From contig DF237013.1 in the NCBI GenBank assembly GCA_000708835.1, forward strand, positions 5,071 through 69,070: a stretch of DNA of 64,000 nt. Direction: 5' to 3'. This DNA is from Klebsormidium nitens (Eukaryota; Plantae; Klebsormidiophyceae). The translations under genes and the position numbers were made by a program. The notes beneath the pieces are model-generated. The model did no database searches. It was given only the letters and a program-made list of their open reading frames with translations, and was not told the DNA's origin. Below are positions 1 through 64,000 of this stretch, piece by piece (the first letter of the stretch is position 1; every line of letters starts with the position of its first letter).

Positions 1-235
1 CTTCGTACATGCTCTGTAGCGTCCCTAGCATTCGGCTTGCCAGCCCTAAGCGGCCAAGAACCGCCCACAACTGTTCCCTTGGGACGCGGTCAAAAGCTTT
101 CGTGAAATCCACAAAGCATGCAAAAAGATGCCGGTTGCTTCCCCGAGCCCACCGCTCCACCAGCACCCTGAGCGTGAGCATCTGGTCCGCGCTTCGGAAC
201 CCCTTTCTAAATCCTGCCTGGCCCCGCGCCCTCAT
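1..235 (-). mobile_element. Non-LTR retrotransposon (LINE) reverse transcriptase fragment, 5'-truncated, continues beyond the left edge
   Basis: The minus strand reads open as MRARGQAGFRKGFRSADQMLTLRVLVERWARGSNRHLFACFVDFTKAFDRVPREQLWAVLGRLGLASRMLGTLQSMYE. It carries the LINE RT motifs QAGFR and FVDFxKAFDxV. Similarity stops at about 235. Not in the ORF track because the frame runs off the window edge. Confidence 0.92.
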
Positions 236-750
236 ATACAGATCGATATGAGTATATAGTTTATACGTGGGAAGTCATAAATGGACAGTGACCGACTATG
301 GATACTTCTGATTATGATGCCCTTGCACAAGGACTATGGAGATCAGACCGCGAATTGCATATGATCATTCATTCTGCATATCATTGCATGGCCGATCTTA
401 AACACTGATCGGTGGGCCGCACGCGCCAGTCGTACCAGTGTAAATTGAAGAATCGAAACAAACGTTTCTAGCTCAGACAGTTGTGGCTTTCAGACTAGGA
501 GAGAGAGAGACAGAGACGGATACGACCGTCAATCACAAAAGTTGGGACCATGTGACAAACAGATTTGGTGTACATGCAAGATGTGCCATGCAGGCCACCG
601 CGCTTCAGATTTTCGATGCAACCAAATTGAGCTTTAGGTTACAGCAGGCTAACCTTTAGCTGCACAGCTGCACGACAGAATGAAACGACTCCCTCTCCAT
701 GCATGCTTGCATCGCATCGAAGGTCTGCCTCGACATGATCGTGAACGGAT

Positions 751-3700
751 TCAAGCGCCAACCTTGCTTTGCCACCAGTTCCGGATTTCTCCAGTCCACT
801 TTGCCCCCTTCTGCAAAAGATCCGCAACGGCACTCGGCTTCGCCGTCCGAACCTCCTGCTCCTTATCCAGCGTCAAATAGGCGGCAGTCAAGATGTATAC
901 AGCAGGATCTAACGGCGTGGCTATGAAAGAACTGAATCTTCTATCCTGCGCAGTCATGCTTGAACGCGAATCTTCGTCTTCTGAGCCTGCCTTGACGCTT
1001 TCAGAGGGCCTATTAAACCGCAGACTGTGACGACTGTGCTGATGTCTGTTGCTGACTCTGCTTGAGCCCCGACTTCTTTCAGTGGTACCAGAATATTCGC
1101 GTTCGGCGAGACGATGGCTGTTATGAGCGAAGCCGGAATCTTTTGCGTGCTTGGTCTCAAGCAGACCTCGTCCCCTCTGTGGGCCGAGTGGTGTCAAATG
1201 CGCGAATGACGGCGCGCCACGTGTCTCCTCCTCGTCGAAGCGCTCGAAGTACCAGCCGCCGCAATCATGGGTGCTGGCACGTGGCTCGAAGAGCCATAAA
1301 CTGCAGAAAAAGAAAATCAGCTGATTGTTTGCGCCACAACAGGAACACCAAAGTGAAGGCTTTGACTCAGGGTGGGGAGTGGGGAGAAAGTTGTACGAAC
1401 CTTTCGGACTGAACGAGGTCTTAAGTCAAGACAACATACTTGTATCCCCAAGTGCCAGTTGCACGATCTCCGACCAGGGTGTAGGACGCTTGAAATCGAC
1501 GCTTGACACGCTGCACGCTTCTCCTCAACCTTAAACGACTAAAGGTTTTGCAAGACATTGCTCAACCGCTTTCTCATGATTTTGTTAAAGCTCCAATGCA
1601 ACGTCCTCAGGCCCCCTTGACCCCGCGCTCGGATGACTTTGAGCTTGACGAAACGCTCAAAATAATCGGTAAAAACTCCGTGTTAAACAAACCAGCCAAA
1701 ATGCAACTCACCTGCTGGGCAGCATCGCAGCCCGCCGCAGCCGCGCCTCGCACCTCCGGATACGCCGCCCCCGCTTATCCACGTCGCTACGGTACCAGGC
1801 CATATGCCGCACCTGAGATCAGACAGATATACTGGCATCTCCGTAACGCGCTTGCTATGGGCAGAATCACTTTAAGAGGCTTCGTATCGATTCTGCTCTG
1901 AGGTAAACCAGAGGAACATCCGTGACAAAACACGATGATCCCCTCAACAAGCTTCAAAAGTTCGTGTAAGAAATCGTGTGAGAGGGGTAGGTCAAGAATA
2001 ACCTCAAGATTTATCTTGGAGTTGCAGAAGAAGGGGAGGCTCAAAAGAGGGACATGCAACGTGCAACACACCTAGAAATCGCACCGACCAAAGCTGCAGC
2101 ATTTTTCACCAAGTGCACCTGATCGGAATGTCAGACAGATCTAGGCGTTTCTTTAAGCGACAGGAGGTTTCCTACCAGGGGGGTCCGGTGCTGCAGCAAC
2201 ATGTGCGTCTTCTCCCCCCCCTCGCGAAACACGTCCGTCGAAGGGCGGCCATCCCTTAGTCCGAAGATGCGCGCTAACAGCCGCGGCTTTCGGTACCGCA
2301 TCTCCAGCCTCTCGATGTCCTCCGCCCACCCGTCTTCTCTGTGTCCGTCTCCAGTTCCGTTCCGGAATCCGCTTCCGCTTCCGCTTGCAGAACCGTTTCT
2401 TGTTTCGTTGTCGATGCCGTTTGCCGCTTCCCCCCGATCATACACGTTCTCGTTCCCACATTCGGTCTTGAGTCCGTTCCCCCGCCGGCTTGCGCTATCC
2501 GTTCCGTTTTCTGTAGCTCTTCCGCTCCTACTTCCAGCGGCATCACAGCTTTCAGATCCGCTTTCCCTTTCTAGACCGCTACTGCTTTCAGTTTCATATT
2601 TCCAAGTAGACTTCTCTCGTTCTTCAGCATCTCGCCGATCCCAATCCTCAGGACCTTTTCTTTCTTCGTCATCGTTCTGCGCAAAAGCTGACACCCCGCG
2701 GTTCACAGCGTAGATCGATATGCAATCAATCCGTTCCACTTCTTCGCCAGTGGCCTCTCCGATTGCAGTTCCGCTTCGACTTCCGATTTCCGTCAGCGGA
2801 ACCCACTCGCGAGTCGCAACACCCACCACCTCCCCGTGCTGCGTCAGCTCCAACGTTGCAAAAACTTCGTCCCCGCTATCCCGCCTGTCGACGTTCCTTT
2901 CGGAGAACTCATGACTGCGCCCCTCACCCGTTTTCACCCTCGCCCGATCCTCCGTTCCGCTTTCCGTTCCGCTTTCCATTTCGCGGGTCTGAGCCCCAGT
3001 CCGTGGCCTGTAGTCTGCGCTGCTTTGAGCAGCATTTCTGGACGCATCCGAATCATCCGGACTTCTCGCTTCTTCACCTGACGCCCTTTTGCTCACGGAG
3101 CACCCTGCCTCCGCCCTCGATTCGTGCACTGCGTTAGGATCCAAACCCCCGTCAAAATCCCTCGCCCGAAACCCCTTGAAGTTTCCGTCCCCTTTCTCTG
3201 ATCCACCCCAGCTTTTCCTTACTCCGCTTTCCGCTTCAACCCTGTTCTTACTCTCTCCCGCTGTCCCTGCTACAGGCCGGCAACTCCTATTCTCTCCTTC
3301 CCCTAACCCGATCTCGCTTGCCCCCAGTTCATAGCCAGCGCCTATCCTCTCTTTACTCTCCCCAGCTTCAAGAACCGCCTTCGGACGCCCATTCACACCG
3401 TGTCCAAGCAGGACGTCCCGCGCCTCTCGGACGGTGCCCAACAGTTGCCGCCCGCTGACGATGTGCATGACATCACCCAATCCGGCCACGCTGCGCTCTT
3501 CGCCTGAACACACAGAGAGACGCGGCAAAAAGGATATGTTACACGTTGGAAAGGCCGCACAGGCTCGACGCACTCCTCTAAGAGCTCTGGACGCACAGAA
3601 GCGCTCTGATTAGATGGTCACTGAAGTTGAGTGCCTTGTCAATGACGGCTAAGAGGGGCTGATCCGCTGGCCATGTTACACAGATTGGCGGCCAGCACGG

Positions 3701-4896
3701 GAAAATGCTTTGAGGCTTCAAATTTCTCGTCCAACCTCTTGTCTAAACGCCAATTTCGAGGCACCCCTAAGGTTAAAACCTGGCTAGTCCTATGCGTGTT
3801 TTTGTAATCCAAGCAAGTAAGGTACTCGAAAGCGATCCGAGAAATTCATTGCAGGTTCGAAGGATAGATGCCTTAGAGCGAGTTCCATACCTTCGAATTC
3901 CATTGGCCACTCCCCCAGAGCCAACGCCCCCACTTCCGGCCCAAAGTACGCTTTCCTCACCGCCGCCCCAAACTCCACCCTCACCAGATGCGCCAGCCCT
4001 TCCCCCTCCCCTCCATACTTAACCACCTCCCTGACCGCCTGCCGGTACTGCCTAACCCAGGGTGCCACGTGGCTGTCTCCGATTGGATCCTCTGGCCAGT
4101 TAGTCTCAGAAGTGGGGGGGTCGAAGTCGAAGGCGGACTTGACGAACTTGGACCGACTGGAAAGGTGGGCGTCGTAAGTTGCACGACGTGTGGGGTCTCG
4201 CAACACCTGTTGGAAAGGTATACAGCAATGTGTTGACAACCTTCTGATCTTGGGGTTTTTTTTCAAATTCATCTGGATAGTTCCTCTGATCCACTGCCTC
4301 TAGTAATTGCATCAATTTTCACAGCCCAATCCTGTACTTGAATTGACTATACAGATAGCTTCTGACGGCGCCTGCAGCATTTCGAGTCAGCGGGCCACAA
4401 GACTTACATAACATCCACGAAACCCCTTTCAGGCTCCCGAACCTGCTACAGGTTACAATTACAGTGAAAAATGACAACTATCTCAAGAGTAAATAGGAAA
4501 AGTTTTCCACCATCTTATGTGAGACTAAAAAAAGTGATTTCTCGCACCTCCGGATTTACACGCCAGGACATGGCCTTGATCGACCAGCATCCGAAAGGCC
4601 TTACACCATTCATACACAAAACTTCACACCGATCAACCTCTCACCTCATAAGCCGCAGCCAAACGAATGAACTTCTCTGCCTGCCGGTCCGCCTCCTCGT
4701 CTCTCTGGATGTCGGGGTGCATCTTCTTTGCCTGGCGGTAAAACGCCACCTTTATTTGCTCCTGAGGGCATGTCCGCTCAACCCCTAACACTTCATAAAG
4801 ATTAAAGGCCCGAGAACTCAGCCCTCTGACCCTTTGGGTGGTTGAGAGATGCTGGGCGGCTTGTGAGAAGAGGCGGCTATGTAGAAAGAGAGACAT
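751..4896 (-). CDS. DnaJ/J-domain protein (plant-type, long C-terminus, likely organelle-targeted), about 848 aa, 5 exons
   Basis: Exons 4896-4645, 4206-3891, 3503-2176, 1812-1712, 1300-751, all GT-AG with consistent phases (2547 nt). J-domain: NLYEVLGV...AFYRQAKKMHPD...LAAAYE|VLRDPTRRATYD. C-terminal blocks include FEGEERS..DVMHIVSGRQLLG, HRTPL|VRHM, SLWLFEPRASTHDCGGWYFE and LDPAVYILTAAYLTLD. Exon 3 has a long E/S/G-rich low-complexity insert. Confidence 0.88.
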
Positions 4897-6219
4897 GCTG
4901 GCATGCGCAGATGAGTGGCTTTCAGCTATATCATTGTGGAAGCTTTTAAGCTGCAGTATCAGAGAAAAGTTGAGAGGTATCGCACAAGTTTCAAGGAACA
5001 GGTGAAAAACATATGAGCGCTGAAGAGAAGCTCACAAAAGTCCACTCAAAGAGCAGCTGGCACTTGATATGCGTATGCAAAGATTGGTGGAAGATCCCCT
5101 GCAAACTTTCCCTGAGAAGTGGTGCTGCAATCGTTAATGACTTTGTGAAAGATAAGCTTCATGCAGCTGAAGACTTCTGTCTGCTCTTCAGGCTACTTAT
5201 CAGTCTCTTTTTGGAGCACCAGGAACCATGCGCCAGCTCTTTAAGGCAACCTGGAGTAAGGCAACTTTCAGGCCAGCATGCAAGAAGGAAGTTCAAGCTG
5301 CTGAAAGGAGGATAGACTGATTGGGGGGCAAACTCTTCAGCCTTTCAAAAAAAACCTCTCCGCTGTCAGGAGCGCGTTGATAGCCAACAACACACCGTGA
5401 AGAGTGAGACTTGCATGCCCCTTGAGACAACATTGAGTGCGCCCTACCACCTAGATCCCAGCCCCCTTCGATCACACCTCTTTTTCCTAGGATAAATCTC
5501 GTGCAGGCTGCACAGCTCGGATTCAGAATCAGAAAGGACAGCAAGCACGGTCAAGTCACTGCTGAGCACTAGAAGGTGTAGATTGTTCCAAGCTGGGGTA
5601 CTGGTTCTGAAATCAAATATCTGCAATAACCGGCGCATCTGGGCATACTTTGCCGTCTTTTTACGCAGCGAAGGACCAAGGTATTCGCACCTGAGAGACT
5701 CACGTCAACAAACGCCGTCACAGCCGCCTCTTGAGAAATAGTACTAGTATTAGTAGCACTTTGGCTGCCTCACATGTCCTTGCAAGTTCTCAAAATGCCT
5801 CGACACTTCAGGTCTTCTAGCTAGGACCAATTTCGTGCTGAGAGGTTCAACAACGTGGATCTAGAAAGGAAGAGCGTTCACGTCATTTGAAAGCTTGCTG
5901 ACTATGCAGCTGTTCTGAGCTTCGTTCCACTACCCTACTTTTTCTGCGTGGGCTGCGCAGTTTTCTAGTGGAAGGCGTGTCTCGGTGATTGAAACAGCAA
6001 AAGGGATTGACGGATCTGTGCCGTTTTTGTTTCCTTTGGTAGCACCGCCCCACCCGACCATTAAGGAATAGGCGCAATCTGCGGAATGGTTAGGCCATTG
6101 ACAGTCACCTCCATATTTGCAGCATTGCACATCTGCAGCTTCGCATAATCCCGATACAGTGCCTTGTTGCTTTCTGTGACCAACTTGCAGGCAGTGATTT
6201 GACGTCTGTAAGAAATTCA

Positions 6220-9200
6220 ATGGCTCTGAGCACTTCCACACCGCTGGCTTGTCCTTCCTCCAGCACAGGCATTGGCGCCCTTACTCCGCTCAAAGATTGC
6301 CAGCTTATCATTTCCGGGCAATCAGTCTCTGCCATCCACCGGCCTTTTAGCAAGGCAACCTATCAACACCGTCAGCATCATGCCTGCAATTCATGTCTTA
6401 CGGGAGCCTGTGGGATCAAGTCACGCCAACCCCTGTATGGATCACCAGCGCTCGAACTTGCCTCCTGTCACTTTCAGCAGAACAGCCACTTTTTGGGCAA
6501 AGTGAATCAAGAGCGGGCTTACGTGCATTACAGAAAGGGGCATGGGAGGCGCCGCGGAATGGCCCGCAGTGCACTTGGCTTTACATCAGAGCCACGAGTG
6601 GAGTGAGTAACGAAGCCAACCGTTTGCAGGAGTCCAGTTGAACTCGGGGTTCTTTATCTCTGATTAGTTTTTATCGTCATTTTGTCTTTGATCATGTAGA
6701 AGGATCTATGCCTCTTGAAGAGAGGTTCGAGCGCTTCGAGCAACTGAAGAATACAAATGGAGATATTGCCTTTCAGTTGCCTTTGTTGATAAAGCCCCAA
6801 GAAAGACATTGGGTGATCATTGAACGTAGAATGACCCCTTAATCTGAAAAGCGAATTGTGTTATGGTGATTCATCATTTGTTCTCTGTGCAGGGTGGAGC
6901 GTGCAGCGGGCAACCTTCTGAAGGACGCTGCATCAGTCCTGGTGTATCAGTCCGTTCTGACAGGGGCCCCGGCACAGGCTCTGCTGAAGCTGCTGCTTGC
7001 GCTGCGCCGCTCTGATGGTGAGTAAAGGGAGATCCAAAGGCAAAGTACTCTTGTCATTGTTTCCTGGTCAGACTTAAGCCACAGATTCTAAGCAGGACCT
7101 TAGTCTTAGCCAGTCTCAACTGGCTCTTCAAGCTCAGTGTTGCCGGCTGAGCAGTTTTAACCAGTAATGATATGACTTTTTCCTTCACCTCAACCCCGCT
7201 TTTGACTATCCTTCTTCTTCACAGCATGCGCTTGCCCTTGTAACCTGCTTCATCTCAAAGTGTTCTCCGATCTTGAATTTACCTCAATGGTGTCTGTCCA
7301 CCAGTCTCCTTCACATCCGCTTTCACTGTCTCACCTTTTTCATGTCGTAAGTGAACATGTATCCAGTAACTGACTACGTCTTACATCCCTTCTCTTTGCA
7401 ACCCGCTCCAACTCACGCCTGCTCAACCCCCTCTCCGCAGACCAAGTCCGCATCCTCGAGTCCTACGGCCAGTTCTTCCAGAGCCTTGCAAAAGGGGGCC
7501 ACGCCAGCTGGGAAGAATATGTCCTTGATCGCATCCTGGCGGGCGAAGACAACCCGTTTGCCACTGCCGCTGCAAAGGGGCAGGCCGTCAGCCAGACGTT
7601 ATTGGCTGCGGCGGCGGCCGATTTGGATGTGTTACAGGGGCTCGCTATCATGGAGCACTCTTTGGTCTCCTGGGTGAGTTCTTTTCGGCCTTTTCACCCG
7701 AGAAGAGATAACATCTGCATCCCTGTGATTTCAAACCGTCCAGTTTCCGCCTTTGGTCAAAGTTACTGGGCTTTGGAATTGGAATTTTGTCCATTAGCCC
7801 GTTGCTTCTATCAATAGAATCTGACAGATTGTCAGAGGGCCGGAAAAAGAAAGAGAGATGCGTGGTCGAGCTTGTGAGCATTCGCTGAGGTTGCCGCCCG
7901 CATTCAGGATGTATACATGTCCATGTTGTAGATTGCAGTCTGCTTAGCGAACAGTAGGACACGCCAATCTGTGGTTGCCACGCCGTATCGTTCCTTGTCA
8001 TCAGGCGTTGTGCTTTGCAGTGTTCAAATACCATTTCGGAGACCCGCAGTCTCATATCCTTCTGTGCGGTCCTGTCTCCTCATAGTTTGGACCTGGGTGC
8101 AGGTCGGCGACGTCGTCAGTCTGCGGCCTGAGTGGAAGTTCGCCACTGCGGGCACCACGAAGACTGCGAAGATGGACCCAAGGCCGCCTCCGGAGAGTCG
8201 TTTGAGACTTGGTTTCGACTATGGCGCGGAACCTGATCGTGAAAAGAAACTAGAGCGGGAAGGGAAGGTCGAGAATGAAGGTCGGGGACCAGGGTTCGAG
8301 GAGTTCGGATTTGGCGGCGCGAGCGAGAGCCATAGTACGGAAAGAAAGCAGGAAAGAGGCTTTGGGGGTTTCGGTTTTGGAACCGGCCAAGAAGACGAGG
8401 GGGTAAAGAGTTTTGGATTCGGAGGGGGACCGGAATCCAGCAAGAGAGATAGAAACGGAAGTGAGGACAGGAACGGGAAGGATAATACTGGGGGTATAAT
8501 CGGCCTCGTTCCGGGGGGAGGAGAGGTAGGTTCAGAGGATTTCAAACTCTTATGTTTTGACCAATCTTCTTTTCTTGTTCGTGATGATTGTTCAGCGGCT
8601 TCAGGCGAGGGACTTGTCGTAATGAGCAGGTTGCTCGAGGGCGCTCGCCGAGAAAAACCGACGAAGTCGCTGCGCAAAGTTTAGCAGAAAAGGGGTTGCT
8701 TCACGACTTCGAACACGGACTTGCTCGGGCTGACGAGCGTCTCGACAATATGGGCAGCATATTGAAAAGAGGGCTCGACGCAGCCGAAATAGTATACTGT
8801 CCGCCCGCGAATATGACAAAGTTCCTATCTGGGGGGTCCTATGACGACATCGTGCACTGAGAGATCGACTTTGAACTTCGTGTACCGGAGAATACAATCA
8901 GTTGCAGGGTACAACTTTCACGGAAACTGCTGTATGAACGGAGGGCAGAGAAAACAAGGGTCCTTCTCCCGTCTTTCAGAATCCCGCCAGAGACAGCGTT
9001 GCGACGAACGCGGAGTGGCGCGCCAAGATTAGCGGGCTGTGGAAGTGGTCCGAGGCGGTGCCGCTCCTCGAGAGCTACTACCGCAAGTTCGGCACAGGGG
9101 CCGTAGCGGCGAATCTGAGTGAGTCATGTGTACCGCTTCACAAACTGTTGTAAAACCCTTGCTTTACGACCGGTGTGAATTTTGTGGCTTCATTTTTTAT

Positions 9201-12200
9201 CGGATCCTGATTGCGAGAAAAGGGCTTTTATCGTCCAGAGATGTTTCGTAGTAAAAAGTAGGCGTGTGTTCACGGACGTCGATTTACTGCAATTCAATAA
9301 ATGCGAAAGGCTCTTTTTGGCACCCAGTTTCTTCAAGTCGTGTATAGAGTACAGTCCGAAGGTATTGAGCCGTATCTCGGGCGGGCTTGGCCTGAAAAAG
9401 TCGCCTGAAAAAAGAGGTGTGTTTGATCATCGTTCACTGATGAAGCTGAAACGCTGATCTTCAAATGGTCATGTCTGAGCAGACAAAATAAGGAAGAATA
9501 AGGAGGTCGGGTCACCTCGCGGTCTAGAAGTACACTCTCAGGAACCCCTTCTTGCTATGTACTTTTTGGGCCCTCCTAACATATCTAGCTTGTTAACCTA
9601 CCGTGAGTACTGGCTCAATCGGAAACCGGCTTTGTGAGCGAAACAATTCCAGTGTACTTCGAGATACACATCTGCATCCGTTGCGCGCTCTCCCACATCA
9701 TTGGCCGATACAGGCAAAGGTCAATCACCTTTGGACACCTAAACAATCTTTCCACATGCAGCTTCGGCATCTAATCTCTAAAGTTTGGGTCTTCGTTTGC
9801 AGGTCTGAAGTGGCAAGGCGGAAAGCTCGTGAGCTGTGCTCCTCCAAAGGAGATCGGAACTGTGCTTAGCATCCAAAGGGACGCCTTCGAAGCGATGACG
9901 AGCAACCTGGAACTGCACGCCGAGGGGCAGCCGGCGCACCACACTTTACTGGTATGCTCAATTTCATGTTCAAACTTTGAAGATCATACCTGTTTGAAAC
10001 CGATTCAGCATGCATGGCTGGTCGGTCGCGTTCGGGATTCTAGGATTTCGTTGCCCAGAAAGTAACAGTGATGATCTGCACATGTTGCCGACGAACGGCT
10101 ATCTTCTTACTCATGCTTGAAACCATCTCCCAAACCCCCATCTCAATCTCTTGGCTTAGGGTCTTTGATTAGGCCAAGGAACCAGGTACGGCCGCATGGA
10201 CATCAGTCTTCAGATCCTGCTAAGCATGAAAGCAAAACCCTAAAACTCTACGATCCTAAGACCCTAGGATTCTAGAACCCTAGTTCACCTGTATGTTTGT
10301 CTCCTGCAGTACGGCCGCTCCGGCCTGGGCAAGTCATGGGTCCTCACGCACGCCGCCGCGGTCGCCGCAAAACGCTCCGGGCTTCGGACGGTCAAAGTCT
10401 CCCGACAGGAGGCGAAGACTTTGGACAAGCTTTTGGACGAGGTCCGACTGCACCCAAACGTTCGGTTCGCGGTTCTGCTGGACGACCTGACGTTCAAAGC
10501 GGGGGACGAGGCGGGGGCGGCTTTTAAGCAGTTGCTCGAGGGGAGTTTCGAGGTGAGTCGGCGCCGGATGGGGCTTTCTCTTGTTTCGAGGATGAGATTT
10601 TTTGGCGACCAAAACAGCGGCGGAGTTTATCTTGTCAGGAGGGCAGATGAATGTTTCTGATCATGGGTCTAGGCTCTGACAAGATCGTCAGTTGTTCAAC
10701 ATGTGCCACGCACGGTCCAACCAAGTCGAAGCAAATCTGCGCCTCAAAAACAACCAAGTCTGCGCCTCAAGTCCAATTAACATCTGAAACCCCTTCGTTA
10801 GCCACTGGAATCCTCAGCTCCGAAACGAACCAACATCAAAAACCGCTCGTCAGCCACTGAAATTTCAGCCCCGATCCTTTTGCTGCAGGAATGGCCGTCG
10901 AATTCGATCATCTGCGCCTCAATTCCAAGCAACAACAGAAAGAGCACGATAGCTACTGAGTTTCTGAGCCCCAAAACCCTCTGGTGCAGGAAGGGCCGTC
11001 GAATGCGATCATTTGCGCCTCGAGTCCAACCAACTTCATAAGCCGCTCGTTAGCTACTGATGCTTTGAGCCTCGAAACTGCCTGCTACAAGAATGGCCGT
11101 CAAAGGCGATCGTTTGCACCCCAAGTCCAATCAACATCGATAGTCACTGAGAATCGCACCCCCGGAACTAATTGCCGCAGGCGCGGCCGTCGAATGCGAT
11201 CGTCTGTGCCTCGAGTCCAATCAACAGCCTCTGAAATTCGTACCCCCAAAACCATTTGCTGCAGGAATGGCCGTCGGATGCAACTTTTTGCGCCTCAAGC
11301 CTGAGCAACATCGTTATTCACTGAGGAGCCTCAACCCGTACCAGTTTGCTGCAGGAACGGCCGTCAATCGCGATAATCTGTGCTTCGACTTCTATCAAGG
11401 TATAACCGCTCGTTAGCTACTGGGTTTCTCAAACCCAGAACCGTTTGCTGCAGGAATGGCCGTCGAACGCGATCATCTGTGCCTCAACATCATAAGCCGC
11501 TCGTTAGCTATTGAACATCTTGACTCCGAAACTGTTTGCTGCAGGAATGGCCGTCAAATGCGATCATCTGCGCGTCGAGCCCTACTCGGGAGCTGTCCCG
11601 GGGGCCTCCCTCCGAGCCGGCGTACCGAGAGGGGGGCGCGATTGGGCAGCACTTCGGACTCGCTCTCGAGTTGCCGGAGTTTAGCCAGGTAGGCTTTCAA
11701 CGAGCCTTTTGGATTTGCCGGAGTTTACCGGAGTTTGCTCCTGAATCTGCCGGAGTTTGCCGGAGTCTACCCGTTTCGCGGAATCTGCATCTGCTTGGTG
11801 TAAGTGGCCAGCACTCTGAACTTGCACTCGAGTTGAGGGTCATACGAGGGATTCAGGACTCGAATCCCGCAAAAGGTACCAAGTTGCTGAGACGATAGGC
11901 GAACCAAAGAAGCCTTTTTTCTCATGGCTTCGAGGCTTCTGCAGTCGCTCTACAGTATTCTCTGCCAAGATGAGAACTGAATAGGTCAAGCTTTAAGGTG
12001 TTAGGACACCATGGAGGCATTGAAACAGACCGGACTACACCCCGGTAGGCTTGCATCGACCGCCCTGAAGTTGCCCGCAGCTTACTCCGGCAGGCTCATC
12101 GGTAAATCTAGATTGGCGCACGTTTTGGTCCTGTTCTGATGGGCTTTCTTGACGTACCGGTTTGAATGGGGCGCTAATGTATGCCTTTCTTGTAAGAAGT

Positions 12201-12403
12201 TGAACCTTTCGTATGCTCGTGATGCTCGTCAAGGCTTGCTTGTGCACGCTGGCTCGAAACCGTTGCACATTCTCTAACTCCAAGTAGAGTAAGGCGTGAT
12301 CCGGGGTTATTATTCTTTTCAGGAGACTTGTAGAGCTGCATTGAATGAGTTGGCGGGCCGGCAGCGAGTTGACGACATCGAATTTGAAAGTCTACCAGCG
12401 TGA
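6220..12403 (+). CDS. DUF815-family AAA+ ATPase-like protein with N-terminal transit-peptide-like extension (3' end uncertain)
   Basis: Exons 6220-6602, 6893-7017, 7441-7673, 8103-8525, 8980-9118, 9803-9951, 10310-10552, 11545-11688, 12323-12403, with consistent phases. Motifs: VLVYQSVL, YGQFFQSLA..SWEEYVLDRILAGEDNPF, WSEAVPLLESYYRKFGTG, HHTLL|YGRSGLGKS (Walker A), FAVLLDDLTF (Walker B), FKQLLEGSFE, WPSNAIICASS, HFGLAL. The N-terminus is S/T/A-rich. The last exon may instead splice at gc|gtgagc near 12399. Confidence 0.82.
10730..11580 (+). repeat. Intronic tandem array (about 95-bp unit): 7 degenerate copies of the acceptor plus the first 35-45 nt of DUF815 exon 8
   Basis: The motif TGCTGCAG|GAATGGCCGTC-AATGCGATCATCTG-GCCTC recurs at about 10880, 10983, 11081, 11172, 11257, 11347 and 11445. 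The functional copy is at 11537-11580. More decayed pieces lie at 10730-10860. Confidence 0.93.
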
Positions 12404-13884
12404 GCAATCGTCCGATTCAAAAGTTCCTGGCCCTAGAGAGTTCGCTTTGCTTGTCTTCTGGGAGGCCGTTTCATGCGCCAAGCATTGTCTGTTTTCAAAG
12501 GCTGTCAGTGCCTCCCCATCAGCTCGACGGCTTACGTCCTTGAATGTGAGCACAGACTCGACTTCTCCGTATGTATCCAGCTCCCGACTGGTCCTACTTC
12601 TCGTCCATTTGGGGCGTCCACTAAGTGGTTGCTTCTCTTATTATGCAGGAAACCCAGCATACTAAGTCTGATCCATCTTCTGAGGACAGAAAGCAAGCTT
12701 TGACACATCGTAACAAGACGTTGAAGCTAGTGAAAGCAATCTACGGATGTCACTGGAGATTCGATGTGTCAGTCATAAAGGTCCGAGCTGCAGGTCAGTT
12801 AAGTGCACATGTAATGCCAGAAACCGTTCGAAGCAACTCACGAAAGCGTTCGAGGCAGGTCAATATCATTTTCGCCACACCGCGGCTCTCAAAATAGTCC
12901 GTGACGGTGATGTTGCGTGTGCGCCACAAAGTTGTTGCACTTTTGCGACTTGAACGCACATGGTCGGGCGAAAGGTGCTGGTGTGATACCATGCAAGTTG
13001 CGTGCCTTGGAGAGACTCGCCGCCTAACTACAGGATCAGTATATCGCCATCGTTTTCCTGTACATACGTCAGTACTTTCAGACACATATGACGGTCAGTG
13101 ATGGATATGGCGGCCCTAGCTTGCACGCGTCATATACGGGTATATATGATTGCCAAATCAATCAATGATTATTAGCACTGCATATCTAGTTCTTGTCGGA
13201 ACTTAGCGATATGCAATGAAGGCGCCGTATATACGTTTATCAGGATTTCATGTCGATTTTGCAGTAAAAACGCGTGTGCCGCCCGGGGCGCCGCCCTAGA
13301 GCAAGATGGAGCTTATGGATCCCAAAATGTTCGCGATCGTTCTCTGTGATCTCGGAAGCTCGAGTCTAATCGGATCCTTTCGGCTCGAAGTATATAATAT
13401 GATTGTTGTCCTCAATGCACCGTCACTGATACTCTGTGCGTATTGGTGTCCGACAGCCAGGCTCTAGAGCTTACCATCCCAAGTACCTACATACGTGACT
13501 CATACTGGCTGGTTTCTGCTCCTGGATTCTCCTTAGCGTACGCGGCAACATGATACCAGAGCTGCTATTTTTTGTCATCGTCCTGTGTGACCTGATCAAG
13601 GTCACCAACAACAGAATAATATATACAGTGTTCTCCTTTCACCTAATAAAGATACGTTATTCCAAGAGGTCTACACGACATGAACATACATAAGAGCGAC
13701 TTTATAACTTCCGACCACATATCGCAGCGTCTACTTCGTACAAACGATAAAGACCTTATTCCTGCATACCAGCACTAGTAGAGCACAGTAAGCGGCCTGG
13801 CATGATCCCATAGTCGTTGCTCCAGGTGCCGAACTTCTGCTGAAGCCGGCGACCGGATGCGACAGAACTGCGTCATGCTTTCAC

Positions 13885-14035
13885 CAACCAACCCACCAAA
13901 CCCATCTAATAACTTATACTCTTACACACCAACCCACCAAGCCCATTTGATAGCTGATGCTTTTACCCATCGACCCACCAAGCCCATTTCATAGCTTATG
14001 CCTTTACACACCGACCCACCAAGCCCATTTGAAAA
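13885..14035 (-). repeat. Three degenerate copies (about 41-bp period) of the last codons and stop of the NAT gene, in its 3' UTR
   Basis: The real end reads AAATGGGCTTGGTGGGTCGGTGTGTAA (KWAWWVGV*). Copies follow: aaatgggcttggtgggtcgatgggtaa, aaatgggcttggtgggttggtgtgtaa and agatgggtttggtgggttggttgg. Confidence 0.9.
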
Positions 14036-17000
14036 AGCGGCCCAAGCCCCACGGGAGCGCATAGAATTCTTCCGTCCGCGGGTCCGATTTGGAGTCACGG
14101 AACTTGTCCCACACGTGCATGCCGCGGTCCCGTCGCGAAGCCGGAATCGTGTTGTCCAGAACGAAGGCCGAAATCATGGAGACCGCCATGTTGGTCGTGA
14201 AGATGGTGTTCATAATGCGGTTGAACTGCAAACGAGGAATTCGAACGTGGTCACAAGTTGGAGTCGACTTGGGTTCAGGTTTATGGGGGATGAGAAACGG
14301 TCTTTGGTCAACATATTGACGGTTGTGTCGGGATTCCCTCTCCTTGGTGTCGGCTGTGTTGTAGGACTTTGGGTCTTCGCAGAAACTGGTGAGTTGGAAA
14401 GGGCATTGCAGGAGTGAAAGGACCAGCCCACAGGTTTTGAGTATGCAAGAGACAAACAAGTATCAAGTCTTCCAGTTTTAGTATATATCTACCGGAACGA
14501 TGAACAGCTTGACGAGTCGGCTCGCTTAGAAGCTTTGACTCCGGGAACCGGCCAGACATATAGGACGCATAAGTCGGAGCGGTCGCAGAAGCGAATTTGC
14601 AATACCGATAGCGGTTTTCAAATAATGGGGTTTAAACAAACACGGAACGATTCTCAAAAAGGCAAGGTTTGTTTCAAGCATCGAATACAAGCAGAACGTA
14701 TCTTCAACTCTCGAAAATCTCACATCTGCCAAAGAAAGGAAAAGTCTGGTGAGGTACGTACCGTCGTGCTACCGGTGTTAACCGGGTACCTGCCCTCGTC
14801 GTTCCCGGCTGCAAACTGGGTGAAGAATGCGGGAACCGAAAGGCCCATGTAGAGAGCGAAGCCAACGATGAACAGGTTGCGCGGGTTGTTCATGTTGGCA
14901 AACTGTTGGACAAGAAGCGCTTTTTTCAGAGGATTATGGAATATGAGAATAAGCTGCACATAAAGTCACCCTCAATAACTTGATCGTCCATCAACAGGCA
15001 AACGGCATGGGAGTCTTCAAACGGCAGGAAGGAAAGAGATGACGTCAGGGGTGCCCTTTGCAAAATCCACATAGGGGACGAGAGAATTCGAACGCGGCTA
15101 CTGGACCGAGACGAGAAAAAGGGCTTCTTTGCGGAGCGCACCGAACCAGCATTGAGTGGACCCCTACAATCTTGTGGCCACTTGCAATGGGTGTCGTCTA
15201 CTAGTGATAAGCTCAGCGGTTGCATTCCATCTAACATCCAGTGAGGGTAGACTACCAGGACTTGAATTTATCCAATAATTTCGGACTGTCGGACCCTGGA
15301 TCGAGTATCAGACATGCTGTTTCTAGTCAAGTGGATGATTCTTTAGAGGTTCTGCTGACGTCAGCTCCTTTACGGCACTCCGGATCAAGGTGTCATTTTT
15401 CAGGGTTTAGGGTTTTTTCGGCAAAACAGACTGAAACAGAGAGTCCCAAATTCGATCGAGGCTTTCCCGGCCGCGTTTGGTTTTCTCCGATATCGGTGGT
15501 TTACCCAGCTTATTGCAAGAAGACACGCAGATTTTTGGTCGAAGTCAAAGCTTGCCTGCAAGTTCGAGAGCCCCACGGCTGTGATGATTCCGAACATGAC
15601 GCAAAAGAGTCCGCCCACGATCGGCCCCGGAATGGACGCGAAGAGGGCGCCGAACTTGCCTGCGAAAGACGAGGGGTTTAAGGTTTCGCTTCAGGCTGTT
15701 GCAAAGCTCTTGGGATCCGCATCAACTAGAATCAGGACCCCGTTTCAAGACCGGTAGAACCAATCTGAAGGGCCGGTTCCGTTTGGAAAGGTCCCTTATT
15801 CAGCCCATATGCGGTCCGAAGATTGACCAGTTTGAAGATCAATATTCACAAAAAAGTCAGTGCCCTTTTTTAAAAAGATTACTCTGTACGAGATGCTCCC
15901 TGCCTGTATCGAATAATGGATCTTGATGGACAATGACCTTCCAACTCCTGTGCGTTCCACGTGGCTTATGACATTTTTAGAGACGGCGGGCGGACGAGCT
16001 TCACAGGGGGGTTCAGAAATCCCTGAAACCTGAAGACTCGCAAACCGTGATAGTTCCCGTCGAAGTAGGTTGCTCTGGGCAAAGCACGCTCGATCCGACG
16101 CCTCGCAGGTCTTCACAGAAGCACCTCAAAAGATCTCACCGATGATTCCAAAGACGATCATGAAGCACGCGCCCACTTGGACCACCCTCCGGCTGCCGAC
16201 ACGTGTGATCCCAATGGCACCAATGTTCTCGGCGTAAGTCGTGGATCCGTTGCCGGTGCCCCATATGCCGTCGAATAGAATGCCGATGCCCTGCGCATGA
16301 GCGGGGTGGTTTCGCTTTTACACGTCTGAGGGGCTGCAGAAACTATTCGACGAACGGGCTTCAAAACTGCACGTGGGTGCACTGAGTGGGATCCACATGT
16401 CCTTCAAAAACAGAGCGCCCGACTGCGGCCAACAAATCATCAACGCCCTGGGAATAACCCGAGGATTCATGTTCAGGACGTTGCTTACAAGGGGCTGCGG
16501 GATATTTCTAGTACGGGCTTTGAAACTGCACGTGGAGCATTACGTGGGCTCCAGGTGGCGCTCCACGGCGACATCCGAGCAGCCGTAGCGTCGAAAGTAG
16601 CGGCGTGGCAGTATTGAACAACAGAACGAGTCCAACGTCCGATCCTAAAACAAAACTGAGACTTTCAAGATGGATAGGTCAAGCTGAGGTCATGCAATAT
16701 GATCTATCGTGGAGACCCCCTCACTAAGGACGCGGGGATCAGCCGCAAGTAGATTTTGTGCACCAAACATTTTAGGCGTTCGGCAAAGTTAAAGCTTTCA
16801 GGGAGCGGGTCAAGATGCGCCCCAGATTCGGCGAGTCGGCTCTTGCTTCCAAATTTGCCTCGAAACCATTTCCTGCCAGCAAAAATCTTCGCTACCTGTA
16901 AGGAGGCCAGTACCTGCACCTGCGGTAAAACCTGGAAAGTCAGACCCTAAAGGGAAAACCTACAGTGTTTCCGCAGGTATTGGGCCCATACATCCATCCA

Positions 17001-20000
17001 CTACAACGAATGAAAGAAAAGAAAGAAAAAGCTTATTGGGGCCGTACCTCCCAGCCGATGCCTCGCGAGATGACTCCTGGGGGCGGGGGCGTCGCACCAG
17101 AAATCCTGGCGCAGGCGTAAAAGTCTCCGGTGGACTGCACAGCCCGACGGAACAAACCAGTGTTCAGTGGGAGCGAACACTATTAACGGTTGCATAAGTG
17201 GAAGAAATGGGCAGAAACTGGCTGAACTCAAAATATTCTCTTGTGAGCTCCTGCAAACTAGTGTCAGCTGTAGCAGGTTGTGTAAGCAGCAACCTGGGTT
17301 ACCGCCATGTTAAGTTACCGCCAGGGCAAAGGTTTGGCTGCTATAGAAAGCGCTTGCTGGAAAAGCAAGAGCTTCGCTTTCACTAAAGCATGGAAAAGCG
17401 GACCGATTGGAAAAGCCCCTCCAAAGTTGCGGATGGACCAAAATATGATCGCTCATGTGTCAACTTAGCGACTCCTCGTCAGATAGATGAAAGAAGGCAG
17501 ACGCTGAAAACATGCCATGAAGTAATATGCAAATGGAGTCGCTTTCAGATTTGGGACTCGGAGTTGACTACGGTAGGCGGCCGTGCCTCCGCACAAATCA
17601 AAGCCGTTCTCAGAAGGACCCGAGAGAAAACGACGCAAAATAATGCAATTTAACAGCCCATCAGGTAGAACACTATGATCCGGGAGACGGAACGTCTAGA
17701 GCAACTATGGACGATTGGACGAGATTTCAGTATGACCTATGTGGCCCTTGTAGGCCTTTCTACAAGGAACTACCTGACGCAAACGGTAAGGAAGCCTTAA
17801 ACTGTCAAGACGTATCACCGAAAGCTATGCCTTGGACAGAGGAATTGGTGAATCAAGACGAAGAGGGAAAGCGCACCTCGATGAGCGCTGCCAGCGCCCC
17901 CGCCACCACAGCAAACGTGTAGCCAGTGTCAAACGTGGGCCAGCCCCACTGGAAGGGGTACGGAAAGCGGAACCTGCAAAGCGGAACGGAAAAGCGGAAT
18001 TCTTAAAGGGACTTCGTGTACCGTTTGGGCCTACTTGCGAGAACAGGGTCTGTTATATAGCTAACCATGGGAATGCGATTGGCAGACGGCGGACGTGAGC
18101 GGGATGAGCAGACCACCAGGAGTTTAGGGGAGCTAAGGAGCTGAGGGGATGTCTTGGAGAGCGCTGGGATAGCCTTGAGCGGATTCAAGAGAAACTGGAT
18201 TACCTCGCAAAGTCTCACCAGCAGATAGACCTCCTCACTGGCCCACATGTACAGTCACTCTCCAAATGGTTAGTGGTGTTCTGCGTTATGCTTTGTTTCA
18301 AGATATCAAGGATGTAGGGTCGAGCTAACGGAAGCCCGATTATATACGCGTCGAAAGGATAACCAAGACGTCCTGGTCTAGGGGTTAGGGTCAGCTTTAC
18401 GGTAAACTGACCAGGGAGCCGTCGAGAGGATGTCCGAGTGTCCGTCCGGAAGTTCTGTTTCGTGGCGTCCGGAAAGTTGTGGATCATATACTTTGGGGGT
18501 GTTAAAAGCGCTCTTCTTTTAGGGGTAGGGTCAAGATAACGAATGACTAACCAGGGAGCCGTCGAGAGGATGTCCGACTGGTCCGTCCGGCAGTTCAGTT
18601 TCGTGGCGTCCGGAACGTTGTCATAGACTCCGGCTTCGGTCAGCACGACAGCGTACACCCACGTGATCGTTAGGCCCAGAAGCACCTACAGAGATATGCG
18701 CGGCTAAGTCAGGAATCGTACGGGGCAGATATATAAGCTTCCCAACCTGGAAGGGGCGGGGTCGTTTTCGGGTCCAAAATGGGCACGGGTGCGAAGCGGT
18801 AGAATGTCAAGCTAGGATTTTGTCAGTTGGGAGCTTATGTTTCCTGGCTCTTACTATCCCTGGATTCGATCGTCACACCAAATCTACTACTGGTGGTTCC
18901 TACCGATTTGACACCAGCGAACCGGCGCAGCCATTTCGTGTTTTGACGAAATGCACGGTGGATATTGTTCCTTAACATAGCGCGCAAAGCCGAACCAAAT
19001 CAGGTTTGACACAAATGCCAGAAGATTAAAATGAGAGGAAGTGAGCTTTGTGATTGTCTTGAACCGGGGTTTCGGCGCCGGGATCTCATGATCGGCTAGG
19101 ACCTCCTTCCTTTGCAATCTGATAAGATGCGACTTCCTTCGAAGAGTACGATAAGCGATCGACTCTGATGCGTTCCTTCCGTATGATATAGGTTTTCCGA
19201 TCGGCTATCAATGTCTGCTTACGAAATATAAACGGTGGCAAGAACGCGGAACCGAGAAGTACCTGAGGTGGTGCCGAGAAAACTTCAGAACGCTGAGCCC
19301 GGCTGTTGTCTCATGACTCATGACTATTGAGATTAAGATGAAAAACAGCACAAGCAGAAAGCGCAGGTGGCTTACCGGAAAGAGCTGGAAGAAGCGGTAT
19401 CCGAATATCTGCACGTTTTTGAGGTATTGGGAGAACAGGATAACTGTCACGATCTGCACGAGCCCAACCTCGACGCAGCTGCCGACGGCGGGAAACCCGG
19501 CGGTGTACAGGGCGAGCCCAATCATTGCGATGGTCGGAGCGATCGTGATGGGGCTGATGAATCTGCGGAGACGAAGGCCTTCTCGTTTCGGACTTGGTCT
19601 TGTCTAGGACTGGTCCAACGAGTTAAAAGCTCTGAAAAGTGTTGAAACCATCTTGTTCGGTCAAGTTCTTCGGCTTATTGAGAGACTGTCAACAAACGGT
19701 GGTCGGAGCGATCGTGATGGGGCAAACGAATCGGGAGACGAGAGAGGGGATCGTTGGCACAACGGTCCGACAACGGCCCTGAAAAGCGTTGTTGACTTAT
19801 AGGGGCTCTGACTGAGTTCCGACAGTAACTCGACGAAGTGGTGGACGGAGCGATCGCGATGGGACTGATGAATCTGGGGAGACGGAGGAGAACAATGCCT
19901 TCGCAGTTAGGTTGGAAACGGCCCGGAAAAGCGTTCTATACAGCTTGGCCCGATCCTTCTGGCTTTTATGAGTCCAACAACAATGGCACGAACTGATCCG

Positions 20001-22605
20001 GCGGGACCTTCTGCTTCCTTTCGAGGCAGACGCTCCTTCGTGTGGCCCGGAATGTCAGGCGCATAAAAACAGAATGAGGCCAGAGTATGAACGATGATAG
20101 CAGAAGTGCAAGGACGCAATCTACAGGGTTTCAGGTTGCCGCACTGTCAGCAACGTGTCGCGCACTGCTCAATGTTTGGCACCTGGCAGCTACGGACTGA
20201 TATCAAGCATCGCAGGGAAACGTCCTCGCCTTCAGCTTGCTCGCCTAGGGAACATGAAGAAGACATCGTTGCAAGTTCGCGCGTGAACAAGCTCGGGGGC
20301 AGACATGTAACAGTTACGCTGACTGACCTGCAGAAAGGCCCCATGAGCCCGGAGAACCCGAGTATGATATGTAAGCCCGACGCCGTTATGATGGCCCCTT
20401 GCACCGCGCGCATCGTCACCTTGAAGCGCTGCATTGCAATTGCTGACGTCAGCTTTCGGTCCTCAAACTCCCAGTAGGTAGTTAGCCTCCGGACCGATCC
20501 AGAAAGGTGAGCGTTCAGCTAACCGCTCCTAAGTGGCGCCAGCAGAGCACGCGGCTCCTGGCGGAAGGACACTTGACCAATCTCTGAGCAGAAGGGTAAG
20601 GAGCTCCTTTTGCGACAGGCAGCTGAGAGGATGATCTCAGCCTTCCAACTTTTAGCATACTGCTCGAGTTTAAAACGTGACCCGGGCTGAGGTTCAGTAA
20701 GGCGATAAAAGGAGGGTTTAACCTTTGCGAGCAAGGGTGCTCCAGCGGAAACTAAACAGGGGATCTGAGAGCTGCCCACAACGAACCAGATAGGAGTGCC
20801 TCCAATCATGCTTCGTGTTACACGGTCTTGCTTACAAGGACTCGCAACCACAGCCAAACAGCAAATCTGCTATCACATATCTTTGTTACTCTTATCCGAT
20901 CTCTACCACTGCAACAGACTCCAGGCACTGGGTTACCAACAGATTTAGTACTTGAGAAATATTGGGGCTCTTATAGGATTGCCGCTGAAGTGAGACGTGT
21001 TGCTTACGTCTACTTCCACGTCCTGAAAGTTGCCAGCGATGACGATGACTGGCGTCAGGAAGGAGAAGCTCCCACCAATCACCGTGGGGAGGCGGGTCCC
21101 GAAAGTGGTTTGGAGAAGGGTATTGATCCCGGACACAAAGAAGATGGTTTGGATCGACTTGGCCAGGTCATCCTGCAGATATCAAGGATGAGAAACCTTT
21201 AGAGAGGTTACTGAGCACAACGCCTTGTCCAAATCTCACTTTACTGCTGGTTCAGACATGACCTGACATTCTGATGTTGGGCCTTCCCTTGACTCAGATG
21301 AAACCATCAGCCCAGGTAAGGCTCTTAACCAGGCAGTGAGGCTGACAACCTGTGCAGTCAACATGAGCTGTCTGGGCCAGGTGTTTAAGAAGGCGTTTGA
21401 ATCTCTCTAGGGGGTTTCTAGAGGAACTGTCTCACTCAATGACTAATCTAAGTACCGTCCTGGTGGGCAATGCCATTGTCTGCACTTTTTCCTTTGGCTT
21501 GAATGAGCGCCACCAATCACTAACGACTGCTGTGAGGTGAATTCCTGCTTGTAGTTTTTCAACTTGTGCAGGGGGAAATGTGTTAGGATCATGTGGTCAA
21601 GACAAATTGGCGACTTGGGATTGGAAGAGGCAAAACATTGCAGTTGTATCCAAGGTCGTCCTATGAAAGTTTTTAAAAAACACCTGCTCTTGTAAAGCTA
21701 CGCCAGCTGGCAAACCAGGCAAAATTCTCTACAATGTTCATGTTTTACTCGTCTTTCAAGGAAAGTAGCCAGGCCTGCATACCCTTTCCAAGAAGTTTTT
21801 GGATACCTCGCACCGTCAAAAAATGTCTGTGCACCCAAGCATACATTGACTCGTTTGTCCAGAACGATAACTGTCTATTCACCTTATCGCCTCCCATGGC
21901 TGGAACTAGTAGATTGGGTATCAAAACCGTTGCGCCGAGCATAGTCAGGTAATGTTGTATACCCAGCGCAATGGATTCATCTGCAGAGGGGATGTGTGGA
22001 CAGGTCAAAGTAGGTCAGAAGAAGGACAGAAAGTCCAGGCCACAGTGATTGACAAAATACAAACACCAACTGGGCGAAGCACACAGTGGGGACTGGAATC
22101 TTTGCCAACTACGGGAAGAGAAGGAGCGCTCTTAATCAGCGAGCCTAAGAACGAGGGACACAGCAAACCCATTAGTGAAAAGAATGATGCGCGTAGGAAA
22201 CTGAAAACCTTCCTGTACTGACATCCACAGAAGAGAATCTGTGGTGCGATTCTCGGAGACAGGGAAGACTTTCATAAACCATCAGAAGGGAATACTACAT
22301 CACACAAGAAATTCAAGCTGTTGGGCATAGACCATTCACATTGATATGTTGACCTCCAAAAATTTCAACATGGACTAAAGACGACGTTGCACTCGCGGAT
22401 GGTCAAGTGGTGAGACTTCTTGTATCTGGCAGGTCAACAGGAGAGCCTTACACCAGGGGGGGGTGTCGTTGATTCCGTAGCGCATCTCCGGCATCGTGTC
22501 CTCCTTCTCAAACTTCTCTCCGTCTAGACCGACGTCCCCGTCCATGGGAACCATCTTGTGTGCGCCAACCACCATGGCTTCCCCAGCTTCAGGGTCTCGC
22601 GGCAT
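14004..22605 (-). CDS. NAT: Nucleobase-ascorbate transporter (NAT/NCS2, xanthine/uracil permease family), about 546 aa, 12 exons
   Basis: Exons 22605-22452, 21980-21883, 21172-21008, 20428-20328, 19562-19376, 18685-18552, 17973-17877, 17134-17048, 16290-16140, 15659-15556, 14902-14762, 14225-14004 (1641 nt). Motifs: [48 protein letters not shown], the NAT signature [16 protein letters not shown], and LDNTIP. The C-terminus [12 protein letters not shown] resembles the NAT11/12 clade from memory. Confidence 0.95.
18400..18620 (-). repeat. Duplication (140-bp period) of the last ~70 nt of NAT exon 6 plus its donor into the following intron
   Basis: Real: ...GACATCCTCTCGACGGCTCCCTG|GTTAGT (junction at 18552). 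Copy: ...GACATCCTCTCGACGGCTCCCTG|GTCAGT (at 18412), with a frameshifted upstream part. Confidence 0.9.
19520..19890 (-). repeat. Two degenerate upstream copies of the acceptor plus start of NAT exon 5
   Basis: Real: cgtctccgcag|ATTCATCAGCCCCATCACGATCGCTCCGACC (19562). Copies at about 19700-19742 (cgtctcccgattcgtttgccccatcacgatcgctccgacc) and 19840-19886 (cgtctcccccag|attcatcagtcccatcgcgatcgctccgtcc). Confidence 0.9.
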
Positions 22606-24361
22606 CGTTGCTAGCAAGGGAGATAAACTGACGAATTTGGAAGGCCTTCAAGGCTTTGAAGCCTTCAAAGACACCTTGGAAGGGCTTTGAAAGCTTTTTA
22701 GTTCTGGTTTACGAGTCGCTCCCACCTTTCAAGCACGTTGAAAGATTCAAGGGACCTTAAGCTGTGGGCTGAGCCTTGATGGAATTCTGGGGGTCGATCA
22801 GACTTGAATAGCGTCTCACGTGTTTCTTATGCTTGTTGCAGGCCAAATTCTGCTATTTCGCTCAACTTGTTACGCTCTCTGCCCGTCTCTTGGTCACCCA
22901 CGTCTTCCTTCCTCGTGCTGCGACAACTGTCCTGTCAGGAAAGACAGAAAAGAATCGATAACCCCGCAATGGGACGCCTAGTGTCACTGTAGGAACCCGC
23001 CAACAAGCTGAAACTGATCAGTTTGCCTCTTGAGCATCACACTGCAGTGCGGGCGCAGCTGCTTTTGCATCAGTAGACTTCCACTAGCCTGGATTGGCAG
23101 AACTAAAGGGAGACGCCTGTTGTGAGTAATGCCCTGAAACTGCCCTTACACCAGAAAACTCAAAAGCACAGGCCGTCTGCAGTCAAGCAAGCAAGAAAGC
23201 TGAGCACAATCCTGGTTTTGTAGGATACGTGCCCTGTCAGTGTCAGCAGGTACCTACCCAGGGCAAATACCTCCCCAGCTGGAAAGACGAGCCGCCACAA
23301 GCAGCGGGCTGCGGCACCAGCTCGTCATGCTCCATGATGCAAACGTCTGTGAGCGCTGGCATCGGCATTGATTGAACCGGTCGTGACGGAGCTAAAGCCT
23401 GACACGTGGACCACGTGATTCCGACAAAGTCGATAAAGCGTTCGATCGTAAATATTCTAGGACTTCAAATCTGAACGGCTACGATCTTACCAAATCAACG
23501 CGTGAAATCCGCCAATTTGATTTTGCGCGCAGAGACTCAGTCTAAACTAGGATGGTGACTTTATCATCATTATGGTTTGGGAGAACATTCAGCCAGATTG
23601 ACAATGTCATTGTCGGAACTCGAAGCAATCACACACGAGCCCGGAATAAATGGGTCGGCAACGCCAACAGTCCGAAGATATAAGAGTCCGGTCTCGGTCT
23701 AGGATCCTCCTACCCTAGACAAAGTGTGCAAGTCTGCAGTGCGAACTCGGAAGGGCGGCCGTTGCATGATCATTCTCTAGCTTTCTCTGTCAGTGTCACC
23801 GCCATTGCTGCCGCTTCACCTTAGAGCGGCGCTTTGCGCTGCCAATCCGCTTCTGAGCTCAGCTTTGCCTCCCCAAATTCAAAAAAGTGCAGCTAGGTTC
23901 GAAGGAGGACAAGCAATCAACTCACCGGCAGCAGATCAGCGATTGATAACGGAGACGGGTGCTCAAGCACAAATGTTAGTTCGCAAAACGACGGTTTTGA
24001 GCATTAGGGACAAGGCAAGGTGGGTGTGTAGCAACCTGGTCCCTCACACATTCATATTAATAAGTTTCGGTTTTCTTCGTCATGGTGCTTTGAAGACGGT
24101 CACTTCCTTGCTATCAATCGCTGAAATGCAATGAATCTGTTGGAGGGAAGGCGGCGCCTGTTGCTGGCCTATCTACAATCTCATTCAACGATGTGGCAAT
24201 TTTCAAAATACCACACGCAATCATGGCCCTGCGCACGGCGCCTGGTTGCTCGCAGCCACAGTCCTGCGCGACCACTTCTCCATCATCTGTCTTGTGAACG
24301 GCTTTTGCGCTGCGTGCAGGCCCTAATACCAATCATACGCTGCCAGCACATCACAGCCACC

Positions 24362-25781
24362 ATGCTGCTTCGCGTAGCCTTCACCTCTCCCCGCACCTTA
24401 GCCTTCTTTGCCCCTGCCACTCGGGCAATGTCTGCATGGGCCGGCTCCCTAAGTTTCGAAACCCCAAGCGAATTCCCCTTGCACCGTTCTGCGGACCGTA
24501 GCTCCCCGGAGGAAGCTGATAGTCAGCCGACAGTCTCTGGTCGGGCCACCTCTGTATTTGGGGGACTTTTCAGTGCTAGGGATGGTGGTGGTAGAGAAGG
24601 CGCTTCGTTTTCCGAGCTGCCAGACGTTTCGAAACCGGAGGGGACGCGCTCGGTCTGGGAGGGGTATCGGTTAATGGCAGTACCAAAAAGGAAGGTGAGG
24701 GTTTGATTCACCTCTTACGAACTTTGCTTGTGCTTCGTACGGGATCTCATGGGCACTCATGTGCCGCCACTAACCTTTACAATGCTGGGGGCATCATCGA
24801 GCGCCCTGTGGCACATCTTCTGATGAAGCTTTCAGATGGGACAGTCTACCCAATGCAAAACAGGCGTTCAAAGTTTGTATCTTTGTGGAGGGCTTCCCAA
24901 GAAGTGCTGTGCACGTCGAAGCTGTTCCCTGAAAGGTGTATTGCAAAGCACGTACAGATGTTGCTTTCCGCCATGAGTTGAAGGCAATCAAGACCGCGGA
25001 GCATTGTACGAGGCGTCACCTGTTGCGCCACTTCAGACCTGAACACATTGTCGTCGCATCTCTTCGTGCAAGCAAGCATGTTAAAAGTCAGGGAGTGAAA
25101 TGCAGTGTGTTGGATTTCCTCCATCTTACGAAACTGCTATGGTGCCCACCCCGTGCTGCAGGTTTCACCATCCCGAAATGGACTTCGTTTCCAGCATAAG
25201 TGGCTGAAACCAGCGCATGGGCTCATCAAGTGCAAGTAAGTAGACTGGGAATGAGAGCGTCTCCTCAGTTCTGCCTTCCTTTCTGTTCGCATCATGAAGG
25301 TACAATCTGTCCACATCAAGCAGCCGACATTTTTGTTGGATAATTCACATTTCGTCACGCATTTTTATGCCTGCGGCCCCCCTAGAACTGGACGGAGGAC
25401 GTGTTCGCTAGGCTGCCCGAAAAAAGCAACTTAACGATGAAATTTTGGTTTTTAATATTCCATTGTTGTTGGTGTTTATAAAACCTTTTCATTGCCTATA
25501 GCAGGTAGACTGTATGAGCACAGATATGTTCACGAGAGCTTTCAACTCTGATTTAACCTTCCTCTTACCTTTGATCGAGGTACCATAGTTGCGCATAGTT
25601 GTGTGCTTTTCGCTCTATATTGGTTTTGGCTCTCTCCTGTTTTCGCTCGCATACTGAGCTGGCTGATCTCCGCTTTCGTTGCAGAGGTTGCGGCAAGGTA
25701 ACCGTACGGCACAGGTTCTGCAATTGTGGACTCATCCCTCAATCAGAGGCCGAAGCTCCCCAGAACGAAGCTGCAAGCTAA
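24362..25781 (+). CDS. MRPL32: Mitochondrial ribosomal protein bL32m precursor, 167 aa, 3 exons
   Basis: Exons 24362-24694, 25162-25235, 25685-25781. A long presequence is followed by MAVPKRK|VSPSRNGLRFQHKWLKPAHGLIKCK|GCGKVTVRHRFCNCG, which has the L32 N-terminal motif and Zn-ribbon cysteines. Confidence 0.9.
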
Positions 25782-26701
25782 GCACCTTGTGGATAATATG
25801 GAAACCGAAAACTTCCAAACCTCGTTTGTTTCATATCTGCCGCGGGGAGAGACATGTACATGCCAGCTGGCACGATAAGGATACACCACGCCGGTGTGTC
25901 TTATAAATGTTCGACCGGCCTAGTTAAATCTGTAAGTAGCTTGGCCGTATATGCGCAGCCGCCTGCCTGGAAGATATGTGGCGGCCGGAATGGGTGGCGA
26001 TAGCTGAAACACCCTCACTTCTCATGTGGTCGATATGATCATGACAAACAGCTAAGTTACTATCTGCCCTGCCATGCCAGCGCTAGAATCATTGGCCAAT
26101 CGTTTGCGTGTATGAGCCCTCAACGAATTGGCACGTGTCACTCATGAAGGGCACGACAATGCAACAATTGAACCATGCTATATAACATGCCCCAACCGTC
26201 GCGAGGGCCTGTTCAAAGTTAGGTCAAGTACCTCGAGTTCCACTTGGTTTAATAAGCGGCAGTTCGTTGCACCTTATAGCCACATACCAAGCCTGCAACA
26301 TGTGGTGCATGCATTAATAGCGATATTCTGTGAGTCGCCGCAATTTGCAATCATCTCGAAGGTTTGGGCGGCCGGCAGCTGGACGTGATAGACTACGATG
26401 ATGTGCATGCCCTCCCAGCACCAGCACGGTGCTCTGTACATTTCTCACTGTGTACAAGACATGGGATGCTGACGTCTTTATACTACAAACCACGTTCGTT
26501 CCAGGATGTAACGCACAGACACGGACAGTTACACCAGCAAGTGCTTGTAAAGCCACTTACTCGTCAGAAAGCAATTTCTACAGCGGCCTAGTCAAGTCTA
26601 ATTGAACATTCGACGGCTCCGATCCATGCCAAGGTTGTGTTAATGTGCAAAGCGCGTGTGAAGAACATATAAGAACCTAGACCTAGCTTCCGCTGCAGGG
26701 A

Positions 26702-29173
26702 TCACGTAGCTTGATCTCGTCTTTGAAGCTTCGGATGAGCTAGATACCTTTCGAACAGATACTTCAAAGCCCCTGGCGTATGCTGCAGCTTGTTCAATTT
26801 GATGTCCTTTGCCATGGCCTGCACATCGAACACAGCGTTCAGGTAAGGTGCAAAATGGGCACCAAAAAAACATTCCAAAAGAAAGAGTCAGATAGTGGAA
26901 TGGCACGCCTCAAACGGGACCCAAAGGAGTTCGTAGAAGAAGCAGGAAAGGTCGCTGGTACAAGCGGTCTGCCACATCCGCAGTAAGTTGACGTCAAAGA
27001 TTCGCGGACAAAGTGCGGCATAAGCTATAAAGGGCTGTCCCCCACTCAATCCGGCCTAGAGGAATGCACGCTTCACACTGACAGCATGACATGAACGACC
27101 ATGACGCTAGACTAGTTGCACTTGTTCACCATCTCACAGAATTGGCACGAAGTCATTCTATCCAGGTTCCTACTGTCTCAATCCTGAATCAGTAGTCCAC
27201 TCAGATCTTGGCGAATTTGCCTGTTCAGTCCCGCCCAGTCACCAACAAAACATTCGACCGAACAGGACGAACTCCTCACTTTCGAACGATGAATGGGGAT
27301 AAGAAAGCGATTTGATTGCAGGTTCGCGGGTTGTACTAAAGGACCCCATTCCTATAAGCTCATCGTCCCACTTATGAAAAGACGATTCTGTGACGAAAAC
27401 ACTCACCTCGAAGTCGTCCTTGTGCTTTGCTTGCAATTCCCTCACGTACACTCTTTGCATCTTCGTGAGGGGGGGCAGCTCCCGTTTCTTCTCCTTGCGT
27501 GGCCGTCCAGCTGCCCCTCGGAGTTCTGAATCGGCCAAACAAGTCTGGTCAAATGTTCGATGCTCAAGAAGAACGCACTCTTGAGCATCTTGAGGAGAGA
27601 AAGCTTGTCGATCCTCCTAAAATCGTAGGCCGAAATTACTTCCAGTTGCATCTTTGGAGTACAGCAAAGCGGCTTGTGAGGGACTTAGACTGCTTCTGTG
27701 TCCAGAGCGAAGCATTTCCTTTTCCCCCTCTCACTTGCCCAGCCTGGTTTGAATATCCACAGTTGCGGACAGAAGTCGCATCAAGAATATCAGCTGGACA
27801 GAACCCGTTTTTTTGCCCCTGGCTCCACAGCAAGAGAAGGGTCTGCGTCTGTTTGCACAACAGCCCTGCCGCTAAACAGAACAGCAGGCCACAATTGGCA
27901 CTTTCAAGCCCCGCTCAACACTAGAGTATTTGAATTCTCTGAGGCCGCACCGATCGAGCGGACGCCATAGAGATATCATTGTTAAACTTGACAAGAACCA
28001 GGGGGGCATCAACCAATTTGCCAATCAACCAGGCCGTTAACTAGGGCATCAACCAGGATACTTCAATGAACCAAGAAGCAGGGGGAAAGGGACCCAACTT
28101 CAACAACAGACCATCGAACTCGAACATGAAAGACGCATACGATATGGACCTCTCCATTGTCGCACTTTAAGAGTGATGCAGCGTTGATATAATCAGTAGC
28201 TCCTAAGTTCAAAGGTGATTCAGGCCCTGAAAGGAGAGAGAAACGAGAGCGACCGACAAGCACAGGACAAGGGGGATGCAACTTTACAGGAACAGAGAAG
28301 GGAGGGGAGAATGGATGTCCATTGTGCGACAACGACATCGAACAGAGTACTCTGGAAGACTTTGCCTTACAACGCCACCAATAGATGATAACGTGAGCTT
28401 ACGGGGCGGCCATGATTCAGTCAGGCCCCAAGCTCCCCCAGAGAACAATTTGGGGCAGATTAGGATCGGAACAAGGGGGGACAAAAACAGAAGCATTTCA
28501 AACCAGGCCCAATCCCAAGCGAAGAGCCTCACCATCTGCAATCTCTTCATCATCCGGGTTGTCATCGGCCTCGTCCAAGCCGACCACTTTCCCATCTTTG
28601 ACCTTTACCAGCTCCACTATGTCCCCTCGCTTTCCTAGCTTCTCTCCAATCTTGTTTGGATTTACTGCCAGCCCCGCAGCCTCATAGTTGCTCTGGAGGG
28701 TGCCCTTTTGGGCCCATTCAAGGCTGCAAAAAGACAGTGGAGCGCTGATTGAGGAAAGAGGAGGATTGATAGAAGACAGGAAAGAAGCCTCCGGTTGGCA
28801 TTCGCTCCTTTGCAGAGGCAGCCAAGGAACTTCATGACTAAGTGAAGACCTTCAACAATCTTTATGGCCACACTCTCTGCCCACCACCATCTAGGTTGGA
28901 GTGTGAACCTTCTTTTCAAGGATTGCTAGCACGATAAAAGAAAGAGGGCGGAACACCCACTGAGGGAACTTCGGCACAAATGCGGGAAAGAATGCAATCA
29001 TCAGCAATTGTGGAGATGACATTATCTGTAAAGCGGTCCACTCACACTCCTTCCCCACCAGGCAGTTTCACCGCCTCCGGTTTTCGTGGGTTTTTATGCG
29101 TGGTCCTCTTGACGAGGCCAACCTTTGCCTTGCTCGTCTGAAACCGTTTGTGATGCCTCCTGGATTTCCCCAT
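26702..29173 (-). CDS. NOP16: Nucleolar protein 16 (ribosome biogenesis), 184 aa, 4 exons
   Basis: Exons 29173-29046, 28723-28533, 27525-27407, 26818-26702. Reads MGKSRRHHKRF..KVGLVK, LEWAQKGTLQSNYEAAGLAVNPN, LPPLTKMQRVYVRELQAKHKDDFE|AMAKDIKLNKLQHTPGALKYLFERY, typical of Nop16. Confidence 0.9.
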
Positions 29174-29194
29174 GTGGTGTCAGATACGTCTATC

Positions 29195-29284
29195 GGGCTT
29201 CTTAGAAAAGCTCCCGCCTGTGATTCTGCTAATCAGACGTATTGGGCTTCTTAGAAAAGCTCCCGCCTGTGATTCTGCTAATCA
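29195..29284. repeat. Perfect 41-bp direct duplication (49-bp period) just upstream of the NOP16 ATG
   Basis: GGGCTTCTTAGAAAAGCTCCCGCCTGTGATTCTGCTAATCA occurs at 29195-29235 and 29244-29284. Confidence 0.95.
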
Positions 29285-29878
29285 AAAGAAAATGGCACCG
29301 TTAAAAATAGCGCGAGCCTTTTATTCAGTGCAGAATCGGTCAAGACCAGCAAATACAAGTGTGATTTGTCAGGCAGCTCCTTGGCAGACTTCTGCAACCA
29401 CGTTCAAAACCACCACCACCACGTGCACTCCTGCCTGGTTGCCGCAACTTTCAATCGCCTCGCTTGTCGTTTACAGATTGAAAGTCGGAACTCGAAAGTC
29501 TAAGATGGGTTCCTTTTCTCCTCCTCTGCACAAAGCACGCAGCAAAGCGCTCCCACCTCAGCCTCAGCCTGCTCAGGCCGCAAAGGGTGGAAATTGTGGC
29601 CGGTCTTGCCTGACTTCAACGCCGGGCAGAATGAAGTGCCACGTGGAAGCTCGACGCACTAGCCCAAATTCGCGTAATATATTAGCAGGATGAAACCCTT
29701 GTTCGATTGTGCTGCCAGTCATTGACCACATCAAAGTCCGAGAACTTCTTGTCTTCCTTTCTGAGCTATCCGAGAACGGAGCGCTGAACAGTTTTAACTG
29801 CCATCCCTTGTGCCAGACTGCAACTTGCAACTTGCAAGCAGCGGCTCGATCATTTCTGAATCTGATGCTTGAGTCTTA

Positions 29879-30422
29879 GGGGAAGGTCACTTTGAAGTGG
29901 TATCCCCCCTTAATTATTTGTAGAGGGTTTTTGCCGGGAGCGCTGGGTCCCCCCCCCATACCCACGGCCCAAGTGGAATCGGAGCGTCGGGCCCCCCTCC
30001 CACATATTTTTTCCGGATCAAGGCCCTGGGTACCCCCCCCATATCTGTATTTGGGAGAAGCCAAAATTGGATAGAGAAGTCGCTTATGCGGGCATATGAA
30101 ACCTTTTTCTTTGCTAATCTGCGTTCAAGATTTTCGTATGGGGCATTTTGCAAGAAGTTTTTGACGAATATTAGTTCATATACGCCATTTGGAGCTTGAT
30201 TTAGCCTCAGAATCACATGAAAATGGGGACCGGGATCCATGTTCCCCCCCCTTGAGCTACCTAAAAGGCCAAGCTCGTTAGGTGCCCCCCCATCAAGCAC
30301 TCCCGTGAGCAACAGTGTGGGTGTGTCCCACCCAAATAGGGACCCCGAGCCGCGCTCAGAGCCCTAGGCTCCCCCCCCTCACAAAAAATTAGGGGGGGTA
30401 CCACTTCAAAATGACCTTCCCC
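29879..30422. mobile_element. PIF/Harbinger-type (Tourist-like) MITE, 544 bp, about 45-50-bp imperfect TIRs, TTA TSD
   Basis: Left: tta|GGGGAAGGTCACTTTGAAGTGGTATCCCCCCTTAATT. Right: AATTAGGGGGGGTACCACTTCAAAATGACCTTCCCC|tta. TTA at 29876-29878 and 30423-30425. No transposase ORF inside. Confidence 0.9.
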
Positions 30423-31224
30423 TTAGACTTGAGAACTTCAGAATCAAAGAAGGCTTGAAGTTGCAGCTCGGAGTTCGTGCGCCCCAATGTGTAAAATGTG
30501 CCCTTCTTGCAAGCCACCGGTATCTGTCTGCCTCTAAAGGCCATGTTGTGAGGGTCAGGAGCAGCTCGACTCGCAAGGTGGAAGCCAAAGAACTCTCAGG
30601 ATCAGGTATGTTCATTGAAAATGTCCTTCATGCTGCGCAGTGCGTTGCCAAGGTTTCTTGCTCGTGATAAATTTTGACATATGACAATGTGGTGGAGAAG
30701 CAGATCTAGGACATCAACCTGGCACTGCATTTCTGGGGGAATTTTGGTCGCTTCTTGGACTGTGTACTTGGCCAGTTTTATAGGGGACAGATTGGTGCAA
30801 TGAGGTAGATTTCTTGCCAGTATCATAAGAAATGATGCAGTTGCGGCATCCGGCAATTGCATAGATCTGCGGCGCATACCTGGTCTCATGCTCCCCCAGT
30901 ATCTGATCCATCATAAGATCTCGGTTGTTTGTGTTCTGCGGAGCGATGATGTCACAGAATTTCTTGTCAATTATGCATTTGGAGTTGCAATTGATGACGT
31001 TGCTCAACTGCTCGCAATCATCCTCCTTTGCAGTTGCAAATTCAGGGAGCTCCCATGAGCTTACTTATGTTGTTCCAGGCCTCCGCTGCATAATGCCGCT
31101 TATCTGCTCGGTTGAAGTTGTTGAGTCACATTTTGATAGCTGGAAGTGTTGAGCGACTAGAAACGAGTTTTGAGATAGTGGGGTTCAGGAACACGTATTT
31201 GCTAGAAATTAGGACACTCCCATC

Positions 31225-34200
31225 ATGGAGTTCTTTTTCTACCTTATCTTTGGCATTTTGGCCATCATATGCGCGGCGTCAGAGCTGTCCAAGGGGCAGA
31301 AGGACAAGTACACGACCATCCCAGCCTTTGAGGCTTTCAAGAATAACTACCTCCTCGTGTACAGCCTCATGATGGGTAAGCCGCCGGAGCTCATATTGCA
31401 TACTTGCATGGGATTGCTTCTTGGTTTCCCACATTCTGGTTTTTCTCCACGCTGAATTTCCTCACACTTGACTGTCTTCTTTGCAGCCTTTGCTACTCCA
31501 AGCTGTCATTTTTTGCCTCATGTCGGATGTATATGTACTCGCTTTAGAATCAACAAGATGGAGCGCTGTCAGCCTCTAGCCAAGGGATTGCATTGCTTGT
31601 GAGACATTTGCCTCTTGTCCAAAGCTTGTGTGATCACTTTGGAATCAACAAGACGGAGTGCTGTCAGCCTCTTGCCAGGCAATGCATCACTTGTGAGACA
31701 AAGAATTGAGCGCGTGTCTGTGCACTCCGCAGCTGGTGACTGGCTCCAGGGCCCTTATGTATACGCACTGTACCAGCACTATGGCTATGACCAGGGGGAC
31801 ATTGGGCGCCTCTTCATTGCGGGATTCGGCTCATCCATGGTCTTTGGGACAATTGTGGGGTCCCTCGCAGACAAGCAGTGAGTGCTTCTTCTGTCTTCTC
31901 CTTGACTGACCTTTCTGTTCTTTCCAAATTACCTCGTTGAGGGAGAGACGCTTCACATCTCGCTCATGGCAGAATTTAAAGCATCAGTCCCCTCCAGCTA
32001 GCAATGTGAACAATGACCTGAGTTCTTCAAAGTGCTATGTTTGTCGCGGCCCAGGGATCCCAGGGATCCCCGGGACGTCGTTCAGTCCGCCCTTTCTAAA
32101 GTGGTTATTTTGAGGCTTACCATGTGGCCCTCCTGGCGAAAGCGTGACCAGCATCACCCTTGGTCAATTGCTGGCTTCAAAAATAGACGTAAGGTCTGTT
32201 CAGCTCTTGTTTATTTCTCGGGTTATGGCAAAGGGTTTGATGCTCAGCATGCTTTGGCCATCCACAGAGCTCCGTCAGATTTTTGTATTTTATTTGGCCA
32301 AGTCGTTCACATTCGCACACATTCAAGAAGTAGCCATGGCTTCTCACATGAAACGCCTTTCCTCCGGTCCTCCGTTCTTCACAACCACTCCTGCAGCCAG
32401 ATCTTGACAAAGATCTGGATCCTATGTGGTTCCCTGAAGCAGCCGTAAATGGGCAAGTTTCCAGCGAAGTGGTGTTCAAGGAACTTTCAATGTTGACCAG
32501 GCTTCTCATTAAGTAGCCCTGTCTTTTGTGATTCTGCAGCGGCCGCAAACGTGCCAGCATCCTCTACTGCATCACATACATTCTCAGCTGCTGGACCAAG
32601 CATTCATCCAGCTTTGCCATTCTGATGGTTGGCCGCATCCTGGGGGGAATCGCAACCAGCCTGCTGTTCTCGGCGTTTGAGTCGTGGCTCGTCGCTGAGC
32701 ACTTCAAGGTGAGGAACGAACTTACTTCAACACGTTTCGGCAACTGCTTTGGCATGTTGGAGCTTTTGAAAGGGCCACATTTCATTGAGTACCTTCCTCA
32801 TGGAGAAGCAAAGTTGGGGCTATCCCTCTTGCTCTGCATAAGTCATCATCTGCAATTCTGGTTCCTGCCTCTGAGGCCTAGGCCTCTTGAATGCTCGCTG
32901 ACGTTACATTCAACATTCATTTGATTCGCTGCTGTTTTTGCTCCTTTTGGATGCGGCACCCCTGACTGCTCCTTTTTTCCAGAAGATGGACTTCAACAGT
33001 TCCTGGTTTCCAAGTTGCAAATGAAACCTTTACCTCAAAACCCCTGAAAATTCAGTGCCGCATTTCTTTTCGCAGCACAACTTCGATCCCTGAGTGGCTC
33101 TCACCTTCCTCAAGGCCATCTTTCCGCGAGAACGCGCAAGTCTTCCACAAACTTCTTCTTCTGGCCGTATAGACCTTATATCTCAGTCCAAAATCTGTGC
33201 CTCCAAAGCTTTGCCTTCAAAAATTCGATCCTCGTCATCCCTGCAGCACAACCTCGAGCCCCAGTGGCTCTCGCTCACCTTCTTCAAGGCCTTAGGAACG
33301 GCCCTATTGCCAGGACAGACCACTCCTCCATTTCATGTCAGACTCTTGAAATCCTGCTTCCACAACCTTGCAGCACAACTTCGAGCCTCAGTGGCTCTCG
33401 CTCACCTTCTCTGAGGCCATCTTCCTCGGGAACGGCATTGTCGCCATCGTCAGGTCTTCCAGGATAACCTTTTTCCTGATTACATTTACCCCTGCTTCCT
33501 ATTCCAATCTGGAATATTGCATCCGTGTTCCTTTCTGCAGCACAACTTCGAGCCCCAGTGGCTCTCGCTCACCTTCTCCAAGGCCATCTTCCTCGGGAAC
33601 GGCCTCGTCGCCATCGTTGCCGGGCTCATCGCCAACTTCCTCGTGGTGGACCTCGACATCGGCCCCGTCGCGCCGTTTGACACCGCGGCTGTCTTCCTAG
33701 CCATTGGATGCGCCATCATCATAAAGACGTGGGGAGAGAACTACGGAGACACGAACGAGGAGAAGACACTGCAGCAGCAGTTCCAGCAGGCGTGGAACTC
33801 TATTCTAGCAGGTAAATCATGGCAGCGCCGTCACATTGAAGTTATTATTTCTCGTACTAAGAAAGTAGAGGGAGGGGACCGAACACCCCAGGTAAGAAAG
33901 TTAGCAACATGAACCATGTGCCAGCAGCTAAATGGCTAATTGCCCGGAACTGAAAATTGCTGGGATTGAACCTCCACAGGGTCACCTTTCAAAACCCAGA
34001 GTTTGGGGTCCGGGCAACGCGCCGGTTAGCAGGAATTGGGGGCAGGTTTAGGTGGATTAACCAGCCAAAAAACAATCAACCCACCCCTAACACTCGTCTT
34101 AACCCTTTCCTCAGACTAACCAAGGACCACATTGGACTCGGGACATCCAAACTACACAATATTGACCGTCCAAATCGGAAAATTTCTCATCTGACGGTGC

Positions 34201-36891
34201 GGATCATGGTTCGATCTGTTTCAGTGGTGTTTGGTCCCCCTGAGTAGAGGCCTCTGTTGGGTTAGTGGTGATGTTTTGGCTCGGTGTTTGATCCTGGCGG
34301 GTTGGTCACGACCATGTCCTGTGGATGGTGTCGATCTGATTCGTACTCGCTACTTTTCTGAAGCCCTCGCCGATTTACATTCTGGCTTTAGGACCTGCCT
34401 TCTTTTTCGGCATTAGCGGCGTTTTAAGCATTCTCATGCTTCTTCTCTGCCTCGGGCTTCTTCGGTTGCGTGCAAGTGGTGACAGAGAAAGGAACCACTC
34501 TTCTGTTCCAACTGGTTCGCTTTCGGCTGCGTCAGCTGGCTTGTCGGAGAGACTTCTGGGCCCCTCTTACGCAGTTTTGAAATGTAGCTCCGACGGCCAG
34601 GCTACTGTCCAATCTCCTCTCGTGTTCATTTCGCAGGCAGGAACTGACGGATTGTGTGTAAAGCTGTCATCAGGACCTTGCTACATCTTGTGCATAGGAA
34701 ATTAGCGGAGTGACCAGAAGGGTCACATTTCGCAACTTGACCCCTTCTTCCCCTCTCTCCGAGACGATTATACAAAGCAGCTTACGTCATTGACAACGGT
34801 CACCAGTCTCACCCTTCTTTTCTCATAAGACTCAAAAACAAGAATAATAAGCCAAAATATCAATGGGCTTCGACTAACATTGAAAACCTTGACCCAAAAA
34901 GATACCTGCTCCGCCCCCGTACTCACCCCAACCACCAAGCAACCCTACCCGTCCAATGCGGTTACCTTATCATATCGGCTTCTATTTCTCCTCGAGTATA
35001 ATTCTTTTCTCCTCCTCCCCAGACGAGAAGATTGCGCTCCTGGGCGCCATCCAGTCGCTCTTCGAGGGCTCCATGTATACTTTCGTCTTCCTCTGGACTC
35101 CCGCGCTGAGCCCCAACGAGCAGACCATTCCGCACGGCTTTATTTTCGCGACCTTCATGCTCGCGTCCATGATCGGGAGCAGCATCGCGTCGCGCCTGAT
35201 GGCGCGCTCGAGCCGCGTCGAGACCTACATGCAGTACGTGTTCCTGGTATCAAGCGCCGCGCTGCTGGTCCCGGTCTACAACCAGGTGCGCGTTCCTTGG
35301 CATCAGTTCGTCTCCGCTAGGTACTAATCGCTCATAAGTGTGCATCCTGGTATCGAGCGCCACACTGCTGGTTCTAATCTGTAGTCAGGTGCAGGTCATC
35401 GACATTACTTCGTTTCCACCAGTGACTAATCGCTTATGAGTGTGAATTCCTGGTTTCAAGCGGTGCGTTGCTGGTCTTGATCTGCAGCCAGGTGCACACT
35501 TTGTGACCTCCCGGTTGGGCATATACCCCAGAATCCTTGACCGATGACAATCTTCAGTCGGTGCGCATTTTGTAAGATTCTTGGTTTAGAAAGTGACCTC
35601 CGGTTTGGTGAAATCTCCCGGATCCTTGCCCTATCGCAGTCTTCCGTCAAGGCGCAAACCCTAAGATCCTCAAACTTACTCCTGATTTTCGATCTACAGC
35701 TCGTGTTCAAAGGGTACTTACCCTAAGATCCTTGATTCAGAATGTCGTTCTCCAGTGGGGCGTCTGCCCCACGATCCTGACCTACTACAATCTTCAGTCA
35801 GGGCGCTTAGATAAAGATTGTTTTCTTCCATTCGATCACAGCTATTCAGTCAGGGCGCAGACTCAAAGTTCCTCCACTTAAAATCCCAGTTGTTCAGTCA
35901 GGCCGTGCACGCCACAATCCTTGACCCACATCACAACCTGCATCTAGGACGCATTCCCTCAAGCCAACCCCCGATTCTCTATCCGCAGCTCGTGTTTGAA
36001 CCCGAGGTCGAAAAGGGCGGCCCCATGACGTCAGGCGGACGTCTGCAGCTGCTGGGCTTCCTAGTGTTCGAGGCGTGCGTGGGCATCTTCTGGCCCAGCA
36101 TCATGAAGATGCGGTCGCAGTACATCCCGGAGGAGAGCCGCTCCACCATCATGAACTTCTTCCGCATCCCGCTCAACATCTTCGTCTGCATCGTGCTCTA
36201 CAACGTAAGCGCGCTGGTTTCGCTTTGTCTCCCGCTTTTGCGTTGGCAACTCGCTGTGCAACGCAATGGCGCGTGCTCTTCCGCTCGATTAGCCGCAATT
36301 TAATCGCTTCCAGATGCAACCGAGAGTCTGAGCATCTTTCTGTAAGTCCTGTTTGTTGGCATAAGCGCAGTCCGCTCACGACGCTGATGTGCCCGTGTTG
36401 TCAATCACAACCGCTAATATGGCATGCTTTGTCAGTGAGATATGGATGTTGCCCTCTTCGGAGGAAGGGGATCCTGATTTGCCTTGCTTGAAGGGTTTGT
36501 CGTATTGTGCAAAGTGTGGCGTTCTGAAGAGCTAGATAGAAAGCTTTGGACTCGCAGTCGTGGCTGTGGCTGAATCGTGTGAAACCTTCTGAGCAATATC
36601 AGTCGAGGTAGCGAAAACTGTTCATCGGAGGGCTTACTTGTTTTGCTGCCCTTCCAGGTGAAAAGTTACACAAGGGTCATGGTGTTTGGCATGTGTTCTC
36701 TGTTCAACTGCGTCGCGGCCGTTCTTCTGAGACACTTCATAAGCATAACTCCGGTTGCGCCAAAAGCACGGAGCAGCGGGGTATTTAGTCCAGACGACGA
36801 AGTAGATCAGCCGCTTGCCGCTAAAAGCCACAGCCTTGGGCAAATGGAGAAGGGTAGCCAGAAGGGACTAACACCTGACAGCGATGATTAA
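31225..36891 (+). CDS. MOT2: Molybdate-anion transporter, MFS family (MOT2/MFSD5-like, DUF791), 7 exons
   Basis: Exons 31225-31375, 31733-31877, 32540-32708, 33541-33811, 35023-35285, 35989-36204, 36658-36891. Motifs: YLLVYSLMM|AGDWLQGPYVYALY, GRILGGIATSLLFSAFESWLVAEH, LGAIQSLFEGSMYTFVFLWTP, PHGFIFATFM, FWPSIMKMRSQYIPEESRSTIMNFFRIPLN. Confidence 0.95.
31544..31700. repeat. Intronic direct duplication (about 60 bp, about 96-bp period) in MOT2 intron 1
   Basis: gaatcaacaagatggagcgctgtcagcctctagcc...cttgtgagaca versus gaatcaacaagacggagtgctgtcagcctcttgcc...cttgtgagaca. Confidence 0.85.
33060..33620 (+). repeat. Three upstream degenerate copies of the acceptor plus start of MOT2 exon 4
   Basis: GCAG|CACAAC(T/C)TCGA...GTGGCTCTC... 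begins at 33076, 33247 and 33374. The functional copy begins at 33541. Confidence 0.93.
35241..35500 (+). repeat. Two downstream degenerate copies of the end of MOT2 exon 5 plus its donor (about 103-bp period)
   Basis: Real: CCTGGTATCAAGCGCCGCGCTGCTGGTCCCGGTCTACAACCAG|GTGC. Copies: cctggtatcgagcgccacactgctggttctaatctgtagtcag|gtgc and cctggtttcaagcggtgcgttgctggtcttgatctgcagccag|gtgc. Confidence 0.88.
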
Positions 36892-38611
36892 AATAGCGTG
36901 GGCTTCTCATCTTGGGGGGGTGTTGGTAAATCAGCGTCAAACACGGAGGCTACTACTGCATCTGAGATATCAGGCCGCAAGTCGTTGATTTGGAGTCAAA
37001 AGAGGCAAGCGAACATAGATTAGAAAGAGTTAGAGCTTCCAGCGCTGCCGCTTAAGAGGTAGGCCGTAGCAAAACAGCCCCTCCAACAGCGCCAAACGAG
37101 ATCTCAAGTGACTGACGGTCAGGAGATGCAGAGTTGGCGCGAGACGAGAACCCTATCACGGAAACATTAGGGAGGGTACAAACTAGATGAGGCCCGCAAG
37201 CATGCGGGAGCAAGAGGGCCTGACTTGCGTGGAGTCTCTCCTTGCAGGTGAGCGCCTTCTCCCTCACTGCCATGTTCACCATGTGTTCGACTTTCTTGGG
37301 CGTGTGCGCGTTGCTTCAGTACAGGCTCCAACAGGTGTCCGACCGACACCGCAGACTCCCGCTAAAGGAAACGGACAATGGTGAGAAGACGGCATAGTGA
37401 GATTCAATTCTCGATTCGAGATCGAATCCCCGGGAGCCAGCGGCCTGCTCTTCTTGCGGTTGTCAAAGCCTGTTGAGAAATCTGTTGGTAGAACTTCCTG
37501 TCGTGCTTACAGATTCTGAGCTGAAGTCTCGTCGGAACGTGCTCATTGCCCATATGCTGTCATGTTTGGATTCATAAGGGTGGTGGCTGCTAGTGTATTC
37601 TGCTTGCTCCAACGTTTGGGACATGCACACTGGTTCAAAAATCCAAGGTCTGTTCTGATGTTATGCTTTTGCTGGATGCAGATGGTGATGGCATTGAGGT
37701 CGGCACTGTTGTTGACAGCCACTGATCGTCCAGAGCACCAAGCAAGTTGCAAAATTTCCGCCTATCAAATCTGGGCCCTTTGTCGTCGTTCCATTGTGGA
37801 TTATGCTTTTTCAAGTCAAGGGCACGAAGGCCCTGTCACCGCCTCTTTGAATGGTGCCAATGTGGCCTTGATAGACGAGCTCAACAAGCCGTATGATGTG
37901 AGGCCGAGTCGCGTACCCTGAAAAGTCGCGTCCGATCATGTGCTTGCAAAGGCACATCTTCATTCAATTAGCGGAGCTACGCTGGGTCCTTGATCCGGTC
38001 AAAAGGCGACCGACTATTGGCACACTGTATCATCGACATTCCAAGCTAAGTGTGTCCTCCAAAATAGAGGAGGGCCATGCAATTGAACGAGCCCAAATCT
38101 TGCAGTATTCCGACGTAGCTGTGCGGAACTGAAATCCTTATGGTTCTCGATTGTAACGTCACTGCTGCAGGCATCACGAGTCCTTTGTGAGTATGTTCTC
38201 CAATGGAATGTAATGGAATAATGATTGCGAGATTTAGTGTGCCACATTCACCTCGTGTCGACCGCCCCACTATGCGTTTGCCAGGTGGAAGGCCATACCG
38301 TCAGAAGCTTGCAACGAGGCTAAACGTAGAGATCTTCAACCAACAATCGAGCGCGTGAGATAAGACCTCTAGCCTAGCTTATAACCCAATAGTTGCACGG
38401 CCTCGAGAGCGGAACGACCAATGAAGCACATCCGTGGAATGCAATATCTGCAACATGTTTCCCTCTGTCTAAGGGTCAGATGGGAGAAGACGTACGTGCT
38501 GCATTAACATTTGGAAACCGCGAGGCCCCTGCCATTCAATGATTACTATTATTAGCCCAGGCCCACTAACTTAGCAAGGCCAGGCCATAGGCTATAGCAG
38601 GCTAGCCCGTA

Positions 38612-38984
38612 TGTAGCACGTGCACCATTGATATTGTATATTCTGCCGCCACGACATCTATAGGAATGACGTGGCGATTCTGCACCGTTCGATGCATACC
38701 TGTCGCCATGGCCTAACGGCTATCTACCTGCATTTGACCGTTAGGACTGCTGCTTTCGCCTTGCGAGCATTTGCTTATGTTGTCTTGCATCTTGTGACTG
38801 GAGCTACGGCTCACCTATAAAGGTGGACTTCTCCACCGTGTAAGTCCTCATTCCCGGTTTCCAAGTTTGAGGCATCCAATCCAACTCTAGCAAGTTTCTC
38901 AACTCTCGAGCTCCGCTCTTCCCGCTAAGCTCCCTACTAGTGTAAAAGTCTCCAATTTCCTTGTAAAATTAGCCTGAGATTACA
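38612..38984 (+). mobile_element. Solo LTR (373 bp) with TGTA...TACA termini and 5-bp TSD CCGTA
   Basis: ccgta|TGTAGCACG...GAGATTACA|ccgta, with the TSD at 38607-38611 and 38985-38989. TATAAA at 38816-38821 is followed by a pyrimidine-rich R/U5-like stretch. No internal retroelement ORFs adjacent. Confidence 0.8.
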
Positions 38985-39031
38985 CCGTAGCTGGAGCTCG
39001 GACGACGGTACCTAATTTATAGGAATAATAA

Positions 39032-39164
39032 GGGCCAGGTATAATAAGCTCACCAGCCTGGGACGGGAGGGGTTAGTTTGGGGGTTAGGGTGGGTACGGG
39101 TGCGGAGCGGGTAGATTGTTGGGTTAGGGTTTTAGTGTTAGCTGGAGCTTATTATACCTGGCTC
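39032..39164. mobile_element. Small MITE (about 133 bp) with 20-25-bp TIRs and a telomere-like interior
   Basis: Left: taa|GGGCCAGGTATAATAAGCTCaCCAGC. Right: GCTGGAGCTTATTATACCTGGCTC|tta. The interior contains GGGGTTAG, GGGGTTAGGG and GGGTTAGGGTTTTAG. Confidence 0.85.
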
Positions 39165-39167
39165 TTA

Positions 39168-39858
39168 GGCCCCTCTTCCACTAGCGGTCGGTCTTCGATT
39201 TCTCTAAATTCCCATTGGCCAGACCCCCCTTTTATTACGGTAGACCGGTCTTACACTGGTCTTCGGTCACCGGTCTTCCGAGAACTCCGTGCCACGTCGG
39301 CGGTCAAGAAGTATTTATTTTACTACCGCTGGATTCAGGGCTTGCCACCAACTTTCACCGGTGCCGGCTGTCTACCGGCCCACCTATACTTTTACCGGCT
39401 TGCCACACGGGCTAAAGCACCGGACGCCGGTTCTGCCTAGGCGCCCAGCATTTTCTGCCGGCTGTCCAGCCGGTAGGGTGCCTTCGGCACCGGTGCATCC
39501 ATCATTTCTGCAGGCCAGGTCCAGCTTAAACACCGGTTCGTGGCAAGCACTGGCTGGATTTCGCCGGTACTGGAATAATTCCACCGGTCTTCCGAAGGAT
39601 CCGTAAAATCCAACCAATGGCAAGGCGGCGCGCACCGTGGGGCTCGAACGGCAATGATTGAGTAGCCTGTCTACACTGGTGCCTCCATTTTTGAGACGAA
39701 GACCGACCGGAAGAAGGACCGGAGACCTCTTCCATTGTGTAGCGGTCGGTCTTCAATTCTCTGAAATTCTATTGGCTGGCTCCGCATTCCTCCGGTCTTT
39801 CTAGCTGGTCTTCGAATTTTAATTTCGGGAAGACCAGACCGGTAGTGGAAGAGGGGCA
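39168..39858. mobile_element. PIF/Harbinger-type MITE (691 bp), TTA TSD, rich in (A)CCGG(T) subterminal motifs
   Basis: Left: tta|GGCCCCTCTTCCACTAGCGGTCGGTCTTC. Right: GAAGACCAGACCGGTAGTGGAAGAGGGGCA|tta. TTA at 39165-39167 and 39859-39861. An internal direct copy of the left end lies at about 39727-39780. Confidence 0.88.
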
Positions 39859-40839
39859 TTATTATAAAATATATAATATATCTAAATTAGTCTGTCATCG
39901 TAGCTGGCCGGGGGCCAGGTAGCATGAGTCCACATCCTCGTCGGAACCGCCAGAGCTTGATCTTTTCAATCGAACGGCCTCGAGCGCATCCATCCATATA
40001 GGGAACTTGCGGACAATGTCAGCCGTCCAATGCATTCTGCGGCTTTGCTGATCGAACCTTTATGATCGAAAAACATCACTGAGAACCCAGGCTGCTATGT
40101 ACCTATCTGATCTAACCTGATCCAACCCGGTGTCCAGTCCAGAAACCGATGCTCTCGGCCTCATGGTCGGTCCCCAGTCTCCAAGGGCGCCGCTCTTGGG
40201 CCCTCAGATCCGGGGTGATAGTCCGGTACCTATCACCGAGAGATCTAGAAGAAACCTATCTATGATGTTCAAAATGTAGGCAAGTAGGAGGTTTAACTGT
40301 GGAGGCAAAGTGGCCGGTCATTGCCTTCGACGATGAGCGAAGCTGCGGGAGTGGAGGAACGGTGTCGAGTCCACGTTCCCCCATCGCTGCAAGATGGATT
40401 CTGGGCCGTGCAACTTGCTTGGCCTCCGTAATCTGACGGTTCGGATCTCTTGAGTAGATCTGATGGTTGCGGACGGCTGAGAGTCCATCATCTGACTTTT
40501 GCAGCCCACTTCAGTTTTCAAACCTGAACCGAGGCTGACGTGGTGGAGAAAGAAGCCTGCACACAAGGCGCAGCGCCGCAGCGGCAGCTAGGAGGCACTG
40601 GCAGTGGAAGCAGCGTGAGGAAAGGGATACCTCACGAGCTGTGCATAGGGAAGACTATTGAGCTGGGTAATGACCCTTCAAACAGCTAGTACGACCGTTT
40701 GTGCTTGTGAGCAAGAAGAAGGGAAGTCTTTTGAGTTCTTGAGCTTGTTGGCTTGCTTCCGTGACATCTGAGGTGGGCCAAAGAGGTTTGGGTGTACTTG
40801 TGGGTCAATTATAGCGCATAGTAGTCCGTAGCTGGCACA

Positions 40840-43800
40840 ATGGCTGCCTTAGGGGAAGAGCCGGCTGGACTGGCTCAGGCTGAGCAAGATGCACACCAGC
40901 ATGAGCAGCAACTAGAGCAGCATCATGGGATGCACGAGGGGGCAATGCATGAGGGGGGAATCCATGAGGGGGGGATGCACGAAGGTGGGATGCACGAAGG
41001 TGGGATGCACGAGGGGGTGTTGCACGAGGGTACTCCTGTGCATCAAGGACACCCGGGGCATGAGGATGTGGAAATTGAGGGGGAGGAGTATGACGATGAT
41101 CCGATGTCAGTCAGAGATCCATCGAACACCAAGCAGCTGACCCTGTCGTACCAAGGAGAGGTCTATGTGTTTGACACGGTTCCCCCTGAGAAGGTAAAGG
41201 AACAGCTGAGCATGACATGGTCATCCTTCAGAGCAGTTCCGGATCTTGTAGCAATTTTATGGCTGCTGCAAGAAAGTTGCCGTGCAGTGGTTCATCCGTC
41301 CTTTTCAGGGGTCCGGGCAGGTTTTGTCAGAGTTCTGTAGTTATCTTCTTTGGTGAGCATGGAGCGACCGTTCTGTCTACTTGGAGGTGGCCAGCAGACG
41401 TAACAGGACACAAAGAGGAAGGGTGTCCTTTCCTGTGCATCTTGTGGCTGGGAGTGCAAGAGGTCATTCAAAATTCTGATTTTTCTTGACTGTATATTGT
41501 ACTCAGATGTTTGAATTTGTTGAATCCCTATCAAAGCAGTGGATTCTGACTTTCTTCCAATCATTCAGTGAGCTCCGAGTTGAAGTTAAAGACTGGCAGT
41601 TCAGTACAAACATTCTGTACTTTTCTAATATGTCGATTACTTGCTCAGTGCTAAATTATTATATTCTTGGTTTCCACAGGCTTGTGTAGCTACCTTAGTT
41701 TGTTTTATATTGACTACAGTGGTAATAAGCAGATCTAATATTAGGGGTATCTGCCTCGGACTCTGAGAGGACCCATAAGTGCTGCACCCAGAAGCTTGAT
41801 ATGCCTAAGGGCATATTACCTCAGGCCTGAAGCAAGCCAACCAAAAGCCTGCCCTAGTATCAAGAAGACGATGCTGCAAGGAGCGAATTTGATACTTGAC
41901 AAAGTGCAGCTATTTGCTAGATCAAATTTGCGTGGTACTTGTCCCCCATTTTACCTGCCCCACAAGACGCCAGGTCCAAAAGATTCCGGTTATAAAAAGG
42001 TTCTGTACTTCTAGCTGGCACTGCATGAAAAAACATGTTGAGCTGGCTAGGCTTGCATCTGCCCCTCAAGTAACTCACATATTTGGCTCCTGCTTGCCCA
42101 GGTGCAAGCGGTGCTCCTTCTCCTTGGAAGCCAGGAGACGCCTGCAGGGCTGAGCCTCGCCCAGCTTGGAAAGGTAAGAAGTCTCGGATTGTCCAGCTCC
42201 ACCTCCTACAATGCGATGCAGCATGGTGGTTTGGACTGTATGTTGCAGCCAAACCTTGAATCAGACCGATTGAATGGTTTGGTAATTAAAACTTCGTCAA
42301 GCACAGGCGGTTCCACAAGAAAAATGAGTTTGAGGTGCTTTCAGAGTAAGTGGCTAAGATCTGTTTTGGATTAAAAGATTTGCGTCCAAGTGAGGCTTGC
42401 TCAGAAGTTGGTTTTGCTCAGAGGATTATGGCGCCTACATCTGGTGTGGCCGGGTTGAGTTTCCTCGTTTGTTTTGTTCTGCTCTTGTTCTGCTCCTGTT
42501 GAGCAGAGCGCTGAACTCTGATACATACTCCTGCAAGCACTGTCTCTCGGAATCTTCTTCAAAGTAAAGCTTCCCAAAGTTTTGGTCGTGGTCCCAGCTT
42601 TTGAAAGCATTCCAGTGATTGCCTCTGTAGTCAGGAGATATCTTCCGAGCTGTTCGTGAATGTCTTCCTACCTTGACTTTGCAAAGATATTCTTTGATTG
42701 ACACCAACTTTTCTTTCCAGGGATATGACCTGCCCTCCCGCCTGAACCAGCCTATGAGGCTAGCGTCCCTGCAACGTTTCAGGGAGAAGCGGAAAGAGAG
42801 AAACTATGACAAGAAGATTAGATACTCGGTGCGCAAGGAAGTGGCACAACGGTGAGCTTATGACTTCGCCCCATCAGACAGAGTCATCGTCAGCACTGTG
42901 AACTGTCTTTCTTCATGAATTGATAAGTTACCACCAACTGGGGAACTGCGTGGGGGTGCAACAAACCGCAGCCCCCCATTCATCAAGGGGCCCTATGATG
43001 CAGCTTTGATGATTACTGAGACTTTTGAAGGATGCGGTTTGTCTCTGACTAGGTTCAAAAGGATCAGACACACAAAAGCTAGAGTATGTCGATGCTGTGC
43101 ATTCTGATGGGGATGGGGGGCTCCTGCTGACGTTTTCTTACAATGACGCTTGTTATCTGCAGGATGCAAAGGAAGAAAGGCCAGTTTGCTTCCAACCGAC
43201 CGCAGCCAAGCGATGATGGTTCCGGGGGCGGGGAGTTTGGGTCAGATGGTCAGGCCCACCAGGAGATGACGTGAGCATCCTTGTGATCCTTGTGTTTGTA
43301 CGGTGGGAAATGTTTTATGGTTGATGTAGAGAAAAGCTCAAGTATTTTTTCATTCAGGAAGTGAAGGATCTGGCTTCCATTATCCCGGTGTTCACAGTTC
43401 CTGTAATCTTCGAAATACTTATCATGTTTGTAACGCTTCTGACCACTTGTGTCGACGCGGGTCTGCTGAGGGCTTGCTAGCCGGCCTGCAGACATGTCTC
43501 AATCGATTCCTGATAGTTGTGTCTTCCAAGTGTCTGTTTTGGACGGTTTCTTCCAAGGAGGTAACCTGTGCCTCCCGGAAGTGAGTGAGGGCTTGGGGTG
43601 CACTGCATCATCCTTTTGCAAGTTGATGTCCTTTCAAAAATGGATGATGCGTCAGTCAGCTTGCTTGGGTTGCCTGGATGGTTTGGTTGGGGCTTGAGGC
43701 AAGTAATATTCTTTTGTGTACTGCAACTCTCGCGCACTTAGAGATGGCCACTTTCGACGTGCCTGAGAGCATGGTCATTCCGCAGGCTGCGGCCCTAATT

Positions 43801-46667
43801 TCTAGACCCAATGACAACGAAGCAGGCGTCTATCTTCACCTTGAAGGGGAGGGATCCGAATTCAAACTTTCCGAGCACAGGATTGGATCACAGCCTTTTA
43901 CCACCATGACACTTGTGGAAGTGAATATACATCAGCGCGTGACCGAGATCGAGCTTTTTACAACAAGATTACTGTTCTTCTTCCTTGCCACTGAAGCTTT
44001 ATTTGTGTTTGCAGGTGCACAAATTGCGGTATTGGTGAGAAGCAGACCCCCATGATGAGGCGGGGTCCGCATGGCCCCGGGACACTCTGCAACGCGTGCG
44101 GGTTGCAGTGGGCCAGCAAGGTGCGTCTTTGGCAGCTCGTTCGTAGCCCCTTCCATTCTCTGTCCTCATGTCTGCTGTTTCCTTAAGCCCGTCTATTTGA
44201 TCATCGTGGTGGCCCTTCGTAGCAGCAGGTGTCTAAACCCCTGAAAGTGGAAAAGACAGGCAACTGAAAGGGGCAGAGGTGTGGTTCGTTCAGTCTGGTC
44301 TGATTTTACGACATTCTCGAAGCTGAGTCACTTGGCAGGCTTCATTCCTTTGGGCTTGCAGATCCCGGGCGGTGGATTGAGTAAAAGCTTCTTTCAATTG
44401 GCCATGTTTCTGGTATCCTCTCTTGGCTCTTGTCATCGTTCCCGAGCTTTGGACACCTGGCCTTGAGCCGAGACACTGTCTTCCTTGGAAGACCTCTGTC
44501 GGCCTTGCATAAATTTCCTGCTGGTTTTGCGGTCGGCCACCAGCTTCAAACTAAGAGATTGTTGGCACGTGTCGTTCGGTGATGGGAAGCGAAACCTGGC
44601 CATTCTCTTATCTGACCTTTTCGGTGATCATTTGGCCCTGTACTAACATTCAAAGGCAGTACTTGAGTTGTGTGCGGTACTTCTGACCAAGTCGTTGAGG
44701 ATTTTGACAAAGTTGTCTGAGGATACCTTGTAACTGCCCATCTTGTCTGGTCACGAGGACGAGCAGTCAGGGCGTTTTGAGTTTGAATGAACGCTCTGAA
44801 TCTCTGGACTCAAAAGGGGTTGTATTTGTGAGCTGGGAAAGGCTTTTCCAGTCGTCATCGTCGAAATCCCGGATTCTGCTGTATCCGGCTTCGCTGCGAG
44901 AAACCTATTTGGCTGACCATCTTTCACTTCGTTCCCTACAGGGTGCTCTTCGGGACACCCGCAAAGACAAACAGCCAAGGGACTCGGTAAGCGCTCAACC
45001 TGTGGTACTATGAGAAGTGGTCCTCCTTCTTTCGTATGCAATTTGGTTAAATGGTTGTTGTTTTTGTTTTCCTGGCGCGGTTGTACACGGGTTTGCAATC
45101 TACCCTTGACACATAGGTTTGAGCCAGCTTTCAAGAGTCAGGCTTGGTTCTGCTAGTCGACCGCGTGAAAAATCAGAGTACAATATGTAGTGCTCAGGAC
45201 TCGGCCAATGAATTTGAAAGTGTAGGGTAAGGGCGGAGGGCCAGCGCATGCAAGCTGTCAGTAGTCTACGTTTTCCAACCAATGACTACAAGGGTTTACC
45301 AAGGAAGTGGCTGTCTCAGAGCCCGTGAACATCTCCGGCGCCCCCAAAGTCTTGCCCCCAACAGACACCCGAATTCTTGGGGGCACACTGAGGAAACCCG
45401 AGCATGCTTTGGTTGAACCAGCAGCACAAGCTTGGTCGTCCCTCTGCAGCAAAGCCTCATCTCTTGCCAAGCAGAACAGATTGCTAATGGAGACCTGTCA
45501 ACAAGAGTCCAATGCCACAAAGCCGTTCGAAGAGACGGGCCAAGCAGGGCGTCACATCTTGTAAAGAGCTGACTGGGCCGCGCTAGATCAGACATTCCCC
45601 TTGAGGAATTTCGGCACACTAAGGGATGCTTCAAGTAACGCTCGTTATTCTGAAAGTTACTTTTGAGTACGGTACACTCTTCCAGGATTTGGTTCCAGAG
45701 TCCAGAGCAAACGGATTCTTAGTACTTGTCAATCGATTCCAGTCTTTTTGCCAACGGAATCTCTCCCAATTTCTTGCGTGTCGAAGTTGAATCCTACTTC
45801 CCTTTCTTCGTCTATCTGCTATAATCAGCAGCTTGCTCTAGCTCGGCACTATACTTGGCTTGCCGACGTGACCCGTATTCGTGAACAGTTTTCACTGCTG
45901 ATGTCGGTCCGTTGACACGGCAAGGGTCACTCCGCGCAGACTCAGAACTTCTCAGAGTGATGTTTTCGCGTTGGAGATGCCGAAATCTCACATTACACTC
46001 TAAACCGCAGATGGACGGGCAGGAGAACGTCCACCAGGAGTACTTGCCTCAGCTTCTTCCGGAGCCAATCAGCTCCGAGCACCAGTCGATGGTCCAAGGG
46101 CAAGAAGTCCTGGGACAACAGATCCAGGTAATTCAATCTCTTTAGCAATTATGAATCTTCAAGCAGTAGAAAGGCAGTGGAGGCGTGTGACCTCATCACG
46201 ACGGTTGTGTCTGATTTCCGATGTGAGGGGCAGCGATGCAAAGTTCCGTCAGGATAGTCTATCGAAACCTCCCTTCTTAGCTGGACTCTATATCACGTCA
46301 AGCCTCAAGCATTCAGCCCAACAAAGAGCGTTTAGAAGAGAAGGCAAAGAGCTTTTGTCGTTGCTTTGTCTCCTGAATACGCATAGGTTGACTCAGACGT
46401 CGGGATCTCAATGACCGGGAGTCATCGGGGAATGTTATGAGAGAGCATATAGCAACGAGGTGACGAGTTTCTGATCAGAAGCGCAGGGTATTGCTTTCCG
46501 GCCTCAACATTGGTTTCGGCTGGTCGTCACTTGTTGGGGGGAGACGCTGATTGAGTTGCGCACTTTTGCAGGCTATTGATGTTCCAGGAAATCAATTGGC
46601 GATCGAAGGCGTCCTGCCAAATGCCACTGAAATGGCGCCTCCAATTGCAAATGGCACAGCTCAGTGA
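40840..46667 (+). CDS. ZML: ZIM-like GATA transcription factor (TIFY + CCT + C-X2-C-X20-C-X2-C zinc finger), 8 exons
   Basis: Exons 40840-41193, 42102-42173, 42721-42851, 43163-43270, 44015-44120, 44942-44986, 46011-46127, 46572-46667. Domains: [20 protein letters not shown]|VQAVLLLLG (TIFY); [32 protein letters not shown]|MQRKKGQF (CCT); [30 protein letters not shown] (GATA). The last two exons are less certain. Confidence 0.93.
40930..41034 (+). repeat. Coding 15-bp minisatellite, 7 units, encoding (M/I/L)HEG(G/A/V/T)
   Basis: ATGCACGAGGGGGCA, ATGCATGAGGGGGGA, ATCCATGAGGGGGGG, ATGCACGAAGGTGGG x2, ATGCACGAGGGGGTG, TTGCACGAGGGTACT in ZML exon 1. Confidence 0.95.
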
Positions 46668-47974
46668 GCTAGAGCTTGGTAGTGTGGAAGATTACAATAA
46701 ACAACCCAACCGTGGTGATCCAAGTTATGATGGCAGATGTTGGAGCAGATCTTAAAGCTTTCCACCATAGTAAAGGACGGTATGCATCCCCTTTACGTTG
46801 CTCAGGCTAGGCACCAGACTTTAAGGATGATGTGGAGTTATGTATATTATAGGATACAGTGGCCATTTCTTTTATCTTTGTGAGATGTGGAGGAGAACCA
46901 GGTTGTGCAAGAAGAGCTTGCTTGATAGCAAGGTGCCTTCGCATTCTTCTCGGCTGATTTCCGGCGGCGGTCAAGTGGACAAGCACAACGATGTTGTCAA
47001 GGTGGCCCTTGTCCTTTGAGGCTTGATGCGGCCTTGCCTGCTACTTCCTTCCCTTTTGGATCACAATTGGTCAATCATGCAGCATATACGACTTACAGAT
47101 ACAAGTCTGGTCCAAAATCTGAAAGTAGCAAATCTAGTACCGGCTAGTCCCTATCCGACCTAAGTTCTGGCATAATAGTAGCAAATCTTTAGAATAGACT
47201 CGATCAATCAGCTGAAAAGGTTGACGGGTTTGGAACGTGCTTCGAACTTCTACGATGCAACCAATGTGCATCATATTCATGTGGCTTGATTGTGCTTTCT
47301 GGAAGGGTTTGGTAGTTGTAACGACTAATTTTTGCACATGGCTGTGATGTGATTTGTCGGATGCAGCGCCTCCCGAAATGTCGTGCAACATGCATGGAAC
47401 TTCAATTTATGCAGGCGAAGCGCCACAGTTTTGAAGTTTACGAGCTCAGTTTTCGATCCCACTCAGTACATGGGGCCATACGGGGCCCGGTGATACCTTT
47501 GAACAGCATCAAATGGTGTAGGTTGAGCCCTCGGTGACCAGAATTGGACGGTCGACAGCGCGAGAGACAAATCCATCGACGGTTCTAACGTGCTTGAGCA
47601 GTCTCAGTGTGACAAGTGTCAAGCAGCGCGTCTCCGAATTTCTCCGTGTCGACCGGTAGTGTGTATAGCCTATAGATGCAATTTTCGATGCAAGTCTGCA
47701 TCATGCAAGCGCAAGCGCATGGATCCACTATCCTTGAATGCCAATGGAGAACCTTAAAGCAAGAACCTAAATAAGCAAGAAGTTTCTGATCTCAGTTCTC
47801 ATGCTTTTCAAATTCAATGCAGTCGTTCTCATATTGTCCAGATCTCAATCTGCCACCATTGATGAGTAGACGAGAACAACCTGTAGAGTTCACACGGACG
47901 TTCTCGCGACCTCAATTGCAGCAGCTCAAAGCAGAATAGTCAGATTGACAGCTGTGTTGCTGTTGGCTGCAACC

Positions 47975-50900
47975 ATGGTGAAGATCTTTCTGACTGGTGC
48001 CACAGGTAAGTCACTGCGAGAACCCCCTTGCTGCATTTTCTCTCAGGAGGTCGCTAGCATAACTATCTAGTTGGTGACATGTGAGGAAGCGGATGCACGT
48101 GTTTGGTATCATCTTGTGTAGCCCCATATGATTGGCTAGCTCTGGAATGAATATTCGCACTCTCAATGCCGTGGGCGACATGCAAGAGCAGTTGAGGAGA
48201 AATCTTTTGTTGACCTCGCTGCTGACCAAAATCGCAGCTTCGATGTACCTGCACAATTCTGCTGGGATTCTGCTCCCAATAATGACCTCAGAGAACTTCA
48301 ATTAGCAAGGCCTGACGACTGCCGTTGCTCATCTTCTCTGACCTCTTTACTGTTCAAGACCCCTCTCGTTTCTGTGACACAGAGAATTTGCGCTTAAGTA
48401 AACTGCTGATCTGCCAATGAGTGTTCCTCCTACCACCTGGTGTTACTTCTTAACCATTACATTGCCTCTTCTTGAGAAAGCCGAATTCAGACTTTTCTTT
48501 GTTATCTATGGCAGGGTACATTGGCAGCGTGATTGCAGAGTTTGCCCTCAAGGCCGGTCACACGGTGCGGGGCTTGGCGCGCAGCGAAGCGTCCGCTGAA
48601 AAGCTCAGGGCCAAAGGAGTGGATCCAGTCATTGGGGACTTGCACACGCTCGACGTTCTGAAAGAAGAGGCACAGAAAGCTGATGCTGGTGAGACTTTGA
48701 CCAACACCAGTTCAGAGTCAATCAAGAAGTTGACTGTTGTGCAAGTGATGACCTGCTTGTGGCCTGTTGCATGAGAAAGGCCATCGTCTAGTTGATTTTC
48801 AATTGCCCCCCAACTGCAGAAAGGGGGTTTGGAGCTGAGCCAGATGCGCTTCTTGGCATTGACCAGAACCGGTTACCCTTTTCATAACCCAAGCACTCTA
48901 GTCTGAGTGCTTGTGACACAGGAAACATCATTGAGGCAAGCGAGATGTTTAGACACACAAGCTGAATCTCTCCCCGGGCAGACTAAGAGACTGCCACTGG
49001 CAAAATTGTTGGTGGTTAAGTGATGGCCCTTGACTTGAATAAATGCTCTTTGACGTCAGGTTAGCTGCGCTTTGAGCAGGCTTGCTTAAGAGCAAATGAC
49101 TTCATATGCAGCCTTGGTTTGTGCTTGACCCGGCAATCCTGGCCACCTGACCAAGTTCGACTTGCCGTGATCACAGAAGTTGACCTATCCGGAGGCAGGA
49201 GCCTGGGCTTCTTCAACTTCTACGTTCCGCCAACTCTAGAGTCGCTTTATACAACCAGCTTCTGATGTAATATGTGTCACAGCGATTTTCTGCGTGACAG
49301 AAGCGATCGGATCGGACGCAGGTCTATGCCACAGCTGAAGGAGCTGGCCTCTCTAATGAGAATCTTCAGCCTCCTGCACCCCAGAATGTAAAAGCTTGTC
49401 AATGCAAATCTGTTTCAAGCGTGAGAGTGTCTGGAAAGCGCTTCAAGGATGCCTCACCTTCCAAACTATACCCTATCAACAATGGCGTGTATGACATGCG
49501 ATATGGAAAACTTTGATTGGCCGAGACCCCTACATTGTGCATGATTTAACTTGCAGTCCTCCATCTCGCTTTCATCCACGACTTTGACAAGTACGATGAG
49601 GCCCTGGCGCAAGACCAGAAGGTGATTGGCGCTTTCACAGAGGCGCTGGCTGGGACCAATAAGGTTCTTGTCGGAACGTCAGGTATGCTCCCCGCTACTC
49701 CTTTCGGCTGCGAAGCAGGTTTTGCTCCTGTTCGTCGGAACGTCTTTCTTCGTTGGGTTTCCACTCGCTTTCCGCCACAAGGACGGTTTCCTCGCTTCAC
49801 AGAAAGGTCCGCAGGGCAGGCGCTTTATCGTCGAGCGAACAGGCCTAGCGATATGGATGCTGCTGTCCTTGTGTTTTGTTTTGAACTCACAAAGAAGGAT
49901 ATGTAACAGACGAAGCTTATACGTTCCGAGAAAAGAGGTTCTCTGTAGCTCCTTAGTGCCCCGTTCGTGCCTCAAACGCTGCAGTTGACATCCAGTTGCA
50001 TCAACCTGCATCGGTCGTTTTGTTTTCTCCACTCTGGCCTCCAACTAGGTCCTTCGCTTCAGTGTGCTCAGTGGAGTCAGCCGTAACTCCGCCACGTTCG
50101 TCTTACAGAAAGCAGTGAACCAAAGCTCACGAACCAACCTGAGTGACGGCAGATCTTCTCAGCTAACGTGATTGGTCAAAGTTGTCCGTGACACAACCGT
50201 CTTACAGGAAGCAGTCGACCAGAACCGGGATTCAAGTGGATCAACGGTAGATCTTTTCCGTGAATGAAACTGGTTAAAGGTGTTTTGCAGGTTCTGGTGT
50301 ATATGAGGACACCGGCGATCAGGTTGCGAATGAGGAGACGGAGCTGAAGCCCGGACCCGGGGGAGCGGCACGCGTCGCTTCCGAGCAGGCTTATGTGCAG
50401 GTAAGGGGTAGAAAGCTTGAGGTTCTGCCTAAGCGCTTGAGGCTTAAACCGATGCACAGTATTACCACTCTCTCTGAAATTGACGGGGATGAAAGGCGGC
50501 GCACTGTGAAGGCCGGCCTCAAAGTAAATCTGGTCTTGTTCTTAGGACCCAATTCCGCTAGGGTGGCATTCCTTAACCCGCTCATAAATGCGTGGAAAAC
50601 ACGCCATCAACCACTCGGGTTAAGCAGCCACGCTGGCGCGATCGACTGACCAGCCTTCCCGGTTAACGGGGCCCCCGACAACTCGACTTGTGCCGAAGCA
50701 GTTGTTTGTCCGAGCAAGCGGGCTTGGGGCTCGAGGGACTTTCGAACGTACATGCTTAGCAACACTTGAGGGCGTTGGGAGCAGAACTTTCCGCTTCGCT
50801 GATTGGAATTTGAGTGATCCATTTCTCGAAAAAGGAAGACGGCTTCGTCCTTGTTCTTGGACTCTATGAGCTGGGTCGCTTTAAAGTCCAGGCGGGCAAA

Positions 50901-53646
50901 CCAGGTTCAAATGAAAATCTCAGGAGAGAGGAGCTCAGCAACACTAGACCCAGATGTATTCGAAGTACTTCGCGGCAGGTTGTTCAGGTCGTTCTCGGAC
51001 TCGTAAGGCGAAGACACGAAGAAGCGATACTCGGTCCGGTATTTTGACAAACGGGCTTGTCCTGGTGCTCAAAGTGGCAAAGCATCTCGGCTTACAGTTG
51101 AGGTCGGCAATTGTCGTTGAGTTCCAAGTCTGGTCCTCTCCACATCTGAAAGGCTTATGTCCTGGGCTTGGTATAACTTAGTTGGTCAAAGTGCCGGTCT
51201 GTGACTGTGAACATGGGTTTAAATCCCGTTATTCGCCAAACCCATATGTGCAGATACGCAGAGTGAAAACGGTACGCTCGATCCCCGGCAACGTCGCGCG
51301 GCGTCTGGATCGGTCCGTTGCATTCTCAACCAGGCTCATCTTGGAGCTTGAGTGTTCAAGCACTCGGCATCGGGCGCTCTGGTCAAACCGGATTCTGCCG
51401 ATTCCAAAGGTCTCCTTTCGCCGTGCAGGCAGCATCGCGCGGTGTCCGCAGCGCAGTCATGCGGCTCGCGCTTCACGTTTACGGGCGGAACGGCAGCACC
51501 TTCATACCCATCCAGATCGCGAAGGCGAAGGAAGATGGCGTTGTACGATACATCGGCGAAGGTGGGGATAACCTTTCTCAGGTCCCGTTTGCGCTTAAAG
51601 AGGGCGTCCCGTGACCCGTAACGCCTGACGTCAGCCGCATACGGTGAAATTCAATCGCACGGAAAGTCTGCCCGCATGACGTGAAATTTGAAAACGGTGT
51701 GAGTTCGACCTGCACGGCGTGCGGAAAAAGGAGTAAAGTTGCTCCGACCGAGTTTCGATCGCTCGTATTCACGGTAAAAGTCGAGCGCCCTTGCCAACTT
51801 TGCTAGGAGTCGATGTGCTTCCGAGCTGGTTTAGAGAAACTCGAGCCGGGACGGTATGTATAGACTGACGCCCTCTTTAAAGAGGATGGTTTGCGTCATC
51901 AAAGAGACGCGCGTTTGAAACCAGCTTCGTTCTACTGTTAGAGTGTATTCGTATGTCTTGCTGAAGTGCCGGCATTTCTCGAATGGTCAGGCAATGTCCG
52001 TTGACTGCGACGTTGTCTTGCTGATCTTAGTATCCTCGACTCTGCGGATGACGCGATCAAGAGCCGCCTCGCTTCCGTTCTTCACCGTGTCGACACGGAG
52101 CTACTCCTTTTCATGCTTCCGGCGAGCCGTTGCGTGGTTAAGTATGAAAGGAGCTCAGCTGAGGCTTTCAATTGTCGAAGCTACTTTGCGGCTGTGCATT
52201 TAGTGGGGTCAGCAAGCCGGACACACCCAACGATTCTCCTGCCTTCACGGGCAGCTCAGCGGTGTTCTGCGTTTCTCCCGTCAGCCTTCAACCCTGCCGC
52301 ACTCAAAGTCAGCCCGGCCGACTGCAGCTCGACGGTCCAGATTCTTGCACAACACATAAGACCTTTGCTGGGGGGGGGGGAAGCTGCGGGAGAAATGCAG
52401 GAAACAAACTGGGCAGAGCCGTCACTTTTTACACTCGCGAAAGGCTGCCAACCTTTAACGCTTTCGCATTAGAAGCGTTGACATCTCCAAGATAAGGTGG
52501 TCACCAGTATGATACGAGTCAATCAGAGGGAGTTTCCAAGATTTGGGGTCCGTTAGGATGCGGACTGGTGGCAAATGCGGTTATGATTCTCAGTTTCGGT
52601 TTCTATCTCATTTTCCTCAAGCTCATCACTCCTACATAAGAAGTGCGAAATACAGGTTGCAAGCTGCTGAGCTTAGACTTCTCACCTGCAGGGTCAAACC
52701 TGACGACCGTGATACACGTGGAGGACGCTGCATCCGCATACGTGTTGGCCGTTGAGAAGCCTTTCACACCAGGTAGGGAAGATTCCCTTTCGCTATCGTC
52801 TCAACGCGCCCTCCCGTTATTCTTGTGCGACCTGGTGTCTGCATCGGTTGACAAAAGCGTTGGTGTGGCGTGGATTGTGACAGAGGAGCTTTTGCTAGTG
52901 GGAACAAGACAGCCTTCAAGCAGCCACGGACCTAGGACGGACCATTCTGTGAAGATTCTGTGAATCTCTTGTTTGAATCTGAGTTGCATGGAGTGAAATT
53001 GAGATCGATCGCTCCGATTCTGGTTCAACCATTCTGCAACCAGAGTCCTTGCGTAAATCTGGAGGCCAAGGTGGCGGAATATGGCTTCGGTCTGTGAACT
53101 CTTTATTTTTCGTTGACGGGCGTCCAAACGAACCCAAACGAATAGGAAGCTTATCAATACTCCTCAAGTCTTACGAGAGAATCAGAAAGCGGGTTCTAAG
53201 ATCTCCTTGGAGAAGCAAAGCTAGACCACCGTCCGAAGAAAAGGGGACGGAACCCAAAAAGCTCCGGCGCCGTACTTGCTTCTTCAATGCAAGTCGATCC
53301 CTGCAGCCTTCTACAGCGGGACGGGCGTTCATTCAACAGAGTCAACAGCCAAGACTTGCTTTCCAATCCATTTGCAGGCACGGTCTTCAACATCGGTGAC
53401 AAATACGACACCCAAGTGACCGGTAAAAAGATCGCCGAGGCGATCGCCGAGCGGCTATCGCTTTCTCGTATTGAGAGCGTGCCCTTCGAAGAGGCGGCCA
53501 AGATTTGGAACCCGACGCTCGCCTGGTTCTTCTCGATCACCAACCGGTACACGTCGGAAGTGGCGGAGAAAGAGCTCGGTTGGAGAGTCCCCGCGGGGCG
53601 GTCCATCTTGAAGGACATTGTGGAGGGCGGTCGGTTGGCATCGTAG
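47975..53646 (+). CDS. NAD(P)-dependent epimerase/dehydratase-like atypical SDR (yeast YLL056C / SDR_a7-like), 7 exons
   Basis: Exons 47975-48005, 48515-48688, 49557-49682, 50291-50400, 51429-51561, 52692-52772, 53378-53646. Rossmann motif KIFLTGAT|GYIG. Other blocks: VLHLAFIHDF, LAGTNKVLVGTS|GSGVY, RVASEQ, IHVEDAASAYVLAVEK, AEKELGW. No YxxxK motif seen. Confidence 0.9.
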
Positions 53647-55565
53647 GAAGATCGGGTCGTGGCTGAGTTGTATACTTCCGAGACTGGAAAGACAGAAACG
53701 AGGAAGTGAGAAAATGGGCCTTTCATCTGTGCTCCGAACGGCAGCCGGAATTCTGCTTTGGGCTTCGCCAAGTTGCTGGAGGCATTCCGAAATCTTAACA
53801 CAACCGAGTTTTCTTGATAGAGGGCATTTACAAAGTGTGCTATTTTGCTATAATGCTCGCTTTGCAGAACCAGATAGCTATCCTGCATGCAGTTTTGAGC
53901 CAAAACGTTGTGCAAGCTAACACGTCAACTGACAGTGTTTGGGATCGATTCGAGTTGAGCATGGACTTTATTGAATAAGTACTAACCAGTCGCGACGAGG
54001 GCCTAAGGGCCTGGCTCCGCAAGTGAAGGTGACAAGATGACACGTGATGCGCGCGTTCCGACGCTTGCATGCGTTGTGCCATAATATAGATTAAAGCGCT
54101 TTGGATTTAAGTTAATGGCGACCCTACGCTTAGAACGATGCAGCCGCTGGCAACGATTCTAAATTGAGCTCCGCAGCAACATACACTCAGCTGCACATGT
54201 GTGCAAGCCATCCGAGTCTTTGCTTGGCTATTTGATTAGTACCTTAGAGGGAGAACATTTAACTACCCACGCGCAGAACCAAGTCGTCCTCGTTCTTACG
54301 AGATCTTTAGCCTAGAGCTTTCTAGGAGTTCAATTAGGGCTACCATAGTGCCGCGGTGCCAAATCGTGCCCACGTGTCCATTCATGCTTCTTAACTAGCC
54401 GGAAGAACATTAGACTCGCGGCCGGATACAGATTTGCCAGATCCTTTGGGCAAGACTACAGTAAGTGGACGGTCCGAAGAGGACAGGGCCCGCGGCTGCT
54501 TTAATGCAAGCTGTAGCTCAATCCTTTGGGCAGCAGCTGGTATAATTTCTGGCATCACTTAAAGTGTCGTCGCTCGGGCACGCACGTGGAATCCATGATC
54601 GATACGCTCTTCATCTCCTATCTTTGGACGCAAGCTAAAAAGCATCTTGTGCTGCCAGAACGCGGCTTGCCTGATGCCCTTGAAAGGGCGAGTCGGACGA
54701 ACCATGGCGCGTAAGAATTCGATTTGAAAGTTTCCATTTTCTGCATCACAAATCACGAGCTACATGTACGTACATGTACGACTCTGCCTAAAGTGCTTCG
54801 CAGGAAATAATCTGGGCAAGAACCGTATCGGGCAGGCGATTGAATGCGAGAAGACAACTTGGCGAGCATGCTTTTGACTCATCGCGTGTCCTCGCAGCAA
54901 GTTGACGTGCATACATGGAAGAAGTACTCCACAACACGCAAGATTCCTCTATCCAGCTGCCATGCTACGGGACCGTCGGCGCTGATCATGAGAAATCGTT
55001 GAATGATAATCGAGGCGTCTAGAGAATGACTAAGATGTCGCTTCACGGTAAGTTTAAGACTAGTGGATTACAATATGGCAAGGATGCTGCAAACCGTACA
55101 AACTGCAAAGCTGGTAGTAGACGAAGCTAGCGAGAGTGTTTAGGTTCACCGCAGGGTTCGTGACTTTATAATGGTTGCAGTTATCCGCGCGCATCCGACA
55201 AAGTTTCGACAGCCAAAATGTTTTGCACTAATAAGCAGCTGGACTGCTCCTGGAGAAGACATTTCCCCTAAGGTTTACTTGCACGCAATTTTACAACGAC
55301 CCGGCTTATTTCGGGTTACACTAACCCGTCCAGTCTTTCTACATTTGACGGTCGACGTGCTGAAACCCACTAAACCAGATTCCTGCGCTAAACAACATGC
55401 CTGCTTATGGGCACCATACGATATCCTCATTTTCGTAGCAGATATGCATATCTACTTCGTCCCGGCCCATCGACTCGCTACGATAATACACCCACGCGTA
55501 CTCCTCCCACTCTAGAACCCGAATCCTGACATGGGCTCCTTTCTCCCGGACCAAGTACCCGGTTC

Positions 55566-58205
55566 TTAAACGCTTGACGCCGGTTCCATCGATTTCTCGG
55601 GATGCCCGGGCTTTCCCCGGAAGGAGCCGTCAGCCTCCAGCTTGGACTCGTAGTTGACGTGGCCCCACGGCATGAAAGGGTCCATCCATTTCGCGTGGCC
55701 GCCGTACAGGGGACACGCGAACAGCCCCGCAATGATGGCGCCGCCAAATTCTGCGCAGATGCAAGCCCAAACTCAGTGGACTCTCCAAGGCGGTACAAGA
55801 GCAACCGACAAGAGCAGATCTCAGAGGGAAATCATCGCTGGTCAGAGTAAATGCCCAAGAGTGTTTGGCGTCAGAATTATCTATTTCTGGAGTTGTAAGG
55901 TTGCTCGAGGACCGTTTCAACGAGGATTGAATGGCCTTTGATTGACTCAAAATTGTCTCGCGAGGTGAGGCCCTGACAAGCGAAGTCCTATCCAACTTTG
56001 TGACACCTGACGGAAAGTAAGGTAACCCACAGAAAACTGCATATGAGCGCCGCTTGTGACTTACAGCATCGCGATCGTGTCCTCCGCTCAGAATGCATTT
56101 TGAATGAACGAAGCCGGAGTAGAAAGTCCAAAGTAAACCTCAAAACCTCCTCCGTCTTGACGAAAGGAGGTTTCTCGTTGCTTCGAGATTATCAAGTACC
56201 GCTTGAACCCCATCTTTCTTGAAGCACGAGAACAGCTCAAAGGTCTCCCTGGGCTCAACTGCCACCAAAAAGCAGCATCCGATTCATACGTCAGTCTGCT
56301 AACAAAGCCTCGAAAACTAACAACGGAAGAACGAAATACGAAGAGAAGCAGCGAAAATACTTACGTCCGAGAATGTAGTAGCCCACTTTATCCCAGTAGC
56401 AGTGGAAGACGCAGGCGGGACCGAGCACACGGACCGGGCTGACACCGCCCCCGGAGAAAGCTGCTGACATAAAGATGACGACCACCAGAGTGAAGCCGGC
56501 AGCGATCGGAGCGACGTTCCCTGAGGACGAACGAAAAGAAGGTTGTTAGTGATGCGGCCAAAACTATATATACAAGTTTGGCGGGGGATTTTGATGACGT
56601 CATTTGGAAGAGAGCAGATTGACGAGGTGACATGAGCAGAGCGATAAAGTCTCGCAAGCGGGCGGAAACAGCTAACTGAGTCCGACAGCTAGGCGAATTT
56701 CGCCCGCGATCTGGACGGAACGAAGTCGTCTGAAAAACAGAACTGTCCCGCCCAGAGCGGTCGAAGCTTCGAAACTCCTCCCAGGCTCAAAAGGCCGTCA
56801 CACGACGGCATCTTCAAAGTGCCCAATAGCGAAACTGGATTACGAGTCCGATGAGCGAATGGTGCCCTCACCAAAGAACCTAGCGGAATTGGAATAGAAG
56901 TCCGGATGAGCAAAAGTTGCCCTCACCGAAAGAGGGGGATCCGATGGCAACGGCGTAAACCACTGAGACGAGGATGAAGGAGTTGAAGAACTCCCAGCCG
57001 AAGAGTTGGCCGTTGGTGGTGGTTGCGCCCGGGGAGAAGCAACCGGGGCCGCTGTCGCCCATGGCAACGCCTGCGCCGGGCACGAGGCCAGCCTGGAAGA
57101 AAGAACCGGGCGAGAATCAGTGGGGGCATTTTGAGGTCGGTGCGAAGTGCAACAATTGTAGTTGGGGAGATCACGTAAGAACCTGAAAACTTGCTATTTC
57201 TTGAAAGATCCTGCCATACGAGCGAGGTTGCGGTCACTGCTGCGCATATGGTGATCAGGAAAGGATGCGCACGAAGAGCTACTTTGCGAGATGCTTAAGT
57301 GCAGATCCCAAAGACGATGGCCTACTTTGTGTTTGTAAAAGGGAAACCGAACCTCCAAATGCGCAACAGAAAGGCGAATGTCCTGGAGAGAAACGCACCA
57401 GTTTAGGAACGAAGCGCCAAGCATCTCAAATCAGTTCAGGCAAAGAGCCATAACCCTGTCAACGCTTACCATGATAAGAGAAGCGAAGATGGCGCCCAGA
57501 AGTTGCGCAAGCATGTAGAGGAGTCCCTTGAGCAGGTCGATATGACCGGTGATCATTGTCGCGATGGTCACGGTGGGGGTGACGTGGCCTCCCGAGATGT
57601 TGGCAATCGCAAAGACTGCAAAGAACGAGGCAAAGTCAGAAACTCTTTGGAGACTCGAGAGAGGGTTTTTCCAAACGACGAGAGGCTGGATTCACTCCTG
57701 ACGGCGGCTGGGATTAGGGACAGCTGATAGCTGTTTGGTGCAGAGAGCAGGCAAGCACGGGCTGGACACCTTTTGTTTTGGAGAGTGGTTGAATAGAAGG
57801 AGTCGAAGCCAAGAAGAGATAAAACGCCAGGCAGTACTGCTCTTTGATTACCAGCTGGTTTCACTAACGCAGTCGTTTAGCAGATTCCTCGGGGCCCGCA
57901 GGACTTTACATAGCATACTCTATGCCTTGAAGAGCATTCCATGAGCCCAGCAGTTTTAGATTGTCTGCAGCAAGAAGCATGATCAAGTTCAGCTTTGATG
58001 ACTTACTGACGATCATCAGTGCCAAGCCGTTGGCGAAAGCTGCCATGACCACATTTGGGGGGGGTGCCAGTGGCCCTGTCGCAACATAGAGCGCTGAACC
58101 CCCCGCAAGGGCAAACACCAGGGACCCAAAGAATTCAGCCAGCACTGCGCTGACATATTTGATGGAGCCAAAGTGAAGGGGAGGGGTCTCAAGAAGGCCC
58201 GGCAT
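55566..58205 (-). CDS. Major intrinsic protein (aquaporin family, algal MIPD-like) with non-canonical NPA boxes, 283 aa, 5 coding exons
   Basis: Exons 58205-58007, 57615-57470, 57092-56927, 56520-56365, 55750-55566 (852 nt). Motifs: AVLAEFFGSLVF, ANISGGHVTPTVT, YMLAQLLGAI, GQLFGWEFFNSFILVSVVYAVAIGSPSFGNVAP, FSGGGVSPVRVLGPACVFHCYW, YILG|QFGGAIIAG. Confidence 0.92.
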
Positions 58206-59349
58206 TTTGGCTGATGGGGTGGCTCACGAATGAGATCTGCAGAGAGGAGAAAGCAGGGCAATGTTAGTTAATGAATCTGGGGCAACGTTTTCTTTCAAAC
58301 AATTGTATTCTAGCATAACCTTCTGTGCTTCTGTCTAGTTGTTGAAGACTTGCAAAGGAAATGTGGAGTGGATCCAATCATACAAGGTGAGCCAAGATCG
58401 ACAATTTGAGAGCTTGACGACAGCTGGCACTAAAGAATGAGAAACGTTTGTTTGCAGGGAAGAATCAATGAGAAGGAAGTTCTAGAGACAGAATAAGAGA
58501 ATGAGGCAATAAGTACCATGCATATTCCCTGACGTTCTTTAAGAGAAGTGCAACTTTGTGGCAGCTCATACAAAAGAACCTCAACTTCATCACACTTTAT
58601 CACTCCCCATCCTCAGTCTCGCAGGTCCCTCCACTGAAGAAGTCTTTACCCCTCCTCAGACTCTGCTCAAAGCTAGCTCACGAAGACAGACGAACATTTT
58701 TGAAAAGGAAGTCCATCAAGTTGCATCGTGCATCGCAGCAATGTTGTGTTTCCATACGTACCTGGCGCTAGCTGGGCCGACGTGTGCGAGGATCACGCAA
58801 GGGCTCTCAACCTGTTTGCAGTGCGGATTTGATTTGGCAGTGTCTCAGCTGCTCACTTCCTCTGTGACGAGTTCAAGAAGCAAAATACCAAAAGTGAAGT
58901 GGAGGTTGGGAGCACGATTGAGCTGACGAAGAATCTTTAGAAGTGGGAAAGAGTAGAAGTGCCAGTTATATACGTACTCATACGTCTTTGCCAAGGAGAT
59001 GCCAAGAGTCGCGTTCAAAGCTAAGAGCTATATATCTGCAGTTTTTGCAGTCTAGCATAGTGTGCTTCCGACTTCCGAGTCCATTATCATGCGACCACGG
59101 GCTAGAATGTGGGACTCAGCTCGTGGACTCAAGAAGAACTTCGTCGCGCGCTCTTCGATAGACCACAGAATTTAATATGTACTGCTTCTATGGGACTTAT
59201 TCAAAGTGGTCCTTCAACCAGCCATAAGCATGAGCCACTTGAGGCACCGAATGCGGCAGCCATTATTACTGCGCCGCTACCGCAGTAATCGATCTCTTTT
59301 CTCGCAAGACTGGCGGGCCAGAAATGGGCCCTCCTATAGACTCTAGTAT

Positions 59350-59890
59350 AGTACGTGGTCTTCCGCCGCTTCTCAGCGACTTCACCCCGGTCATCACCGC
59401 CCCTATCGGTCGCCCCCCGGGCTTGGACTTGGAATTTACATGGTGCACGGGGGCTCATTTTGAGCCAATCAGCGCGTGTGGAGGCCAATTTTGCGGGAGT
59501 CATTTTTGACGTCATGCGTTGTGCACGTGACGTGGCCATTTGCGAGCCCCGTGTTGGCAATCTGCAATGATGGCTTTTCGCCCGGAATTGCGCGGCGGCG
59601 GCGGCGCGCAACGCTGTGCAGTGCATGATGCACTTGAGATATCGCCCCAATATGAGTCTCCATGAAGAGTCCACAGCCCAGCTAGTACCCAGCTACCTAA
59701 CTTACCTACATTAGACTTGTAGGTAGTGGGGGCAGAAATTCTAGATGAGCTTGACACAACTTCGCGGAAGCCAGTTTCCAAATGGAGTTTTATGGACCAC
59801 TTTAACCTAGGCAAACTCGGAAGATTGATCGGCCCGTGACGTCAGAGATCGTGCTGACATCCATGGGGGCCATTCCGGTGCACGTGCTTA
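59350..59890. promoter_or_regulatory. Divergent promoter region between MIP and 1-Cys Prx with clustered ACGT-core (G-box/ABRE/C-box) and CCAAT motifs
   Basis: ACGTGG 59353, CCAAT 59465 and 59485, TGACGTCA 59507, CACGTG 59524, ACGTGGC 59530, TGACGTCA 59837, CACGTG 59881. Function is inferred only. Confidence 0.4.
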
Positions 59891-60294
59891 TGAGGGGCTC
59901 ACGTCCTTTGCAGTACCTACTGCGAGTGCGACGCATTTCCACACAGGTTGAATCACAACTTTCCTTAGCTCAAAAGTGGGCCCTCATCATGTGCCGAACA
60001 ATAGAGCAATCCTAAGAACTCACCCCTAATTTGCATTCCTTCCTTGCGAACCCTACAGACCCGGTCGCAGATCAGCGAATGCAATAAGATAAAGGCTTCT
60101 GCCCCCTTAACCCCAGCCAGATCCTCAGCTACTTAAAGCTCCGTGTCTTTCCGTCATTCTCAAACTTCAACTCGCCGAGCTTCCTTTGCTTTCAAGCATC
60201 CAAAAGCTCCTGCTTCTGTTCTCAGCTCCCAGAACAAGACTCTGTACCCGCCTTGCAACCAGTCAGATTCTTCTTATCTTCAAAGTCAGCAGCA

Positions 60295-63200
60295 ATGGCG
60301 GCAGTCCCTTCCGGAGCTGAGGCTTATGCGAAGCTGTATCCTGAGACGTCCAGCGATGGGGTAAGCCGCAGAAGCTCCAAATGTGCTCCTCGCTGTTGTA
60401 TCCTTGTTTTCATCTGGCGCATCAGTTGGTATTGCACCTCAGTGTGTGGCGTTTGCTGCTCATCTGCTGAAAAGTGGGCAGGTACGATCTGGGTCTAAGC
60501 CTCAATGATGAGAGTGTGAAGGGCTCAGTTTGTGGGGCATCACGAAGGGTGTTTATGCAATTCCAGCAACTCTATATTTAATTCTCTGAGCTTATTGCTG
60601 CTTGTCCTTTGGCGTAGGCAAGTGTGTCTCTCACAAAGTGTCACATGCATCAGTCTCTTCAGCATTGAGATTTTGCAACGAAGTGGGCTGGGGCCTTACG
60701 TCTAGGGGTTCGGAAAAGCTCATCTTTTGCGCTGATCTAAAGTAGAGGAACCCTTGGCATCCTCTCTGAATTGCTAATAAAACGTACCAATTGCTTCCTA
60801 AGAAGACCAAGCACTTCTTGCTTCCGCATTCTGATACTTATGTTCGAGTAAAGGTCACCTCTCCCCTGTGACTCTCTTTCTTTCTGGCACAGGAGTTCAA
60901 TAAGAAATTCCTGAATTGACATGGTCGGTGAAAGAAGATCAACTAATGTGAAATTTTACCCACCTGCAGGTGCTCCGCCTGGGCAACATTGCCCCTGACT
61001 TCTCCGCAGAAACCACCAAGGGCCCCATGCCTAGTTTCCACAAGTGGATCGATGGGCACTGGGCCATCCTCTTCTCTCACCCTGCAGACTTCACCGTGAG
61101 TGTATTTCTCCCGTCCTCTTGGGTTCCTAAAGCTTGAACTCTTCTAAGATATTTCTGAGGCTTCTCCTCAACAAGTCGGTCAAAAAGCAGGAGCACTGTG
61201 CCCGCAATTGCTGATAAAAGTCTGAATGGAGGCGAGTTGCTATAAGGCTGTATATGGGCTATAAGCTTCTTTCGCCTCCCTCGCAAAGAGTCATCAGAGC
61301 AGCCCACTACGATGGTCGAGTCTATTCAACTTTTGGCTCGAGGTGCTGAACCATCATTCAGCATTCCAACTGCATCAGCGGAAGGAAAAATTGCCATAAT
61401 TCTGCACGACTCTCCAAGTGGGCATTCGGTAGGCGAGTATGGAGAGTCATTGGGCACTTTAACGGACTCTTATTTCTGGCCTCTTTTGCAGCCGGTGTGC
61501 ACCACTGAGATCGGCCGGTTGGCCCTCAAGTACGACTACCTCAACTCCATCGGTGTCAAGCTGGCCACCCTCTCCTGCGACCCCGTGAGTCTACCATGCC
61601 TAGTTCTCTGAAGGGACAGCTCTTTTTTATACAAGTTCTCTATTTACAACGACACTTCAAAAAATGTGGATTTTGCTTGGACGAGTGCTCTACCAAAGAT
61701 CGGGCACTTCATTCATCTCGAAGCTTGGGGTGTTGGAAGCGCTAGCCAGAGATAGAGCTAATTCCCTGCACTTCCAAATCTAAAATTCCTGAATAGCCAG
61801 TCTTCGAACAGGAATCTTTAGGGTTCCGCTTCTGCGCCGTCCGGATCGTAGCGAACTTGATTCCAGCTTCAGACTGCCCCAGGATCTCTGCCGTTCGCAA
61901 GTCGCCTCAAGAAGACAGAACCCATCATACGGTCTCGTGTGCAAAGCTATATAGGACTAGATGCTTTCGCGCTCAAATAGTCTCGCACAAAGTTATGATC
62001 TTGCCCTGATTCTGTTTCTGACCATACTTTTCCCCCCCCGAAAACAGGTGAGCAGCCACACCAAGTGGCTGGAGGATGTGGTGGCGCACTGCGAGAACAA
62101 GATCACGATCGACTTCCCCATCATTGCTGACCCCACGCGCGAGATCAGCGTCAAGTACGGCATGCTGGACCCCACCATCAAGGACAAGGAGGGCCTGCCC
62201 CTCACCTGCCGCGCCGTCTTCATCATCGGTGAGAGGAGGTCTCTCGCATCTAGTTGGCCAGTTGACTTCGGAGAAGGTCGTGGGTCTCTGCGCATGTGGT
62301 TGGCGATCCATGTTTTCGAACGTCGTTGGTTCTCGTTAAGATGCTCTCCGGCGTTTCCACAGCAGTATCTTATACCTCCTTTGTACAGGCACGCCCACAG
62401 CAGTATCTTATACCTCCTTTGTACAGGCACGCAGACAGTGACTCGGGTCTAGCAAACAGTTTGTAAATACAGGACGCCATTTGAGTTCGTGTCTCTGCTC
62501 GGGCAAGGTTTCAAAAATCGTCGTCCTTTTCTCATCTTCCATTGCCGATCCGCAACGTGCTTGGAAAGTTAGAAACCTTTGCTTCGTCTTCAAAGCGACC
62601 GCTCCGTCCGTTCTCTGAAATGTCAAGACAAGTCACCGAAGCAAAGCTCGCTCCCCTCTGACTTCCCTGACAGAGCCACAGGCATCCTCGCTCGACGCAC
62701 TCTGAGTCCCTTCTCTTTTCTTTGCAGGCCCCGACAAGAAGCTGAAGCTGTCTCTGAACTACCCCGCTTCCGTCGGCCGCAACATGGACGAGATTGTGCG
62801 AGTGACGGACGCCCTCATGCTCTCCGCCAAGCACTCCATCGTAAGTCCCTCCTACCTGCTCCTTAGAAAGAAAGTCGGGTGCTGGCGGAGTTGCTGAAAG
62901 TGTTAGCGAGGGCCACCGTTCGAAAAGCTGCCGTGAAAGCGTGACTCTTTCTCGGTTGAAGGGCCGTACAAGAAACGCCGACATCAGCGCTCTTACAAAG
63001 TAGTACCCACTTGAAATGTCGACCTCGTGTGGGTTCGGGGTCGCAAAGATGGAAAGACCGATAGCGTGCACGCTTTGGCTTTCGAGCGCAGCACGTTCGT
63101 GGAGTCCCGTCACGGAAGATCGCTGACAGTCCCCTTTTGCCCCCGCTCTGGCTCCTCTGCGCCGTACTGCTCCCATCCGCGTCCTCGTTGCTTCCATGAC

Positions 63201-63658
63201 CTTCGCATCGTATTCACAGAAAGGCCTGCTTCAGTAATCCTAGTAATCCTAGTAATCCTAGTAATCCTAGTAATCCTAGTAATCCTAATAATCCTAGTAA
63301 TCCTCTTGCTAGATCAGCTTCCCTCCTTCCTTTCCATAACCCCTCCCGCGAGCACCCTCCGCCAATTGGCTCAAGATTAGAAACCAGCGCCGAATTCCTG
63401 CTCCGATCTCTTTCACAACCGAAGTCTTTCTCCTAACCCACCATTCCTGTTTCCTAACCCCTATTCCTCGCTGCGCAGGCACTCCCCGCGAACTGGCCCA
63501 ACAACCACGAGAGCATCGGCATGAAGGGCTCCGCGTTTTTGCTGCCCACCGTGACCAAGGAAGACGCGCAAAAGTACTTCCCGGGATACAAGACGTGCGC
63601 GGTGCCGTCGGGCGTAGAGTACCTCCGCCTAACCAAGATCGAAGACCTGAAGTTGTAG
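60295..63658 (+). CDS. PER1: 1-Cys peroxiredoxin (Prx6 family), 6 exons
   Basis: Exons 60295-60360, 60970-61095, 61492-61584, 62048-62228, 62728-62840, 63479-63658. Motifs: WAILFSHPADFT|PVCTTEIG (peroxidatic Cys), DFPIIADPTREISVKYGMLDP, PLTCRAVFIIG|PDKKLKLSLNYPASVGRNMDEIVRV, PSGVEYLRLT. Confidence 0.96.
62357..62432. repeat. Perfect 38-bp tandem duplication in Prx intron 4
   Basis: CCACAGCAGTATCTTATACCTCCTTTGTACAGGCACGC x2. Confidence 0.95.
63233..63304. repeat. 9-bp minisatellite (AGTAATCCT)x8 in Prx intron 5
   Basis: Eight units, the seventh being AATAATCCT. Confidence 0.97.
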
Positions 63659-64000
63659 ATGGGCTCGAGCGGTCTGAGTTGGAAATGGGTCAGGGAGAGT
63701 TTCATGTTGGGTTACTAAGTACGGTGGTGTTACTAAGAGTTGGTGTAAATCCGATGAACCTGGGATGATTACTAAGTACACAGAACGCGCGCTCGCTTTT
63801 GGGAAGGTTCGTTGATTGGAGCTTGCCACGTGTGCTTAACAGATAGATCTTCACAAGCGACCTGGCAGCCCCTATAATATACTCGAGTCAGCTCGTTGTC
63901 ATAAGCAGTAGCTAGCTGTCTTGAACCATTTTGAAACATGACATATAAAGCCTTTCTGTCGTTCAAAGCTTCTTCGTCTTCTTCGAGCCACTGCTTACGC

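Follow-up and report, generated by a model that had tools for sequence, protein, structure and literature searches.

What becomes of an aquaporin when the asparagines of both NPA boxes are gone? No feature of aquaporins is more conserved than this Asn pair. What is known of how it orients water and excludes protons and cations comes almost wholly from artificial mutants. The question is raised by a gene of the alga Klebsormidium nitens, located in a 64,000-nucleotide stretch of contig DF237013.1 (assembly GCA_000708835.1; the whole stretch is here called the window). An earlier note, made from the letters alone, had described an intact aquaporin gene with TPT and SPV in place of the two NPA motifs, and had called the loss of both asparagines rare. 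The published survey agrees: among 1008 MIPs, fewer than 16 show any change of these Asn residues (PMC3245135), which implies a strong general constraint on them.

Direct reading and a script gave a minus-strand MIP gene with five coding exons (852 nt, 283 aa) and exclusively GT-AG introns (Table 1). Spliced RNA contigs from four runs in four studies (carrying two organism labels) reproduced the coding junctions exactly, with no differing letters and no indels, which excludes an assembly error. The gene is therefore intact and in full frame, as the earlier note had read it, and it is expressed; the comparison with RNA that the note had proposed agrees with the model in every letter. The same contigs extend the transcript upstream: their loose end at 58239 resumes at 58765-58794, and by a further 553 letters they reach a 5' end near 59317. 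That the joint seems to lie at 58239/58765 is due to three bases (CAG) that fit on either side of the 5'UTR intron. Pfam PF00230 was recognized in exon 2 (55.8 bits, 7e-15) and exon 4 (25.3 bits, 1.5e-5); exons 1, 3 and 5, searched singly against Pfam, gave no match because they are short. Database and fold searches used the single exons and, in place of the joined 283-aa model, the proteins P0168 and P0165; the joined model was compared by script with sequences retrieved in this way. The public K. nitens protein P0168 ("aquaporin", 220 aa, with PF00230) is a product of the same gene that starts at Met64 and misses the first 63 residues. Relatives have a homologous N-terminus (MPGLLQTP), and the full 283-aa model corrects the truncated public one. 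The 220-aa protein was placed in no subfamily by Becker 2020, and the supplements of Irisarri 2024 contain K. subtile, with neither K. nitens nor GAQ80844 among their entries.

Table 1. Features of the MIP gene and of its divergently transcribed neighbor (positions in the window)
Feature	Position	Strand	Remarks
MIP 3'UTR	55300..55565	-	runs ~270 nt further below 55300 by RNA contigs (contig letters 1-270)
MIP CDS exon 5	55566..55750	-	Gln223 replacing the usual H6 Pro in TM6; PLYG block and C-terminal tail; stop TAA 55568-55566
MIP CDS exon 4	56365..56520	-	TM5 (H5 Ile186), loop E (LE1 Gly195, SPV 56440-56432, LE2 Arg201), conserved Cys211 (HCYW); Pfam MIP
MIP CDS exon 3	56927..57092	-	loop C with conserved Cys133 (GPGCF), TM4; RNA contigs
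MIP CDS exon 2	57470..57615	-	loop B half-helix, TM3, SGGHV-TPT 57580-57572, H3 Gln104; Pfam MIP, RNA junctions
MIP exon with final 31 nt of 5'UTR and CDS exon 1 (58205-58007)	58007..58236	-	ATG 58205; MPGLLETP..., TM1, TM2, H2 residue Asn59
MIP 5'UTR intron (GTACGT...TGCAG)	58237..58761	-	RNA contigs
MIP 5'UTR exon 1	58762..59317	-	upper end approximate (end of the longest RNA contig)
Divergent intergenic region, MIP/peroxiredoxin	59318..60294	.	holds CACGTGACGTGGC and several TGACGT elements
1-Cys (Prx6-type) peroxiredoxin gene	60295..63655	+	PVCTTE active site; six coding blocks, approximate exon borders; head-to-head with MIP; ATG 60295

Both altered boxes were located, by direct reading and by script, exactly at the codons first reported for them: SGGHV-TPT in loop B (ACC CCC ACC) and SGGGV-SPV in loop E (AGC CCG GTC). 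When aligned by HMMER to solved aquaporins, TPT takes the place of the NPA in loop B of AQP2, and SPV that of the loop E NPA in NIP2-1/TIP2-1. The protein departs from the two-NPA signature of the MIP superfamily in that each box retains its Pro and has lost its Asn. The Glu residues of TM1 and TM4 and the ar/R Arg are intact. Position counting assigned N59, I186, G195 and R201 to the ar/R filter, and the same four residues were obtained by aligning the orthologue P0165 to AtTIP2;1 (5I32), so that the N/I/G/R filter originally aligned by eye is correct.

The fold was assessed on this orthologue, which is 62% identical to the K. nitens protein. Its AlphaFold2 model (pLDDT 88.5, pTM 0.84) predicts six transmembrane helices and two re-entrant half-helices (helices 15-45, 52-74, HB 80-89, 94-118, 142-165, 174-189, HE 199-209 and 213-238). 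The half-helices begin at Pro80 and Pro199, with Thr and Ser, both common N-cap residues, at their N-caps. The top PDB matches of the model were all aquaporins, the best solved one being the ammonia- and water-permeable tonoplast channel AtTIP2;1 (PDB 5I32; TM 0.88, target-normalised, at 31% identity). Three of the four filter residues (I, G, R) are identical between the two proteins; on the other hand, AtTIP2;1 carries a His at H2 and the usual H6 Pro, has NPA in both boxes and lacks the loop C Cys. The land-plant TIP of our alignment and tree (P0190) has the filter H-I-G-R, H6 Pro and no loop C Cys, and it is placed outside the MIPD clade.

The subfamily assignment follows the MIPD hallmarks defined by Anderberg, Danielson & Johanson 2011 (PMC3111385). 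The H6 Pro, for which MIPDs have Gln, Glu or His, is replaced by Gln223 (ILGQFGG), with a codon straddling the exon 4/5 junction, and Gln104 is kept in H3 (LAQLLG); in relatives the H6 residue is E, Q, H, N or D, and in TIP and bacterial MIPs it is Pro. Cys133 (GPGCF, loop C) and Cys211 (FHCYW, after HE) are present in nearly all rows of the family and absent from the bacterial outgroup, and H2 carries Asn. These features, together with the LE2 Arg, are shared with the MIPD subfamily, whose type member, CrMIP1 (= CrMIPD1;1) of Chlamydomonas, is reported to be permeable to glycerol. A clade of 59 MIPD rows, anchored by MIP1 of Chlamydomonas sp. ICE-L and by a protein from Chlorella variabilis NC64A that bears the published MIPD1 signature (N-A-A-R, NPA/NPA), is split from the TIP and bacterial rows with support 100/100. 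The resemblance to chlorophyte MIPDs suspected from conserved blocks is thus upheld by both hallmarks and tree. The filter is different: the published ones are N-A-A-R in MIPD1 and T-L-S-R, S-T-A-R and N-A-T-H in MIPD2-4, and N-I-G-R agrees with MIPD1 only in the H2 Asn and the LE2 Arg. In contrast to the eight published MIPDs, none of which lacks the Asn of either box (NPA, NPL or NPT with NPA), the boxes here are of the T-P-x and S-P-x type.

These boxes are not confined to one species. Relatives without either Asn were found in Trebouxia (TPI/SPV and TPS/SPA), in Apatococcus (TPS/SPA), in two syntenic metagenome contigs and in three transcriptomes, the overall pattern being T-P-[T/S/I] with S-P-[A/V]; L001, L002, P0165 and P0268 have TPT/SPA, and P0270 has TPS/SPA. 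In three trees the Asn-less proteins form a small clade of terrestrial algae within the green-algal MIPD family, each time with support 100/100. Their filter is N-(I/L)-(G/S)-R, so that the family filter N-A-A-R or N-V-T-R has shifted in the very same clade. Loss of both asparagines therefore marks a whole clade that spans Chlorophyta and Streptophyta, and the MIPD subfamily, hitherto described as restricted to Chlorophyta, extends to a streptophyte.

One sequence complicates this picture. The NPA/NPA protein P0166 falls inside the Asn-less clade in free trees (98/99), closest to the K. nitens protein, and if so the Asn-less state is evidently not irreversible. An AU test with P0166 forced outside the clade did not reject its exclusion (p = 0.149), so that a strictly monophyletic Asn-less clade is compatible with the data as well. 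Given P0166, the Asn-less state may not be essential to the basic role of the clade.

The clade is, however, clearly under constraint. Between L001 and L002 dN/dS is 0.051 (dS 0.69), a value near 0.05 that is far from the neutral decay against which the earlier note had asked for this comparison, and exon 2 of K. nitens and L003 differs by 7 synonymous and 0 non-synonymous changes. Lineages of the clade in which Thr and Ser are fixed are divergent enough for dS to be saturated, and across its members Thr is written as ACC, ACG, ACT or ACA and Ser as AGC or AGT. Such retention through synonymous codon changes, combined with the low dN/dS, argues against decay. Within the clade, conservation is highest in loops B and E, which line the pore (SGGHITPxVTIATMITGH and GGGVSPxRVLGPA). 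Overall, this looks like a new pore chemistry rather than a dead gene.

With respect to origin, the Asn-less clade nests within trebouxiophyte sequences (96/86), and transfer between terrestrial algae therefore seems as likely as retention in a streptophyte. Identity of the K. nitens protein to those of Trebouxia and Apatococcus is 51-58%. Three intron positions are common to K. nitens and L001/L002, and the H6 intron appears, from the ends of tblastn blocks, to be common to K. nitens, Trebouxia and Apatococcus.

Genome context may add a functional clue. A gene for a 1-Cys peroxiredoxin, an enzyme that detoxifies peroxide, stands head-to-head with the MIP gene (Table 1); three of its exons match Pfam AhpC-TSA, and its tblastn blocks are 75-85% identical to the neighbors in L001, L002, L010 and L011. 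The same arrangement was observed in all five genomic loci with an Asn-less MIP and in none of four NPA/NPA MIPD loci, a difference (Fisher p = 0.008) that the test overstates, since it treats as independent five syntenic loci of common descent. Literature searches on Klebsormidium with aquaporin and peroxiredoxin turned up no account of the gene pair, and we regard the pairing as a new observation. The intergenic region is enriched in G-box and TGACGT elements in K. nitens and L001, and L002 has one G-box there. The Apatococcus and Trebouxia intergenic regions contain no G-box, the enrichment is absent from the trebouxiophyte loci, and the comparison gave no evidence of a cis-element common to the loci. 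Adjacency alone does not prove co-regulation or a common substrate. Since a short divergent promoter region is common to both genes at every locus examined, we infer that they may act as a co-regulated pair in oxidative or desiccation stress.

The explanation that we favor, with a probability somewhat above even, is that the gene encodes a working MIPD channel with a remodelled central filter, forming one half of a conserved stress gene pair. The pore-center Asn were replaced by Thr in loop B and by Ser in loop E, once, by single-nucleotide steps that turned AAY into ACN and AAY into AGY. Thr and Ser being good helix N-caps, both half-helices and the six-helix fold are kept. The pore center thereby loses two amide hydrogen-bond donors and gains two shorter hydroxyl side chains. 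In combination with the TIP2-like outer filter Asn-(Ile/Leu)-Gly-Arg, this probably makes the pore wider than that of a water channel and chemically unlike it. Small neutral solutes would most likely be passed, rather than water strictly, with hydrogen peroxide and related small molecules or small polyols as the leading candidates. Strong purifying selection maintains the variant in the clade of Klebsormidium, Trebouxia, Apatococcus and other relatives.

A more specific scenario is possible, although we hold it only tentatively. The two genes would form a module under one divergent promoter, with the Thr/Ser pore having evolved to carry H2O2 (alternatively a polyol or another small oxidant) into or out of the compartment of the peroxiredoxin during desiccation and rehydration. 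The module would date back to the ancestor that green algae share with land plants, or it would have been transferred whole between the terrestrial Trebouxiophyceae and Klebsormidiophyceae, and P0166 would be a natural reversion to NPA/NPA.

Among the competing explanations, an ordinary water (or water/glycerol) channel fares best, unlikely as we consider it. Thr and Ser would simply take over the capping, with little change in permeability, and the peroxiredoxin adjacency would be an inherited accident. Such a channel would account for the preserved fold, half-helices, TM1/TM4 Glu and ar/R Arg, Ser and Thr are common N-caps, and the NPA/NPA protein P0166 as the nearest neighbor of the K. nitens protein suggests easy interconversion. 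It is harder to reconcile with the rarity of Asn changes among MIPs, with the change of both boxes and its fixation across lineages with saturated dS, and with the concurrent shift of the filter to N-(I/L)-G-R.

The Asn loss could, as a counterpoint, indicate an ion leak instead of solute selectivity. A weakened central cation filter would let small cations (or ammonium) pass besides neutral solutes. The passages of PMC8355241 and PMC3245135 that cite Wu 2009 and Wree 2011 describe the NPA Asn as a barrier to inorganic cations, and tie it to cation exclusion through the mutagenesis of Wree et al. 2011; the nearest solved structure is that of an ammonia-permeable channel. Nevertheless, Arg201 of the ar/R filter and both half-helix dipoles are kept, and letting cations leak unchecked would carry a high cost, which fits poorly with the activity of the gene in ordinary cultures (four studies). 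We consider an ion-permeable MIP quite improbable.

Very doubtful, in our estimate, is a non-conducting or regulatory MIP, e.g. a modulator of hetero-tetramers or a protein that serves some other function inside the cell. Unorthodox NPA boxes are indeed typical of poorly permeable intracellular MIPs such as SIP and AQP11/12 (PMC4022174, PMC11316224). However, loops B and E would not be expected to be the best conserved segments if the pore no longer mattered, the ar/R Arg is conserved, and no close MIPD partner of the gene was present in K. nitens among the matches. Finally, an artefact (assembly or annotation error, pseudogene or trebouxiophyte contaminant scaffold), as the nesting among trebouxiophytes and the truncated public model might hint, has a negligible probability and was ruled out by four independent RNA data sets that give every base and junction, by the dN/dS, by the identity of only 51-58% noted above, and by the public placement of the protein on a 251-kb contig, the window containing also a gene with a tify domain, which is known chiefly from plants. 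A brown-alga origin with membership in the heterokont LIP subfamily, at which the long UTRs had seemed to hint, was rejected as well, given the match to P0168 of K. nitens and the tify gene.

The favored channel with a remodelled central filter has only partial counterparts among known MIPs. SIPs, AQP11/12, LIPs (NPM), MIPB (NPS/NAA), TbAQP2 (NSA/NPS) and the trypanosomatid AQP-gamma (NPM/NPS) likewise have one or two non-canonical boxes, several of them with unusual substrates. For example, TbAQP2 takes up pentamidine, and this uptake was blocked once NPA/NPA was restored (PMC8355241). In contrast to the K. nitens MIP, which loses Asn in both boxes and keeps Pro, all of these proteins retain the first-residue Asn. 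A parallel for the capping is the SPA-type aquaglyceroporin of Burkholderia cenocepacia, reportedly described by Wree and co-workers in 2011 as a rare single-Asn variant, in which Ser serves as the helix cap in place of an NPA Asn. To our knowledge, only one box is affected in that variant, and it does not represent a conserved eukaryotic clade.

An Asn-less clade with a very close NPA/NPA relative makes the role of a pore center without Asn testable in natural proteins. If the two-gene module with an oxidant-conducting pore is real, the clade and P0166 would offer a natural before-and-after pair for the function of the NPA asparagines. Klebsormidium inhabits soil crusts, Trebouxia is a lichen photobiont and Apatococcus forms biofilms; the pairing with a peroxiredoxin in such air-exposed, desiccation-tolerant algae gives a concrete physiological hypothesis.

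Direct reading of the minus strand bore out letter for letter the claim of the earlier note that both NPA boxes of this aquaporin-family (MIP) gene are replaced: loop B reads SGGHV-TPT-VT (ACC CCC ACC at 57580-57572) and loop E reads SGGGV-SPV-RVLGPA (AGC CCG GTC at 56440-56432). The gene is intact, as had been stated, with a full frame of 283 aa (852 nt, five exons) and GT-AG at every intron. In HMMER comparison with solved aquaporins, TPT aligned with the NPA motif in loop B of AQP2, and SPV with that in loop E of NIP2-1 and TIP2-1. Elsewhere in the window, a tify-domain ORF, probably one exon of a ZIM/TIFY-type gene, fits a streptophyte.

Features of the window and the evidence for each
Feature	Position	Strand	Evidence
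MIP 5′UTR intron	58761-58237	-	GT..AG; RNA contigs
MIP CDS exon 1	58205-58007	-	sequence reading and script
MIP CDS exon 2	57615-57470	-	sequence reading and script; Pfam MIP 7e-15
MIP CDS exon 3	57092-56927	-	sequence reading and script
MIP CDS exon 4	56520-56365	-	sequence reading and script; Pfam MIP 1.5e-5
MIP CDS exon 5	55750-55566	-	sequence reading and script
1-Cys peroxiredoxin gene	60295 to ~63655	+	PVCTTE motif; Pfam AhpC-TSA
tify-domain ORF	40840-41340	+	PF06200, 3e-11; His/Glu/Gly-rich repeat (HEGGMHEGG...)

About 0.2-0.3 of the sampled words of the MIP locus, the value of its exon fraction, are present in 14 public runs. RNA contigs from 4 of the 14 (four studies, two organism labels) were aligned over 55300-58500; each run gave one 1.8-2.0 kb contig, spliced exactly at the four predicted junctions and with 0 differing letters and 0 indels against the model, so that the proposed RNA-seq check of the cDNA reproduced the junctions and every base. 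The contigs also extend the first exon to ~59317 and reveal a 3′UTR of >500 nt. The run type label ("RNA?") is a guess; intron-less contigs with UTRs are the transcript pattern. These contigs rule out both assembly error and lack of expression.

Public databases already list the gene in truncated form under the name "aquaporin [Klebsormidium nitens]" (P0168, 220 aa), and one review left it unassigned. This entry is identical to residues 64-283 of our model, which identifies the window as K. nitens, and begins at an internal Met (Met64); the 63 absent residues (58007-58205, minus strand) hold TM1 and most of TM2, including the filter residue Asn59. RNA contigs cover the added N-terminus, MPGLLETP, to which the MPGLLQTP N-termini of relatives are homologous. 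Among thirteen K. nitens MIPs listed by Becker et al. 2020 (PMC7289719, Table S1), GAQ80844.1 is the sole 220-aa entry, marked "?" (not assignable), and is probably P0168, the two being equated by length alone. Public models of Trebouxia orthologues also look mis-annotated: P0173 (Trebouxia sp. A1-2) is without most of TM3, P0167 (Trebouxia sp. C0004) without the N-terminus and P0277 without loop B, the missing parts being encoded in genomic DNA (L011, the A1-2 locus).

Homologues were collected by an exhaustive search with exon 2 and by word-indexed searches with full-length relatives. Orthologues lacking both Asn, whose existence the earlier note had left to be checked, were found in Trebouxia, Apatococcus, metagenome contigs and transcriptomes. 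They read TPT/SPA in metagenome contigs L001 and L002 and Logan transcript proteins P0165 and P0268; TPS/SPA in Logan transcript protein P0270, Apatococcus fuscideae, A. lobatus and Trebouxia sp. C0005; and TPI/SPV in Trebouxia sp. C0004 and A1-2. In consensus, loop B reads SGGH-I-T-P-[T/S/I]-VTI and loop E GGG-V-S-P-[A/V]-RVLGPA, and three maximum-likelihood trees unite these proteins in one clade (100/100). Our literature search found no description of this T-P-x/S-P-x clade, its MIPD membership or its peroxiredoxin pairing. Many top exon 2 matches (P0003, P0004, P0014, P0021 and others) are proteins of ~930-1460 aa with 4-8 MIP-like stretches; in this they recall 'SAR IX' MIPs, multi-domain proteins to which Irisarri et al. 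2024 refer.

Across members Thr is encoded by ACN and Ser always by AGY, each one step from AAY; these codons support a single origin of the Asn loss via single-nucleotide steps. P0166, an NPA/NPA relative (codons AAC/AAC) from three RNA runs (L004-L006; ERR12684107-9), has the clade's N-I-G-R filter and falls within the clade on a long branch, sister to the K. nitens protein (98/99); its placement outside is not rejected by the AU test (p = 0.149). It is either a retained NPA/NPA sister (ancestral copy) or a natural reversion. Thr and Ser are kept despite synonymous codon turnover, loops B and E rank with the clade's most conserved segments, and dN/dS, far from the value near 1 raised earlier, is 0.051 at dS 0.69 (L001 versus L002). 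Exon 2 of the window differs from that of L003, a closely related contig, by 7 synonymous changes and 0 non-synonymous ones. A. lobatus carries a local duplication: past the first MIP gene and a small gene that follows it, a second MIP gene of this clade (L010, 11944-14723; loop B TPS) lies ~2 kb downstream. The first intron has an apparent GC donor at the same position in L001 (5357/5680, GCAAGG) and L002 (5751/5965, GCACGT), with junctions inferred from protein alignment only.

The suspected likeness to chlorophyte MIPD proteins held up: in the K. nitens protein Gln223 replaces the usual Pro at H6, and Gln104 in H3, Cys133, Cys211 and Asn59 at H2 are present. The protein lies in a family of 59 rows that a long branch (100/100) splits from a land-plant TIP and from bacterial MIPs. 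Two named members anchor this family, MIP1 of Chlamydomonas sp. ICE-L and a protein of Chlorella variabilis NC64A, each with N-A-A-R and NPA/NPA. The by-eye ar/R filter N/I/G/R was confirmed on P0165 aligned to AtTIP2;1. The N-(I/L)-G-R of the clade lacking Asn differs from H-I-G-R of AtTIP2;1 and, with T-P-x/S-P-x, from N-A-A-R with NPA/NPA of MIPD1 (Anderberg et al., PMC3111385), whose CrMIP1 was reported glycerol-permeable; the clade's NPA/NPA sister group (Symbiochloris and Trebouxia) has N-V-T-R. Since MIPA-E are described as confined to Chlorophyta (PMC11316224; PMC3111385), a streptophyte MIPD extends that range. The clade lacking Asn nests in a 96/86 group whose other sequences are trebouxiophyte only; either an ancient paralogue that was lost elsewhere or a transfer from one terrestrial alga to another could account for this topology.

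The MIP gene stands head-to-head with the peroxiredoxin gene, <1 kb from transcript start to peroxiredoxin ATG. The divergent pair recurs in L001, L002, A. lobatus and Trebouxia sp. A1-2 (~0.5 kb between annotated genes in the latter two), whereas no peroxiredoxin lies within 10 kb of four NPA/NPA MIPD loci (Symbiochloris, Trebouxia C0009, Chlorella vulgaris, Coccomyxa elongata): 5/5 against 0/4, Fisher p = 0.008, for non-independent loci with inherited synteny. A divergent pair spanning the chlorophyte-streptophyte divide is unusual, and its conservation suggests shared regulation, movement as a unit, or both. Within the region between the two genes, 59500-59900 contains CACGTGACGTGGC, another CACGTG and five TGACGT/ACGTCA (expected ~0.4); enrichment is similar in L001 and was not seen between the paired genes of Apatococcus or Trebouxia.

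The fold was predicted for P0165 (the closest full-length orthologue with an identifier, 62% identical, TPT/SPA) from a 58-row family alignment. The model (pLDDT 88.5, pTM 0.84) comprises six helices and the half-helices, which begin at Pro80 and Pro199, thus placing Thr79 and Ser198 at the predicted N-caps usually held by Asn; among solved structures it matches AtTIP2;1, an ammonia-permeable aquaporin, best (5I32; TM 0.88, normalised to target). Capping by Thr/Ser would preserve the architecture and helix-dipole field, with shorter hydroxyls taking the place of both amide donors in the centre of the pore; Gly at LE1 and no aromatic at H2 would probably make the pore wider and less water-specific.

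The readings were ranked on two grounds: Asn substitution is rare in nature (<16/1008 MIPs, PMC3245135), the earlier note having called the loss of both Asn rare, and cation exclusion is attributed to the NPA Asn residues (PMC8355241). An ordinary channel for water or glycerol appears unlikely, a cation- or ammonium-permeable channel distinctly so, and a non-conducting protein is given little credence. An artefact is practically dismissed by spliced contigs from four studies without a differing letter or indel. On balance we lean towards a working solute channel of altered selectivity, which may form a stress pair with the peroxiredoxin under joint regulation; a role of the channel specific to peroxide would be a tentative, rather doubtful extension.
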